Assembly (NCBI GenBank): GCA_944384875.1
Contig: CALWVA010000001.1
Span: 1 to 42,793, forward strand
Length of the DNA stretch: 42,793 nucleotides
Source: an uncultured Clostridia bacterium
Lineage (GTDB): Bacteria; Bacillota; Clostridia; Oscillospirales; Acutalibacteraceae
Reading direction: 5' to 3'
Shown: piece by piece, positions 1-42,793 of the stretch
How positions within the stretch are numbered: the stretch's first letter is position 1
Layout of the letters: the number at the start of each line of letters is the position of its first letter
Translations under genes and position numbers: made by a program
The notes under the pieces: generated by a model
Seen by the model: the letters and a program-made list of their open reading frames with translations, nothing else
Told to the model about the DNA's origin: nothing
The model's database searches: none

Positions 1-266
1 TGTTGAAACGCTCCATATTTGCAACCATCCTTCCTGTTGGTCAGTTTGATTTGTGGTTTTATTTTAAAAGGGAACCGGCAGAATGTCAACTATAAAAATA
101 CACTTTTTCTGCTTTTTATCGCAGTGGCGGCAAATTACGGGGCATGTTCGGCCAGCCACCGGGATACTGCACAAGCAAGTCCGCCAAGGATGTTCGCGTG
201 TTGTGCCGGCGGTTTTCCCGTGTGTGCAGCTGCAAAATCAAAACGAATAAAAATCCGCAACGATTC

Positions 267-617
267 TTACAGGATTTGCGCCCATTGCTTTGGAGAAAAC
301 CCCACCAATACCCGGCTGCCGTCGGTCAAAATCGGCCGGCGCACCAGCATCCCGTCGGAAGCCAGTAACATCAGTTGTTCTTCTTCAGACAAACCCGGCA
401 GCTTGTTTTTAAGCCCCATGGATTTATACACCAGACCGCTGGTATTGAAAAACCGTTTCAATGGCAGCCCGCTGGCCTGATACCAGGCCCGCAGTTCATC
501 GAGGGCCGGCGGCTGGGTCTTGATATCCCGCGGGGTATAGGCGACGCCGTGTTCGTCCAGCCATTGGCCGGCCTTTTTGCAGGTTGTGCATTTTGGATAA
601 TGTAAAAATGTAAACAT
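267..617 (-). CDS. ArsC/Spx-family (YffB-like) thioredoxin-fold protein
   Basis: 116-aa ORF with an N-terminal FLHYPKCTTCKKA...WL..HGV motif and overall length typical of the ArsC/Spx/YffB family. An AAAGGAG Shine-Dalgarno lies 7 nt before the ATG. It starts 61 nt downstream of the rnfB stop with no obvious terminator between, so it is probably co-transcribed with rnf. Confidence 0.8.
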   Translation of the reverse strand: MFTFLHYPKCTTCKKAGQWLDEHGVAYTPRDIKTQPPALDELRAWYQASGLPLKRFFNTSGLVYKSMGLKNKLPGLSEEEQLMLLASDGMLVRRPILTDGSRVLVGFSPKQWAQIL

Positions 618-678
618 CGATTGGCTCCTTTGTGTTAATCTGCCGTTGGAATATTTCCCCCGGCCGCGCAGAAAAAAG

Positions 679-1464
679 TTATAGAATACAGCCGTTGGGG
701 CAGACCTCGGCGCATTTTCCGCAGGCGGTACACAGGCTGTCGTCGATCGTGGCTAAAAACTGTTCCACCTTGATGGCGCCGTGTTCGCAGGCTTTGACGC
801 ATTTCATGCAGCCGATACAGCCGGTTGTGCAGACGCTTCTGGTTTTGGCGCCTTTGTCATGGTTTACACATTTCACCGTCAGTTTGCGTGGCTCGGCGGT
901 CAGGGTAATCAGCCCTTTTGGGCACTGCCTGACGCATTTCCCGCAGCCGGTACAGGCGTTTCGGTCAATGTCCGCCAACCCGTTTTCAATCGAGATCGCG
1001 CCATACTCGCAGACGGCCAGACAGTCGCCCAGACCGATACAGCCAAACCGGCAGGCCTGTGGCCCGCCGAAGAGCTGATTGGCTGCCGCACAGCTTTGCA
1101 GCCCCCGATAGTCCTGTTTGAAAGCAGTTTTGTCCCAATTGCCCTGGCAGCATACCACCGCCGTTTTTTTGACAAAAGCCTGTGCCGATATGCCCAGCGC
1201 TTCGGCGAGCTGTGCTGCCGTTTTGGCGCCGCCCGGCGCACACAGGCCGGTTTGATCGGTTTTGCCGCCGGCCAGCGCCGCCGCATACCCGGCGCAGCCT
1301 GAAAAGCCGCATGCGCCGCAGTTGGCGCCTGGCAGCAGCGCCTGCAGTTTTTCAGCGGTTTCATCTTTTTGAACTGCTAGAACGATGGCTGCCACACTCA
1401 GAAGCAGTCCGGCCAGCAGCCCGATGCCGCCTACCAGCAGCACCGTCCATAAAATACCGTTCAA
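679..1464 (-). CDS. rnfB: Rnf electron-transport complex subunit B (polyferredoxin)
   Basis: N-terminal TM helix, a CGACGFSGC cluster, and several CxxCxxCxxxCP 4Fe-4S motifs (CTGCGKCVRQCP, CIGCMKCVKACE, CTACGKCAEVCP). It is the last gene of an rnfCDGEAB array. Confidence 0.9.
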   Translation of the reverse strand: MNGILWTVLLVGGIGLLAGLLLSVAAIVLAVQKDETAEKLQALLPGANCGACGFSGCAGYAAALAGGKTDQTGLCAPGGAKTAAQLAEALGISAQAFVKKTAVVCCQGNWDKTAFKQDYRGLQSCAAANQLFGGPQACRFGCIGLGDCLAVCEYGAISIENGLADIDRNACTGCGKCVRQCPKGLITLTAEPRKLTVKCVNHDKGAKTRSVCTTGCIGCMKCVKACEHGAIKVEQFLATIDDSLCTACGKCAEVCPNGCIL

Positions 1465-1479
1465 TGGTGATCCCCCTTT

Positions 1480-2070
1480 TCAGCCGAACAGACGGTCTGC
1501 CACGCCGGCAAAACCCAGAAACGACAACGATACCAGCGACGCTGCGATCAGCGTAATCGGCAGTCCCCTTAAAAATTTGGGGATATCGCAGCTTTCCAGC
1601 CGGCTGCGCACGCCGGCGAACAACACCATCGCCAGCAGAAAACCCAGCCCCGCGCCCAGCGCGTTGACCAGCGACTGCACATAGGTCAGCTCTTTGGTGA
1701 AATTCAGCAGCGTTACGCCCAATACCGCGCAGTTGGTGGTGATCAGCGGCAGATAGATTCCCAGCGCGTTATACAGCGGCGGCATGAACTTTTTCAATAT
1801 CAGTTCCACAAACTGCACCAGTGTTGCGATCACCAGGATAAACACGATAGTCTGCAGATATTCCAGCCCCCAGGGCACCAGCACCCAGGCGTACAGCGGA
1901 TAGGTCACCGCAGTGGACAATACCATTACAAAGGTGACCGCACAGCTCATGCCAAAGGCGGTGCCGGTCTGTTTGGAAACGCCCAGAAACGGACAGATGC
2001 CTAAAAATTTAGACAACACAAAGTTTTCAGATAAAATAGCGGCGACTAAAATCACAAGCAATTCTTTCAT
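1480..2070 (-). CDS. rnfA: Rnf complex subunit A
   Basis: 196-aa polytopic membrane protein. The N-terminus ...ILSENFVLSKFLGICPFLGVS is typical of RnfA/NqrE. Its position in the array fits. Confidence 0.92.
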   Translation of the reverse strand: MKELLVILVAAILSENFVLSKFLGICPFLGVSKQTGTAFGMSCAVTFVMVLSTAVTYPLYAWVLVPWGLEYLQTIVFILVIATLVQFVELILKKFMPPLYNALGIYLPLITTNCAVLGVTLLNFTKELTYVQSLVNALGAGLGFLLAMVLFAGVRSRLESCDIPKFLRGLPITLIAASLVSLSFLGFAGVADRLFG

Positions 2071-2744
2071 TTTACCGCCTCCCCGTTGTCACAGCCGGCG
2101 CAGCCCGCTGCGCCCGGGCAACCGTCGCAACCGGCGGACTGCGCCGGTTTTTTACCCAGTTTTTCGGCCAGCCGGTTTGCGCAGGCCACCAGAATACCAA
2201 ATACGAAAAAGCCGCCGGGGGCTAAAATCATCACCAGCATCGGCTCGATATAGCCTTTGGTGACCGCCAGCCCGAAGATGGTGCCTGCGCCCAGCAGCTC
2301 CCGGATGCTGCCCATCAAAATCAACGCGGCGGTAAAGCCGATCCCCATGCCGATAGCGTCCAGCGCCGACGGCAAAATCGGGTTTTTGGATGCAAACATC
2401 TCCGCCCGGCCGAGAATGATACAATTGACCACAATCAGTGGCAGATAAATACCCAGCGCTTCATCGATCGCCGGCATAAACGCCTGGATCAGCATCTGAA
2501 TAATGGTCACAAACGCGGCAATGATGGTGATATACGCCGGAATGCGCACCTTATCGGGAATCGCTTTGCGCAGCAGAGAGATCGCCACGTTGGAACCCAG
2601 CAGCACCAGCGTCGCGGCGACGCCCATGCCGATGCCGTTGACAGCGCTAGTGGTGACTGCAAGCGTGGGGCAGGTGCCCAATACCAGCCGCAATACCGGG
2701 TTTTCCCGAACGATGCCTTTTGACAGTTGTTGCGTCCATTTCAT
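2067..2744 (-). CDS. rnfE: Rnf complex subunit E
   Basis: 225-aa membrane protein containing NPVLRLVLGTCPTLAVTTS (RnfE/NqrD signature). It overlaps rnfA and rnfG by 4 nt each, consistent with translational coupling. Confidence 0.92.
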   Translation of the reverse strand: MKWTQQLSKGIVRENPVLRLVLGTCPTLAVTTSAVNGIGMGVAATLVLLGSNVAISLLRKAIPDKVRIPAYITIIAAFVTIIQMLIQAFMPAIDEALGIYLPLIVVNCIILGRAEMFASKNPILPSALDAIGMGIGFTAALILMGSIRELLGAGTIFGLAVTKGYIEPMLVMILAPGGFFVFGILVACANRLAEKLGKKPAQSAGCDGCPGAAGCAGCDNGEAVK

Positions 2745-3271
2745 GGCTGTGTGCCCTCCTGCTGTACCAGTGTCAGAACCTGATTGACCGCATCCCGGAC
2801 CGCGGCGGAGGAAATGGTCGCGCCGGTAACGGCGTCGATATTTTCACCCAGCTGCACGCTGCCGGAGATGCCCGAAAACTGCTGTTTGAACGCCGGCGCA
2901 TCCACATTCTGTCCTAGACCCGGCGTTTCATCGGCGCAGGAGACGATCTCGATCGCGGTAACCGTCTGCTGCAAATCAATGCCGGTCATGACCTCGATGA
3001 CGCCGCCATAGCCTTTGGCGCTGCCCGAGCCGACCCAACCGATCTGCGCGCCGTTTTGGTAAGCCGCATATAAGATCGCGCCATCGGCTTGTGTAACCTG
3101 TTCATAACGGTCGGCGGGCAATACCGCCGCCATCGCCTGTTCGGTTTTTTGCTGTTGCTGTGCGGCGATTCGGTCTTTGGTCACCTCGTTGGTCAGCGCC
3201 AGCGCGGCTGAGGCCGCTACACAGACGATCAGCAGCGCCAGGGTGGGAAACAGGATCTGTTTAATTTTCAT
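2741..3271 (-). CDS. rnfG: Rnf complex subunit G (FMN-binding)
   Basis: Signal-anchor MKIKQILFPTLALLIV... and a C-terminal AVTGATISS flavin-attachment motif. I chose the ATG at 3271, 1 nt after the rnfD stop. The ORF-track start at 3307 would overlap rnfD by 35 nt. Confidence 0.85.
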   Translation of the reverse strand: MKIKQILFPTLALLIVCVAASAALALTNEVTKDRIAAQQQQKTEQAMAAVLPADRYEQVTQADGAILYAAYQNGAQIGWVGSGSAKGYGGVIEVMTGIDLQQTVTAIEIVSCADETPGLGQNVDAPAFKQQFSGISGSVQLGENIDAVTGATISSAAVRDAVNQVLTLVQQEGTQP

Positions 3272-3272
3272 G

Positions 3273-4223
3273 CTACTGCGCCTGCCTTTCGGGTTTGCGG
3301 CTGCCAAAGGGCTTGCCGATGGTCAGCCGGTCGATATGGGGCGTGACGATATTCATAATGATGATCGAAAACGATACGCCCTCGGGGAGTGAACTGAAAA
3401 TTCGGATAAACGCGGTGATTGCGCCGCAGCCGACGGCAAAGATCAGCTTGCCTTTCCAGTTGATTGGCGTGGTGGCGTAATCGGTTGCCATAAAGATCGC
3501 GCCCAGCAGCAGCCCGCCCGATAAAATCTGCTCCAGTGGGTTATAGCCCGCCAAAAAGGTCAGCAGCCCGGTGGTGCAGACAAATACCACCGGCACCAGC
3601 GGCGTAATCACCCGGCGGATACACAGATAAACGCCGCCCAGCAGCAGCGCCAACGCACAGGTTTCGCCCAACGATCCGGCGTGCCGCCCTAAAAACAGCT
3701 CCATCAGTTCCGGCATCTGCGCGCTGTCGCCGGCTTTGGCGATGGCCAGCGGCGTGGCCGAGGTAACCGCGTCCACCGTCTGCTGCGCCAGCGGCAGCGT
3801 CCACTGGGACATGGCGGCGGTAAACGACATCATCAACACGATCCGGCCAATCAGCGCCGGGTTGACAAAATTCTGTCCCAGCCCGCCGAACAGCTGCTTG
3901 ACTACGATGATGGAAATAGCGCTGCCCAGCGCCGCCATCCACAGTGGGATAGTCACCGGCAAATTGTAAGCCAGCAACAGTCCGGTCACCACCGCGGATA
4001 AATCGCCGATGGTCGTATCCCGCCGCATGATTTTGCGGCTGATATATTCCGATAATACCGCGGCTGCAACGCAGACGGCCATGACCAGCAGACTGCGCCA
4101 GCCAAACAACGCGACGGCTGCCGCGCCGGCGGGCAGCAGCGCCAGAATCACATCCAGCATAATGCCCCGGGTCGAATCTGCCACGTGCAGATGGGGGCCT
4201 GCCGATACGATCAGTTGATGCAT
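3273..4223 (-). CDS. rnfD: Rnf complex subunit D
   Basis: 316-aa polytopic membrane protein with RnfD/NqrB-like sequence (...GAIFMATDYATTP...). Its position between rnfC and rnfG fits. Confidence 0.92.
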   Translation of the reverse strand: MHQLIVSAGPHLHVADSTRGIMLDVILALLPAGAAAVALFGWRSLLVMAVCVAAAVLSEYISRKIMRRDTTIGDLSAVVTGLLLAYNLPVTIPLWMAALGSAISIIVVKQLFGGLGQNFVNPALIGRIVLMMSFTAAMSQWTLPLAQQTVDAVTSATPLAIAKAGDSAQMPELMELFLGRHAGSLGETCALALLLGGVYLCIRRVITPLVPVVFVCTTGLLTFLAGYNPLEQILSGGLLLGAIFMATDYATTPINWKGKLIFAVGCGAITAFIRIFSSLPEGVSFSIIIMNIVTPHIDRLTIGKPFGSRKPERQAQ

Positions 4224-4260
4224 ATGTATGTCACCCTTTTTTGAATAAATCCCAAACTTT

Positions 4261-5592
4261 TCAGCGACGCAGCGCCTGTTTTGCCAGCCGCATCGACTGC
4301 ACTAGCGGCCGCCTGGCGGGGCACACATAGGCACAGCAGCCGCATTCCATACAGCTTTGTACGCCGTCTTTTTGCAGCCGGCCAATGTTTTCGGCCCTTA
4401 GATCGGTTTCCACGGTTACCGGCTGCAAGCCCATCGGGCAGGCTTTAATACATCTGCCGCAGCGGATACAGGCCGAAAAGGCCGGGGACTCGGCGTCTTG
4501 TTTATTCAGCGCCAGAATTGCGTTGTTCTGTTTTAATACCGGCAGCGTATCGTCGGGCAACGCGATACCCATCATCGGGCCGCCCATCAGCAGCTTGCCC
4601 GGCTCCTGTGCATAGCCGCCGGCAAAGGCGATCACATCTTTGATCGCAGTGCCGATCGGCACCCGCACGTTCATCGGACACTGCACCGCGCTGCCGTCGA
4701 CAGTCAGCCGTTTTGCCACCAGCGGCATGCCGGTCTGCAAATAGCGGCCGAGAGTTCCCACGCTGGTGACATTCATCACAATACAGCCCACGTCGGCGGG
4801 CAGCCCGCCTGGCGGAACCTTTCGCCCGGTAGCGGCGTAAATCGTCAGTTTTTCCGCGCCGCGGGGATACCGCGAAGCCACCCGCATCACCCGCACGCTG
4901 TTATCTGTATCCGCGCTGTCGGCAGCAATGTCGCACAGGGTTCGGATCGCCGCCGGCTTGTTGCTTTCTACAACAAAAATCACCTGCTGCACATCAGTAT
5001 ACCGCCGGATGGCGTACACGCCCCGCATAATGTCCTGGGCATTCTCCAGAATCTCCCGATTATCACAGGTGATATACGGTTCGCATTCGGCGGCGTTGAC
5101 GACCAGTGTGTCCACCGGCTTGCCGGGATTCAGCTTTATATAAGCCGGAAAGCCCGCGCCGCCAAGCCCGACCAGCCCGGCGTCTTTGACCGCCTGCAAA
5201 AACATCTCACGGTTTTCCACCACCGGCGGGCACACCGCATCTGAAACCGTCTGCTGCCCATCGGCTTCGATCTGCACTGCCTGGCAGCTCTGCCCGTTTG
5301 GCAGCAGCAGCTCTGTAATACCGGTGACCTGGCCGGATACACCGGTATGCACCGGGACACACATCCCGTCGGTGCAGTCGCCTACCCGGTCGCCTACCAG
5401 AACCCGGTCGCCCTTTTTCACACAGGGGATACACGGCCGTCCGATATGCTGCTGCATCGCGATGGTGACCTGCCCGGGCACCGGCAGCTCCACCGTCGCG
5501 CAGTCGGCGGTGTTTTTATAGTGTGGCACGCGGACGCCGCCGCGCACCCGCCTTTTCTGCCTGATCAATTCTTTTTTCGGATTGTGCGCCAA
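4261..5592 (-). CDS. rnfC: Rnf complex subunit C (NADH-binding, 2x[4Fe-4S])
   Basis: Motifs GLVGLGGAGFPAYIK, CIRCGRCIKACP and CMECGCCAYVCP. I placed the start at TTG 5592, 9 nt downstream of a GGGAGG SD (5602-5607). The longer ORF-track start (5652) and the ATG at 5619 lie inside or upstream of the predicted promoter -35/-10, so I disfavour both. Confidence 0.88.
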   Translation of the reverse strand: MAHNPKKELIRQKRRVRGGVRVPHYKNTADCATVELPVPGQVTIAMQQHIGRPCIPCVKKGDRVLVGDRVGDCTDGMCVPVHTGVSGQVTGITELLLPNGQSCQAVQIEADGQQTVSDAVCPPVVENREMFLQAVKDAGLVGLGGAGFPAYIKLNPGKPVDTLVVNAAECEPYITCDNREILENAQDIMRGVYAIRRYTDVQQVIFVVESNKPAAIRTLCDIAADSADTDNSVRVMRVASRYPRGAEKLTIYAATGRKVPPGGLPADVGCIVMNVTSVGTLGRYLQTGMPLVAKRLTVDGSAVQCPMNVRVPIGTAIKDVIAFAGGYAQEPGKLLMGGPMMGIALPDDTLPVLKQNNAILALNKQDAESPAFSACIRCGRCIKACPMGLQPVTVETDLRAENIGRLQKDGVQSCMECGCCAYVCPARRPLVQSMRLAKQALRR

Positions 5593-5623
5593 TGCCAGCG
5601 ACCTCCCTTTTATAATCATTTGA

Positions 5624-5652
5624 ATTATAACAGTTTCCGGTAGATATTGCAA
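5624..5652 (-). promoter_or_regulatory. sigma-A type promoter of the rnf operon
   Basis: On the minus strand: TTGCAA (5652-5647), a 17-nt spacer, then TGtTATAAT (extended -10, hexamer 5629-5624), directly upstream of the SD and TTG start of rnfC. Confidence 0.55.
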
Positions 5653-5925
5653 TCAAAATTATCCGCCGGGCGGGCGTGCGCTGACCGATGCAGCGAACCT
5701 TTTCAGACTGCGGCGTTTGACGGTGGTCAGGCGTCTGTTCTGGGCAAAATCCACAGCATTTGGCGATAAATTTATAAAAATTGATATTTTTAGATTTTAC
5801 CTGTTTCAATTTTTGCGTGAAGATGTTATAATAACAATAAATATGTAAAATCGCAGAATCAACCGGAAAAAGTTGGTGAAATGTGCGCCGCAGTTCCGGC
5901 TTTTTACGAAAGGATGGGCGTGTCT

Positions 5926-6678
5926 ATGTCAAAGCCGGCAGCCACAGACAACCAGTTGATCGCCGGACGCAACGCGGTGACCGAGGCGATCCGTTCCGGG
6001 CGGGCGCTGGAATATCTGCTGGTGGCGAAGGGCGCCGGCGGTTCGGCGCGGGGCATTATGGCGCTGGCCAGACAGCAGGGGGTCCCGGTCAAGGAGCTGC
6101 CCAGAAAAACGCTGGATGAAAAGCTGCCGGGCATCAACCATCAGGGGGTGGCGGCGCTGTGCAGCGCCGGGTCTTATACTGATTTGCAGGCGCTGATCGA
6201 CCGGGCGAAAGCCGCGCCGGGCGGTGGGCTGCTGCTGGTATTGGACAAGATCGAGGATCCCCATAATCTGGGCGCGATCCTTCGAACGGCGGAGGCCTCC
6301 GGCGCAAGCGGCGTTATTATTCCCAAACGGGGCGGCGTCGGGCTGACCGCCACGGCGGTCAAGGTGGCCAGTGGCGCGGCGGCATATCTGCCGGTGGCCC
6401 GGGTGCCTAATCTGGCGGCGGCCTGCGATACACTCAAGGAAAACGGTTTTTGGCTTTACGGCGCCGATATGGACGGCGAAGACTTGCGTCAGGTGCAGAT
6501 GTCCGGCCCGGTGGCGCTGGTGATCGGCTCTGAGGGGTTTGGAATTTCCAGGCTGCTCAAAGAGCGGTGTGATTTTTTAATAAAAATTCCGATGTTCGGG
6601 CAGATCAATTCGCTGAACGCTTCAGTGGCGGCGGGGATTCTGCTTTATAAAGCGGCGTTGGACCGCGCGGCGCTTTAA
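5926..6678 (+). CDS. rlmB: 23S rRNA (guanosine-2'-O-)-methyltransferase, SpoU/TrmH family (RlmB-like)
   Basis: ...IAGRNAVTEAIRSG..., LLVLDKIEDPHNLGAILRTAEA, LVIGSEGFGISRL and IPMFGQINSLNASVAAGILLY are the SpoU-family motifs plus the RlmB N-terminal substrate-binding domain. The start is uncertain: ATG 5926 sits 12 nt after AAAGGA, and in-frame alternatives exist at 5881 and 5914. Confidence 0.85.
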   Translation: MSKPAATDNQLIAGRNAVTEAIRSGRALEYLLVAKGAGGSARGIMALARQQGVPVKELPRKTLDEKLPGINHQGVAALCSAGSYTDLQALIDRAKAAPGGGLLLVLDKIEDPHNLGAILRTAEASGASGVIIPKRGGVGLTATAVKVASGAAAYLPVARVPNLAAACDTLKENGFWLYGADMDGEDLRQVQMSGPVALVIGSEGFGISRLLKERCDFLIKIPMFGQINSLNASVAAGILLYKAALDRAAL

Positions 6679-6716
6679 CGCCGGCAGATTTTTTGTGAAA
6701 GGACTGGTTTTCGGCT

Positions 6717-9707
6717 ATGGCAGATCAACATGACAAGCTGTATCCAAACGCCCCCTTTTCGGTGGACGATATTTTAAATGAAGTGCGGCTGATGCGTCAG
6801 CAACAAAAAGAACATCCGTCTGCGCCCCCGGCGTTCGGGCAGCATGCGCTGACGCCAGACGAAATCGTGAAAAGCGTACATAAATCCGACCGGCAGAATC
6901 TCCGGGCGGAGCATCAGCAAAACACAGGGCGTTCGCAGTCTGCTTCATCCCAACCGGCGGCTGCGCCCCGCCAAGAGACGGCGGAAGATCGCACCATGGT
7001 GTTCGACCGCCCGCAAACGGCGGGTCATACCGCTGCGCAGGATACCAGAATGCAACAGCCAACCGCTGAGATTCCGGCTGTTCGGTCGGCTGATCCGGCC
7101 CCGGTGATCCGGTCGGCCTCTGACCGCCCGGCAGCCAAAGCGGCCGACATCTATTCTGACACGGCCGTTCGGCAGAAACAGGAACCATCCAGACCGCAGC
7201 CGCCGGTTGCCAAATCCGCGGCTCCGGCAGAACAGCCTGCCGCCTCAAAAGATATTTTGTCTGACTTTCTGTCAAAAACCACCGACAGCCACTATAAGCC
7301 CGGCGGTTCACAAGAGGCAAAAAAACAGATCGACATGCTGTTTGGTGAAGAAGCGGGCGGCGATACGCTGGTAAACCCGTTTTCAAAAAAACGCCACCGT
7401 GCGCCGAATGTGTTGACGCCGGAGGAAATTTTGGGCTCTACGATGGAAATCAATGCGCTCAAAGAGCAACCGCCGACAGAAGCAGCCTCGCATCCGTCGG
7501 CATCCAAACCGTCTGGCGATGCGTCTACGAATAAAGAAGAATTTTTTTCAAAAATTATAGATAAGGCTGCGCCGGAACAGGGCGTTCCCACGCAGCGTGC
7601 AACAGCAACGCCGACGCGCCGGGATGTTTCGGCGCGTGCGGAAAACGCAGTTGCCCAGCAACCGGAGCAGTCGGTTCATGCGTCGCAACAGTCGGAGGAT
7701 CTGCCGCTGCAATCGCAGATTGCGCAGAAGCTGCGTGAGGCGGACGATGCCTTTTCGCTGGATATTTTAAGCAGCGCGCAACCGAAACAGACGACTGCGC
7801 CGGAACCGCCGGTTGCGCAAACGCCGGCCGAATCGCTGCCGGAGGTTGTGGCGACCAAAACCCGGCCGTCTTCGCGGGTGTTGGACGATCTGGACGTGAA
7901 TGAGGACGCGCTGGTGGAGAAAATACAGCAGCAGGCACAGGAAAATGAAGAAGATACTGCTTTTGAAGAGGATGAAATCGACGATTACCGAACCATCAAA
8001 GATGCAGAGGCGGTACGTCTGGATCTGGATTACCGCAGCGCGCAGCTTTCCCGCAAACTAACGTTTACTGCCATTGCGACAATATTGCTGCTGGCGTTGA
8101 CGCTGCTTCCTGCGGCGGGCGTTACGTTACCCGATTTTATTTCGCCTTCGGCCGGCACTTACGGTTATCTGATTCTCAACGCGCTGTTTTTTGCAGTGGT
8201 GCTGGTGACCAACCTGCCCGGCATTTTCCGGGGCTTTTTCAGTATCTTCCGACTGCGGCCGGATGTAGATGCTGCCACCGGCGTGGCGGCGTTGGCCGCT
8301 ACGGCGCATCTGGCTTATCTGTTTACCAATACGGATCTTGCGTCTAATGGCGCGGTTTATACCGCGGTGGCGGGCGTCGGGCTGGTATTGAATCTGATCG
8401 GGAAACAGGCGCTGTTATCCAGAGTGAAGGGCAATCTGAATCTGGTGGCGACCAACGGCGTCAAACAGAGCAGCTTTCTGGTAGACGTACAGCAGGCCGC
8501 GGCAATCGCCGGGGAGGATGAGCTGGGCGTGCCGGTATTGTGCTGCCGGAAGAGCGTAATCAACCTGCGCAATTATCTGCACAATTCATTTTGTGAGGAT
8601 CCGTCGGATAAAGTGGCCCAGACGCTGTCTCCCATTGGCCTGGCGGCTGCGCTGATCGTGTTTTTTGTAAGCTGGCTGGTAACGGCTGATCTTCCTGTGG
8701 CGGTGGGTTATCTGGCGGCGATTGCGGCGGTGGCTGTTCCGGCGGCGTCGCTGCTCTCGACCAATGTCCCGCTGCTGCGTGCGACCAGGCATTTGCGGGA
8801 ACTGGGCGGTATGCTGTCCGGCTATAACGCGGTGGATACCTTTTCACAGACCGATTGCGTGGTGTTAGACAGCGAAGACGTGTTCCCTTCCGGTTCCATT
8901 GATTTGGTGAGCCTGAAGGCGCTGGGCGGCGCGCAGGTAGACAACGTGATTCTTTATGCCGCTGCGCTGACTATTTCGGCAGGCGGTTGTCTGGCCGATG
9001 TATTCGACCGGATGATCGAGGGCCGGCGTAAACTGTTGCCGCCGGCACATGATATCCTGTATACAGACGGCGCCGGCATCACCGGAACCGTCAGCGGCAG
9101 GCAGGTGCAGATCGGTAACCGCACGCTTTTGGAAAATGCCGGTGTGTTTGAGTTGCCGGATCCCGAATTTGAGCGCAAACTGCTGCGCAGCGGCAACCAT
9201 CCGCTGTATCTGGCGGTAGACGGCGAACTGGCCGGGCTGTTTATCTTAAAATATACAACGCCGGACGACGAGCTGGTAGAGCGGATCGGTGATCTGGTAG
9301 ACGCCGGCGTTGGCATTTATATTAAGACTAACGATCCGAATATCACAGAAAAGCTGATTGCCAATTTGTTTTATATCCCGGCAGAATCGGTGGCGATTCT
9401 GCCCGCCGATGCGGTAGAGGCTTATAATGCCGTTACTGTGCCCAGTGAAAACGGCAGTTCGTTGTTGGCAGATCAAAACTCTGCCGCGGCCTTCGCGGCG
9501 TCTATTACAGCATGTAAAAAGCTGCGTAAAAAGATGCTGCTGGGAATCGTCGTGCAGACCATCTGCACCGTCTTAGCGCTGTTGGCCGCGCTGTTTTTCG
9601 CGTTTACCGGCGGCGCCGGTTGGCTGCAGCCGCACTGGCTGCTGGCCTACCTGCTTGGCAGCGCGGTGCTGGTATTGCTTTTGCCGGCTTTTATTCGTGT
9701 CAAATAA
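6717..9707 (+). CDS. Membrane protein: long disordered N-terminus plus a degenerate (probably inactive) P1B-type ATPase-like body
   Basis: 996-aa ORF with GAAAGGA upstream. Residues ~20-440 are low-complexity P/A/Q/S/T/E-rich. They are followed by ~8 hydrophobic helices and a region collinear with the heavy-metal ATPase P/N domains (VQIGNRTLLENAGV, LYLAVDGELAGLFILKYT). The catalytic motifs are replaced; see findings. Confidence 0.8.
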   Translation: MADQHDKLYPNAPFSVDDILNEVRLMRQQQKEHPSAPPAFGQHALTPDEIVKSVHKSDRQNLRAEHQQNTGRSQSASSQPAAAPRQETAEDRTMVFDRPQTAGHTAAQDTRMQQPTAEIPAVRSADPAPVIRSASDRPAAKAADIYSDTAVRQKQEPSRPQPPVAKSAAPAEQPAASKDILSDFLSKTTDSHYKPGGSQEAKKQIDMLFGEEAGGDTLVNPFSKKRHRAPNVLTPEEILGSTMEINALKEQPPTEAASHPSASKPSGDASTNKEEFFSKIIDKAAPEQGVPTQRATATPTRRDVSARAENAVAQQPEQSVHASQQSEDLPLQSQIAQKLREADDAFSLDILSSAQPKQTTAPEPPVAQTPAESLPEVVATKTRPSSRVLDDLDVNEDALVEKIQQQAQENEEDTAFEEDEIDDYRTIKDAEAVRLDLDYRSAQLSRKLTFTAIATILLLALTLLPAAGVTLPDFISPSAGTYGYLILNALFFAVVLVTNLPGIFRGFFSIFRLRPDVDAATGVAALAATAHLAYLFTNTDLASNGAVYTAVAGVGLVLNLIGKQALLSRVKGNLNLVATNGVKQSSFLVDVQQAAAIAGEDELGVPVLCCRKSVINLRNYLHNSFCEDPSDKVAQTLSPIGLAAALIVFFVSWLVTADLPVAVGYLAAIAAVAVPAASLLSTNVPLLRATRHLRELGGMLSGYNAVDTFSQTDCVVLDSEDVFPSGSIDLVSLKALGGAQVDNVILYAAALTISAGGCLADVFDRMIEGRRKLLPPAHDILYTDGAGITGTVSGRQVQIGNRTLLENAGVFELPDPEFERKLLRSGNHPLYLAVDGELAGLFILKYTTPDDELVERIGDLVDAGVGIYIKTNDPNITEKLIANLFYIPAESVAILPADAVEAYNAVTVPSENGSSLLADQNSAAAFAASITACKKLRKKMLLGIVVQTICTVLALLAALFFAFTGGAGWLQPHWLLAYLLGSAVLVLLLPAFIRVK

Positions 9708-9734
9708 TTTAAACAGTTCAGGGGGAACGATTGG

Positions 9735-10640
9735 ATGCCGACACAACCGCAAAAACACCATGCCGACTATGCGCAAAAACGCCGGCGTGGGCTGAAAATA
9801 ACCAAACGGCTGATCATTTTGGTTTGGCTGTTGTTGTTCGTGCTGCTGGGGCTTGGAGCCTGGGCAGTGGTTCGGCAGATTACCGCCATTGATCAAAGTA
9901 ACCAGCATCTTGAACAGTCGCAGACAGAAGTCTTCAGACCCAATGTACTGTTGGTTTTAGAGGATGATGTGGATAATATGTCCCGCTATGTATTCACATT
10001 GCTGTGTTTTAACACACAAGACGGTAAGATTTCGGCGACGGTACTGCCGGAAAATATGGATACGCTGGTCGGCCAGAAGCAGGCGACTTTACAGCAGCAG
10101 TTTGTCTATGGCGGCCCACAACAGGCGAGACTGGCGGTGCAAACGGCTTTTTCCATTACGGTTGACCGATATTTTTGCTGCAGTTTTTCTACGCTGGAGT
10201 CGTTATTAGACGAGCTGGGCGCAGTGGAATTTACTGTGCCGGAGGACTTATATTATCAAAATGAGGATGGGACAGTGCTGTGTGATCTGACGGCAGGGGA
10301 ACAGTCGTTGAACAGCCAGCAGGTGCTGCAGTTTTTGCGCTATCCGGGATGGAGCAGCGAGACACAGGCGTCTGAACAGCGGGGTGCGCTGGCCGGCGCG
10401 CTGATTAACCAGGCGGCGACAACGGCAGTGCAGCAACAGATGACTGCGCTGTATGAGCAGATTGTCAACAGCGCGCAAACCGATGTGTCTTTGGTAGATC
10501 TCAATCAGCTGGCCGGGCAGTATAGCGCCTTTACCGGCAGTGCGCCAGCCAGTGTGGTAACTATTACCGGATCTGCTACAGATGAGGTGTTTATACCGGA
10601 CGATACTGCGAAAGCAGCGGTTTTGGCGCAATTTAAATAA
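9735..10640 (+). CDS. LytR-CpsA-Psr (LCP)-fold membrane-anchored protein, catalytic residues apparently degenerate
   Basis: Basic cytoplasmic tail and one TM helix (LIILVWLLLFVLLGLGAWAVV), then LCP-like blocks: NVLLVLED..., YGGPQQARLAVQTAFSITVDRYFCCSFSTLESLLDELGAVEFTVP and LNSQQVLQFLRY. An AGGGGGA SD precedes the start. Confidence 0.65.
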   Translation: MPTQPQKHHADYAQKRRRGLKITKRLIILVWLLLFVLLGLGAWAVVRQITAIDQSNQHLEQSQTEVFRPNVLLVLEDDVDNMSRYVFTLLCFNTQDGKISATVLPENMDTLVGQKQATLQQQFVYGGPQQARLAVQTAFSITVDRYFCCSFSTLESLLDELGAVEFTVPEDLYYQNEDGTVLCDLTAGEQSLNSQQVLQFLRYPGWSSETQASEQRGALAGALINQAATTAVQQQMTALYEQIVNSAQTDVSLVDLNQLAGQYSAFTGSAPASVVTITGSATDEVFIPDDTAKAAVLAQFK

Positions 10641-10703
10641 ATTCGGTTGACTTTATCAAATAAAAAGGGTATCATATAATAGAATCATTTTCAGGAGGTA
10701 TGG

Positions 10704-10949
10704 ATGATGGATAAGAAATCAGCTTCTTTTGCGGTGATCGTTTTAAGCGTGATCGCGGCAATGGCCGCCGTCGGAACGGCGATTTACTTTGCAACGAAGT
10801 TTTTATGCAAGAGGCGGCAACCTTATTGCGACTATTTGGAATATGACGATTTTGACGACGATTCGTTCTGTGACGACGATCCTTGCGAGTGTGACGACGA
10901 CAGCGCGCCGGAAGAGCAAACGCAGGGCGAAGAGCAGCCTGCCGAATAA
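10704..10949 (+). CDS. Small single-pass membrane protein with an Asp/Cys-rich acidic tail
   Basis: 81-aa ORF with an AGGAGG SD 6 nt upstream. It has an N-terminal TM helix (FAVIVLSVIAAMAAVGTAIYFA) and a C-terminal tail ...CDYLEYDDFDDDSFCDDDPCECDDDSAPEE.... A strong hairpin terminator follows. Confidence 0.6.
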   Translation: MMDKKSASFAVIVLSVIAAMAAVGTAIYFATKFLCKRRQPYCDYLEYDDFDDDSFCDDDPCECDDDSAPEEQTQGEEQPAE

Positions 10950-10962
10950 GCGAAAAAATATA

Positions 10963-11001
10963 AAACCCCGCCCGGAGAAACATGCTCTCCGGGCGGGGTT
11001 T
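10963..11001. terminator. Bidirectional rho-independent terminator
   Basis: AAACCCCGCCCGGAGA / TCTCCGGGCGGGGTTT forms a 16-bp perfect stem with a 7-nt loop. It has a short TTT on the plus strand and a better T-run on the minus strand. It sits between convergent genes. Confidence 0.8.
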
Positions 11002-11117
11002 GCATATGATGGGTTGTTGCTGTCCTTGCAAAGTGAAGCATCCCACCGAACTTTTTTAGTGAATCAAATGGGTTGCACAGGTTACGTGCTTTGACTGCGG
11101 TCAACATACGATGGCTG

Positions 11118-11891
11118 TTACCGGGTGCGCTGCTGTTGTTTCTGCTTACCGGCCTTTTTGGTTTTGTATGCGTCCGCCTTGCGTTCTACAAAGGCCAAGA
11201 TTTTTTTTCGGAACAAAAAACAGATCAGGGTTAATGTGATCTGACATGCAAACAGGATGATTGCGAACAGATAGTCCCCGGCGATCAGTTTGTCACCCAT
11301 ATAAACAAAACAGAGCATGTTGGGAATTTGCGCCGGGATCGAAGCCCACAGAAACTGTTTTAAATTCATATTGGTCACGCCGGCAAGATAAGGGATCAGC
11401 CCCAGCGGCATACCGGGAACGAGATAGACCAGCGCTACTAAAACAGACGGAAATTTGGAGCGGGTTAGAAAATTGTTTTCAATTCGTTTTTTTCCAATGA
11501 TCTTGCCGACAATTTTCACACCGTATTTTTTAGAGAAGGAAAAGGTCAGGGTGTTGGCCAGCCCCGAACCGGTCAGACAGAGCACGACGCCTAAAAAGCC
11601 ATAGGTGATGCCGCTGGTGATCCAGACCAGCATGGCAGGGAGCAGGATGGTCAGTGTTTGAACCATCTGTAACAGAACCATAATAATCATGCCTTCCCAG
11701 CCCAGGGAACGCAGCTCTTCTTTGAGAATTTCCGGCGATTGGCCCCGAACCAGGTCTGTAATAATGGGAATCAGTTCCTCGGTCAGCTGCATCGCCGCCG
11801 GGATGCAGACCGCAATCGCCGCTGCAATCAGTGTTAACCGCAGCGCCAGCTTCCGGCCGCGATGCTGGCTTTTGATCTGTTGTTGCGCCAC
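11118..11891 (-). CDS. TVP38/TMEM64 (DedA-related, SNARE-associated) family membrane protein
   Basis: The core ...LLPAMLVWITSGITYGFLGVVLCLTGSGLANTLTFSFSKKYG...VPGMPLGLIPYLAGVTNMNLKQFLWAS... is typical of the family. The start is set at GTG 11891, 6 nt after GGAAGGTGG. The ORF-track GTG at 11948 has no SD. Confidence 0.78.
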   Translation of the reverse strand: MAQQQIKSQHRGRKLALRLTLIAAAIAVCIPAAMQLTEELIPIITDLVRGQSPEILKEELRSLGWEGMIIMVLLQMVQTLTILLPAMLVWITSGITYGFLGVVLCLTGSGLANTLTFSFSKKYGVKIVGKIIGKKRIENNFLTRSKFPSVLVALVYLVPGMPLGLIPYLAGVTNMNLKQFLWASIPAQIPNMLCFVYMGDKLIAGDYLFAIILFACQITLTLICFLFRKKILAFVERKADAYKTKKAGKQKQQQRTR

Positions 11892-12334
11892 GGGATCCCA
11901 CCTTCCTGCATGATTTTCAAATAGATCGTCTTGATTGGAGTTATTCACAATACGATAAATGTTTTTTTATTATAAATAGATTATCCCCGAATGTCAATAA
12001 AGTATCCGGCGCGTCAGCCTTGCGAAAAAAGCATGTTTATGTAAAAAAGAACCGACTTGCGTCAGATCAAAGCCTATCAAGCGACAACCGCCGGTTTGGT
12101 GTATGAATTTGTAGATGCAGCTACCAGATTGCATGGCAGCTGCTGCGTAAAACAGAAAACATCCCCGGCGGGCAGGCCGGAGATGTTTTGTTGCAGGTTC
12201 AAAGGCAAAGTCAGGAATTATGATGCATGTTTAAATGTTGCTTTTTGGCAGCTTTTCCGGTGAGTACCGGACACAGTGATTTTACACATCCACTGAATGC
12301 CTGAAAAAGTTTAAAATTTTTATATAAATCGCCT

Positions 12335-12364
12335 ATGACATCTTTTACGAATTTGTGTTATAAT
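12335..12364 (+). promoter_or_regulatory. Candidate sigma-A promoter for the carD-family gene
   Basis: aTGACA (12335-12340), an 18-nt spacer, then TGtTATAAT (hexamer 12359-12364). It lies about 160 nt upstream of the ATG. Confidence 0.45.
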
Positions 12365-12524
12365 TATTATACCATTAGTGGTTTGTCGATGTCAGCGTGC
12401 TGACCTGGTTCCCGTCAAACCGCTTTTGTTGTTTGTGTTTTATTTGCTGTATACTTTGTGGCAGCCAATGTATATAGCAGTATATCTTTTTCAGTTCTAT
12501 ATTCTGCAGAAAGGAAGAATCGTG

Positions 12525-13028
12525 ATGTTTGCAGTAAATGACACAGTGATGTATGGAACCGCCGGGGTATGTGAAATTGTAGATATCCGCGCGCAAAAGT
12601 TCTATCAACAGCCGGAAAAGCTTTATTATGTGCTCAAACCGATTTACGAACACAATGAAACCATTTATTGTCCGGTTGATAATGAAAAGGTGCGTATGCG
12701 CCGGTTGCTTTCTAAAGATGAAATTTATCAATTGATTCAAAATATGTCAGATTTGGATATTGAGTGGATCGATGACGACCAACAACGTAAAGAAGTTTTT
12801 AATGAAATGCTGAAAAATGGTAGCCATCAGGATCTGATTCGTCTGATCCGCGCGCTGTATCTGCATAAACAGCAGACAGCCAAAGCCGGGCAGAAATTTC
12901 ATGTTGCCGATGCGGCGATCTTAAAAGAAGCACAGCGTACGCTGCATGGCGAATTTGCACATGTGTTGCATCTGCAGCCGGATGAGGTGGCGCCGTTTAT
13001 TATGAAAGCGCTTGGGGAACAGGCGTAA
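12525..13028 (+). CDS. carD: CarD/CdnL-family RNA-polymerase-binding transcriptional regulator
   Basis: MFAVNDTVMYGTAGVCEIVDI...LYYVLKPI... matches the CarD_TRCF N-terminal Tudor-like domain and is followed by a helical C-terminal domain. AAGGAAG lies 7 nt before ATG 12525. The upstream in-frame extension in the ORF track is hydrophobic junk. Confidence 0.88.
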   Translation: MFAVNDTVMYGTAGVCEIVDIRAQKFYQQPEKLYYVLKPIYEHNETIYCPVDNEKVRMRRLLSKDEIYQLIQNMSDLDIEWIDDDQQRKEVFNEMLKNGSHQDLIRLIRALYLHKQQTAKAGQKFHVADAAILKEAQRTLHGEFAHVLHLQPDEVAPFIMKALGEQA

Positions 13029-13086
13029 CCGGGCGCTTGATCGCCTGTTCAGATATGTGATCAAAGCAGATGAAAATATGATCTAT

Positions 13087-13116
13087 AAATAGCTGTTTTT
13101 ACAGCTATTTTTTATT
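13087..13116. terminator. Bidirectional terminator between convergent genes
   Basis: AAATAGCTGT-TTTT-ACAGCTATTT hairpin flanked by A-runs and T-runs on both sides. Confidence 0.65.
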
Positions 13117-13169
13117 TGCAACAACCAATATTTTTTGGATGCATGTATGCCGGAAGCTACTGTTTTTTG

Positions 13170-13907
13170 TTACAATTTATTCAAATGATTTTGGCGGCTA
13201 TATTTACCGCCGCCGTCAGTTTGCGTCTGTTTTATGCGTTGTTTATTGGATCCCGTGGATTTGGCGGGGGCTTTCTTTTGCGGCGCATAGTCTTTCAGAC
13301 CTTTGACTGCGCCGCCGGCGACCGCCCAGAGATACAGGCTTGCAACGCTGCAATAGGGGCTGAACCGCCGGCGATATTTCTCAAACAGTTTGCGATTGAT
13401 CCGGCGATGATGGTATACCATCCGAAGCCCCCGCTGAATCGCCAGATCATCAAAACTGAATACATCAGGCCGTTGCATACAGAACAGTAAAATCATTTCG
13501 GCGGTCCACACGCCGACGCCCTTTAAAGCAGAAAGCGCAGCGATCGCCTCTGCATCTGATTTTTGCCGGATGCCTTCTAAATCAAACCTACCGCTTTGCA
13601 CTTTATCCGCAAAATCGACGATATATTCCGCTTTGCGAAAGGTGATGCCAAAAGCCTGCAGGCGACGGATTCCTGCCGCCTGCACAGACGCCGCATCTAT
13701 CTTCCCCAGCGTCTGCTGCATCCTGTTCCAGATGGTGGCCTGCGCTTTTGTGGAAATTTGCTGCCCGATAATATGATGGACAACCGAAGAAAACAGGTCT
13801 GGATCGGTTTCGCGATAAACGGGGCCGATCTGATCGATGATTGCGCCGAGCCGCGGATCTCGCTGTTTTAAATAAGCTGTTTCTTTTTGACCATATGAAA
13901 AATACAT
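13170..13907 (-). CDS. DNA-3-methyladenine glycosylase II family (HhH-GPD) base-excision repair enzyme
   Basis: LFSSVVHHIIGQQISTKAQATIW, LSALKGVGVWTAEMILLF and SFDDLAIQRGL correspond to the HhH-GPD motif with its catalytic Asp. A Lys-rich C-terminal tail follows. An AAAGGA SD precedes the start. Confidence 0.87.
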   Translation of the reverse strand: MYFSYGQKETAYLKQRDPRLGAIIDQIGPVYRETDPDLFSSVVHHIIGQQISTKAQATIWNRMQQTLGKIDAASVQAAGIRRLQAFGITFRKAEYIVDFADKVQSGRFDLEGIRQKSDAEAIAALSALKGVGVWTAEMILLFCMQRPDVFSFDDLAIQRGLRMVYHHRRINRKLFEKYRRRFSPYCSVASLYLWAVAGGAVKGLKDYAPQKKAPAKSTGSNKQRIKQTQTDGGGKYSRQNHLNKL

Positions 13908-14076
13908 CGTGTTTCATCCTTTAGCTGTTTGTGCAGATTTTCATAAATCCGGCATACCCGGTGGCCTTCGATTTGCCGGCATATTTATATTACAATGCTA
14001 TCATACTATATGGATGCGCAAGTATCAACAGATTCGTTACCGGGGTGTATAAAAACTGCAAAAAACAAAAAAGGGG

Positions 14077-14105
14077 TTGCATTTTTTATAGAAATGGTTT
14101 ATACT
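14077..14105 (+). promoter_or_regulatory. sigma-A promoter of the tRNA gene
   Basis: TTGCAT (14077-14082), a 17-nt spacer, then TATACT (14100-14105). The tRNA 5' end is 18 nt downstream. Confidence 0.55.
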
Positions 14106-14122
14106 ATTATAGTCATCAATAT

Positions 14123-14198
<76 letters not shown>

Positions 14199-14225
14199 TA
14201 ATTGAATGGACCGCGCTCCATTCAA

Positions 14226-14254
14226 AAAGCCCAGCCAAACGGCTGGGCTTTTCT
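14226..14254 (+). terminator. Rho-independent terminator after the tRNA
   Basis: AAAGCCCAGCC-AAAC-GGCTGGGCTTT followed by TCT. A second hairpin, TTGAATGGA-CCGCGC-TCCATTCAA (14202-14225), precedes it. Confidence 0.8.
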
Positions 14255-14490
14255 CATATCGGTTTGATCTCCTGTTTTGCAAAAAGTCACGCTCGAGCCG
14301 CCTGCTCGGTTGTAAACGCCTGCGCGACGGTTCGCCGTCGTTACCGACTTTTTAGTGTGGTTTTGCCCTTTTAAATTTTTTAACGCAGCAGCGAACGCTT
14401 CGATTAACACTTGTTTTCCTTTTCATATTGCAGTATGATAATAATAAGGACAATATCTGTCCGGAACATTTGAAAACAGGAGGTACTGTT

Positions 14491-15060
14491 ATGAAAAAAT
14501 CCCTTGGCGTAAAACCCTATGTGTTTCCGATGCCGGTTTTGATGATTGCCACTTATGGTGAAAATCAAACGGTGGATGTCATGAACATGGCCTGGGGCGG
14601 GATCAGCGCCAACAATATGGTGGCGCTGAATATTACCGAGACCCATAAAACTGCAAAAAACATCAAAGAACGGGGCGCCTTTACCCTGAGCATTGCAGAC
14701 GCCGCCCATCTTGCCCAGGCAGACTTTTTCGGCATTGCTTCTGGGAATAACATGGCGGATAAATTTGAACGCAGCGGCCTGCATGCGATTGCCAGCGAAC
14801 GGGTAGATGCACCGGTTATAGAGGAATTTCCTCTCACGCTGGAATGCAAAGTGGCCGAACTGCAGCATGATCAGGGCGGGTTCCGCGTATTGGGCGAGAT
14901 TGTCAACGTACTCGCTGATAAAACGGTTTTGGACGCATCAGGTAATGTGGACCCAACCAAGCTGAACGCTTTTGTGTTTGATCAGTTCCAAAACGGCTAT
15001 TATGCCATCGGCGAAAAAATTGGCCAGGCCTGGAGCAGCGGCAAACATCTGATGCAGTAA
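14491..15060 (+). CDS. Flavin reductase-like (FMN-binding split-barrel) protein
   Basis: MKKSLGVKPYVFPMPVLMIATYGENQTVDVMNMAWGG... is the typical flavin reductase domain N-terminus. An AGGAGG SD lies 7 nt before ATG 14491. Confidence 0.82.
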   Translation: MKKSLGVKPYVFPMPVLMIATYGENQTVDVMNMAWGGISANNMVALNITETHKTAKNIKERGAFTLSIADAAHLAQADFFGIASGNNMADKFERSGLHAIASERVDAPVIEEFPLTLECKVAELQHDQGGFRVLGEIVNVLADKTVLDASGNVDPTKLNAFVFDQFQNGYYAIGEKIGQAWSSGKHLMQ

Positions 15061-15150
15061 ACGACAGACAACGGCCGCGCAGGTTTTATATAGCGTGGTT
15101 TGCGGCCGGGTCCAATTGTCTCTTTTCGGAAATCACGGCGGTAACGCGTT

Positions 15151-15187
15151 AAACGCCGGTGCAAACCAGGTTTGCACCGGCGTTTTT
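15151..15187 (+). terminator. Terminator between convergent genes
   Basis: AAACGCCGGTGCAAA-CCAGG-TTTGCACCGGCGTTT forms a 15-bp perfect stem followed by TT. It may also serve the minus-strand ABC operon. Confidence 0.7.
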
Positions 15188-15298
15188 CCGCATTGCATCC
15201 TGGTCGCCGGCCGGTCAGATCCCATGGCGCGGCGTTGGCCGCAAGATATACAGCACACGCCTGCCCGCGTTATGCGGCCTGCTGCCGGCAACCGTGCA

Positions 15299-17098
15299 TT
15301 AAGAAAACTGCGAATTATAAAGCGCCGCATAAAATCCGTTTTGGCGCATCAACTGCTGATGATTTCCCTGTTCAATCACATCTCCATCTTTGACCACCAG
15401 AATCAGATCTGCGTTCTGAATGGTCGACAGGCGGTGTGCGATCACAAAGCAGGTGCGCCCTTTCATCAGTTCTGCCATCGCGGCCTGAATCTGCAACTCT
15501 GTCCGTGAATCGACGTTGGATGTGGCTTCGTCCAGAATCAGCATCTGGCTTTTGGGCAGCATGGCGCGGGCGATGGTAATCAGCTGCTTTTGCCCTTTGG
15601 AAATATTGACGCCGTCGTCTGACAGCAGCGTATGATAGCCTTCCGGCAGCCGTTGAATAAAAGAATGGATTTTCGCGGCCTTTGCGGCGGCGATCACCTC
15701 CTCCATCGTCGCATCTTCCCGGCCATAGGTAATATTTTCGAGGATTGTTCCGTAAAATAGCCAGGTGTCCTGCAACACCATGGTATACGCACCGCGCAGA
15801 CTGTCTCTGGTGATGTTGTGAATATCGGTTTGGTCGACAGAGATTGTGCCGGTATCGATGTCGTAAAACCGCATCAGCAAATTGATGATCGTTGTTTTTC
15901 CGGCGCCGGTCGGGCCGACGATCGCCACTGTTTGACCTGGCTTTGCATGCAGCGACAGATGATGCAGAACCGGTCTGCCCGGCAGATATCCAAAGGCCAC
16001 GTTTTGCAGCCGCACATCTCCCTGCGCCTGCAACAGGCATGCCGCTCCCGGTTTATCAGCCGGCTCCGGCTGTTCATCGATAATACGGAAAATGCGCTCT
16101 GCTGCCGTAAACGCAGACTGAAATTCGCTGATAATGTTGGCAAATTCGTTGATCGGGCCGGCAAATTTACGGGAATACATCACAAATTGCGTCACGCCGC
16201 CGATGCTCATAAACCAGACTGAAGACGCTAAAACAGTGCCGTTTTGAGACAACAGATAGAGAATGCCGCCGAAAATCATGATCATGGAGATGGACAGGTT
16301 GTTGATAAAATTGACCGAGGGGCCGATGATCGCGCCATAATAGTCGGCGTCATAATAAGCGTCGACCGCCTCTTTGTTGCGCTGGTCGAATTGTTTGGTA
16401 ACGGTTTGCGCCCGATGATAGATGCCGATGGTCTTTGCGCCTGAAAGCATTTCTTCGGCATAGCCGTTTAATTCACCCAGCTTCCGGGACCGTTTGCGAA
16501 ACAGGGGCTGAATCTTTTTGGCTTTATGCCGTGTGAATGCAATCGAGATCGGCACGGTGATCGCAAACACCAGAATCAGCGGTTTTGAAATGACAAACAT
16601 AAAATACAGCGAGCCGACCACCGTATACACACTGGTAAGCACCTGTACCAGATCTGTCGAAAGCGATGCATTCACCGTATCGATGTCATAGGAAATGCGG
16701 CTGATGATATCGCCCGTTGTATGCGTATCAAAATAGGAGACCGGCAATACCGTCAGCTTTTCAAACAGCTGTTTTCGCATGCGATAGGTGATACTCTGGC
16801 TCAGGTGCACCATGAAAAAGGTCAGCAGATAAGACAATACCGCAGAGATCACATAGCAAACCAGCATCCGCCAGAAGTTGTATAAGACCTGGTCCATCAA
16901 TACGCCGTTTTTATTGGAAATTGCATCCATCGCGGCGCCGAGATACCGCGGGCCCAGCAGCGCCAGATAGTTGGATAAAAACGAAAAAATCAGAGCTATA
17001 ACGGCTAAATGCCAGTATTGCAGAATATATCCCAGCAACCGGAATAAAATATGCCCACCGGTTTTTGAGTTCTCAAGCCGCTGTTTTGCTTTATTCAA
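15299..17098 (-). CDS. ABC exporter, fused permease/ATPase (type IV exporter half-transporter)
   Basis: Six-TM N-terminal domain followed by an NBD: Walker A GPTGAGKTT, signature ISKGQKQL, Walker B LILDEATS, H-loop AHRLST. Confidence 0.92.
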   Translation of the reverse strand: MNKAKQRLENSKTGGHILFRLLGYILQYWHLAVIALIFSFLSNYLALLGPRYLGAAMDAISNKNGVLMDQVLYNFWRMLVCYVISAVLSYLLTFFMVHLSQSITYRMRKQLFEKLTVLPVSYFDTHTTGDIISRISYDIDTVNASLSTDLVQVLTSVYTVVGSLYFMFVISKPLILVFAITVPISIAFTRHKAKKIQPLFRKRSRKLGELNGYAEEMLSGAKTIGIYHRAQTVTKQFDQRNKEAVDAYYDADYYGAIIGPSVNFINNLSISMIMIFGGILYLLSQNGTVLASSVWFMSIGGVTQFVMYSRKFAGPINEFANIISEFQSAFTAAERIFRIIDEQPEPADKPGAACLLQAQGDVRLQNVAFGYLPGRPVLHHLSLHAKPGQTVAIVGPTGAGKTTIINLLMRFYDIDTGTISVDQTDIHNITRDSLRGAYTMVLQDTWLFYGTILENITYGREDATMEEVIAAAKAAKIHSFIQRLPEGYHTLLSDDGVNISKGQKQLITIARAMLPKSQMLILDEATSNVDSRTELQIQAAMAELMKGRTCFVIAHRLSTIQNADLILVVKDGDVIEQGNHQQLMRQNGFYAALYNSQFS

Positions 17099-18818
17099 TA
17101 AAGTTCCCTCCCATCTGAGATGCGCTGATTTCCTGATAGACCGCGCAATGTTTCATCAGATGCGCATGATCGCCGCTTCCGATGATCTGCCCGTCCTCCA
17201 ACACAATGATGAAATCCGCGTTCATGACCGAACTGACCCGTTGCGCCACGACCACGCAGGTGGTATTACTCATATTTTCGGCAATCGCCGCCCGCAGATT
17301 GGCGTCTGTTTTATAATCCAGCGCCGAGGAAGAATCGTCCAGAATCAGAATGTCGGGATGCGCCGCCAACGCCCGGGCGATCAGCAGCCGCTGCTTCTGA
17401 CCGCCTGAAATATTGGTCGCTTTTTGAGACAGCACATGTTGGTAGCCGTCTGCAAAAGCGGTGATAAAATCATCGGCCTGGGCAATTTTTGCCGCGCGCA
17501 CAATCTCTGCGTGCCCGATCGGCCGGCCAAACCGGATGTTTTCTTCAATGGTATCGGAATACAGAAAATCATTTTGCATTGCCACGCCGAATTTTAGATG
17601 CAGCTCTTCTTCGGGAATGGTGCGGATATCCCGCCCGTCGATGCGGATCCCGCCGGCATCCACGTCATATAAGCGCATCAGCAGACTGACCACCGTGGTT
17701 TTCCCGCTGCCGGTGGCGCCGATGATGCCCAACGTGCTGCCGCGGGGCAACGAGAAGCTGATGTGCTTTAAATTGTCCCGGCTGTTGTTATAAGAAAAGC
17801 AGACGTCGTCAAATACAATATAGGCGCCGTCGTCCCGGGGCGGATAGACAGCTGCAGAAACCACCGCCAGATCTTTTGGCGCATCGACCACCTGTTGGAT
17901 TCGTTTGGCAGACGCTGCGCTTTTGGTATACATCATAAAAATTCTGGTAACAGAAAGCGTCGCGGTAGAGATCATGGTAAAATACTGCGTAAAAGCGACG
18001 ATTTTTCCCGGCTCAGTCTGCTGCCCCATGACGCGGTAAGCGCCGAGCAACACGACAAAGGTGATGCCAAGGTTCATTAACAGGCTCATGACAGGGTTGA
18101 CAAATCCCATTGTCAAACTGGCCTTTTTTTCCGCCTGGATCAAATTCCGGTTGACCCGGTCATACCGCTGGTGTTCTTTTTGCACTTTGGAAAGGGCCTT
18201 GATCACACGTATGCCCTGGGCGTCCTCACGAACCACGCGGATCATGCGATCAACCGACCGCTGCACATTTGCATAAAGCCGGACGCCGAACATGGAAACC
18301 AGATAGACCACAATAAAGATCACCGGCATTACCGCCAGCATGACCAGCGACAAAAAGGGATCCATAATCAGTGTTACAAGGATGCCGCCGAACAGTAAAA
18401 GCGGCGCCCGCACCCCCAGCCGCTGGATTCTGCCGATAAAATTATGTACGTTATAAGTATCGGTAGTGATTCTAGATTCCAGCGACGGTATCGTAAACTG
18501 ATCGATCTGTTTGCCTGAGAGAGTCATGGTTCTGTAAAACAGGTCATGCCGAATCTTTTCGGCGCTGTCGCGGGCGACCTTTGAAGCCATGCGGTTGGCT
18601 TTGACGTTACAGATCAGCGCAATCGCCGCGCATAAAATCATGACGCAGCCCCAGACCACGATCATTGACAGCCGGCCGTCGTGCGGCACGATCTCATCCA
18701 GAATATAGCTCAGAATATAAGGCAGCGCCAGCTCAATCAGCGTTCCGATACATTTGATGAACAGCCCGACCAGCATCGCGCTGACATAGGGTTTTAAATA
18801 TCTGCATAAAAATTTCAT
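17091..18818 (-). CDS. ABC exporter, fused permease/ATPase (partner half-transporter)
   Basis: TMD plus NBD: Walker A GATGSGKTT, signature ISGGQKQRL, Walker B LILDDSSSALD, H-loop AQRVSS. It overlaps the downstream partner by 8 nt, as expected for a heterodimeric exporter. Confidence 0.92.
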   Translation of the reverse strand: MKFLCRYLKPYVSAMLVGLFIKCIGTLIELALPYILSYILDEIVPHDGRLSMIVVWGCVMILCAAIALICNVKANRMASKVARDSAEKIRHDLFYRTMTLSGKQIDQFTIPSLESRITTDTYNVHNFIGRIQRLGVRAPLLLFGGILVTLIMDPFLSLVMLAVMPVIFIVVYLVSMFGVRLYANVQRSVDRMIRVVREDAQGIRVIKALSKVQKEHQRYDRVNRNLIQAEKKASLTMGFVNPVMSLLMNLGITFVVLLGAYRVMGQQTEPGKIVAFTQYFTMISTATLSVTRIFMMYTKSAASAKRIQQVVDAPKDLAVVSAAVYPPRDDGAYIVFDDVCFSYNNSRDNLKHISFSLPRGSTLGIIGATGSGKTTVVSLLMRLYDVDAGGIRIDGRDIRTIPEEELHLKFGVAMQNDFLYSDTIEENIRFGRPIGHAEIVRAAKIAQADDFITAFADGYQHVLSQKATNISGGQKQRLLIARALAAHPDILILDDSSSALDYKTDANLRAAIAENMSNTTCVVVAQRVSSVMNADFIIVLEDGQIIGSGDHAHLMKHCAVYQEISASQMGGNFIE

Positions 18819-18858
18819 GGCGATTCCTGATGCCTTTCAAAATATCGTCTTGCCTGTA

Positions 18859-19074
18859 CACATGTTTGCGATCGCCGCCACGACGGCGATCAAACGTGCT
18901 TGTAATGCCCCGCGCAGCGGATAATAACTGCTCTTGCGGTTATTATACCATATTGCAGTTGGCAATATGGTATAATTGCACATGTTTGCGGTTGCTGCCT
19001 CGGCAGCGAGCAAACGAGCTTGCAATGCCCCGCGCAGCGGATAATAACCGCTCTTGCGGTTATTATACCATATT
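18859..19074. repeat. Tandem duplicated 96-nt structured unit (period 120 bp) carrying extended -10 boxes
   Basis: Unit 1 is 18859-18954 and unit 2 is 18979-19074, with about 10 mismatches by hand alignment. Each unit contains a long hairpin, a CCGC-GCA-GCGG mini-hairpin and an 11-4-11 palindrome ATAATAAC(C/T)GC-TCTT-GCGGTTATTAT. A 15-bp inverted repeat (18942-18956 / 18962-18976) separates the units. Confidence 0.85.
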
Positions 19075-19183
19075 TTTTCGAAACCGTCGACCGTTTGCAG
19101 GTTATTCAGAATTTTTTTTACAGAATATAGCGCCGGTCGCAATTTTGTGTGCAGCCGAAAGTATGAAAATCAAACAAGGCCGC

Positions 19184-19212
19184 TTGCGAAATCCGGCGCA
19201 GGCTGATATAAT
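19184..19212 (+). promoter_or_regulatory. sigma-A promoter of pth-mfd
   Basis: TTGCGA (19184-19189), a 17-nt spacer, then TGaTATAAT (hexamer 19207-19212). Confidence 0.55.
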
Positions 19213-19269
19213 GAATATGCTTGTGTGCGCTGTTTCGGACAGTATGATGCACACATTGAGTTTGAGAGG

Positions 19270-19881
19270 ATGATTGGCGCGGTGTTTTTCAGGAGAAAGC
19301 AATTCGACAGCAGCGTTGACTGGTGTATTGTCGGGCTGGGTAATCCGGGCCGCGAATATGACGGGTCGCGGCATAACATCGGTTTTGCCGTGTTGGATTA
19401 TATCGCCGACAAAACCGGCGTCGCAGTCAAAAAGCTGAAGTGGAAAGGCCTGTATGGAACCGGCGTGATCGACGGGCAGCGGGTACTGCTGCTCAAGCCA
19501 CAGACTTTTATGAACAACTCGGGAGAGAGCGTTCGCGATCTGTTGTCGTTCTACAAGCTCCCGCCCGAACGGTGTATTTTGCTGTTTGACGATATCTCGC
19601 TGCCGCCGGGCAATATTCGCATCCGCCGAAAGGGATCAGACGGCGGGCACAACGGCGTTAAAAGCATTTTATATCTGACAGGGTCTGATCAGTTTCCCCG
19701 CATCAAGATTGGCGTTGGGCAAAAGCCCCGGCCGGATTATGATCTGGCCGCGTGGGTGTTGGCCAGGTTTCCGGAACATGATCTGCCCGCAATGCGGCAG
19801 GCTGCCGAGAAAGCCTATCAGTCGGTGTTATTGATGCTGCAGGGGCAGACCGAACAGGCGATGAACCGCTATAATTCTTAG
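19270..19881 (+). CDS. pth: Peptidyl-tRNA hydrolase
   Basis: IVGLGNPGREYDGSRHNIGF, LLKPQTFMNNSGESV, DDISLPPGNIRIRRKGSDGGHNGVKS and RIKIGVG are canonical Pth motifs. The start is uncertain: ATG 19270, or GTG 19282. The ORF-track GTG 19225 lies about 6 nt after the predicted TSS and has no SD. Confidence 0.9.
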   Translation: MIGAVFFRRKQFDSSVDWCIVGLGNPGREYDGSRHNIGFAVLDYIADKTGVAVKKLKWKGLYGTGVIDGQRVLLLKPQTFMNNSGESVRDLLSFYKLPPERCILLFDDISLPPGNIRIRRKGSDGGHNGVKSILYLTGSDQFPRIKIGVGQKPRPDYDLAAWVLARFPEHDLPAMRQAAEKAYQSVLLMLQGQTEQAMNRYNS

Positions 19882-19995
19882 CGCGGCTGGGCTGCTTCTA
19901 TTTGGCGGCCAAATCGCATTCAAACCATGGAAGAAAGGAGACCGGATCTATCGGCCGGCAGCGGCCGTGTCGATCCGGCTTTGTGATAGAACTAT

Positions 19996-22900
19996 ATGGA
20001 GTTTTTAAACCGGGCGCTGCGAAGCCTGCCCGCTTATGACCGTCTGCGGCAGGCGGTGGAGAACGGCCATGTGCCGGTATCCGCCACCGGGCTTTCCGGC
20101 GTTCACAAGGCGAATCTGATCTGCACACTGCCTGCCGATTTGCACCGGCGGGCTTTGGTCGTTGCGCCGGACGAAGGCGCCGCTGTAAAAATGACCGAGC
20201 TGCTGGCGCAGATGGGTGCAGATCCGCTGTTATTTCCCGCCCGTGATCTGTGCCTGCGGCCGGTAGAGGGTGTTTCCCGAGAATTTGAGCGGAACCGGAT
20301 CGGTGTGTTGTCCTGCCTGATGCAGGAGCAGGGCAGTATCGTCGTCGCTACGCCTGACGCGTTGCTGTTGCACACCATGCCGCCGGCGGTGCTGAAACAG
20401 CTGGTGTTGCGGATAGACCTGTCTGAAAACCTGACGCCGGAACAGCTGGTGCAGACGCTGGTTGCCGGCGGATACGCCCACACTGACAGCGTGGAGGGCG
20501 AGGGGCAATTTGCCCGGCGCGGCGGCATTGTGGACGTGTTTGTCCCCGGCATGCAGCAGCCCGCCCGCGTGGAGTTCTGGGGTGACGAGATCGATTCTAT
20601 TTCACTGTTTGATCCGGTCACACAACGGCGCACCGACAAGGCTGACAGCCTGACTGTCACCCCCGCCAGAGAGGTGTTATATACCGACCCGGCGGCGTTT
20701 TGCCACCGGCTGCAACAGCTGGCAGACCGCTTGAAGCCGGCAGAACAGGCGGCAAAGCAGCATCTTTATGAAGATCTGGACCAGATCAAAAACGGGGTTT
20801 TGCTGTCTGATCTAGATCGATATATTTCGCTGTGCTACGACCAGCCCGCCACACTGCTGGATTATCTGGGTGACGCGATGGTGTTTGTCGATGAGCAGAA
20901 TCATATAGATGAACGGCTGCGCGGGATTGAACAGCGCCACGCCGGAGAACTGACCGCGTTACTGGAAGAGGGCCGGCTGTGCAAAGCGCTTGTGGACAGC
21001 TTTTGTATGGGACGCACGTCGTTTTACAGCTGGCTGCAACAGACCGATACCGTGTTGTTAGAGACCTTTGCCGTTCGTTCCGGCGCGGTCAGCCCGAAAG
21101 ACGCCGTGACCTTTGATCTTAAAACCATCCCGGCGTGGAACGGGCTGATCGAAGAATTGCAGACCGATCTTGCGCCGTATTTACACGAGCAGTACAGGGT
21201 GGTGATTCTGGGCGGCAGCCAGCGGGCCTCCATCACGCTGGCCGACAGCCTGCAGGCCGCGGGGTTGCCTGCGGTTTACGGCGAGCAGGTAGACGTGCCT
21301 TCGGCAGGCGGGATCGTCGTGACCCCGGGCGGGCTGCCCATGGGCATTGAATATACCGGCGTTAAAATTGCCGTGTTTACCCATGCCCGAGCCGCCCAGC
21401 CGAAAAAGCGCAAAAAATATGGCATGCAGGGCGCGGCCATCGGCTCACTGGAGGAACTGCACCGGGGCGATTATGTGGTGCACTCGGTATATGGGATCGG
21501 TGTGTTCGACGGGATCAATAAAATCGAAAACAATGGAATTATCAAGGATTATATCAAGATCCGTTATCAGCGGGATGATATTTTATATGTGCCGGTGACC
21601 CAGCTGGATCTGGTCTCGCGTTATATCGGCGCGCCGGAGAGCGGCGCGGCGCTGAAGCTGGATAAGCTGGGATCGGACCGGTGGCTGAAAACCAAGGCGC
21701 GGGTCAAATCGGCAGTCAAGGATATGGCAAAAGAGCTGATCGCATTATATGCCAAGCGCGCTTCTGCCAAAGGCTTTGCGTTTTCGCCTGATACCGATTT
21801 ACAACATGATTTTGAATATCGTTTTCCTTATGAGGAAACCGATGATCAGCTTAAATGCTGTGACGAGATCAAGGGCGATATGGAGCGCCCCATGCCGATG
21901 GACCGGCTGCTGTGCGGCGACGTGGGCTTCGGCAAAACCGAAGTGGCGCTGCGGGCGGCCTTTAAGTGTGTCTGCGACGGCAAGCAGTGCGCGATTTTAG
22001 TGCCCACCACCATTTTAGCCATGCAGCACTATAAAACGCTGCTGCAGCGGATGGAGGGGTTTCCGGTTCAGATTGAAATGCTGTCGCGTTTTAAAACGCC
22101 GGCACAGCAGACAGCGATCCGACAGAAGCTGCGGCGCGGCGAGATTGATATTATCGTCGGCACCCACCGGCTGATTTCCAAAGATGTTCAGTTTGCTGAT
22201 TTGGGGCTGCTGGTGGTAGATGAGGAGCAGCGGTTCGGGGTAGCGCAGAAAGAAAAACTCAAGCAGCTGTTTCCCACGGTGGATGTGCTGACGCTGTCGG
22301 CTACGCCCATTCCGCGCACGCTGAACATGGCGATGTCCGGTTTGCGGGATATGTCGGTGATCGAAGAGGCGCCGCAGGACCGGTATCCGGTGCAGTCTTA
22401 TGTTCTGGAATATGACCGGGGCGTGCTGTATGATGCGATCCGGCGGGAGCTGTTCCGGGGCGGGCAGGTTTATTATATTCACAACCGGGTAGATACCATC
22501 TCGCGCATCGCCGCGCGGATTCAGGAGGATATTCCTGAAGCCCGGGTAGCGGTGGCCCATGGTCAGATGGATGAACACGCGTTGTCAGAGATCTGGCGCA
22601 GCGTCATCGACGGCGAGATCAACGTTTTGGTCTGCACAACCATCATCGAGACCGGTGTGGATGTACCCAACGTCAACACGCTGATTATTGAAGACGCCGA
22701 CCGGTTTGGTCTGTCCCAGCTGCACCAGCTGCGGGGGCGGGTAGGCCGTTCTCCCCGGCGAGCCTATGCTTATTTTACCTTCCGGCGCGGTAAGGCGCTG
22801 TCTGAGGTGTCTGAAAAACGGCTGGAGGCCATTCGGGAATTCACCGAGTTTGGCGCCGGTTTCAAGATTGCGATGCGCGATCTTGAGATCCGGGGCGCAG

Positions 22901-23448
22901 GCAATGTGCTGGGCGCGCGGCAGCACGGGCATATGGAATCGGTGGGTTATGATATGTATTTAAAACTGCTGTCTGACGCGGTGAAAGAGGAAAAGGGCGA
23001 GCCGGTCACCGACGCGCCGGACTGCACGGTGGATCTGCAGATGGCGGCGCATATCCCGGAAAATTATATCCCGGCGCTACCGGAGCGGCTGCATATCTAC
23101 CGGCGGATCGCGCAGATCAAAACCCAGGAACAGTCAGAAGATGTACTCGACGAATTGATCGACCGTTATGGCGAGCCGCCGGCGTCGGTGCTGGGGCTGA
23201 TCGATATCGCGTTTCTGCGCAACCGCGCCGCCGCCGCCGGCATCACAGAGATTGCACAAAAAGGCGGCTGTATGCTGTTGTATCCGGCAAAGTTCGATCT
23301 GCAAAAAGCGTCGGCGCTGGTGAGCGCGCTGAAAGGGCGGGTGATGCTCTCTGGCGGCGAGCGACCGTATATTTCGGTGCGCTTCAAGTCTGACAGCCAG
23401 CTTCCCACCGATCTGCTGCAGGAAATTTTGGACGCTTACGGCGCGTAA
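19996..23448 (+). CDS. mfd: Transcription-repair coupling factor
   Basis: 1150 aa with a UvrB-homology N-terminus and a CarD/TRCF RNAP-interaction domain (GDYVVHSVYGIGVFDG). The superfamily-2 helicase motifs are LLCGDVGFGKTEVA, DEEQRFG, TLSATPIPRT and QLRGRVGRS, followed by a TRG motif and a C-terminal D7 domain. The pth-mfd order is conserved in Firmicutes. Confidence 0.96.
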   Translation: MEFLNRALRSLPAYDRLRQAVENGHVPVSATGLSGVHKANLICTLPADLHRRALVVAPDEGAAVKMTELLAQMGADPLLFPARDLCLRPVEGVSREFERNRIGVLSCLMQEQGSIVVATPDALLLHTMPPAVLKQLVLRIDLSENLTPEQLVQTLVAGGYAHTDSVEGEGQFARRGGIVDVFVPGMQQPARVEFWGDEIDSISLFDPVTQRRTDKADSLTVTPAREVLYTDPAAFCHRLQQLADRLKPAEQAAKQHLYEDLDQIKNGVLLSDLDRYISLCYDQPATLLDYLGDAMVFVDEQNHIDERLRGIEQRHAGELTALLEEGRLCKALVDSFCMGRTSFYSWLQQTDTVLLETFAVRSGAVSPKDAVTFDLKTIPAWNGLIEELQTDLAPYLHEQYRVVILGGSQRASITLADSLQAAGLPAVYGEQVDVPSAGGIVVTPGGLPMGIEYTGVKIAVFTHARAAQPKKRKKYGMQGAAIGSLEELHRGDYVVHSVYGIGVFDGINKIENNGIIKDYIKIRYQRDDILYVPVTQLDLVSRYIGAPESGAALKLDKLGSDRWLKTKARVKSAVKDMAKELIALYAKRASAKGFAFSPDTDLQHDFEYRFPYEETDDQLKCCDEIKGDMERPMPMDRLLCGDVGFGKTEVALRAAFKCVCDGKQCAILVPTTILAMQHYKTLLQRMEGFPVQIEMLSRFKTPAQQTAIRQKLRRGEIDIIVGTHRLISKDVQFADLGLLVVDEEQRFGVAQKEKLKQLFPTVDVLTLSATPIPRTLNMAMSGLRDMSVIEEAPQDRYPVQSYVLEYDRGVLYDAIRRELFRGGQVYYIHNRVDTISRIAARIQEDIPEARVAVAHGQMDEHALSEIWRSVIDGEINVLVCTTIIETGVDVPNVNTLIIEDADRFGLSQLHQLRGRVGRSPRRAYAYFTFRRGKALSEVSEKRLEAIREFTEFGAGFKIAMRDLEIRGAGNVLGARQHGHMESVGYDMYLKLLSDAVKEEKGEPVTDAPDCTVDLQMAAHIPENYIPALPERLHIYRRIAQIKTQEQSEDVLDELIDRYGEPPASVLGLIDIAFLRNRAAAAGITEIAQKGGCMLLYPAKFDLQKASALVSALKGRVMLSGGERPYISVRFKSDSQLPTDLLQEILDAYGA

Positions 23449-23523
23449 AGGTGTGGAGGTTGGTTGCATCCGGGTGTTTGTTGTAACAATTGGCCGGGTA
23501 TCTATAGGGCCCGCATTTTTCAT

Positions 23524-23567
23524 AAAAAACAATATGGGCCGGGAACACCCGGCCCATATTGTTTTTT
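23524..23567. terminator. Bidirectional rho-independent terminator
   Basis: AAAAAACAATATGGGCCGGG-AACA-CCCGGCCCATATTGTTTTTT forms a perfect 20-bp stem whose A/T runs give a U-tract in both orientations. It lies between convergent mfd and the DUF2325 gene. Confidence 0.9.
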
Positions 23568-23592
23568 ATGCGATACATTTCTGTTTGGCCGA

Positions 23593-23895
23593 TTACACTT
23601 TGTTCTGTTCCGCCTGCCCGGTATGCGCCGCCAGCACGCCGTGCAGCGCAGAGGCGCTGCTGGTATGCACCCGTGCGATCGGGATGTTGTTGCGTTTTGC
23701 CTCCTGTGATGCGCTGATCATCATTTTGTGCGATACCGTCCCGGTAAAGACGATCAACAAATCCGGACACCCCATTTTCTTTCGCAGGGTGCCGCTTTCT
23801 TTCGGAAACACCTTGGCCTTATAGCCGTAATTTTTACAGATCGACTGATATTGACAGACCATGCGTTCATTTCCGCCTACAATCACAACGCTCAT
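23593..23895 (-). CDS. DUF2325-family small protein
   Basis: 100 aa. MSVVIVGGNERMV..Y...C...G...KVF.......L.KK.G..DLLIVFTGTVSHKMM..A..EAK..NIPIARVHTSSASAL matches my memory of the DUF2325 pattern. An AAAGGAG SD lies 7 nt before the ATG. Confidence 0.72.
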   Translation of the reverse strand: MSVVIVGGNERMVCQYQSICKNYGYKAKVFPKESGTLRKKMGCPDLLIVFTGTVSHKMMISASQEAKRNNIPIARVHTSSASALHGVLAAHTGQAEQNKV

Positions 23896-24091
23896 CGTTT
23901 TGCTCCTTTCGTTTGCAATCAGCCAGGTCCTGTTAGGTGAGGACTCGACATGCAGATCTGTGGCCTGAGAAGTTCGTTATAAATAACCACATAAGATGAA
24001 GCCCTACAAGATCAGATAAGATCATACGAAATTAAAATGAAGGACACTGCCGCCCGTCATTTTAGCTTTTGGTTAGGTTAGACTAACTGTA

Positions 24092-24120
24092 AGTATACAC
24101 AATGGTTTGTTGCATGTCAA
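24092..24120 (-). promoter_or_regulatory. Near-consensus sigma-A promoter driving a ~190-nt leader of the DUF2325 gene
   Basis: On the minus strand: TTGACA (24120-24115), a 17-nt spacer, then TATACT (24097-24092). Confidence 0.6.
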
Positions 24121-24250
24121 GAATTTTTTGCCTGGATTGCCGCAAAAAATCAGCCGGCTTGCGGTGGCCACAGATACCGCGTGTTTTATAATGGCGAATA
24201 TGATATTTACGCAAACAATGAATCAAACCCTCTGAACTGTTGCTTTTATA

Positions 24251-24279
24251 TTGCGCGTCGGCGGTTTTGCGTGTATAAT
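24251..24279 (+). promoter_or_regulatory. Candidate sigma-A promoter of rlmA
   Basis: TTGCGC (24251-24256), a 17-nt spacer, then TATAAT (24274-24279), 34 nt upstream of the ATG. Confidence 0.5.
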
Positions 24280-24312
24280 GTCGATAAACAACACATCAGG
24301 GAGGAAAGCGGC

Positions 24313-25134
24313 ATGTCGGGGTTTATCTGTCCAGTTTGTGGCGGGGCGCTGCAGCGGCTGCAGACCCGGTATTTGTGTGAACAAGGACATAGCTATGATA
24401 TTGCCCGGAAAGGGTATGTCAATCTGCTGCAATCTCAGCAGTCCGGCAGTAAACGGCACGGCGACGACCGGGTGATGGTTCAGGCGCGCAAAGCGTTTTT
24501 GCGGCGGGGCTATTATGATCCGTTGCGCGACCGGCTGTGCGAACTGGCGCAGAGATATTTTGAGCCGGATAACACAGTATTGGATGCAGGCTGCGGGGAA
24601 TGCTTTTATACCGCGGCGCTGTGGCGGGCATTACAGCAGAGAAATCCGCAGATGTTGGGGATAGACATTTCCAAATATGCGTTGGCAGCGGCCGATTTGC
24701 AGGGCGCGCCGGTGCAGCTGGCGGTAGCCAGCATCTTCCGTCTGTCGGTGGCGTCACAGAGCTGTGGGCTGCTTAGCAATGTTTTTGCGCCGGTTTGCGC
24801 GGCGGAGTTTGCCAGAGTATTGCGGCCGGGCGGCTTTTTGATTCGGGCGGTGCCGATGCCGCTGCATCTGTATACGCTGAAGGCGGCGGTATACGACCGG
24901 CCTTATGAGAACAAGCAGCCGCCGGGGCAGCTGGAGGGCTTTGTGCTGCGCCGCCGGGAAACGCTGGAATATCCAATGCAACTGCCAGATGGCCAGACCA
25001 TCCGCGAGCTTTTTCAGATGACGCCGTATTATTATAAGACCGGCGCGCAGGATTTTCAGCGGTTGACAAAGTTGGATCACCTTGAAACCCAGGCTGCGTT
25101 TTATCTGCTGGTGTATCAACGCACTATGAAATGA
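24313..25134 (+). CDS. rlmA: 23S rRNA (guanine-N1)-methyltransferase RlmA/RrmA-like (Zn-ribbon plus class I SAM MTase)
   Basis: MSGFICPVCGGAL......YLCEQGHSYDIARKGYVNLL (RlmA-type zinc finger), then VLDAGCGECFYT (SAM motif I). A GGGAGGAAAG SD precedes ATG 24313. Confidence 0.83.
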   Translation: MSGFICPVCGGALQRLQTRYLCEQGHSYDIARKGYVNLLQSQQSGSKRHGDDRVMVQARKAFLRRGYYDPLRDRLCELAQRYFEPDNTVLDAGCGECFYTAALWRALQQRNPQMLGIDISKYALAAADLQGAPVQLAVASIFRLSVASQSCGLLSNVFAPVCAAEFARVLRPGGFLIRAVPMPLHLYTLKAAVYDRPYENKQPPGQLEGFVLRRRETLEYPMQLPDGQTIRELFQMTPYYYKTGAQDFQRLTKLDHLETQAAFYLLVYQRTMK

Positions 25135-25273
25135 CCTGATTTTTAGTGCGGCAAAAATCAAACATTACTGAAAAGCGGATTTGTTGCGATGGTGTTTTGG
25201 TTTCTGCATCCATGGCGGGAAACACAGCGCTTTGCAATAAAGAATTTTTATGTGTGTGGCCAATAAAAAATAA

Positions 25274-25302
25274 TTGAGATTTGCCTGGGGTTATGCTATA
25301 CT
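25274..25302 (+). promoter_or_regulatory. Candidate sigma-A promoter of livHMGF
   Basis: TTGAGA (25274-25279), a 17-nt spacer, then TATACT (25297-25302). Confidence 0.5.
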
Positions 25303-25371
25303 ATATCTATATTTTTTGAAATTCCAATCATATGCAACTTTATATGCCAAAATAAAAGGAATGGTTTTTGG

Positions 25372-26268
25372 ATGAATGATTTTCTGGCAACGCTGATCAA
25401 CGGCATCAGTCTTGGCAGCATGTATGCGCTGATTGCGCTGGGCTATACCATGGTTTATGGCATCGCTAAAATGCTGAATTTCGCGCATGGAGATATTATT
25501 ATGGTGGGCGGCATCACCACATTTACGGTGATGCAATATACCAACATGCCGCCGTGGGTTGCGGTGCTGGCGGCGGTGGTCGTCTGCACGGTGCTGGGCG
25601 TGGTGATTGAAAAGGTGGCCTATAAACCGCTGCGCGGGGTTTCATCTCTGACGGTGTTGATCACCGCCATCGGCGTCAGCTATCTGTTGCAGAATGTGGC
25701 GCTGTTGACTTTTGGAACAGAAAATAAAAGCTATTCGTTTTCGTTTCTGACCGCGCTGAACTGGCAGATCAACGAACATCTGATCATCCAGGGGTCTACG
25801 ATTGTGAACGTGGTGATTATGCTGGTGATTATGGTGGCGCTGTTGCTGTTCGTTCGTTTTACCAAACAGGGCAAGGCGATGCGCGCCGTATCAGAAGACA
25901 ACGGCGCCGCGCAGCTGATGGGCATTAACGTCAACGCCACCATTTCCCTGACGTTTGCCATTGGCTCGGCGCTGGCCGGAATCGCCGGCTTTATGTATAT
26001 CGGCACATATTCTCAGATCGGCGCATATGCCGGAACCATGCCTGGCATCAAGGCGTTTACAGCGGCGGTGTTCGGCGGTATCGGCTCGATTCCCGGGGCA
26101 ATGATCGGTGGTATTGCGTTGGGAATCATTGAACAGTTCAGTAAATCCATTTTAGCGCAGTTCCAGCTGAGCGCACTGGCAGATGCCATTGTGTTTGTTA
26201 TTTTGATTTTGGTGCTGCTAATTAAACCTACCGGGTTGTTAGGACGGCAAATCAAGGAAAAAGTCTGA
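25372..26268 (+). CDS. livH: Branched-chain amino acid ABC transporter permease
   Basis: 298-aa polytopic protein. LINGISLGSMYALIALGYTMVYGIAKMLNFAHGD is the LivH-type N-terminus. Confidence 0.92.
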   Translation: MNDFLATLINGISLGSMYALIALGYTMVYGIAKMLNFAHGDIIMVGGITTFTVMQYTNMPPWVAVLAAVVVCTVLGVVIEKVAYKPLRGVSSLTVLITAIGVSYLLQNVALLTFGTENKSYSFSFLTALNWQINEHLIIQGSTIVNVVIMLVIMVALLLFVRFTKQGKAMRAVSEDNGAAQLMGINVNATISLTFAIGSALAGIAGFMYIGTYSQIGAYAGTMPGIKAFTAAVFGGIGSIPGAMIGGIALGIIEQFSKSILAQFQLSALADAIVFVILILVLLIKPTGLLGRQIKEKV

Positions 26269-26341
26269 CCGTCTCGACTTTGTATTTAAACAGGAGAGCG
26301 GCGCCCGCTGTCGCCGCGTTTTGAAAGGAATGATCGTCAAC

Positions 26342-27454
26342 ATGGCGTTGGCTGCAAAATGGAAAAATATGCGCGCCTCCACCCGCAAAAAGCTGTTGAT
26401 GCTGGGTGGAATGCTGGTTGTGTTTGCAATCCTTCAGCTGCTGCTGTCTCTGGATTTGCTGAGCAACCAGATTCAAAGCTGGCTGGTGCCATGCTGTTAT
26501 AATATTATTCTGGCGGTGTCGTTAAACCTGACTGTCGGTATCTTGGGCGAGCTGTCGCTGGGACACGCCGGGTTTATGTGTGTGGGCGCGTTTGTAGGCG
26601 CGTTTGTTTCAAAATATTTTGATACGGTCAATCCCGACCTGAGCGCCTGGATCCGGCTGCCGCTGGCGCTGGTGCTGGGCGGGATCGTCGCCGGGTTGTT
26701 CGGGCTGATCGTGGGCGTGCCGGTGTTGCGGCTGAACGGCGACTATCTTGCGATTGTGACGCTGGCTTTTGGTGAGATCATCTGGAACCTGTTTAACGTC
26801 ACTCGGGTTTCATTGGATAACGGCAGTTTTAGAGTGGGGGTCGGCGGCACCGGCCTCAGCAATTTGTCTGCCGACGCGGTGCCGCTGGTAGACGGTTCGC
26901 TGGGAATCACCAGCGTTCCCAGACTTGGAAAAGGCGGGTTTGCCATCGCGTTTGTGCTGGCCTTTTTAACGGTGCTGCTGGTGATGAATCTGATTCATTC
27001 CAGAACCGGCCGGGCGATCAAAGCTATTCGCGACAACCGCATCGCCGCTGAAAGCATCGGAATCAATATCACAAAATATAAATTGATTGCGCTGGTAGTT
27101 TCCGCGTTTTTGGCTGGGATTGCCGGTGTGCTGTATGCGCACAATGCCGGGCAGGCCGTGGCCACCCAGGCGGATTATGGTTATGTCATGAGCATCAATA
27201 TTTTGGTGTTTGTCGTGTTGGGCGGCATGGGATCCACCCTGGGCTCAATGATTGCGGCAGTGGTGTTGACCATTCTGCCGGAATGGCTGCGGTTCTTAAG
27301 CGATTACAGAATGCTGATTTACGCCGTGGTGCTGATTGGGATGATGCTGGTCAACGGTTCGCCGGCAATCAAAGCGGTTGTAGACCGGGGCCGGCAGGTG
27401 GTTAAACAGAAAATCAAAAATCTGTTTATCAGACAGCCTAAAAAGGAGGCGTAA
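26342..27454 (+). CDS. livM: Branched-chain amino acid ABC transporter permease
   Basis: LivM-type core (NLTVGILGELSLGHAGFMCVGAF..., ...LRLNGDYLAIVTLAFGEII...). The start is uncertain: ATG 26342, ATG 26330 or TTG 26321. Confidence 0.9.
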   Translation: MALAAKWKNMRASTRKKLLMLGGMLVVFAILQLLLSLDLLSNQIQSWLVPCCYNIILAVSLNLTVGILGELSLGHAGFMCVGAFVGAFVSKYFDTVNPDLSAWIRLPLALVLGGIVAGLFGLIVGVPVLRLNGDYLAIVTLAFGEIIWNLFNVTRVSLDNGSFRVGVGGTGLSNLSADAVPLVDGSLGITSVPRLGKGGFAIAFVLAFLTVLLVMNLIHSRTGRAIKAIRDNRIAAESIGINITKYKLIALVVSAFLAGIAGVLYAHNAGQAVATQADYGYVMSINILVFVVLGGMGSTLGSMIAAVVLTILPEWLRFLSDYRMLIYAVVLIGMMLVNGSPAIKAVVDRGRQVVKQKIKNLFIRQPKKEA

Positions 27455-27457
27455 CGG

Positions 27458-28216
27458 ATGGCTTTATTGGATGTACAGAATTTAAGCATCCGTTTCGGCG
27501 GGCTGCAGGCGGTAGACCAGTTTCATATTGCGGTAGAACAGGGCCAGCTTTACGGGTTGATCGGCCCGAACGGCGCGGGAAAAACAACGGTGTTCAATAT
27601 GCTGACCGGGGTCTATAAGCCCACGAGCGGCACCATTTTGTTGGACGGCGTGGATATTACCGGAAAAAACAATGTGCAGATCAGCAAAATGGGTATTGCG
27701 CGCACCTTTCAAAATATTCGGCTGTTCAATGAGATGTCTGTGTTGGACAATGTCAAAGTGGGGCTGCACAACCAGGTAAAATGCGGGCTGTTTACCAATA
27801 TTTTGCGTCTGCCCGGTGATTATAAAACAGAAAAAAAGATGAACGAGAAGGCGATGCAGCTGCTGGAGGTATTCGGCCTGCAGGACGATGTGAAGCTTCG
27901 GGCGCGAAATCTGCCCTATGGCAAGCAGCGCAAGCTGGAGATCGCCCGGGCGCTGGCGACCAATCCGCGTTTGCTGCTGCTGGACGAGCCGGCCGCAGGG
28001 ATGAATCCCAATGAAACGGCGGAGCTGATGCAGACCATCCGTCTGATTCGGGAACGGTTCCAGATGACAATTCTGCTGATTGAGCATGATATGCGGCTGG
28101 TCAGCGGCATCTGCGAACGGTTGACGGTTTTGAATTTTGGGTCGGTGTTGTGTGAAGGTGAGACTTCCGCGGTGCTGCGCGACCCGGAGGTTGTCAAGGC
28201 CTATCTGGGCGAATAA
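27458..28216 (+). CDS. livG: Branched-chain amino acid ABC transporter ATP-binding protein
   Basis: Walker A GPNGAGKTT, signature LPYGKQRKLEIARAL, Walker B LLLLDEPAAGMN, plus the LivG-specific C-terminal ...PEVVKAYLGE. Strong AAGGAGG SD. Confidence 0.94.
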   Translation: MALLDVQNLSIRFGGLQAVDQFHIAVEQGQLYGLIGPNGAGKTTVFNMLTGVYKPTSGTILLDGVDITGKNNVQISKMGIARTFQNIRLFNEMSVLDNVKVGLHNQVKCGLFTNILRLPGDYKTEKKMNEKAMQLLEVFGLQDDVKLRARNLPYGKQRKLEIARALATNPRLLLLDEPAAGMNPNETAELMQTIRLIRERFQMTILLIEHDMRLVSGICERLTVLNFGSVLCEGETSAVLRDPEVVKAYLGE

Positions 28217-28258
28217 ACGCCGGCGTGGCGGATCACAGAGGATGGAGGTCATTGCATC

Positions 28259-28969
28259 ATGGCGATGCTGGAAATTGAAAATATCTATGTCAGCTATGGC
28301 ATGATAAATGCGATCAGGGGCGTTTCGTTCACTGTGGATCGCGGAGAGATCATCGCGCTGATCGGCGCCAATGGCGCGGGTAAGACCACAACGCTGCATA
28401 CCATCAGTGGGTTACTGCGCCCTAAATCTGGCAGTATCCGGTTTAACGGGACAGAGATTACGCGCGTTGCGCCCCATAAGATCGTGTCCATGGGTATCGC
28501 ACAGGTGCCGGAGGGACGCCGGGTGTTCTCACAGCTGACGGTGTTGGATAATTTAAAAATGGGGGCGTATATCCGCCGTGACCCAAAAGAGATTGTCCAT
28601 TCGTTGCAGACGGTATATGGGTGGTTCCCGCGGCTGAAAGAGCGGCAAAATCAGATCGCGGGTACGTTGTCCGGCGGCGAACAGCAGATGCTGGCGATGG
28701 GACGTGCGCTGATGTCTCATCCGCAGATCATTTTGATGGATGAACCGTCGATGGGGCTGTCGCCGTTGCTGGTGACCGAGGTGTTTAACATTATTGAAGA
28801 GATCTGTAAAGCCGGCACTACGGTGCTGCTGGTAGAGCAAAATGCAAAAAAAGCCCTCACCATCGCAGATCGGGCCTATGTGTTGGAAACCGGGACCATC
28901 GCGCTGGAAGGGAAAGCCGCCGACCTGATGAACAACGACCGGGTGAAAAAAGCATATCTGGGTGAGTGA
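28259..28969 (+). CDS. livF: Branched-chain amino acid ABC transporter ATP-binding protein
   Basis: Walker A GANGAGKTT, signature LSGGEQQMLAMGRAL, Walker B ILMDEPSMGLSP, C-terminal VKKAYLGE. Confidence 0.94.
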   Translation: MAMLEIENIYVSYGMINAIRGVSFTVDRGEIIALIGANGAGKTTTLHTISGLLRPKSGSIRFNGTEITRVAPHKIVSMGIAQVPEGRRVFSQLTVLDNLKMGAYIRRDPKEIVHSLQTVYGWFPRLKERQNQIAGTLSGGEQQMLAMGRALMSHPQIILMDEPSMGLSPLLVTEVFNIIEEICKAGTTVLLVEQNAKKALTIADRAYVLETGTIALEGKAADLMNNDRVKKAYLGE

Positions 28970-28993
28970 CGATCTGGATCGATTACAAAAAAG

Positions 28994-29026
28994 AAATACC
29001 CGCCGGCAATTGCCGGCGGGTATTTT
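28994..29026 (+). terminator. Rho-independent terminator of livHMGF
   Basis: AAATACCCGCCGGCA-AT-TGCCGGCGGGTATTT palindrome followed by TA. Confidence 0.85.
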
Positions 29027-29107
29027 AATGTGTAGATTTGAATGCCATGCATATATTTTACTGGATATACAGTAAAACAACAGCATCGACAGATATCCTT
29101 TTATACA

Positions 29108-29140
29108 AACCGCCGGGCAGAATCGTTCTGCCCGGCGGTT
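29108..29140. terminator. Hairpin terminator, probably serving glgA (minus strand)
   Basis: AACCGCCGGGCAGAA-TCG-TTCTGCCCGGCGGTT forms a 15-bp stem. On the minus strand it is followed by TGTATAAAAGG, a weak U-tract that contains no run of T. It lies about 160 nt past the glgA stop. Confidence 0.5.
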
Positions 29141-29301
29141 GGTTGTTTCAGCATATCGGCCATCACACGCTCTAATTAAAAACGGTTGTAATACTGATCT
29201 TGCAACGGCGGTCAAATTACAAAGGGTATGCATCTGGTTTGTCCGCTCTACCGAAAGCGGCGTAATATTGCAGTGATGCTGGTTTGTATCATGCGATGCA
29301 T

Positions 29302-30726
29302 TTACCGTTCTTTTCCGGTCAGCTCCCGATACAGCCGCAAATATTCCCGCGCAGAGCCGGCCCAGCTGTGATCGGCAGCCATCGCCCGCTGAACCAGCGG
29401 CGTCCAATATTGCTTCTGTGGGTAACACCCCAGCCCGCGGCAGACAGCGCCAAACATATCGTCGGCGTTATAAGATTGAAACGTATATCCAACGCCGTTG
29501 TCGTCCGCATCGGTAACGGTGTCGCCCAGCCCGCCGGTTTTGCGTACCACCGGGATGGTTCCATACCGCAGGGCGATCATCTGCGACAGCCCGCAGGGCT
29601 CCTGCTTGGACGGCATTAAAAACAGATCGGAGCCGGCGTAAATGCGATGTGCCAGCGGCGTGTCAAACCCACGGTAAAACTTGAATTTTTCAGGATACTG
29701 TGCGGCTTTTTGATGAAAGAACCGTTCATATTTTTGTTCGCCGGAGCCCAGCAAAATAAATTGCAGGTCGCATTCCAGTAGCCGGTCAAATATAAACTGA
29801 ACCAGATCCAGCCCCTTATGAGAGGCCAGCCGGGTCACCATTGACAAGATCGGAATATCCGCCGCCGCAGGCAATCCAAATTCTTTTTGCAGCGCCGCTT
29901 TGTCTACCGCTTTGCCCGACAGGTCAGCGGCTGTATAAGGCGCGGCAATATGTGGATCCTGCGCCGGGTTATATTCATCGGTGTCAATGCCGTTAACGAT
30001 ACCGTGCAGTTTATAGCTGCGCTCCTGTAAAATCCGATCCAGCCCATAGGAAAACCATGGGTCTAAAATCTCTTTGGCATAAGAGGGGCTGACCGTTGTA
30101 ACGGCGTCAGCGCTTTCGATACCGCCCTTGAGCAGATTGATATCTTTGTCATATTCCACCAGAGAACTGGCCCAGGACGGAATTCCAAACACATCTTCGA
30201 GAATTTCCATTCCATAGCGCCCCTGATATTGAATGTTATGGATGGTCATCACCGTTTTAAGTTGTTCGTAGCCGGGCCGATTATAGTAAAACAGCCGGTA
30301 ATAGGGGGGAATCAGTGCAGTCTGCCAATCGTTACAGTGAATGACGTCAGGCGTAAACCCGATATGGGGAATAACCTCTAACACGGCCCGGGCAAAAAAG
30401 GCGAAACGTTCGGCGTCGTCGTATTCCCCATACATGCTGCCACGTTTAAAATAAAACTCATTGTCCAGCAGGATATAGGTCACGCCATCGTATTTTGCTT
30501 CGAAAATGCCACAGTATTGGTTGCGCCAGGACACCGGCACAGTAATAGAAGTGATAAAATTCATCGAGGCTCGCAGCTCGTCCGGCACCTGGGCGTACAG
30601 CGGCAATACCACCCGCATACCGCACAGCCGTTTGCGCAGCGCCTTGGGCAGCGCATAGGAAACGTCTCCCAATCCGCCGGAAACAGCAAACGGGAATGCT
30701 TCGCTGGTTGCGAAAAGGACTTTCAT
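29302..30726 (-). CDS. glgA: Glycogen (starch) synthase, GT5
   Basis: MKVLFATSEAFPFAVSGGLGDV (the KxGGL-type motif region) and C-terminal ...LFLMPSKQEPCGLSQMIALRYGTIPVVRKTGGLGDTV. The start is set at ATG 30726; the upstream ORF-track extension has no support. Confidence 0.94.
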   Translation of the reverse strand: MKVLFATSEAFPFAVSGGLGDVSYALPKALRKRLCGMRVVLPLYAQVPDELRASMNFITSITVPVSWRNQYCGIFEAKYDGVTYILLDNEFYFKRGSMYGEYDDAERFAFFARAVLEVIPHIGFTPDVIHCNDWQTALIPPYYRLFYYNRPGYEQLKTVMTIHNIQYQGRYGMEILEDVFGIPSWASSLVEYDKDINLLKGGIESADAVTTVSPSYAKEILDPWFSYGLDRILQERSYKLHGIVNGIDTDEYNPAQDPHIAAPYTAADLSGKAVDKAALQKEFGLPAAADIPILSMVTRLASHKGLDLVQFIFDRLLECDLQFILLGSGEQKYERFFHQKAAQYPEKFKFYRGFDTPLAHRIYAGSDLFLMPSKQEPCGLSQMIALRYGTIPVVRKTGGLGDTVTDADDNGVGYTFQSYNADDMFGAVCRGLGCYPQKQYWTPLVQRAMAADHSWAGSAREYLRLYRELTGKER

Positions 30727-31009
30727 ATCAAAACTCCGTTTCTCCGGCGGCGAGGGAAATAACCGATAACACCGCAGCTGCCACCGGGGTTCTGCAGCCC
30801 GTGTATTACGGACCTGTGTCATCGAAAAAACCAGATTCCATTTCTATTGTAGCAATAATTCATCTGGTTGTAAACCAGAAAATCGTCGGACGATATTAAT
30901 TTTTTGCCGGTTTGCCCGGCGGCGTTTCCATGAAAAGCCTCCTTTAGTCTGCATAGCCGGCTGATATAGATACATACGTTCATAAAAAATATATTTTCAG
31001 GTCCTCAAA

Positions 31010-31043
31010 TCGACAGCAACCGACGGAGAACGGGCGGTATAAT
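31010..31043 (+). promoter_or_regulatory. Candidate spoIIG-type promoter (Spo0A-dependent architecture)
   Basis: tCGACA (31010-31015) is both a -35-like hexamer and a 0A-box-like TTCGACA relative. A 22-nt spacer follows, then TATAAT (31038-31043), 50 nt upstream of the spoIIGA ATG. Confidence 0.4.
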
Positions 31044-31092
31044 AAATACGGCGCGACGGATGCCGTCGCCTTTCCAGGAGAGAAGGATACAT

Positions 31093-31977
31093 ATGACCCT
31101 GTATGTGGACCTGTTGTTTTTTCTAAATCTGTTTATTAATTATCTGCTGTTGCGGCTGACCGGTTTTGCGGTTTCCCGCCGGCCGCGGCTGTGGCGGTTA
31201 CTTGCCGCCGCGGCTGCCGGGGCATTGGGCGCTTTTTATATTTTGCTGCCTGCACCGGTGGTTCCGGTGCTTGCAGTGGTTTTGGAGTTTGCCTATAAAC
31301 TATTGCTCTGTGGTGTAATCACACTGATCTGTTTCGGATTTGGCAGCCCGCGGCGTTTTTTAAAAGCTGCCAGCGCTTTTCTGCTGTTATCCTTTGCTCT
31401 GGCGGGACTGCTGCTGTGTGGACTGCTGCTGTTTCGCCCGGATGGTATGCTGGTATCGGTCAGCGCCGTCTATTTTCAGATTTCGCCGCTGGTATTGGTG
31501 ATTTCTACTGTTGTGTGCTATCTGCTTCTACGAGTGCTGGAACGGCTGTCCGCACGTCTTCGAATAAACGGCCATCATTATCGGGTGACCATCGCCTTAA
31601 ACGGCCGGCAGGTGGACGGTGACGCGCTGCTGGACAGCGGCAACAGCCTGCAGGATCATTACTCCGGCGACCCGGTGGTGGTGGCGGATTATACGTTTAT
31701 CAAGCCGCTGTTGCCGCCCGAAAGCCGCCCGCTGTTTTCCGGCGGGCAATCACCGCCCCAGACAGCGGCAGGCGTGCCGGGTTTTCGATTTGTATTGTAT
31801 CACGCGGTGGGAAAAGAATATGGCATTCTGCCGGCGTTCCGGCCGGATTATATGCTGCTGACTGCCGGTAGCCGAACATATACATATCAGGATATTACCA
31901 TCGCGGTATCTCCCAAGAGCGTCGGAACCGGCCGGCAGGCGCTGTTGCCGGCGCAGGTGCTGACCAGAATGGAATAG
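31093..31977 (+). CDS. spoIIGA: Sporulation sigma-E processing aspartic protease
   Basis: [24 protein letters not shown] (typical SpoIIGA N-terminus), five TM helices and the catalytic [10 protein letters not shown] motif. It lies directly upstream of sigE. Confidence 0.9.
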
Positions 31978-31982
31978 GAGGA

Positions 31983-32702
31983 ATGGTCTTGAACGGGTTT
32001 AAACGGCTGTGGCTGCAGCTGCAGCGTTTGTTGGCAAGGATGGGTCTGTCCCGTGGCGTTTATTATATTAACGGATCGCAGACGCTGCCGCCGCCGTTAT
32101 CCAAAGAGGAGGAGCAGGCGGCCATCGCCCGGTATGCCGCCGGGGATGGGCAGGCAAAAGAACTGCTGATTACGCATAATCTGCGGTTGGTGGTGTATAT
32201 ATCCCGAAAATTTGACGCTGTGGGCGCGAATATCGAAGATTTGATCTCTATCGGGACAATCGGGCTGATTAAGGCGGTGAATACTTTCCGGCCGGATAAA
32301 AATATCAAACTGGCTACCTACGCTTCCCGCTGTATTGAAAATGAGATTTTGATGTATCTGCGTAAAACCGGCCAGCAAAAGGGCGAGGTATCCATCGACG
32401 AGCCGCTGAATGTGGACTGGGACGGCAACGAACTGCTGTTATCTGACATATTGGGCAGCGACGCCGACGAGGTTAACCGTGATGTGGAATTGCAGGATGA
32501 ACGCAGCGTGGTGGCGCAGCTGGTGCGGGCGCTGCCCGCCCGGGAACGGCAGATCATGCAGATGCGGTTTGGGTTTAACGGTTATGCCGAGCATACGCAA
32601 AAGGATGTAGCACAGCAGCTGGGGATCTCCCAGAGCTATATTTCCAGGCTGGAGAAAAAGATCATTCACCGGTTGAGAAAAGAATTAGAAAGAATTGGAT
32701 GA
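31983..32702 (+). CDS. sigE: RNA polymerase sporulation sigma factor E (pro-sigma-E)
   Basis: Near-collinear with B. subtilis SigE as I remember it: [108 protein letters not shown]. The start is ATG 31983 (only 1 nt after AGGAGG) or TTG 31989. Confidence 0.95.
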
Positions 32703-32707
32703 AAAAG

Positions 32708-32736
32708 TTGACAGACGTGTAAATATATGTTAAAAT
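32708..32736 (+). promoter_or_regulatory. Near-consensus sigma-A promoter immediately after the sigE stop codon
   Basis: TTGACA (32708-32713), a 17-nt spacer, then TGtTAAAAT (hexamer 32731-32736). No terminator separates it from sigE. Confidence 0.55.
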
Positions 32737-32762
32737 ACAAAAAATATACGCAAGCGCAGGAA

Positions 32763-32948
32763 ATGCTTTTCAATATATGCGCTGTTGTGGGCGGCTGGTT
32801 TGTGCGGCTGCTGAAATCGGAGGAAGCGGTTGTTATCCCGGAGAGCATTGTCGTAGAACACGCTGATGCGGTGGATGATTTGCAGAGTGGATTATACAGC
32901 GCTTCGCAGCTGGGAAAAGCAGTGAAATCAGGGAAATTCTATGGATAA
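32763..32948 (+). CDS. Hypothetical small protein (61 aa); may instead be non-coding
   Basis: This is the only ORF downstream of the 32708 promoter. The ORF-track ATG at 32727 lies inside the promoter, so I trimmed to ATG 32763. The SD (AGGAA) is poor and too close. I see no recognisable family. Confidence 0.3.
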   Translation: MLFNICAVVGGWFVRLLKSEEAVVIPESIVVEHADAVDDLQSGLYSASQLGKAVKSGKFYG

Positions 32949-33162
32949 AAACCTTAAAATATTTGGGTTGCCCGTGGGGTTGACAGTGTAAGTTCTTAAA
33001 AAGCTGTATAGCAATATACTACTATTTTCGGGATTGACCCACGCAGAAAATGGGGTTATAACGTGTAAATCGGCTGAATGGATAAAAATTACAGTGCATT
33101 TTGCACAAAAGTAAGCCCACATTTTCTATGCCGGTTAGGCCAACTATTTAAAATGAAAACAA

Positions 33163-33191
33163 TTGACAAGCTCGGATTATTCGAGTACAAT
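33163..33191 (+). promoter_or_regulatory. Candidate sigma-A promoter of the surface-protein gene
   Basis: TTGACA (33163-33168), a 17-nt spacer, then TACAAT (33186-33191), about 70 nt upstream of ATG 33264. Confidence 0.5.
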
Positions 33192-33263
33192 AAAAGCAAC
33201 ACCTGCTTGCTGGGGTTCTTGGTGCAGGTTAATGATAAGTTATACAAAGGAGAGATTCAGGAC

Positions 33264-36200
33264 ATGAAAGTGACAAAAAAAGTTGTCAGCATGTTGCTGG
33301 CTGTCTGCTTGCTGGCCAGTATGTTTGCCGTCGGCGCGGTAGTATCGTCGGCAACTGGTGGAGCAGAGCAGACTGCGGCGCCTGCCTATGAGTCCCTGGG
33401 TGTTTACAAGAACACGACATGGGGTGGCGGCGCACCGGAAGGCGGCTTCACAGCGACACAGAATGAAGACGGAACAGTTACCTATTCGTCTACAGCAGAT
33501 ACGGCACAGTATCAGCTGCTTGACTGGGGTAATCAGGACGCATCGGTGATTACGGATGACGCAGTTGGCCTGCGGTTCAAACTGCGGGTTGACTCGGTTG
33601 GCAAAACCGATGTTCCGCTGGAAGGCTATTTCGTAGGAACCAGCTATAGCGATACCTGGCCGACTTGCCGTTTTGACATCACAGCGGCGGTTGGCGAGAC
33701 TGCTGAATATGTGATTCTGTTTAAGGACTTTGCCAACGGCGCTGGTATCACGCTTGACACGGTGAGAGCGTTCACCCATACACAGTTCAGAGTACGTGCG
33801 CAGGGTCATACAGATTCCAATCAGACCAATCTGGGCGGCATGACCTATACACTGTCTGCGATTGAAGCTGTTAAAGTTGCAGAAGAGCCGGTTGAGCCGG
33901 AAGTTTCTTATGAGTCCCTGGGTGTTTACAAAAACACGACATGGGGCGGCGGGCAGCCGGAAGGCGGCTTCACAGCGACACAGAATGAAGACGGAACAGT
34001 TACCTATTCGTCTACAGCAGATACGGCACAGTATCAGCTGCTTGACTGGGGTAATCAGGACGCATCGGTGATTACGGATGACGCAGTTGGCCTGCGGTTC
34101 AAACTGCGGGTTGACTCGGTTGGCAAAACCGATGTTCCGCTGGAAGGCTATTTCGTAGGAACCAGCTATAGCGATACCTGGCCGACTTGCCGTTTTGACA
34201 TCACAGCGGCGGTTGGCGAGACTGCTGAATATGTGATTCTGTTTAAGGACTTTGCCAACGGCGCTGGTATCACGCTTGACACGGTGAGAGCGTTCACCCA
34301 TACACAGTTCAGAGTACGTGCGCAGGGTTATGCAGATGACAATCAAATCAATCTGGGCGGCATGACCTATACACTGTCTGCGATTGAAGCTGTTAAAGTT
34401 GCAGAAGAGTCGGTTGAGCCGGAATATGAATCCATTGCTGTTTATAGAAACACCACTTGGGATGGCGGCGCACCGGAAGAGGGCGGCAACAGAGTCATCA
34501 ATGAGGACGGTACAGTGACTGCCACATTTACTGAGGATGCTGCACAGTATCAGCTCTATGACTGGAACCATATGAATGCGGATGCATTAACAGACGATGC
34601 AGTGGGTATCCGGTTTAAGTTACGGATTGATTCGGTTGGCAAAACTGATGTTCCGCTGGAAGCTTATTTTGTAGCAACAGATTATGGTACTTATCAAACG
34701 CAGGCAGTTCCGCTTACTGCAGCGGTTGGTGAGACCGGCGAATATGTAATGCTGTTTGAGAACTTTGCGGTCAGTGGAGAAGTTGTAGGGGTAACACCTG
34801 CATGGCTGAAGACCGCAAGCCATACACAGTTCAGAGTACGTGCGCAGGGTCATACAGATGCCAATCAGACCAATCTGGGCGGCATTACCTACACATTGTC
34901 GGATATTGAAACCATCAGAGTGGCTGGATCTGCTCCTGATACGACTGCGGAATCAACTGAACCTGAACCCACTACAACTGAAGATCTTTCAAAATACACC
35001 AGTGTATCTTTGTTGAATTGGGAATTAGGCGGCCGTAACTATTCCAGCTCCTGGGGCCAGGGTATGGAATATGATGGCGAAGGCGGCGGTTGGAACGATA
35101 CCGAAGGAACTGCCTTTGACAGAGGTATTTTAACTTCCGATGAAGATTATAATATGATTATCGATACCTTTGGTAACAACATCGGTAAAGTTCAGCAACA
35201 GTTCTGGGCTGACCAAAGCACGAATGCACAGGATTGCTATGTGGCTGCATATGCAGCGCTGAACGGCGATACAGCTACTGACGGCAAAAAGATTCAGTTT
35301 ACAGTAACCAATACCGGTACACAACCGTTCCTGGTCATGGGCAGCTGGTATGTACCTGGCGCTTCTACAATTAATTTTGGTAATGATCAGAAGACCAGTC
35401 CGGAAGCTATTGTGATTGAGGCTGGCGAGAGCAGAGTGATCACACTGGATCTGCCTGCGGGTCAAACTTTGGCGGAGCCGAGCGCAAATGGTTTATCTGC
35501 GGAATTACACTTTATTGCTTACGAGTGGGGCAATAGTGCAATTAGTGGTACAATGAGTCCGATCAGCCTGTTATATCTGGCACCGGAAACGACAACCACT
35601 GAAACTTCCACAACTGAGTCTTCCACAACGGAGACTACTACAGAGACTACTACAGAGACTACTACTGAGCCTCCCGAGACTACTACTGAAACTACCACTG
35701 AGCCTCCCGAGACTACTACTGAAACTACCACTGAGCCTCCCGAGACTACTACTATTGACATCGATGAAAATGATGTTGTAGTGCAGGCGGACACCGTATA
35801 CGGAATGCCTGGCGAAAGAGTAGAAGTTCCGGTGAGATTGACCCAGGCGCCGAAGCTGTGGGCAATGGGTTGGTTTGCTGAATTTGACAACACCAAGCTG
35901 ACATTGGTGGATGTCACCGGCGGCGATGTGTTCAATGAAGAAACCAACGAATGGGTGAAACCTTCTGAGGATCTGATCAGCCGTTCCAACGAGAGAGGCA
36001 GCTATAAGTTCAGCGCGCAGTATAACGGTTCTGACGAAGTAAACGTCACCGGCTTGCTGTGCACGCTGGTGTTCGAAGTTAATGCAGACGCCGTAGACGG
36101 AGATGTCTATGAGATCGCGATCACTGAGTCCATTGGTGATATCATCACTGAGGACGAGACAGATCTGCCGTCCGTGCTGTTGCCGGGTGCAGTTGTTGTT

Positions 36201-36488
36201 GGTGAAGAACAGACTACGACAACTGAGCCGACTACAACCACTGAGCCGACTACAACTGAGTCTACAACACCGGCTGAGACTACTGCAGATGATACCACTG
36301 CTACAGGTGATATTACAGTTGCGGGTGATACTACTACAACCACCACGACTTCCGGTATTGGTGGCGGCAGCATCGGTGGCGGCATCGGCGGCACTACTCC
36401 TCCTATGGGTGCAGTAGCAATGCCCGTTGGCGCATTGATCCTGGCTGCAGCGGCAGGTGTGGTCCTGTTCAAATCTAAAAAACGGTAA
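33264..36488 (+). CDS. Cell-surface modular protein (scaffoldin-like). Order: signal peptide, 3 x ~172-aa repeat, unknown ~200-aa module, Thr/Pro/Glu linker, cohesin-like module, Thr/Gly linker, C-terminal TM anchor
   Basis: An AAAGGAGAG SD lies 9 nt before ATG 33264. The signal peptide is MKVTKKVVSMLLAVCLLASMFAVGAVVSSATG. The repeats and linkers are visible directly in the sequence. The C-terminus ...MGAVAMPVGALILAAAAGVVLFKSKKR is a hydrophobic helix with a basic tail. The ORF-track start at 33078 precedes the predicted promoter. Confidence 0.9.
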   Translation: MKVTKKVVSMLLAVCLLASMFAVGAVVSSATGGAEQTAAPAYESLGVYKNTTWGGGAPEGGFTATQNEDGTVTYSSTADTAQYQLLDWGNQDASVITDDAVGLRFKLRVDSVGKTDVPLEGYFVGTSYSDTWPTCRFDITAAVGETAEYVILFKDFANGAGITLDTVRAFTHTQFRVRAQGHTDSNQTNLGGMTYTLSAIEAVKVAEEPVEPEVSYESLGVYKNTTWGGGQPEGGFTATQNEDGTVTYSSTADTAQYQLLDWGNQDASVITDDAVGLRFKLRVDSVGKTDVPLEGYFVGTSYSDTWPTCRFDITAAVGETAEYVILFKDFANGAGITLDTVRAFTHTQFRVRAQGYADDNQINLGGMTYTLSAIEAVKVAEESVEPEYESIAVYRNTTWDGGAPEEGGNRVINEDGTVTATFTEDAAQYQLYDWNHMNADALTDDAVGIRFKLRIDSVGKTDVPLEAYFVATDYGTYQTQAVPLTAAVGETGEYVMLFENFAVSGEVVGVTPAWLKTASHTQFRVRAQGHTDANQTNLGGITYTLSDIETIRVAGSAPDTTAESTEPEPTTTEDLSKYTSVSLLNWELGGRNYSSSWGQGMEYDGEGGGWNDTEGTAFDRGILTSDEDYNMIIDTFGNNIGKVQQQFWADQSTNAQDCYVAAYAALNGDTATDGKKIQFTVTNTGTQPFLVMGSWYVPGASTINFGNDQKTSPEAIVIEAGESRVITLDLPAGQTLAEPSANGLSAELHFIAYEWGNSAISGTMSPISLLYLAPETTTTETSTTESSTTETTTETTTETTTEPPETTTETTTEPPETTTETTTEPPETTTIDIDENDVVVQADTVYGMPGERVEVPVRLTQAPKLWAMGWFAEFDNTKLTLVDVTGGDVFNEETNEWVKPSEDLISRSNERGSYKFSAQYNGSDEVNVTGLLCTLVFEVNADAVDGDVYEIAITESIGDIITEDETDLPSVLLPGAVVVGEEQTTTTEPTTTTEPTTTESTTPAETTADDTTATGDITVAGDTTTTTTTSGIGGGSIGGGIGGTTPPMGAVAMPVGALILAAAAGVVLFKSKKR
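33387..34925 (+). repeat. Three tandem in-frame coding repeats (522, 516 and ~500 bp)
   Basis: Copies 1 (33387-33908) and 2 (33909-34424) are almost identical at the DNA level, with about 6 aa differences in ~172. Copy 3 (34425-~34925) is clearly homologous but diverged (YES[LI][GA]VY[KR]NTTW.GG.PE...DDAVG[LI]RFKLR[VI]DSVGKTDVPLE.YFV...HTQFRVRAQG...NLGG[MI]TYTLS.IE). Confidence 0.95.
35667..35753 (+). repeat. 33-bp tandem repeat (2.6 copies) encoding an EPPETTTETTT linker
   Basis: GAGCCTCCCGAGACTACTACTGAAACTACCACT occurs at 35667, 35700 and 35733 (the last copy is partial), inside a longer Thr/Glu/Ser-rich stretch. Confidence 0.9.
35775..36200 (+). other. Cohesin-like module within the surface protein
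   Basis: VVVQADTVYGMPGERVEVPVRLTQ...GWFAEFDNTKLTLVDVTGGDVF...GSYKFSAQYNGSDEVNVTGLLCTLVFEVNADAVDGDVYEIAI...LPGAVVVG follows the cohesin pattern ([VI].[VI]......PG..V.VPV......G......[YF]D...L....V..G.......G.[IF].F........G.L..[IL].F.V......G.Y.I........G.[IV].V). Recognition is by eye only. Confidence 0.6.
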
Positions 36489-36567
36489 GATTCGTTTAAT
36501 AGATAAGCCATAGATTTAATGCCGGTCTTACAGACCGGATCGGAATTGACTGGTTTATGACAAATGC

Positions 36568-36604
36568 AAAACTGCCATGAGAGTCATTCTCTCATGGCAG
36601 TTTT
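36568..36604 (+). terminator. Rho-independent terminator of the surface-protein gene
   Basis: AAAACTGCCATGAGAG-TCATT-CTCTCATGGCAGTTTT forms a 16-bp perfect stem that includes the U-tract. A weaker hairpin, CCGGTC-TTACA-GACCGG (36522-36538), precedes it. Confidence 0.85.
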
Positions 36605-37083
36605 ATGTTGTATTAAAAAACCGTAGACAGGCCAGTGAAAATGCGGAAGAGCGAATAAGATCAGGAGATAATCTTCTTTTCCAAAAAGTAAAAAAACGAT
36701 ATCGCCAACATTTGAAGAAAAGATGGATAGCCCAATGGGCAAAAAAGTTATCATATTTAAAAAATAAAATGTAATTGCATATGGTGCGTATTTAAAGTAT
36801 ATTCAGCACAGATGATCAAACGATCGCTTTGAATATTTGAATTTTGAATATATTACAAAGCGACAATGGTTTACCAACAGGTTCGACATCACAAAATAAT
36901 TTTTTATTATTTACAGTGTGTTATAGTCACCGGCTATTATATTTGCCGCTGCAATGTATCATGCGTGTATATGCACAGAAAATCATTTATATTGCATTTG
37001 ACGGATATTGGTATATTTACAAGGCAGCTAAGCATCAAAAGATGATGAACGACATGAGATTTTGATATGATATTGAATATATA

Positions 37084-37112
37084 TTGACAAAAACACAATT
37101 TTGCCATAAAAT
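37084..37112 (+). promoter_or_regulatory. sigma-A promoter of the livJ-like gene
   Basis: TTGACA (37084-37089), a 17-nt spacer, then TAAAAT (37107-37112). Confidence 0.55.
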
Positions 37113-37167
37113 AAAACCAACGTCTAGATAGACGGTATATTTTATTGGGAAGAGAGAGGGAAACAAG

Positions 37168-38328
37168 ATGAACAAATTAGCCAAGTTGTTGTGTGCAGGG
37201 CTGGCTGCCGTGTTAATGGCAGGAAGTTTCGCATCCTGCGGCGGCACAGAAGATTCTGCGACTGTGTTGAAGATTGGCGGTATCGGTCCGCTGACCGGCC
37301 AGACAGCGTCTTATGGTACAGCCGTTGAAAACGGCGCGCAGTTGGCAGTTGATGAAATCAACGCTGCAGGCGGCGTAAACGGGATTCAGTTGGAACTGAA
37401 TTTTCAGGATGATGAAAATAACGCGCAAAAGGCGATTACCGCCTATGGTCTGTTAAAAGATGAAGGTTGTAAGATTTTGATGGGCACGGTTACCAGCGCG
37501 CCCTGTCTGGCGGTTAAAGATTTAACTTATGAAGATAATATGTTCCAATTGACACCGTCCGGCTCGGCGGTAGACTGCACAAAATATGACAATACGTTCC
37601 GGATCTGCTTTAGTGATGATAACCAGGGCGCTGCGTCTGCGCAGTATATTTTCGATAAACAACTGGCTTCAAAAATCGCTGTGATTTATGACAGCTCAGA
37701 TCCTTATTCTTCGGGTATTTACAGAACCTTTAAGGAGAAAGCGGCCGAACTGGGGTTGGAAATCGTCAGTGAGCAGGCGTTTACCTCCAGCAATAACACC
37801 GATTTTTCTGTTGCGGTGCAGCAGGTCAAATCCAGCGGCGCAGAACTGGTGTTTTTACCGATTTATTATCAGCAGGCCGCGCTGATCCTGCAACAGGCGA
37901 ACAGCGCCGGACTGGAGACGCAGTATTTTGGCTGTGACGGATTGGATAGTATTGTTCAACAGCTGGGCAATGACAGTCAATTGGCTGAAGGTGTGATGCT
38001 GTTAACGCCGTTTGCGGCGGATGCCAGCGATGAGAAGTCGCAAACCTTCACCGCCGCTTATAAAGCTAAATATAATAATGAGATCCCCAATCAGTTTGCG
38101 GCGGACGCTTATGATGCGATTTATACCATCAAGGCGGCGATGGAGCAGGCAGGTATCGACGACGCTTCTATTTCTGTGTCTGATCTGTGTGAAAAGCTGA
38201 AAGCGGCAATGACACAAATCACAGTTGATGGCGTAACCGGAACCATGACCTGGGATGAAAACGGCGAACCTACCAAAGATCCAAAGGGTATGTATATTAA
38301 AGACGGTAGTTATACCGCGATGGATTAA
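37168..38328 (+). CDS. Branched-chain amino acid ABC transporter substrate-binding lipoprotein (LivJ/LivK family, Peripla_BP_6)
   Basis: Lipobox LMAGSFASC|GG, then LKIGGIGPLTGQTASYGTAVENGAQLAVDEINAAGGVNG..., the typical family N-terminus. A GAGAGGGAAAC SD precedes the start. Confidence 0.92.
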   Translation: MNKLAKLLCAGLAAVLMAGSFASCGGTEDSATVLKIGGIGPLTGQTASYGTAVENGAQLAVDEINAAGGVNGIQLELNFQDDENNAQKAITAYGLLKDEGCKILMGTVTSAPCLAVKDLTYEDNMFQLTPSGSAVDCTKYDNTFRICFSDDNQGAASAQYIFDKQLASKIAVIYDSSDPYSSGIYRTFKEKAAELGLEIVSEQAFTSSNNTDFSVAVQQVKSSGAELVFLPIYYQQAALILQQANSAGLETQYFGCDGLDSIVQQLGNDSQLAEGVMLLTPFAADASDEKSQTFTAAYKAKYNNEIPNQFAADAYDAIYTIKAAMEQAGIDDASISVSDLCEKLKAAMTQITVDGVTGTMTWDENGEPTKDPKGMYIKDGSYTAMD

Positions 38329-38349
38329 GACGGTTCATTTTGTTATCAA

Positions 38350-38385
38350 GAGCGGTTTCCGAGTGAGACCGCTCCTTGTTTTTTC
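38350..38385 (+). terminator. Rho-independent terminator
   Basis: GAGCGGT-(11-nt loop)-ACCGCTC followed by CTTGTTTTTTC. Confidence 0.6.
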
Positions 38386-38464
38386 AATGTTCGTTTACCG
38401 GAGTCTGTATGAAACAATCATATAGAGGGAAGACGGCGCCAGCAGCAGAGAAGGGAGATCGTGT

Positions 38465-38896
38465 GTGCTGATGGATAAGCAGAAAAATCGCCGGGAACAT
38501 GGCGAGACACACAGACAGGCAGATCATCTGAATAATGGGCCGATGAGCCAGGAGCACTCAAAACAGCCGCATGGCCGGGCAAACAGCCTGCCCGATCGGC
38601 AATCCGTTCCCGGTATGGCGTATACCGCGGGATTTTTGCTGTGTCTGACGGCGGCGTGGCTGCTGAAAAATATGCTGTGGGCTGCGATCGCTGCCATCGT
38701 ATTATACGGCGTATTTTTTCTGTTGGATATTTTGCTGCATCACAAACTGCTGCACCGGCTGCCCGACAGCCTGCGCACCGCCAGGCTGTTTCGCCGGATG
38801 GATGCAAAAGGCCGGGCGCTGACGGTTTGCGCGTTTGCAATCCCGCCGGTGATTTGGGTGTTGGCGGCGGGTTTGATCGCGCATATGGCGCGCTGA
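38465..38896 (+). CDS. Hypothetical membrane protein (basic/His-rich N-terminus, ~3 TM helices)
   Basis: An AAGGGAG SD lies 7 nt before GTG 38465; ATG 38471 is an alternative start. Hydrophobic segments are FLLCLTAAWLL, AAIAAIVLYGVFFLLDILL and ALTVCAFAIPPVIWVLAAGLIA. The competing antisense 166-aa ORF looks like a GC-frame artefact. I see no recognisable family. Confidence 0.4.
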   Translation: MLMDKQKNRREHGETHRQADHLNNGPMSQEHSKQPHGRANSLPDRQSVPGMAYTAGFLLCLTAAWLLKNMLWAAIAAIVLYGVFFLLDILLHHKLLHRLPDSLRTARLFRRMDAKGRALTVCAFAIPPVIWVLAAGLIAHMAR

Positions 38897-39007
38897 CAGC
38901 TACCGAAAACAGAGGCAACTGCTAAAAATTTCACAAATACCCCTTTTATTTTGTGCGGCTATTTGTTATAATAAAATCAAATCAATTGATTGGGAGTTGG
39001 ATAGAAT

Positions 39008-39874
39008 ATGGCGTTAGTAAATGCAAAGGATATGCTTACCAAAGCAAAAGCAGGCAAATATGCAGTGGGACAGTTTAATATCAACAATCTGGAATGGACC
39101 AAGAGCATTCTGCAAACCTCGCAGGAGCTGCAGTCTCCGGTGATTTTGGGTGTATCCGAGGGCGCGGGCAAATATATGTGCGGCTATAAGACGGTTGTCG
39201 GCATGGTCAATGGCATGCTGGAGGAGATGAACATTACCGTTCCGGTGGCGCTGCACCTGGATCATGGCAGCTACGAAGGAGCCAAAGCATGTATCGAAGC
39301 CGGTTTTTCATCGGTGATGTTTGATGGATCGCATTATCCGATTGAAGAGAATATCGCAAAAACCAAGGAGCTGATCGAGCTGACCAATAAACTGGGCCTG
39401 TCGATTGAAGCCGAAGTCGGCGCGATCGGCGGTGAAGAAGACGGCGTTGTCGGCGGCGGCGAGGTGGCCGATCCCAAAGAGTGCAAGATGATCGCAGATC
39501 TGGGCGTTACCATGCTGGCGGCCGGTATTGGCAATATTCACGGCCAATATCCCGAAAACTGGGCCGGGCTGCGTTTCGACGTGTTGGAAGAAATCCAGAA
39601 GCTGACCGGTTCGATGCCGTTGGTGCTGCACGGGGGAACAGGTATTCCGGCAGATATGATTAAGAAGGCGATTTCGCTGGGCGTATCCAAGATCAATGTG
39701 AATACCGAGTGCCAGTTGGCGTTTGCTGCGGCAACCCGGAAATATATCGAAGAGGGCAAAGATCTGCAGGGTAAGGGCTTTGATCCGCGTAAACTGCTGG
39801 CGCCCGGCGCTGAAGCGATTAAGGCCACTGTTAAAGAAAAGATGGAGCTGTTTGGTTCTGTGGACAAAGCGTAA
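39008..39874 (+). CDS. fba: Class II fructose-1,6-bisphosphate aldolase
   Basis: MALVNAKDMLTKAKAGKYAVGQFNINNLEW, PVALHLDHG, MFDGSH, EAEVGAIGGEEDGV, AAGIGNIHG and LVLHGGTGIP are the class II FBA metal-binding and active-site blocks. Confidence 0.96.
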   Translation: MALVNAKDMLTKAKAGKYAVGQFNINNLEWTKSILQTSQELQSPVILGVSEGAGKYMCGYKTVVGMVNGMLEEMNITVPVALHLDHGSYEGAKACIEAGFSSVMFDGSHYPIEENIAKTKELIELTNKLGLSIEAEVGAIGGEEDGVVGGGEVADPKECKMIADLGVTMLAAGIGNIHGQYPENWAGLRFDVLEEIQKLTGSMPLVLHGGTGIPADMIKKAISLGVSKINVNTECQLAFAAATRKYIEEGKDLQGKGFDPRKLLAPGAEAIKATVKEKMELFGSVDKA

Positions 39875-39945
39875 GCTGCTGCGCCGCATTTTATCAGACC
39901 TTCACATTGCAGACATTTTGTGGCGTTAAAACAACGTATTTGTAT

Positions 39946-39980
39946 ATACCGGTCGGGTTTCCCGGCCGGTATTGTTGTTG
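39946..39980 (+). terminator. Rho-independent terminator of fba
   Basis: ATACCGGTCGGG-TTT-CCCGGCCGGTAT followed by TGTTGTTG. Confidence 0.7.
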
Positions 39981-40249
39981 CAGCAGAATTTATATGCGGG
40001 GCAAATGACAGGCTACAGACTGTTATAGCAGTGTTTTGGGTGATGTGCAATCGGGGTTGTTTCCCCGATTGGTAGCGGCGGTTGCGTTTTTACACGCTGC
40101 CGGTAGCATAAAAATAGTTTTTAAGGGGCAATCAGCCAAATTTATATTTGTTTTATATAAAAATCATGTAAAAAATATTAAAAATAAAATATAGATTGAG
40201 GATTATTTATATAAAGTGACAAATCTGTAAACAACCGCTAAATTTATGG

Positions 40250-40277
40250 TTGTATTTTTTAAAACAGCTGCTATAAT
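40250..40277 (+). promoter_or_regulatory. Candidate sigma-A promoter upstream of amt-glnK
   Basis: TTGTAT (40250-40255), a 16-nt spacer, then TGcTATAAT (hexamer 40272-40277), within a very AT-rich region. Confidence 0.5.
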
Positions 40278-40285
40278 ATAAATAC

Positions 40286-40344
40286 AAGGACAAAGGTGTT
40301 CAATGTTGTGTTGGACACCTTTGTCCTTTTTATTTTATTTTATT
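40286..40344 (+). terminator. Intrinsic-terminator-like hairpin in the amt leader (possible attenuator)
   Basis: AAGGACAAAGGTGT (40286-40299) pairs with ACACCTTTGTCCTT (40315-40328) and is followed by TTTATTTTATTTTATT. The GGAGG SD of amt starts at 40345. Confidence 0.55.
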
Positions 40345-40356
40345 GGAGGTTGTTGT

Positions 40357-41598
40357 ATGAGTGCGGGAGACAATGGTTTCATTTTGATCTGCGCGGCCCT
40401 GGTATTCATTATGACACCCGGTCTGGCCTTTTTCTACGGAGGGCTGGTACGCCGGAAAAACGTCGTAAATACAATGATGGCCTGCGCGGGTATCATGGGG
40501 CTTTCAGTAGTTTTATGGGTAATCTGCGGATTTTCTCTGGCTTTCGGCGCCGATCACGGCGGCGTGATCGGTGGGCTGGAATATATCTGCCTGAATGGTT
40601 TGAGCTTTGAAGAGGTGAGTACATATGCGCCGACCCTTTCTTCTCTGACCTTCGTCGTATTCCAGATGATGTTCGCTATGATTACACCGGCGCTGATCAC
40701 CGGTTCTGTAGCGGGACGGATGCGGTACAAAGCACTGTTTATTTTTATTGCGCTTTGGTCACTGGTTGTGTATTATCCGTTGGCCCATATGGTCTGGGGA
40801 TCAGGCGGATTTTTGGCAGAATTGGGCTCGGTGGACTTTGCAGGCGGCAACGTGGTGCATATCAGTTCGGGCGTCAGCGGTCTGGTGTTGGCGATTTTGC
40901 TGGGCAGACGGCGCGGTGTCGAACACACCTCTTATCGTGTGCACAATATTCCGTTTGTATTTTTGGGCGCCGCATTGCTCTGGTTCGGGTGGTTTGGTTT
41001 CAATGCCGGTTCTGCCCTGGGCGCCAATGGCCTGGCAGCACACGCATTTTTGACAACGGCGCTTGCTTCCGGCACGGCGTTGCTGGTCTGGATGCTCATT
41101 GATGTGATCAAAGACGGCAAACCCACGTTGGTGGGCGCATCTACCGGGCTGGTCGTCGGTCTGGTTGCGATCACACCCGGCGCAGGTTTTGTTCCGGTTT
41201 GGGCGGCCATTATCATCGGTGCGGTCGTCAGCCCGTTGTGCTACTTTATGATGAACTTCTTAAAGAAGAAGCTGAAAATTGACGATGCGCTGGATGCTTT
41301 CGGATGTCATGGCATCGGCGGAATCTGGGGCGGCATAGCCACCGGTTTGTTTGCGCGGACAGATATCAATTCGGTTGCGCGCTGGAACGGCCTTGTATAT
41401 GGCGAGACCGGGCTGTTTACTGCACAGCTGATCAGTATTGTTGTTACGATTGCGGTTGCGGTCGTTGGCACGCTGGTATGCATCGGAATCACCAGAATCT
41501 TTACCAAACTGCGGGTTGAGCCGAAAGCAGAGCTGTTGGGTCTGGATACCACACAACATGGCGAGCGGGCATATCCGTCGTTTAATGGTCTTGACTGA
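40357..41598 (+). CDS. amt: Ammonium transporter (Amt family)
   Basis: GFILICAALVFIMTPGLAFFYGGLVRRKN, DFAGGNVVHISSGVSGL, FGWFGFNAGSAL and DDALDAFGCHGIGGIWG are canonical Amt signatures. A GGAGG SD lies 7 nt before ATG 40357. Confidence 0.95.
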   Translation: MSAGDNGFILICAALVFIMTPGLAFFYGGLVRRKNVVNTMMACAGIMGLSVVLWVICGFSLAFGADHGGVIGGLEYICLNGLSFEEVSTYAPTLSSLTFVVFQMMFAMITPALITGSVAGRMRYKALFIFIALWSLVVYYPLAHMVWGSGGFLAELGSVDFAGGNVVHISSGVSGLVLAILLGRRRGVEHTSYRVHNIPFVFLGAALLWFGWFGFNAGSALGANGLAAHAFLTTALASGTALLVWMLIDVIKDGKPTLVGASTGLVVGLVAITPGAGFVPVWAAIIIGAVVSPLCYFMMNFLKKKLKIDDALDAFGCHGIGGIWGGIATGLFARTDINSVARWNGLVYGETGLFTAQLISIVVTIAVAVVGTLVCIGITRIFTKLRVEPKAELLGLDTTQHGERAYPSFNGLD

Positions 41599-41616
41599 TG
41601 AGGAGGGTCTGCAATC

Positions 41617-41988
41617 ATGATGTATAAGGTTGAAGCGATTATCCGGGAAGAAAAACTCGAAGACATTAAAGAAGCGCTGCATGAAATCGAAGTAAACGGC
41701 GTAACGGTTTATCAGGTCATGGGCTTCGGCGCACAGCGGGGCTATACCACTGTGGTGCGTGGGCAGGAAGTCGATGTAATGATGCAGCCCAAGATCAAGC
41801 TGGAAATCGTGGTTTCTTCAGAAGAGTGGAAAAACAAAACGATTCAGAAAATTCAGGAGGTTGCCCGGACAGGCGAGGTCGGCGATGGAAAAATCTTTGC
41901 ATATGAAATCACCGACGCCATCAAGGTTCGGACCGGTGAAACCGGCTACGACGCACTGCAGTCTACAGACGAAACAGAGCAGGCGTAA
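41617..41988 (+). CDS. glnK: P-II nitrogen regulatory protein
   Basis: MYKVEAIIREEKLEDIKEAL...GVTVYQVMGFGAQRG...KIKLEIVV...ARTGEVGDGKIFAYEITDAIKVRTGE is the P-II fold signature. It lies immediately downstream of amt. Confidence 0.94.
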   Translation: MMYKVEAIIREEKLEDIKEALHEIEVNGVTVYQVMGFGAQRGYTTVVRGQEVDVMMQPKIKLEIVVSSEEWKNKTIQKIQEVARTGEVGDGKIFAYEITDAIKVRTGETGYDALQSTDETEQA

Positions 41989-42349
41989 GCCGAGAACCAA
42001 CTGAAAATTTAAGAGTGCTCCCATGTGTATGTGCGGCCGCTGTGCCGGACATCCCATTGGGAGCATTTTGCTGTCTGGAAATAAAGATCGTCTGTTGTTG
42101 AACAGCAGATGAAGCTTCAATAGATATTGGGAATTTTCGATGCATAGATTATACTTATTGTATTTACACGCTGTTTACATAACGATTGTGGAAAACTCTG
42201 TGGAAAATGTGAAAAAACCGGTTATTGTCGGCAAAAGCTTTTTGAAATTTCGTAAAAAATTCAATGATTCGGATTTTATGTATCCTTACCCGGAGTATAT
42301 GTAAAATTATAGTATATTTTGAAGTGGTGAAAAAGGTGTAAAGGGGGGA

Positions 42350-42378
42350 TTGACTTTATGTACAATGTGTGCTATAAC
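42350..42378 (+). promoter_or_regulatory. Candidate sigma-A promoter of the GH30 gene
   Basis: TTGACT (42350-42355), a 17-nt spacer, then TGcTATAAC (hexamer 42373-42378). Confidence 0.45.
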
Positions 42379-42431
42379 TGCTTTAAATTTAGAAGCATGT
42401 GGCCGGTTAACCGGAGAAAAGGTGAGGCTTT

Positions 42432-42793
42432 ATGTATCATATCAAACAGATGGTCCAGAGCGGGAAAAACAGTAAACAACCGCTGCATCAGCTGGCGGCG
42501 CCGGCGTTTGTTTTTAAGCCTGATGCGGAAGAGCATATCGTCAATCTATATCCCGAAATCCGCTATCAGCGGATTATCGGATTTGGCAGCGCGCTGACGG
42601 ACGCGGCGGCCTGCAATTACGCCAAGATGCGCGAGCAGACCCGACAGGCGTTCATCCGCGCGTTTTTTGATCCGGCGCAGGGATTGGGATATACGCTGTG
42701 CCGGCTGCATATCAACTCCTGTGATTTTTCGGCGCAGGAATACACCTATACGGCTGACGGCGATATGTCGCTGGACAGCTTTTCGGTGGCGCA
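42432..42793 (+). CDS. Glycoside hydrolase family 30 (glucosylceramidase/O-glycosyl hydrolase-like), 5' partial; runs off the window
   Basis: My own translation from ATG 42432 gives MYHIKQMVQSGKNSKQPLHQLAAPAFVFKPDAEEHIVNLYPEIRYQRIIGFGSALTDAAACNYAKMREQTRQAFIRAFFDPAQGLGYTLCRLHINSCDFSAQEYTYT.... [QR].I.GFG.A.TDAAA and G.GY...R..I.S.DFS are GH30 N-terminal blocks. The frame is open to the end of the window and is absent from the ORF track, presumably because there is no stop codon. Confidence 0.78.
   Translation, partial: MYHIKQMVQSGKNSKQPLHQLAAPAFVFKPDAEEHIVNLYPEIRYQRIIGFGSALTDAAACNYAKMREQTRQAFIRAFFDPAQGLGYTLCRLHINSCDFSAQEYTYTADGDMSLDSFSVA

What the first reader, a model, noticed from the sequence alone, without database searches (positions are those of the whole stretch)
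18859..19074. Tandem 120-bp structured element with mirror-image extended -10 boxes upstream of the ABC exporter
Two copies of a 96-nt unit (18859-18954 and 18979-19074) sit exactly 120 bp apart. I count about 10 mismatches by hand. They fill the divergent region between the ABC-exporter start (ATG 18818, minus strand) and the pth-mfd promoter.

Each unit contains three structures.
(i) A long hairpin. In unit 1 it is CATGTTTG-C-GATCGCCG[CCACGA]CGGCGATC-CAAACGTG. In unit 2 the inner stem is a different sequence, TTGCTGCC[TC]GGCAGCGA. Seven of the ~10 differences between copies fall in this 20-nt segment. They include one true compensatory change (C:G to T:A), one C:G to T:G, one change that extends the stem and one that disrupts it. 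Pairing therefore seems to be conserved more than sequence.
(ii) A mini-hairpin, CCGC-GCA-GCGG.
(iii) An 11-4-11 palindrome, ATAATAACCGC-TCTT-GCGGTTATTAT.

Read on the minus strand, the palindrome contains TGGTATAAT, an extended -10. Each unit therefore places a promoter aimed at the ABC operon inside an operator-like dyad. A 15-bp inverted repeat between the units (18942-18956 / 18962-18976) creates the same TGGTATAAT on the plus strand, pointing into unit 2. The last hairpin of unit 2 is followed by ATATTTTTT, which would yield a plus-strand RNA of roughly 95 nt.

I do not recognise this as any known riboswitch, leader or REP family. No regulator gene lies adjacent.
Basis: seen in the sequence. 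Interest (0 to 1): 0.7.

Follow-up and report, generated by a model that had tools for sequence, protein, structure and literature searches.

The report
Dispersed promoter-bearing hairpin repeat, tandem pair
The tandem structured element upstream of the ABC exporter is two copies of a widespread hairpin repeat of gut Clostridia, absent from Rfam, that carries consensus promoter boxes and usually sits just upstream of unrelated genes, so it is a generic genome repeat and not a dedicated regulator of this operon.

Summary
Two 96-nt units sit 120 bp apart with 10 mismatches, each has three hairpins, and TGGTATAAT boxes occur on both strands.

The element is not specific to this locus. A profile built without the window recognises both units (E 6e-17 and 8e-10). 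A capped scan for the last hairpin found 115 loci in 62 species-level genomes of Oscillospiraceae, related Clostridia and some Lachnospiraceae. Copies are solo or in head-to-tail arrays of up to 6 units (period 89-130), and many lie at contig ends. The window's own subtype recurs as a 120-bp array next to an unrelated HD-domain gene.

The family has clear rules:
- Its dyad end abuts the start of an opposite-strand gene in 82 of 93 sites.
- Those genes are functionally unrelated.
- TG, A-11 and T-7 of the -10 box are almost invariant.
- The hairpins covary and fold better on the window's plus strand (83 of 88).

Best reading: a portable bidirectional extended -10 promoter module with a structured divergent transcript. 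Transcription, function and mobility are inferred, not shown.

The family is absent from Rfam, and I found no paper describing it. Verdict: a new member of a known kind (promoter-bearing interspersed repeats such as Correia, BOX and ERIC). Interest is moderate.

The parts
18859..18954 (+). Unit 1 of the repeat. It lies next to the ABC exporter and lacks its own dyad at the gene-proximal end.
   Evidence: Direct repeat D1. A family HMM built without the window matches 18869-18952 on the plus strand at E 8.4e-10.
18861..18898 (+). Hairpin 1 of unit 1. Outer stem 18861-18867 / 18892-18898; inner stem 18870-18877 / 18884-18891.
   Evidence: Minimum-free-energy fold. It holds 7 of the 10 differences between the units.
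18910..18920 (+). Mini-hairpin CCGC-GCA-GCGG of unit 1. It is an insertion specific to this subtype, relative to the family consensus.
   Evidence: Fold. It appears as an insert in the HMM alignment. It is also present in L140.
18921..18946 (+). Hairpin 3 of unit 1, an 11-4-11 palindrome with one T.G wobble that pairs only on the plus strand.
   Evidence: Inverted repeat I5. At this position the family shows T.G 9 times and C.A 0 times.
18942..18976 (.). Dyad between the units, a perfect 15-5-15 inverted repeat whose arms carry back-to-back extended -10 boxes. The left arm overlaps the 3' arm of hairpin 3 of unit 1.
   Evidence: Inverted repeat I2. It is the conserved dyad of the family, with compensatory changes in the inner stem. 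It is kept as a 20-4-20 dyad in the sister lineage.
18942..18950 (-). TGGTATAAT extended -10 box pointing toward the ABC exporter. It would give a leader of about 115 nt.
   Evidence: Exact match. Family-level geometry of -10, Shine-Dalgarno site and ATG at gene-proximal arms. No transcription data.
18968..18976 (+). TGGTATAAT extended -10 box pointing into unit 2.
   Evidence: Exact match. In 82 distinct units TG is 82/82, A-11 is 81/82 and T-7 is 80/82.
18979..19074 (+). Unit 2 of the repeat.
   Evidence: Direct repeat D1. The family HMM matches 18965-19072 on the plus strand at E 6e-17.
18984..19015 (+). Hairpin 1 of unit 2. It carries the family's CGGTT...GAG motif: a GG bulge, a U-A pair and a U.G wobble.
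   Evidence: Fold. It has the same inner stem as Anaerotruncus and L140 units, with compensatory changes. Covariation count.
19030..19040 (+). Mini-hairpin of unit 2.
   Evidence: Read from the sequence, at the same unit offset as the mini-hairpin of unit 1. The minimum-free-energy fold of unit 2 did not draw it.
19041..19066 (+). Hairpin 3 of unit 2, a perfect 11-4-11 palindrome.
   Evidence: Inverted repeat I4. Flagged as terminator-like.
19062..19070 (-). Distal TGGTATAAT box on the minus strand. It has a -35-like TCGACG at 19090-19085.
   Evidence: Promoter scan, 10 of 12 matches with TG.
19073..19078 (+). T6 run after unit 2. It is local to this copy and is not a feature of the family.
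   Evidence: Sequence. Only 22 of 118 terminal copies have a T4 run.

Best explanation
What it is. The feature is two head-to-tail units (period 120 bp) of a multi-copy, modular hairpin repeat family that is absent from Rfam. The family is found in Oscillospiraceae, related Clostridia and some Lachnospiraceae.

A unit has three parts:
1. A dyad hairpin whose two arms are back-to-back extended -10 boxes (ATTATACCAT ... ATGGTATAAT).
2. A variable GC-rich hairpin 1.
3. A hairpin 3 whose 3' arm is also the 5' arm of the next dyad.

How it most likely works. The repeat acts as a portable bidirectional promoter module lodged just upstream of a gene.
- The box facing the gene would supply or reinforce that gene's promoter. 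Here these are the minus-strand boxes at 18950-18942 and 19070-19062, facing the ABC exporter operon.
- The opposite box (plus strand, 18968-18976) would start a short structured divergent RNA, roughly 18983-19078 for unit 2.
- Arrays probably grow and shrink by recombination between units.

Shown: family membership, multiplicity, orientation rule, the -10 conservation pattern, covariation and strand asymmetry.
Inferred: that the boxes fire, what the plus-strand RNA does, and how copies spread.
For: Membership:
- An HMM built from 63 units of other genomes hits unit 2 at E 6e-17 and unit 1 at E 8.4e-10, both on the plus strand.

Multiplicity:
- Those loci hold 210 unit hits at 126 sites: 75 solo sites and arrays of 2 to 6 units, with periods of 89-130 bp.
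- Nineteen contigs end within about 125 nt of a copy.
- The window's subtype forms an array of at least 3 units with period 120 beside an unrelated HD-domain gene in L140.

Orientation:
- The gene on the dyad side is on the opposite strand, with its start adjacent, at 82 sites against 11.
- Between co-directional genes the split is 27 to 2. Divergent sites number 30 and convergent sites 6.
- Orientation follows the gene and not the replication strand: by local GC skew, 30 target genes are leading and 20 lagging.
- The target genes are unrelated: 130 Pfam families among 69 proteins.

Promoter:
- Many gene-proximal arms read TGGTATAAT, then 20-40 nt, then GGAGG, then ATG.
- TG, A-11 and T-7 are nearly invariant while positions -8 to -10 vary.

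Structure and strand:
- In the dyad and hairpin 3, 13 of 21 pairs show compensatory changes.
- Hairpin 1 has a median z of -3.9 at 58% pairwise identity.
- In the CGGTT...GAG class, 93% of cells are paired against 66% in shuffles. Cells changed on both sides number 97 against 27.5, reached by 0 of 500 shuffles.
- Hairpin 1 folds better on the plus strand in 83 of 88 units (p 7e-15). The dyad does so in 70 units against 26.
- The hypothetical minus-strand leader of the ABC operon is no more structured than shuffles (z 0.03).
Against: - There are no transcription data for any copy.
- Unit 1, the copy nearest the ABC gene, has lost its own dyad. The nearest gene-facing box is therefore about 125 nt from the ATG, further than in most family sites.
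- No -35 element accompanies the boxes, except for the one at 19070-19062.
- The loci were found through hairpin 3, so its sequence conservation is inflated. The census is capped and biased.
- Gene calls in the loci are crude ORF calls.
- The plus-strand bias of the structure is not explained by a pure promoter role.
- The set used was preselected for pairing.
- No other copy was seen in the 42.8-kb window, and the copy number in this genome is unknown.
Confidence: 0.55

Rival explanations
1. It is a purely selfish MITE-like mobile element. The GGTATAAT arms are transposase-binding ends, or the element inserts into existing -10 boxes. The position upstream of genes and the fixed orientation would then reflect target choice, not a host function.
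For: - The family is multi-copy and dispersed, and copies break assemblies.
- The neighbouring genes are unrelated.
- There are many 5'-truncated and decayed copies.
- A 13-nt perfect inverted repeat bounds unit 2, at 18964-18976 / 19062-19074.
- The sister lineage carries a different remnant at the same gene.
Against: - No target-site duplications were seen at 36 complete ends.
- No transposase or other recurrent neighbour was found in 550 flanking ORFs.
- There is no match in viral contigs or phages.
- Box conservation follows the functional weighting of a -10 element (A-11 and T-7), not uniform end conservation.
- Hairpins 1 and the dyad show strand-specific G-U selection.
- Arrays are head-to-tail with shared arms, which suits recombination better than repeated insertion.
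Confidence: 0.2
2. The units are tandem small-RNA genes. Each would have its own extended -10 promoter and would end at hairpin 3. The product would act in trans or bind a protein, and adjacency to gene starts would be secondary.
For: - The plus-strand structural bias, and GNRA and GAA loops on the plus strand.
- An invariant C[GG]UU/GAG bulge with a U.G wobble occurs in about half of the units, flanked by covarying stems.
- A plus-strand box lies directly upstream of hairpin 1 in every full unit.
- In the window a T6 run follows unit 2.
Against: - There is no general terminator: a T4 run follows 22 of 118 terminal copies, against an A4 run in 24.
- There is no conserved single-stranded seed. 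The linker and hairpin 1 vary widely, at 58% pairwise identity.
- The 82-to-11 orientation rule relative to the neighbouring gene is not expected for free-standing sRNA genes.
- The dyad hairpin also shows plus-strand bias, although it would lie upstream of the start in solo units.
Confidence: 0.12
3. It is a single-strand DNA hairpin element of the HUH type (REP/RAYT-like, or a PATE derived from IS200/IS605). It would be recognised and moved as a folded plus-strand DNA.
For: - Strand-specific hairpins that tolerate G.T pairs, conserved bulges, GCGAAGC-type mini-hairpin loops and absence of target-site duplications.
Against: - Orientation is not tied to the replication strand: 30 against 20 by GC-skew proxy.
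- No Y1 transposase was found among flanking ORFs.
- Units are about 95-120 nt with three hairpins in head-to-tail arrays. They are not 20-40-nt REPs in alternating orientation.
- Copies lie upstream of genes, not at 3' ends.
Confidence: 0.06
4. One reading: a locus-specific cis-regulatory element (operator dyads, or a leader or riboswitch) that controls the ABC exporter.
For: - It lies directly upstream of the ABC operon.
- The sister lineage keeps a dyad at the same gene.
Against: - The same element sits beside dozens of unrelated genes.
- The structured strand is antisense to the ABC mRNA, and the sense leader has z 0.03.
- The inner dyad stems covary instead of keeping their sequence, which is unlike an operator.
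- There is no Rfam hit.
- More distant homologues of the ABC operon use a MarR gene or other upstream contexts.
Confidence: 0.03

Closest known systems
Correia elements (CREE/NEMIS) of Neisseria
   Same: Both are about 100-150 bp, multi-copy and intergenic. Both lie often just upstream of genes, carry sigma-70-type promoter boxes at their ends and fold into hairpins in RNA. PMC3575422 cites Correia elements as mobile elements that harbour functional promoters. The remaining properties listed are from my own knowledge.
   Different: - The sequences are unrelated and the host phylum differs.
- Correia elements have 26-bp terminal inverted repeats and a TA target duplication (my own knowledge). 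This family shows no target duplication.
- This family forms head-to-tail arrays with shared arms.
- This family has a strict orientation relative to the neighbouring gene.
Pneumococcal BOX elements (boxA-boxB(n)-boxC)
   Same: Both are modular Firmicute intergenic repeats with a tandemly iterated internal module and predicted stable RNA structure, located near genes (properties of BOX elements are from my own knowledge).
   Different: - There is no sequence relation.
- BOX modules are not built around -10 boxes.
- Here the whole three-hairpin unit is iterated, and the dyad arms are consensus extended -10 elements.
REP/BIME and REPIN elements with RAYT transposases
   Same: Both are palindromic, multi-copy, extragenic and clustered.
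   Different: - REPs are 20-40 nt, occur in alternating orientation, lie mostly at 3' ends or between convergent genes, and are associated with RAYT (my own knowledge).
- Here units are 90-120 nt and head-to-tail. Only 3 of 126 sites mix strands.
- Convergent sites are rare, 6 of 65.
- No RAYT was seen in the flanks.
Putative mobile promoters (Matus-Garcia, Nijveen and van Passel 2012; commentary PMC3575422)
   Same: Both are highly similar upstream sequences shared by non-homologous genes within and between genomes, across genera and families. Most are not in Rfam.
   Different: That work is a generic catalogue with no defined anatomy. I could not check whether this family is among its groups. 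The genomes that carry this family are mostly metagenome-assembled genomes or recent isolates, sequenced after 2011.
ERIC/IRU elements of enterobacteria
   Same: Both are imperfect palindromes of about 127 bp in transcribed intergenic regions, with orientation-dependent effects (properties of ERIC elements are from my own knowledge; cited).
   Different: There is no sequence relation. ERIC elements are single long palindromes without arrays or consensus -10 arms.

Membership tests
The dispersed GGTATAAT-hairpin repeat family defined here | Significant match to a profile built from units of other genomes, in the order dyad arm, hairpin 1, hairpin 3. | tested here: met
   nhmmer with an HMM of 63 non-window units: unit 2 at E 6e-17 (18965-19072, plus strand) and unit 1 at E 8.4e-10 (18869-18952, plus strand).
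The dispersed GGTATAAT-hairpin repeat family defined here | The dyad end faces the start of an opposite-strand gene. | tested here: met
   The ABC exporter ATG at 18818 on the minus strand lies 41 nt from unit 1. The family ratio is 82 to 11.
The dispersed GGTATAAT-hairpin repeat family defined here | More than one copy in the same genome. | not testable with these tools
   There is only one locus in the 42.8-kb window. The same subtype was found at another gene in a different metagenome contig, L140.
Any Rfam family (riboswitch, leader, sRNA) | Match at or above a family's gathering score. | tested here: not met
   The window gave only a tRNA at 14123-14195. The best hit in the region was tfoR at 17 bits against a gathering score of 70. 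Fourteen family loci gave only two T-box hits elsewhere.
MITE (non-autonomous derivative of a DNA transposon) | Terminal inverted repeats. | tested here: inconclusive
   A 13-nt perfect inverted repeat bounds unit 2 (I3). Across the family, however, the ends are better described as a direct repeat of ATTATACCAY, because hairpin 3 and the dyad share an arm.
MITE (non-autonomous derivative of a DNA transposon) | Target-site duplication flanking each copy. | tested here: not met
   No direct repeats were seen at 36 sites with complete ends.
MITE (non-autonomous derivative of a DNA transposon) | A parent IS with matching ends, or a transposase acting in trans. | tested here: inconclusive
   There was no transposase among 69 neighbouring genes and no recurrent neighbour among 550 ORFs. 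Whole genomes were not searched.
REP/BIME (REPIN-RAYT) | Palindromes of 20-40 nt in alternating orientation, mostly at 3' ends of genes, with a RAYT gene. | tested here: not met
   Units are 90-120 nt and head-to-tail, convergent sites are 6 of 65, and no RAYT was seen in the flanks.
Intrinsic (Rho-independent) terminator | A GC-rich hairpin immediately followed by a U tract. | tested here: inconclusive
   Hairpin 3 of unit 2 passes a loose scan, but its T run starts 7 nt after the stem. Across the family, 22 of 118 terminal copies have a T4 run and 24 have an A4 run.
Sigma-70/SigA extended -10 promoter | A TGnTATAAT consensus, with A-11 and T-7 the most conserved positions, at a suitable distance from a Shine-Dalgarno site and start codon. 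| tested here: met
   Sequence criteria only. There are three exact boxes, a matching family conservation pattern, and matching geometry at many sites. Activity was not tested.
Transcription-factor operator | Half-sites conserved in sequence with a free spacer, linked to a regulon or an adjacent regulator. | tested here: not met
   The inner dyad varies with compensatory changes. The neighbouring genes are unrelated. No regulator is adjacent.

The most novel reading that the evidence does not exclude
The repeat could be a self-propagating bidirectional promoter cassette whose plus-strand product is a new, abundant class of structured small RNA in gut Clostridia. Its defining feature would be the covarying hairpin with the invariant C[GG]UU/GAG bulge. 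Such an RNA might bind a protein or take part in the element's own spread. The family would then rewire the expression of many genes across Oscillospiraceae.
Probability: 0.2. Interest if true: 0.7.

Novelty: new member of a known kind. Interest (0 to 1): 0.4.

Why it matters
For this window, the ABC exporter has no dedicated riboswitch or operator here. Its upstream region has been colonised by a generic repeat. The 147-aa ORF that public gene calls place across the repeat is probably spurious.

More broadly, the family appears undescribed. It has no Rfam model, and no searched paper holds its core sequence. It is nevertheless spread over dozens of gut Clostridia species, including cultured Anaerotruncus, Intestinimonas and Neglectibacter.

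If the boxes fire as their conservation suggests, the repeats are a ready-made source of promoter turnover and of divergent or antisense transcription in important gut commensals. They are also a practical nuisance, because they break metagenome assemblies and create false ORFs and CRISPR-like tandem arrays. A covariance model for the family would improve annotation.

Tried and rejected
- Rfam at gathering and permissive thresholds gave nothing.
- BLAST against phages gave no match. Against plasmids it gave one hit, the Anaerotruncus record that opened the family.
- Viral contig scans gave one chance 19-mer match, L013, with no other similarity. The canonical hairpin 3 gave none.
- Syntenic relatives of the ABC exporter were uninformative. 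Close relatives of type A are 100% identical in the element, so they give no covariation there. More distant ABC homologues sit in other contexts, such as MarR upstream.
- Iterated nhmmer was unstable because of the palindromes. I replaced it with a fixed core profile and best-strand resolution.
- MAFFT plus RNAalifold recovered the dyad and hairpin 3 but not hairpin 1, because lengths vary. Hairpin 1 was tested by per-sequence folding and by a trimmed, motif-anchored alignment.
- No target-site duplications were found.
- No shared function or transposase was found among neighbouring genes.
- Orthologous filled and empty sites between Anaerotruncus strains could not be found: no shared flanks exist among the sampled loci.
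- The replication-strand explanation of the orientation bias was rejected with a GC-skew proxy.
- The terminator role of hairpin 3 is not general.
- The literature searches found no description of the family. Only the general concept of mobile promoters turned up.
Full report
**1. Observation.**
Units 18859-18954 and 18979-19074 are 96 nt each, 90% identical and 120 bp apart (TRF period 120, score 362). There are exactly 10 mismatches, and 7 lie in unit positions 13-32, the inner stem of hairpin 1.

Folding gives these elements:
- Hairpin 1 at 18861-18898 and 18984-19015.
- A mini-hairpin at 18910-18920 in the fold of unit 1. The same sequence lies at 19030-19040 in unit 2.
- Hairpin 3 at 18921-18946 and 19041-19066.
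- A perfect 15-5-15 dyad at 18942-18976 between the units.

TGGTATAAT occurs on the plus strand at 18968-18976 and on the minus strand at 18950-18942 and 19070-19062. The neighbours are an ABC exporter pair on the minus strand (ATG 18818) and pth and mfd on the plus strand. pth has its own promoter-like site at 19184-19212. The repeat is far beyond chance. The plus-strand units fold with z about -4.2.

**2. The element is not in known collections.**
Rfam gives nothing at gathering or permissive thresholds. No phage record matches.

**3. Close relatives.**
The exporter protein occurs in two genomic arrangements.
- Type A (window, L001, L006, L007) has mfd-pth, then the tandem element, then the ABC genes. 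The element is identical in all four.
- Type B (L002, L008-L012; exporter 96% identical) has the ABC pair directly downstream of a CarD-like gene. The window's copy of that gene lies at 12278-13045.
- In type B only a 20-4-20 dyad (GTGCCGTTATACCATATTGC / GCAATATGGTATAACGGCAC) and a remnant of hairpin 1 remain, in the same orientation toward the ABC start.
- In type-B genomes an IS-like gene sits upstream of pth, and contigs break there.

The repeat at the ABC gene therefore predates the split between the two lineages and has since been remodelled.

**4. The family.**
A BLAST hit on an Anaerotruncus colihominis replicon revealed a homologous unit. It has a dyad (ATTGTACCATG...CATGGTACAAT), the same hairpin 1 inner stem as window unit 2 with a T:A to C:G compensatory change, and the same hairpin 3.

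They come from 62 genomes. These include Anaerotruncus, Faecousia, Intestinimonas, Pseudoflavonifractor, Neglectibacter, Provencibacterium, Faecalibacterium sp. An122 and several Lachnospiraceae MAGs. A profile search of these loci found 210 non-overlapping unit hits at 126 sites. Of these, 75 were solo, 30 double and 14 triple, with arrays of up to six units and periods of 89-130 bp. Only 3 sites mixed strands. Nineteen contigs end within about 125 nt of a copy, as expected for a repeat that breaks assemblies.

A profile built without the window recognises unit 2 (E 6e-17) and unit 1 (E 8.4e-10) on the plus strand and finds no other copy in the window. The window's own subtype has the mini-hairpin and a period of 120. 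It recurs as an array of at least three units next to the start of an unrelated HD-domain gene in another metagenome contig. By its Mfd protein the host is an uncultured Clostridia lineage. The nearest named relatives are Acutalibacteraceae (59%) and Neglectibacter (55%).

**5. Anatomy at family level.**
In the window's plus orientation a unit reads as follows:
- ATTATACCAT, then a short variable stem-loop, then ATGGTATAAT. This is the dyad.
- TG(G/C)CCAT, then hairpin 1.
- An A-rich linker.
- GGTATAATAACCGC-TTT-GCGGTTATTATACC. This is hairpin 3.

In arrays the 3' arm of hairpin 3 is the same stretch of nucleotides as the 5' arm of the next dyad, so the two pairings exclude each other. RNAalifold recovers the dyad and hairpin 3, and 13 of 21 pairs show compensatory changes.

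Hairpin 1 is very variable (median 53 nt, 58% pairwise identity) but strongly structured (median z -3.9; 93% of segments below -2). About half of the units share an invariant C[GG]UU/GAG bulge with a U.G wobble. In a trimmed alignment of 31 distinct examples the flanking stems are 93% paired, against 66% in shuffles. They hold 97 double-change cells against 27.5, a value reached by 0 of 500 shuffles, and slid controls give about 50% pairing. One caveat applies: that set was preselected for at least 8 of 11 pairs.

Because the loci were found through hairpin 3, its sequence conservation is inflated. Copies that the search pattern did not capture show compensatory variants such as AACGAT/ATCGTT and ATATTGGC/GTCAATAT.

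**6. Orientation rule.**
I used simple ORF calls. The gene on the dyad side lies on the opposite strand with its start next to the element at 82 sites, against 11.
- Between co-directional genes the ratio is 27 to 2.
- Divergent sites number 30 and convergent sites 6.
- The median distance from the core to the first possible start codon is 57 nt.

The window obeys the rule. The neighbouring genes are unrelated: 130 Pfam families among 69 proteins, none found in more than 3, and no transposase. With local GC skew as a proxy for the leading strand, the target gene is leading at 30 sites and lagging at 20. Orientation therefore follows the gene and not replication.

**7. Promoter evidence.**
Read in the sense of the neighbouring gene, many sites run ATTATACCAT, inner hairpin, ATGGTATAAT, 20-40 nt, GGAGG, 6-9 nt, ATG. 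In 82 distinct units TG is 82/82, A-11 is 81/82 and T-7 is 80/82, while positions -8 to -10 vary. In the wider alignment the G of TG is invariant. Lineages that changed the 8-mer (GGGATAAT, GATACAAT, GATAAAAT, GGTATATT) changed it in concert in all arms and kept A-11 and T-7. This is the conservation pattern of an extended -10 element, not of an arbitrary stem. Activity itself was not tested.

**8. Strand of the structure.**
As RNA, hairpin 1 folds better on the window's plus strand in 83 of 88 distinct units. The mean difference is -3.0 kcal/mol, Wilcoxon p is 7e-15, and G-U pairs number 108 against 49. The dyad favours the plus strand in 70 units against 26. At the degenerate position of hairpin 3, T.G occurs 9 times and C.A never. 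GNRA and GAA loops sit on the plus strand. The hypothetical minus-strand leader of the ABC operon (18935 to 18800) is no more structured than shuffles (z 0.03).

The selected structure is therefore on the strand that runs away from the neighbouring gene, downstream of the plus-strand box. A general terminator is lacking: a T4 run follows only 22 of 118 terminal copies. The T6 run in the window is a local feature.

**9. Interpretation.**
The best-supported reading is a portable bidirectional promoter module. One dyad arm faces and probably drives the adjacent gene. The other starts a short structured divergent transcript, hairpin 1 to hairpin 3, whose role is unknown. Candidate roles are insulation or termination of divergent transcription, antisense control of long leaders in arrays, or protein binding.

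In the window, the ABC operon would be served by the minus-strand boxes at 18950-18942 and 19070-19062. The second of these has a -35-like TCGACG. Unit 2 would yield a plus-strand RNA of about 95 nt. Unit 1 has lost its own dyad relative to type B, probably through a deletion across the palindrome.

Rivals are:
- A purely selfish MITE-like element that targets promoters. No target-site duplication, no transposase and no viral link were found.
- Free-standing sRNA genes. There is no terminator and no seed, and the orientation rule would be unexplained.
- A single-strand DNA element of the HUH type. Orientation is not tied to replication.
The evidence argues strongly against this.

**10. Comparison and novelty.**
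The family behaves like Correia, BOX, ERIC or REP/BIME elements and fits the concept of putative mobile promoters. It shares no sequence with them and fails the defining tests for REP/BIME. For MITEs it fails the target-duplication test, and the tests for terminal inverted repeats and a parent IS were inconclusive. It has no Rfam model. No searched paper holds its core sequence. I rate it a new member of a known kind, and interest is moderate. The most novel reading that remains open is a new abundant structured RNA class tied to a self-propagating promoter cassette.

**Limits.**
- There are no expression data.
- The census is capped and was ascertained through hairpin 3.
- Gene calls and the GC-skew proxy are crude.
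- The copy number in the window's own genome is unknown.

Noticed in passing
window 18830-19273 (+): A 147-aa ORF with no Pfam hit spans the whole repeat and the pth promoter region. Public assemblies call it as a gene (L001 3546-3989, L006 2546-2989). It is absent from type-B genomes, so it is probably a false gene call created by the repeat.
   Followed up: partly
window 12278-13045 versus L002 2350-2853; window about 19156 versus L134-L139: Sister-lineage genomes differ by a rearrangement. There the ABC pair follows the CarD-like gene directly, and an IS-like gene (HTH_23/HTH_28) sits upstream of pth, where homology to the window stops near 19156. Several contigs break at that IS.
   Followed up: partly
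window 15299-18818 (-): The ABC exporter pair has homologues 73-79% identical in MAGs labelled Bacilli, Acholeplasmatales, Oscillospiraceae and Eubacteriales, in varied contexts. One lies behind a MarR gene (L003). This suggests horizontal spread of the cassette.
   Followed up: no
L023 2335-2445; L014 about 2840-2910; L040; L085: In Anaerotruncus the gene-proximal promoter arm is often followed by a second repeated module. It is a large palindrome, ATGCGCAG...CTGCGCAT, that encloses three small hairpins (for example GCAAACGGC..GCCGTTTGC). The family is therefore mosaic, with further modules that I did not characterise.
   Followed up: no
window 12366-12374 (-): This is the only other exact TGGTATAAT in the window. 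It lies on the minus strand inside the 5' part of the CarD-like ORF, points leftward, and is not part of a repeat unit.
   Followed up: no
window 35598-35753 and 36212-36256: Tandem repeats with periods of 33, 21, 12 and 18 nt, rich in ACT/GAG (one with period 33 and 96% matches). They may be repeats within a coding region; I did not check whether the region is coding.
   Followed up: no
window 14123-14195 (+): A tRNA gene (Rfam, 64.6 bits) lies between the flavin reductase-like ORF and the CarD-like gene.
   Followed up: no
L110 7604-7850 (+); L082 2816-3061 (-): T-box leaders reach the Rfam gathering score in two Anaerotruncus loci. They are unrelated to the repeats.
   Followed up: no
L136 1-60; L140 1160-1482: Assemblies break inside the tandem units. 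L136 starts within unit 1, and the L140 array runs off the contig end. Array lengths in short-read assemblies are therefore lower bounds.
   Followed up: partly

Follow-up and report, generated by a model that had tools for sequence, protein, structure and literature searches.

A putative membrane-anchored, single-cohesin surface protein with unnamed CBM-like repeats in an uncultured chicken-gut bacterium

What is the role of a large secreted protein encoded next to the sporulation genes spoIIGA and sigE in an uncultured gut bacterium? The gene is located at 33264..36488 on the plus strand of the window, i.e., the whole 42.8-kb stretch of DNA that was analyzed, and all features described below are on the same strand. 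It encodes a cohesin-bearing surface protein of 1074 aa. The mature form is acidic and secreted, with a mass of ~111 kDa, a pI of 4.05, and a Thr content of 15%. The host is an uncultured spore-forming bacterium of the chicken gut, and its closest relatives among the matches listed are Oscillospirales-type Clostridia. The gene is found in at least six independent assemblies and in many chicken-gut runs. The reading favored here, at a probability of roughly 60%, is that the protein is a cell-surface monovalent anchoring scaffoldin that doubles as a substrate adhesin.

Translation begins at ATG 33264, 9 nt downstream of the ribosome-binding site AAAGGAGAG (33246..33254). This site was read from the sequence and is kept in L084, an orthologous allele with 76% identity. 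In L084, a TAA stop closes the upstream in-frame extension, which confirms the start codon. Gene callers applied to the public contigs selected ATG 33153 and a product of 1111 aa. Longer open reading frames from 33078 or 33153 were rejected because the promoter falls within them and a stop codon interrupts this stretch in the orthologue.

The promoter is of the sigma-A type, TTGACA-17-TACAAT (33163..33191), and matches the consensus at 11 of 12 positions. Both hexamers are identical in L084, though 6 of the 17 spacer bases differ. An intrinsic terminator is located at 36568..36604 and consists of a 16-17 bp stem, a 5-nt loop, and a T-run; the stems are identical in L084, with one change in the loop. 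The initial annotation had described the gene as an independent transcription unit with its own promoter and terminator, and both elements are found and conserved. The flanks have a GC content of 41% and 33%, compared to 51% for the coding sequence. With Rfam, a tRNA is the sole match in the window, and the spacers flanking the gene have none. Metatranscriptome coverage of the gene is thin and extends over intergenic DNA, so DNA carry-over is possible; a claim of expression was set aside as too thinly supported.

Scans of the full-length protein against Pfam and NCBIfam return only noise, and the modules therefore needed to be scanned one by one. Words from the linkers swamped a word-indexed homology search with the full-length query, which gave four matches. 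The open reading frame and the module layout proposed earlier are confirmed at their positions.

Hydrophobic segments occur only twice in the protein, at aa 3-32 and at aa 1046-1071. The first lies in a predicted Sec-type signal peptide (aa 1-31; 33264..33356) composed of a basic KVTKK stretch and a hydrophobic core, with a Kyte-Doolittle maximum of 2.44 over aa 3-32. Cleavage probably occurs after SSA31, between Ala and Thr. A lipoprotein was considered and rejected: the LAVC at aa 12-15 appears to be a poor lipobox because Val is atypical at position -1, and the hydrophobic core runs on to the SSA site. A Thr/Glu/Pro linker (aa 776-830; 35589..35753) is made up of 3.4 copies of a 33-nt tandem unit, and the L089 allele has one unit fewer. 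The second linker (aa 983-1043; 36210..36392), Thr-rich and then Gly-rich in composition, presumably serves as a wall-spanning spacer.

Three repeats with a period of 174 aa make up much of the protein. These are R1 (aa 42-208; 33387..33887), R2 (aa 216-382; 33909..34409), and R3 (aa 388-556; 34425..34931). R2 is a recent tandem duplicate of R1, with 97% amino acid identity and 489 of 501 nucleotides shared, and R3 is 62-64% identical to both. The duplication is real and not an artifact of assembly: the 371-nt unitig shared by R1 and R2 has ~2x the flanking read depth in three of four chicken-gut runs, and three repeats are present in each of the six independent metagenome contigs. R1 and R2 show parallel substitutions across strains. 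In the orthologue P0001, R3 is the only repeat copy. Across 12 repeat units, W12, Y42, and R137 are invariant.

At E <= 10, R1, R3, and module 4, which follows the repeats, yield nothing but noise against Pfam and NCBIfam. By sequence, the repeat and module 4 thus lie outside the CBM families described in these databases, CBM11, CBM4, CBM16, and CBM22 among them. Relatives of the repeat are rare, with ~10 among 1.84 billion representative proteins, and a word-indexed search with the repeat profile added one new match. Scans of metagenome contigs with the cohesin and with the repeat gave no match in either case.

The repeat had been guessed to be a CBM-like beta-sandwich, and structure prediction agrees. 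The AlphaFold2 model of R3 is all-beta (pLDDT 90.1, pTM 0.86). Foldseek aligns the model with CBM11 (TM 0.54-0.57), CBM16, CBM4, CBM29, CBM30, and the CBM-like domains of GH50 at E ~1e-4, and the compact top matches are CBM11. As modeled, the repeat has a CBM-type beta-jelly-roll fold, a fold also found in proteins that do not bind sugars. It resembles the CBM11, CBM16, and CBM4 modules (PDB 1v0a, 6r31, 2zex, 1gui) in fold class and size (~170 aa), and likewise occupies the stretch of a cellulosomal enzyme that separates the catalytic module from the dockerin. It differs from them in sequence, with ~10% identity, a TM of only ~0.55, and no Pfam or NCBIfam match.

Module 4 (aa 573-775; 34980..35588) is a second predicted beta-sandwich without a family match. 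Its AlphaFold2 model is of moderate confidence (pLDDT 73), and its structural matches are weak (TM 0.35-0.44) and made up of generic jelly-roll, lectin, and CBM folds. The module is homologous to the N-terminal modules of two dockerin proteins (P0002, P0006), with 25-29% identity and 42 invariant columns. Profile-profile comparison detects no kinship between the repeat and module 4, nor of either with the alternative N-terminal module of P0001.

The cohesin occupies ~35754-36209, with a core at aa 839-959 (35778..36140). Scanned alone, it matches PF00963 with E = 3.9e-12 and 47 bits (cutoff 24.1) over profile positions 2-120 of 139, and the full-length orthologue P0001 scores 39.9 bits. All 11-12 PDB matches are cohesins, including 4uyp, 3ul4, 5lxv, 6kg8, and 1aoh, with E reaching only 1e-4 to 1e-5. 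The best relatives, 4uyp (E = 1.6e-5 with a profile) and 3ul4, are type-I cohesins of anchoring proteins. The initial annotation had placed a cohesin at 35775-36200, and this is upheld: on profile and PDB matches, aa 839-959 belongs to the cohesin family. The module would bind dockerins. It is the best-conserved part of the protein between alleles, with 82% identity.

A word-indexed search with the cohesin profile gave no matches. The cohesin entirely escapes both full-length Pfam scanning and precomputed public annotation because of the Thr-rich linkers and the mis-called start codon. Surveys of cohesin-bearing proteins therefore probably undercount proteins of this kind.

The C-terminus is composed of the pentapeptide TPPMG (aa 1045-1049; 36396..36410), the hydrophobic helix AVAMPVGALILAAAAGVVLF (aa 1050-1069), and the basic tail KSKKR (aa 1070-1074). 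The helix and tail together span 36411..36485, reach a Kyte-Doolittle maximum of 2.41, and are identical or nearly so in all alleles. A cohesin, together with a signal peptide and a transmembrane helix at the C-terminus, gives the protein the features of an anchoring scaffoldin held by such a helix. Its topology and mode of anchoring are predicted from these features. A pattern search for LPxTG, [SP]PxTG, LAxTG, NPxTN, and NVxTG finds no sortase motif anywhere in the protein, and profile scans agree that there is neither an LPxTG motif nor an SLH domain, as noted earlier.

The same protein, with the same function, could instead be linked to peptidoglycan by a sortase through a non-canonical TPxMG motif, with the helix and KSKKR cleaved off. 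This is somewhat unlikely and has several points in its favor. The layout of the tail is exactly that of a three-part cell-wall sorting signal, i.e., a pentapeptide in the motif position, 20 hydrophobic residues, and a basic tail. Large surface proteins encoded in related metagenome-assembled genomes close with AQTGD, PATGD, or SPQTGD and then a hydrophobic stretch and KKK, spaced as in the protein described here; xPxTG stands in these relatives where TPxMG stands here. The motif reads TPDMG in P0001. The two orthologues share T, P, M, G, and A and differ at the middle residue (P or D), just as xPxTG varies at its x. In Ruminococcus, R. bromii, and Limousia, the anchoring scaffoldins are all sortase-dependent.

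Other observations argue against a sortase. The Thr at the scissile position is conserved across the recognized classes of sortase motif, and in TPPMG it is replaced by Met. The sorting-signal profile TIGR01167 scores 13.1 bits, below its cutoff of 15.9, and aligns only positions 13-34, the hydrophobic and basic part. The conservation of TPxMG weighs little because it comes from only two diverged sequences. No sortase gene is seen within the 42.8-kb window. A transmembrane anchor is favored on sequence grounds because an LPxTG-type motif is lacking despite the sortase-signal geometry. The earlier proposal of a transmembrane helix rather than a sortase agrees with the absence of a canonical motif, and the tail, with the full geometry of a sorting signal, fits such a signal equally well.

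A scaffoldin implies dockerin-bearing partners, and the initial annotation had expected these elsewhere in the genome. The window itself holds no dockerin signature. The expectation holds only insofar as dockerin proteins of related organisms contain the repeat and module 4. Outside the scaffoldin, the repeat is found only with a carbohydrate esterase (CE4, GDSL) or a module-4-like domain on one side and a type-I dockerin on the other. The arrangements are CE4-repeat-dockerin (P0003, P0004, P0007), GDSL-repeat-dockerin (P0010), and module-4-like-repeat-dockerin (P0002, P0006). The repeat therefore co-occurs with both esterases and dockerins. The clusters around these repeat-bearing enzymes encode more dockerin proteins, one of them a beta-helix protein, and AraC regulators. 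We infer that the repeats and module 4 bind glycan. From the company that the repeat keeps, the likely target is an acetylated glycan of plant cell walls, for example xylan or pectin.

Alternatively, the protein could be a non-cellulosomal adhesin that attaches the cell to a glycan or host surface, with the cohesin-like module acting as a structural beta-sandwich or stalk that does not bind dockerins. Cohesin-like modules are widespread outside cellulosomes. The lack of a dockerin signature in the window is consistent with this, as is the divergence of the cohesin, which full-length Pfam and precomputed annotation miss and which reaches only modest E-values against the PDB. Against it, in the only other organisms that possess them, both accessory module families also occur in bona fide type-I dockerin proteins, which is the signature of one cohesin-dockerin system, and the cohesin is better conserved between alleles than any other part. 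An adhesin of this type is decidedly unlikely.

The gene is downstream of both spoIIGA (PF03419) and sigE, as first described, and the 561-bp spacer after sigE holds a 73-aa open reading frame. In a scan of genome contigs with SigE, the relatives among the matches listed are 60-72% identical. The initial annotation had attached significance to this position as the one usually held by sigG, and this does not hold. A second sigma homologue is absent from the window. Among the 63 related loci in the matches listed, sigE is followed by a sigma gene on the same strand in only 5 (3 of them Bacilli), an opposite-strand sigma gene is present in 6, and 52 have none within 1.5 kb. No synteny downstream of sigE is observed among these loci, and none of those listed carries a relative of the cohesin protein. 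The position after sigE carries no meaning for the lineage. A sporulation-linked protein, either sigE-dependent or a functional substitute at the sigG position, is very improbable: only its location 561 bp behind spoIIGA-sigE speaks for it, whereas the consensus sigma-A-type promoter and terminator, the architecture of a vegetative surface protein, and the related loci just described all speak against it.

As a monovalent anchoring scaffoldin, the protein would function as follows. The sigma-A-type promoter would drive a monocistronic mRNA, and the Sec signal peptide would direct export. The C-terminal helix and the stop-transfer tail KSKKR would hold the C-terminus in the membrane, and the Gly-rich and Thr-rich linkers, probably O-glycosylated, would take the folded modules through and past the cell wall. 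The single type-I-like cohesin would capture one dockerin-bearing protein at a time. The three CBM-like repeats and module 4 would bind polysaccharide, so that both the cell and its docked enzyme stay attached to the substrate.

The known cohesin-dockerin systems of gut bacteria are directed at cellulose, resistant starch, and mucin. This locus suggests a further small system in an uncultured poultry-gut lineage, with hallmark modules that travel with carbohydrate esterases and not with glycoside hydrolases. If the repeat binds glycan, it would represent an additional CBM family and offer a candidate module for targeting acetylated fiber. A broader proposal is possible, though less likely than not. 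The repeat may be a new CBM family shared by an anchored scaffoldin and dockerin-bearing deacetylases and esterases, within a small, lineage-restricted, esterase-centered system for acetylated glycans, and TPxMG with the helix and KSKKR may be an unrecognized sorting signal.

CipA-type scaffoldins of Acetivibrio thermocellus and Clostridium spp. carry one CBM3 along with many cohesins and use a dockerin to attach to a separate anchoring protein. They combine a cohesin and a substrate-targeting CBM on one non-catalytic polypeptide, as proposed here. The present protein differs in that it has a single cohesin, carries three or four modules that are not CBM3, and is anchored directly by its own tail.

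Closer in habitat is cSca5 of Limousia pullorum, a single-cohesin mucinolysome anchor of chicken-gut source (PMC12997984). Sca2/Sca5 of R. bromii and ScaE of R. flavefaciens and R. champanellensis are sortase-anchored scaffoldins (PMC12663171, PMC11557425). Like the protein described here, these come from gut Clostridia, are cell-bound, and have few cohesins and long linkers to the cell. They possess a canonical LPxTG and a covalent wall link, in place of TPPMG, and have no CBM-like repeats. The cohesin of cSca5 is N-terminal, whereas the cohesin here is the module nearest the membrane.

Single-cohesin scaffoldins with a C-terminal transmembrane helix have already been described, and the architecture as such is not new (PMC11557425). 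The 'NonSLH-anchoring' scaffoldins of H. luporum, C. cibarium, and Lachnoclostridium sp. MSJ-17 also combine one cohesin with a signal peptide and with a hydrophobic helix at the C-terminus that presumably lies in the membrane, and their partners are mostly unknown as well (PMC11557425). Some have type-II cohesins, and none is reported with tandem CBM-like modules (PMC11557425). To this plan, the protein described here adds ~730 aa of putative substrate-binding modules belonging to two unnamed families.

The cohesin gene (33264-36488, + strand) is genuine and well delimited, and its 1074-aa product is predicted to be both a cell-anchored single-cohesin scaffoldin and an adhesin. The distinctive features of the protein are two unnamed beta-sandwich families, one of which is very rare, CBM-like, and present in three copies, and a non-canonical tail. 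The mature protein is ~111 kDa with a pI of 4.05 and contains 15% Thr.

The reading frame ends at 36488 and gives 1074 aa from ATG 33264, with the ribosome-binding site AAAGGAGAG located 9 nt before the start codon. Gene callers on public contigs begin the gene at ATG 33153, giving 1111 aa with no recorded Pfam domain. ATG 33264 is taken as the start because of the ribosome-binding site, because a near-consensus promoter (TTGACA-17-TACAAT, 33163-33191) lies within the longer alternative ORF, and because the in-frame extension upstream is broken by TAA (…VNDQL*KGEIQDMRMTKK) in L084, a 76%-identical orthologous allele. Transcription from the promoter is predicted to begin near 33198, and the gene is followed by a terminator made up of a 16-17-bp hairpin and a T-run (36568-36604). 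The GC content of the flanking spacers is 41% and 33% vs. 51% for the CDS. The promoter hexamers of the window and L084 are the same despite differences at 6 of 17 spacer bases, and the terminator stems are also the same, with one change in the loop. This conservation argues that both signals are functional and, together with the hairpin and the low-GC flanks, bears out the independent transcription unit proposed by the initial annotation. Word coverage of the locus is 65-94% in chicken-gut, poultry-dust, air, and faeces metagenomes, and exact matches are to metagenome contigs only. Low-depth fragments from the gene in one chicken-gut metatranscriptome are weak evidence of transcription because they cover the spacers as well as the gene.

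A Pfam scan of the full-length protein reports no cohesin. Scanned alone, the module at aa 830-983 matches PF00963 with E = 3.9e-12 (47 bits vs. a gathering score of 24.1; profile positions 2-120 of 139), and its sequence matches in the PDB are cohesins without exception. The best match is the type-I cohesin of A. cellulolyticus ScaC (4uyp), and other top matches include C. thermocellum OlpC (3ul4), R. flavefaciens ScaC (5lxv), and the CipA cohesins of C. acetobutylicum and C. thermocellum. P0001, an orthologue of the cohesin protein, scores 39.9 bits for cohesin at full length. At the level of sequence, the earlier assignment of a cohesin stands. No dockerin signature is present within the 42.8-kb window. 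Linked cohesin variants at 35909-35960 and 35811 occur at about half depth in four chicken-gut runs, and one loose end in chicken-gut reads matches the P0001 type of allele (IQADTVYAKA), so these samples contain a mixture of no fewer than two cohesin alleles or closely related lineages.

A Kyte-Doolittle scan identifies two hydrophobic segments only, aa 3-32 and aa 1046-1071, and the tail is composed of TPPMG, AVAMPVGALILAAAAGVVLF, and KSKKR, in that order. The whole protein is devoid of LPxTG, [SP]PxTG, LAxTG, NPxTN, and NVxTG motifs. TIGR01167 scores 13.1 bits, under the 15.9-bit cutoff, and its alignment is limited to the helix and basic tail. Pfam scans find no SLH domain. The initial annotation had likewise seen neither an LPxTG-type motif nor an SLH domain. 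Judged from these features, the protein would be held by a plain TM anchor (probability about 0.6), which is favored over a non-canonical sortase signal. The sortase reading is rather doubtful given the sub-cutoff TIGR01167 score and the lack of a canonical motif, but it draws on the three-part geometry of the tail, which is that of a sorting signal. It also draws on the large surface ORFs of related MAGs, in which AQTGD, PATGD, or SPQTGD precedes a terminal hydrophobic stretch and basic tail, and on the TPDMG of P0001, which differs from TPPMG at the middle position only.

The three repeats, R1 (aa 42-208), R2 (aa 216-382), and R3 (aa 388-556), belong to a very small family. R1 and R3 have no family match in Pfam or NCBIfam, and a HMMER profile of eight units searched against 1.84 billion representative proteins recovers 10 proteins at E <= 1e-3 and 6 at E <= 1e-10. 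The AlphaFold2 model of the repeat, built from the alignment, is all-beta (pLDDT 90.1, pTM 0.86). Foldseek matches it to CBM-type jelly-rolls in the PDB (E ~1e-4, ~10% identity), as had been guessed from the sequence. These include CBM11 (1v0a, 6r31, and 6r3m; TM 0.54-0.57), CBM-like domains of GH50 agarases, CBM16, CBM4, CBM29, CBM30, and a laminarin-binding CBM. As modeled, the repeat has the fold class of a type-B CBM and a corresponding position in enzymes, and it falls outside every described family. Residues W12, Y42, S70, L78, G102, and R137 (numbered within the R3 unit) are invariant in 12 units; the aromatics and the Arg are candidate ligand contacts.

R1 and R2 are 97% identical in protein and 489/501 in DNA, and R3 is 62-64% identical to either. 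Assembly artefact as the source of the R1/R2 duplication is ruled out by the depth of their shared 371-nt unitig, which is ~2x that of the flanks in three of four independent metagenome runs (23.4 vs. 12.9-14.4, 14.2 vs. 7.3-7.5, and 17.2 vs. 8-9.7), and by the presence of three repeats in all six independent ENA contigs of the same neighborhood. Across strain alleles (L085-L090), substitutions are paired between R1 and R2 (L86F with L260F, D99E with D273E), and in two alleles HTDSNQT at the C-terminal end of R1 is replaced by YADDNQI of R2. This indicates concerted evolution and ongoing gene conversion of the tandem copies.

The other repeat proteins share one layout: an N-terminal module, one or two repeats, a Thr linker, and a type-I dockerin. 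The N-terminal module is a CE4 polysaccharide deacetylase in three proteins (P0003, P0004, and P0007), a GDSL/SGNH esterase in P0010, and a homologue of module 4 in P0002 and P0006. Scaffoldin-borne units cluster together at 55-87% mutual identity vs. 43-53% to enzyme-borne units. The enzyme-borne genes belong to small clusters that also encode AraC-type regulators, a PrsA-like foldase, and dockerin proteins, one of them a beta-helix. Contig loci L083 (539-12419) and L092 (501-6223) both contain an AraC regulator, a CE4-repeat-dockerin protein, a PrsA-like foldase (SurA_N_3 and Rotamase_2, both sub-threshold), and a ~610-aa dockerin protein, which in L083 is a right-handed beta-helix. L083 encodes additional dockerin proteins, one of just 266 aa. 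One enzyme-borne contig, with a GH28 nearby, was recovered from human (Hadza) gut. This context suggests hemicellulose or pectin de-esterification as the putative specificity. In P0008 (424 aa), AAA-type ATPase-like sequence is fused to a truncated repeat unit and a signal peptide; this architecture is probably not real but the product of a chimeric or mis-assembled metagenome contig.

Module 4, the beta-sandwich between R3 and the Thr/Glu/Pro linker, has no family match in Pfam or NCBIfam. Its identity to the modules at the N-termini of P0002 and P0006, both dockerin proteins, is 25-29%, with 42 invariant columns. Its model is of moderate confidence (pLDDT 73) and weakly resembles jelly-roll, lectin, and CBM folds (TM 0.35-0.44). 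Profile-profile comparison does not link module 4 to the repeat, nor either of them to the alternative N-terminal module of P0001.

P0001 is 893 aa and 71% identical to the cohesin protein. Its locus has the promoter, 5' UTR, and signal peptide in common with the window (87% nucleotide identity) and is colinear from the linker before R3 through the terminator (76%), with a ~160-aa unrelated module in place of R1-R2. The allele L089 has one 11-aa linker unit fewer, cohesin substitutions, and a different downstream gene. From these variants and those in the reads, the cassette is conserved from promoter to terminator while its putative N-terminal binding modules are exchanged and duplicated.

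Upstream of the cohesin gene are SpoIIGA (PF03419, E = 5.5e-61) and a SigE-type sigma factor; there is no second sigma homologue in the window. The initial annotation attached meaning to the position after sigE as that of sigG, which did not hold. A SigE search of a species-representative genome set gave 80 loci among the matches listed (60-72% identical), mostly gut MAGs of Acutalibacteraceae, Oscillospiraceae, and Ruminococcaceae. Among the matches listed, 63 loci have at least 2.5 kb 3' of sigE. A same-strand sigma gene follows within 1.5 kb in 5 of these 63 (three are Bacilli), an opposite-strand sigma gene follows in 6, and the remaining 52 lack one over that distance. Among the matches listed, synteny with sigE extends to none of the window's downstream genes, nor do these loci encode a relative of the cohesin protein. 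In this lineage sigG does not usually follow sigE, and the location of the cohesin gene thus has no particular significance.

The neighborhood is stable in at least five assemblies of the source organism: mfd, rlmA-like, livHMGF, glgA (opposite strand), spoIIGA, sigE, orf73, the cohesin gene, binding protein, fba, amt, glnB, and GH30. The 561-bp spacer between sigE and the cohesin gene (32703-33160) contains a promoter-like site that is close to consensus and has an extended -10 (TTGACA-17-TAAAAT, 32708-32736). It also contains a 73-aa ORF (32727-32948), annotated as a gene on all related contigs though without a match in Pfam, NCBIfam, or Rfam. The ATG of the ORF falls inside the site, so the two cannot both be real. 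Metatranscriptome contigs cover 32691-33196. Between the genes for a branched-chain amino-acid-type ABC transporter (two BPD_transp_2 permeases and two ABC ATPases, 25372-29300) and the gene for the matching Peripla_BP_6 binding protein (37168-38328) is a gap of ~8 kb, occupied by glgA (opposite strand), spoIIGA-sigE, and the cohesin gene. In L089, an acetyltransferase replaces the binding-protein gene, so the region past the cohesin terminator is variable between strains. The segment at ~42432-42793 (+) covers the 5' part of a GH30-family glycoside hydrolase gene, whose product (453 aa in L085) is too short for a dockerin. The GH30 family includes glucuronoxylanases, and the gene fits a fibre-degrading lifestyle. 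Elsewhere, a 996-aa protein (6717-9707, +) has no Pfam match and at aa 630-906 weakly resembles heavy-metal P-type ATPases (NCBIfam 63 bits vs. cutoffs of at least 346). This protein may be a P-type ATPase that has degenerated or diverged strongly. Downstream of it, at 9735-10640, is an LCP-family (LytR-CpsA-Psr) glycopolymer transferase.

The architecture of a single cohesin and a C-terminal TM helix is already catalogued. The "nonSLH-anchoring scaffoldins" of H. luporum, C. cibarium, and Lachnoclostridium sp. MSJ-17 have one cohesin and a C-terminal TM helix (PMC11557425), as does the cohesin protein. Limousia cSca5 (PMC12997984) and R. bromii Sca2/Sca5 (PMC12663171) are analogues with a sortase anchor; the cohesin protein differs from these in its TPPMG tail and in the TM anchor favored for it.
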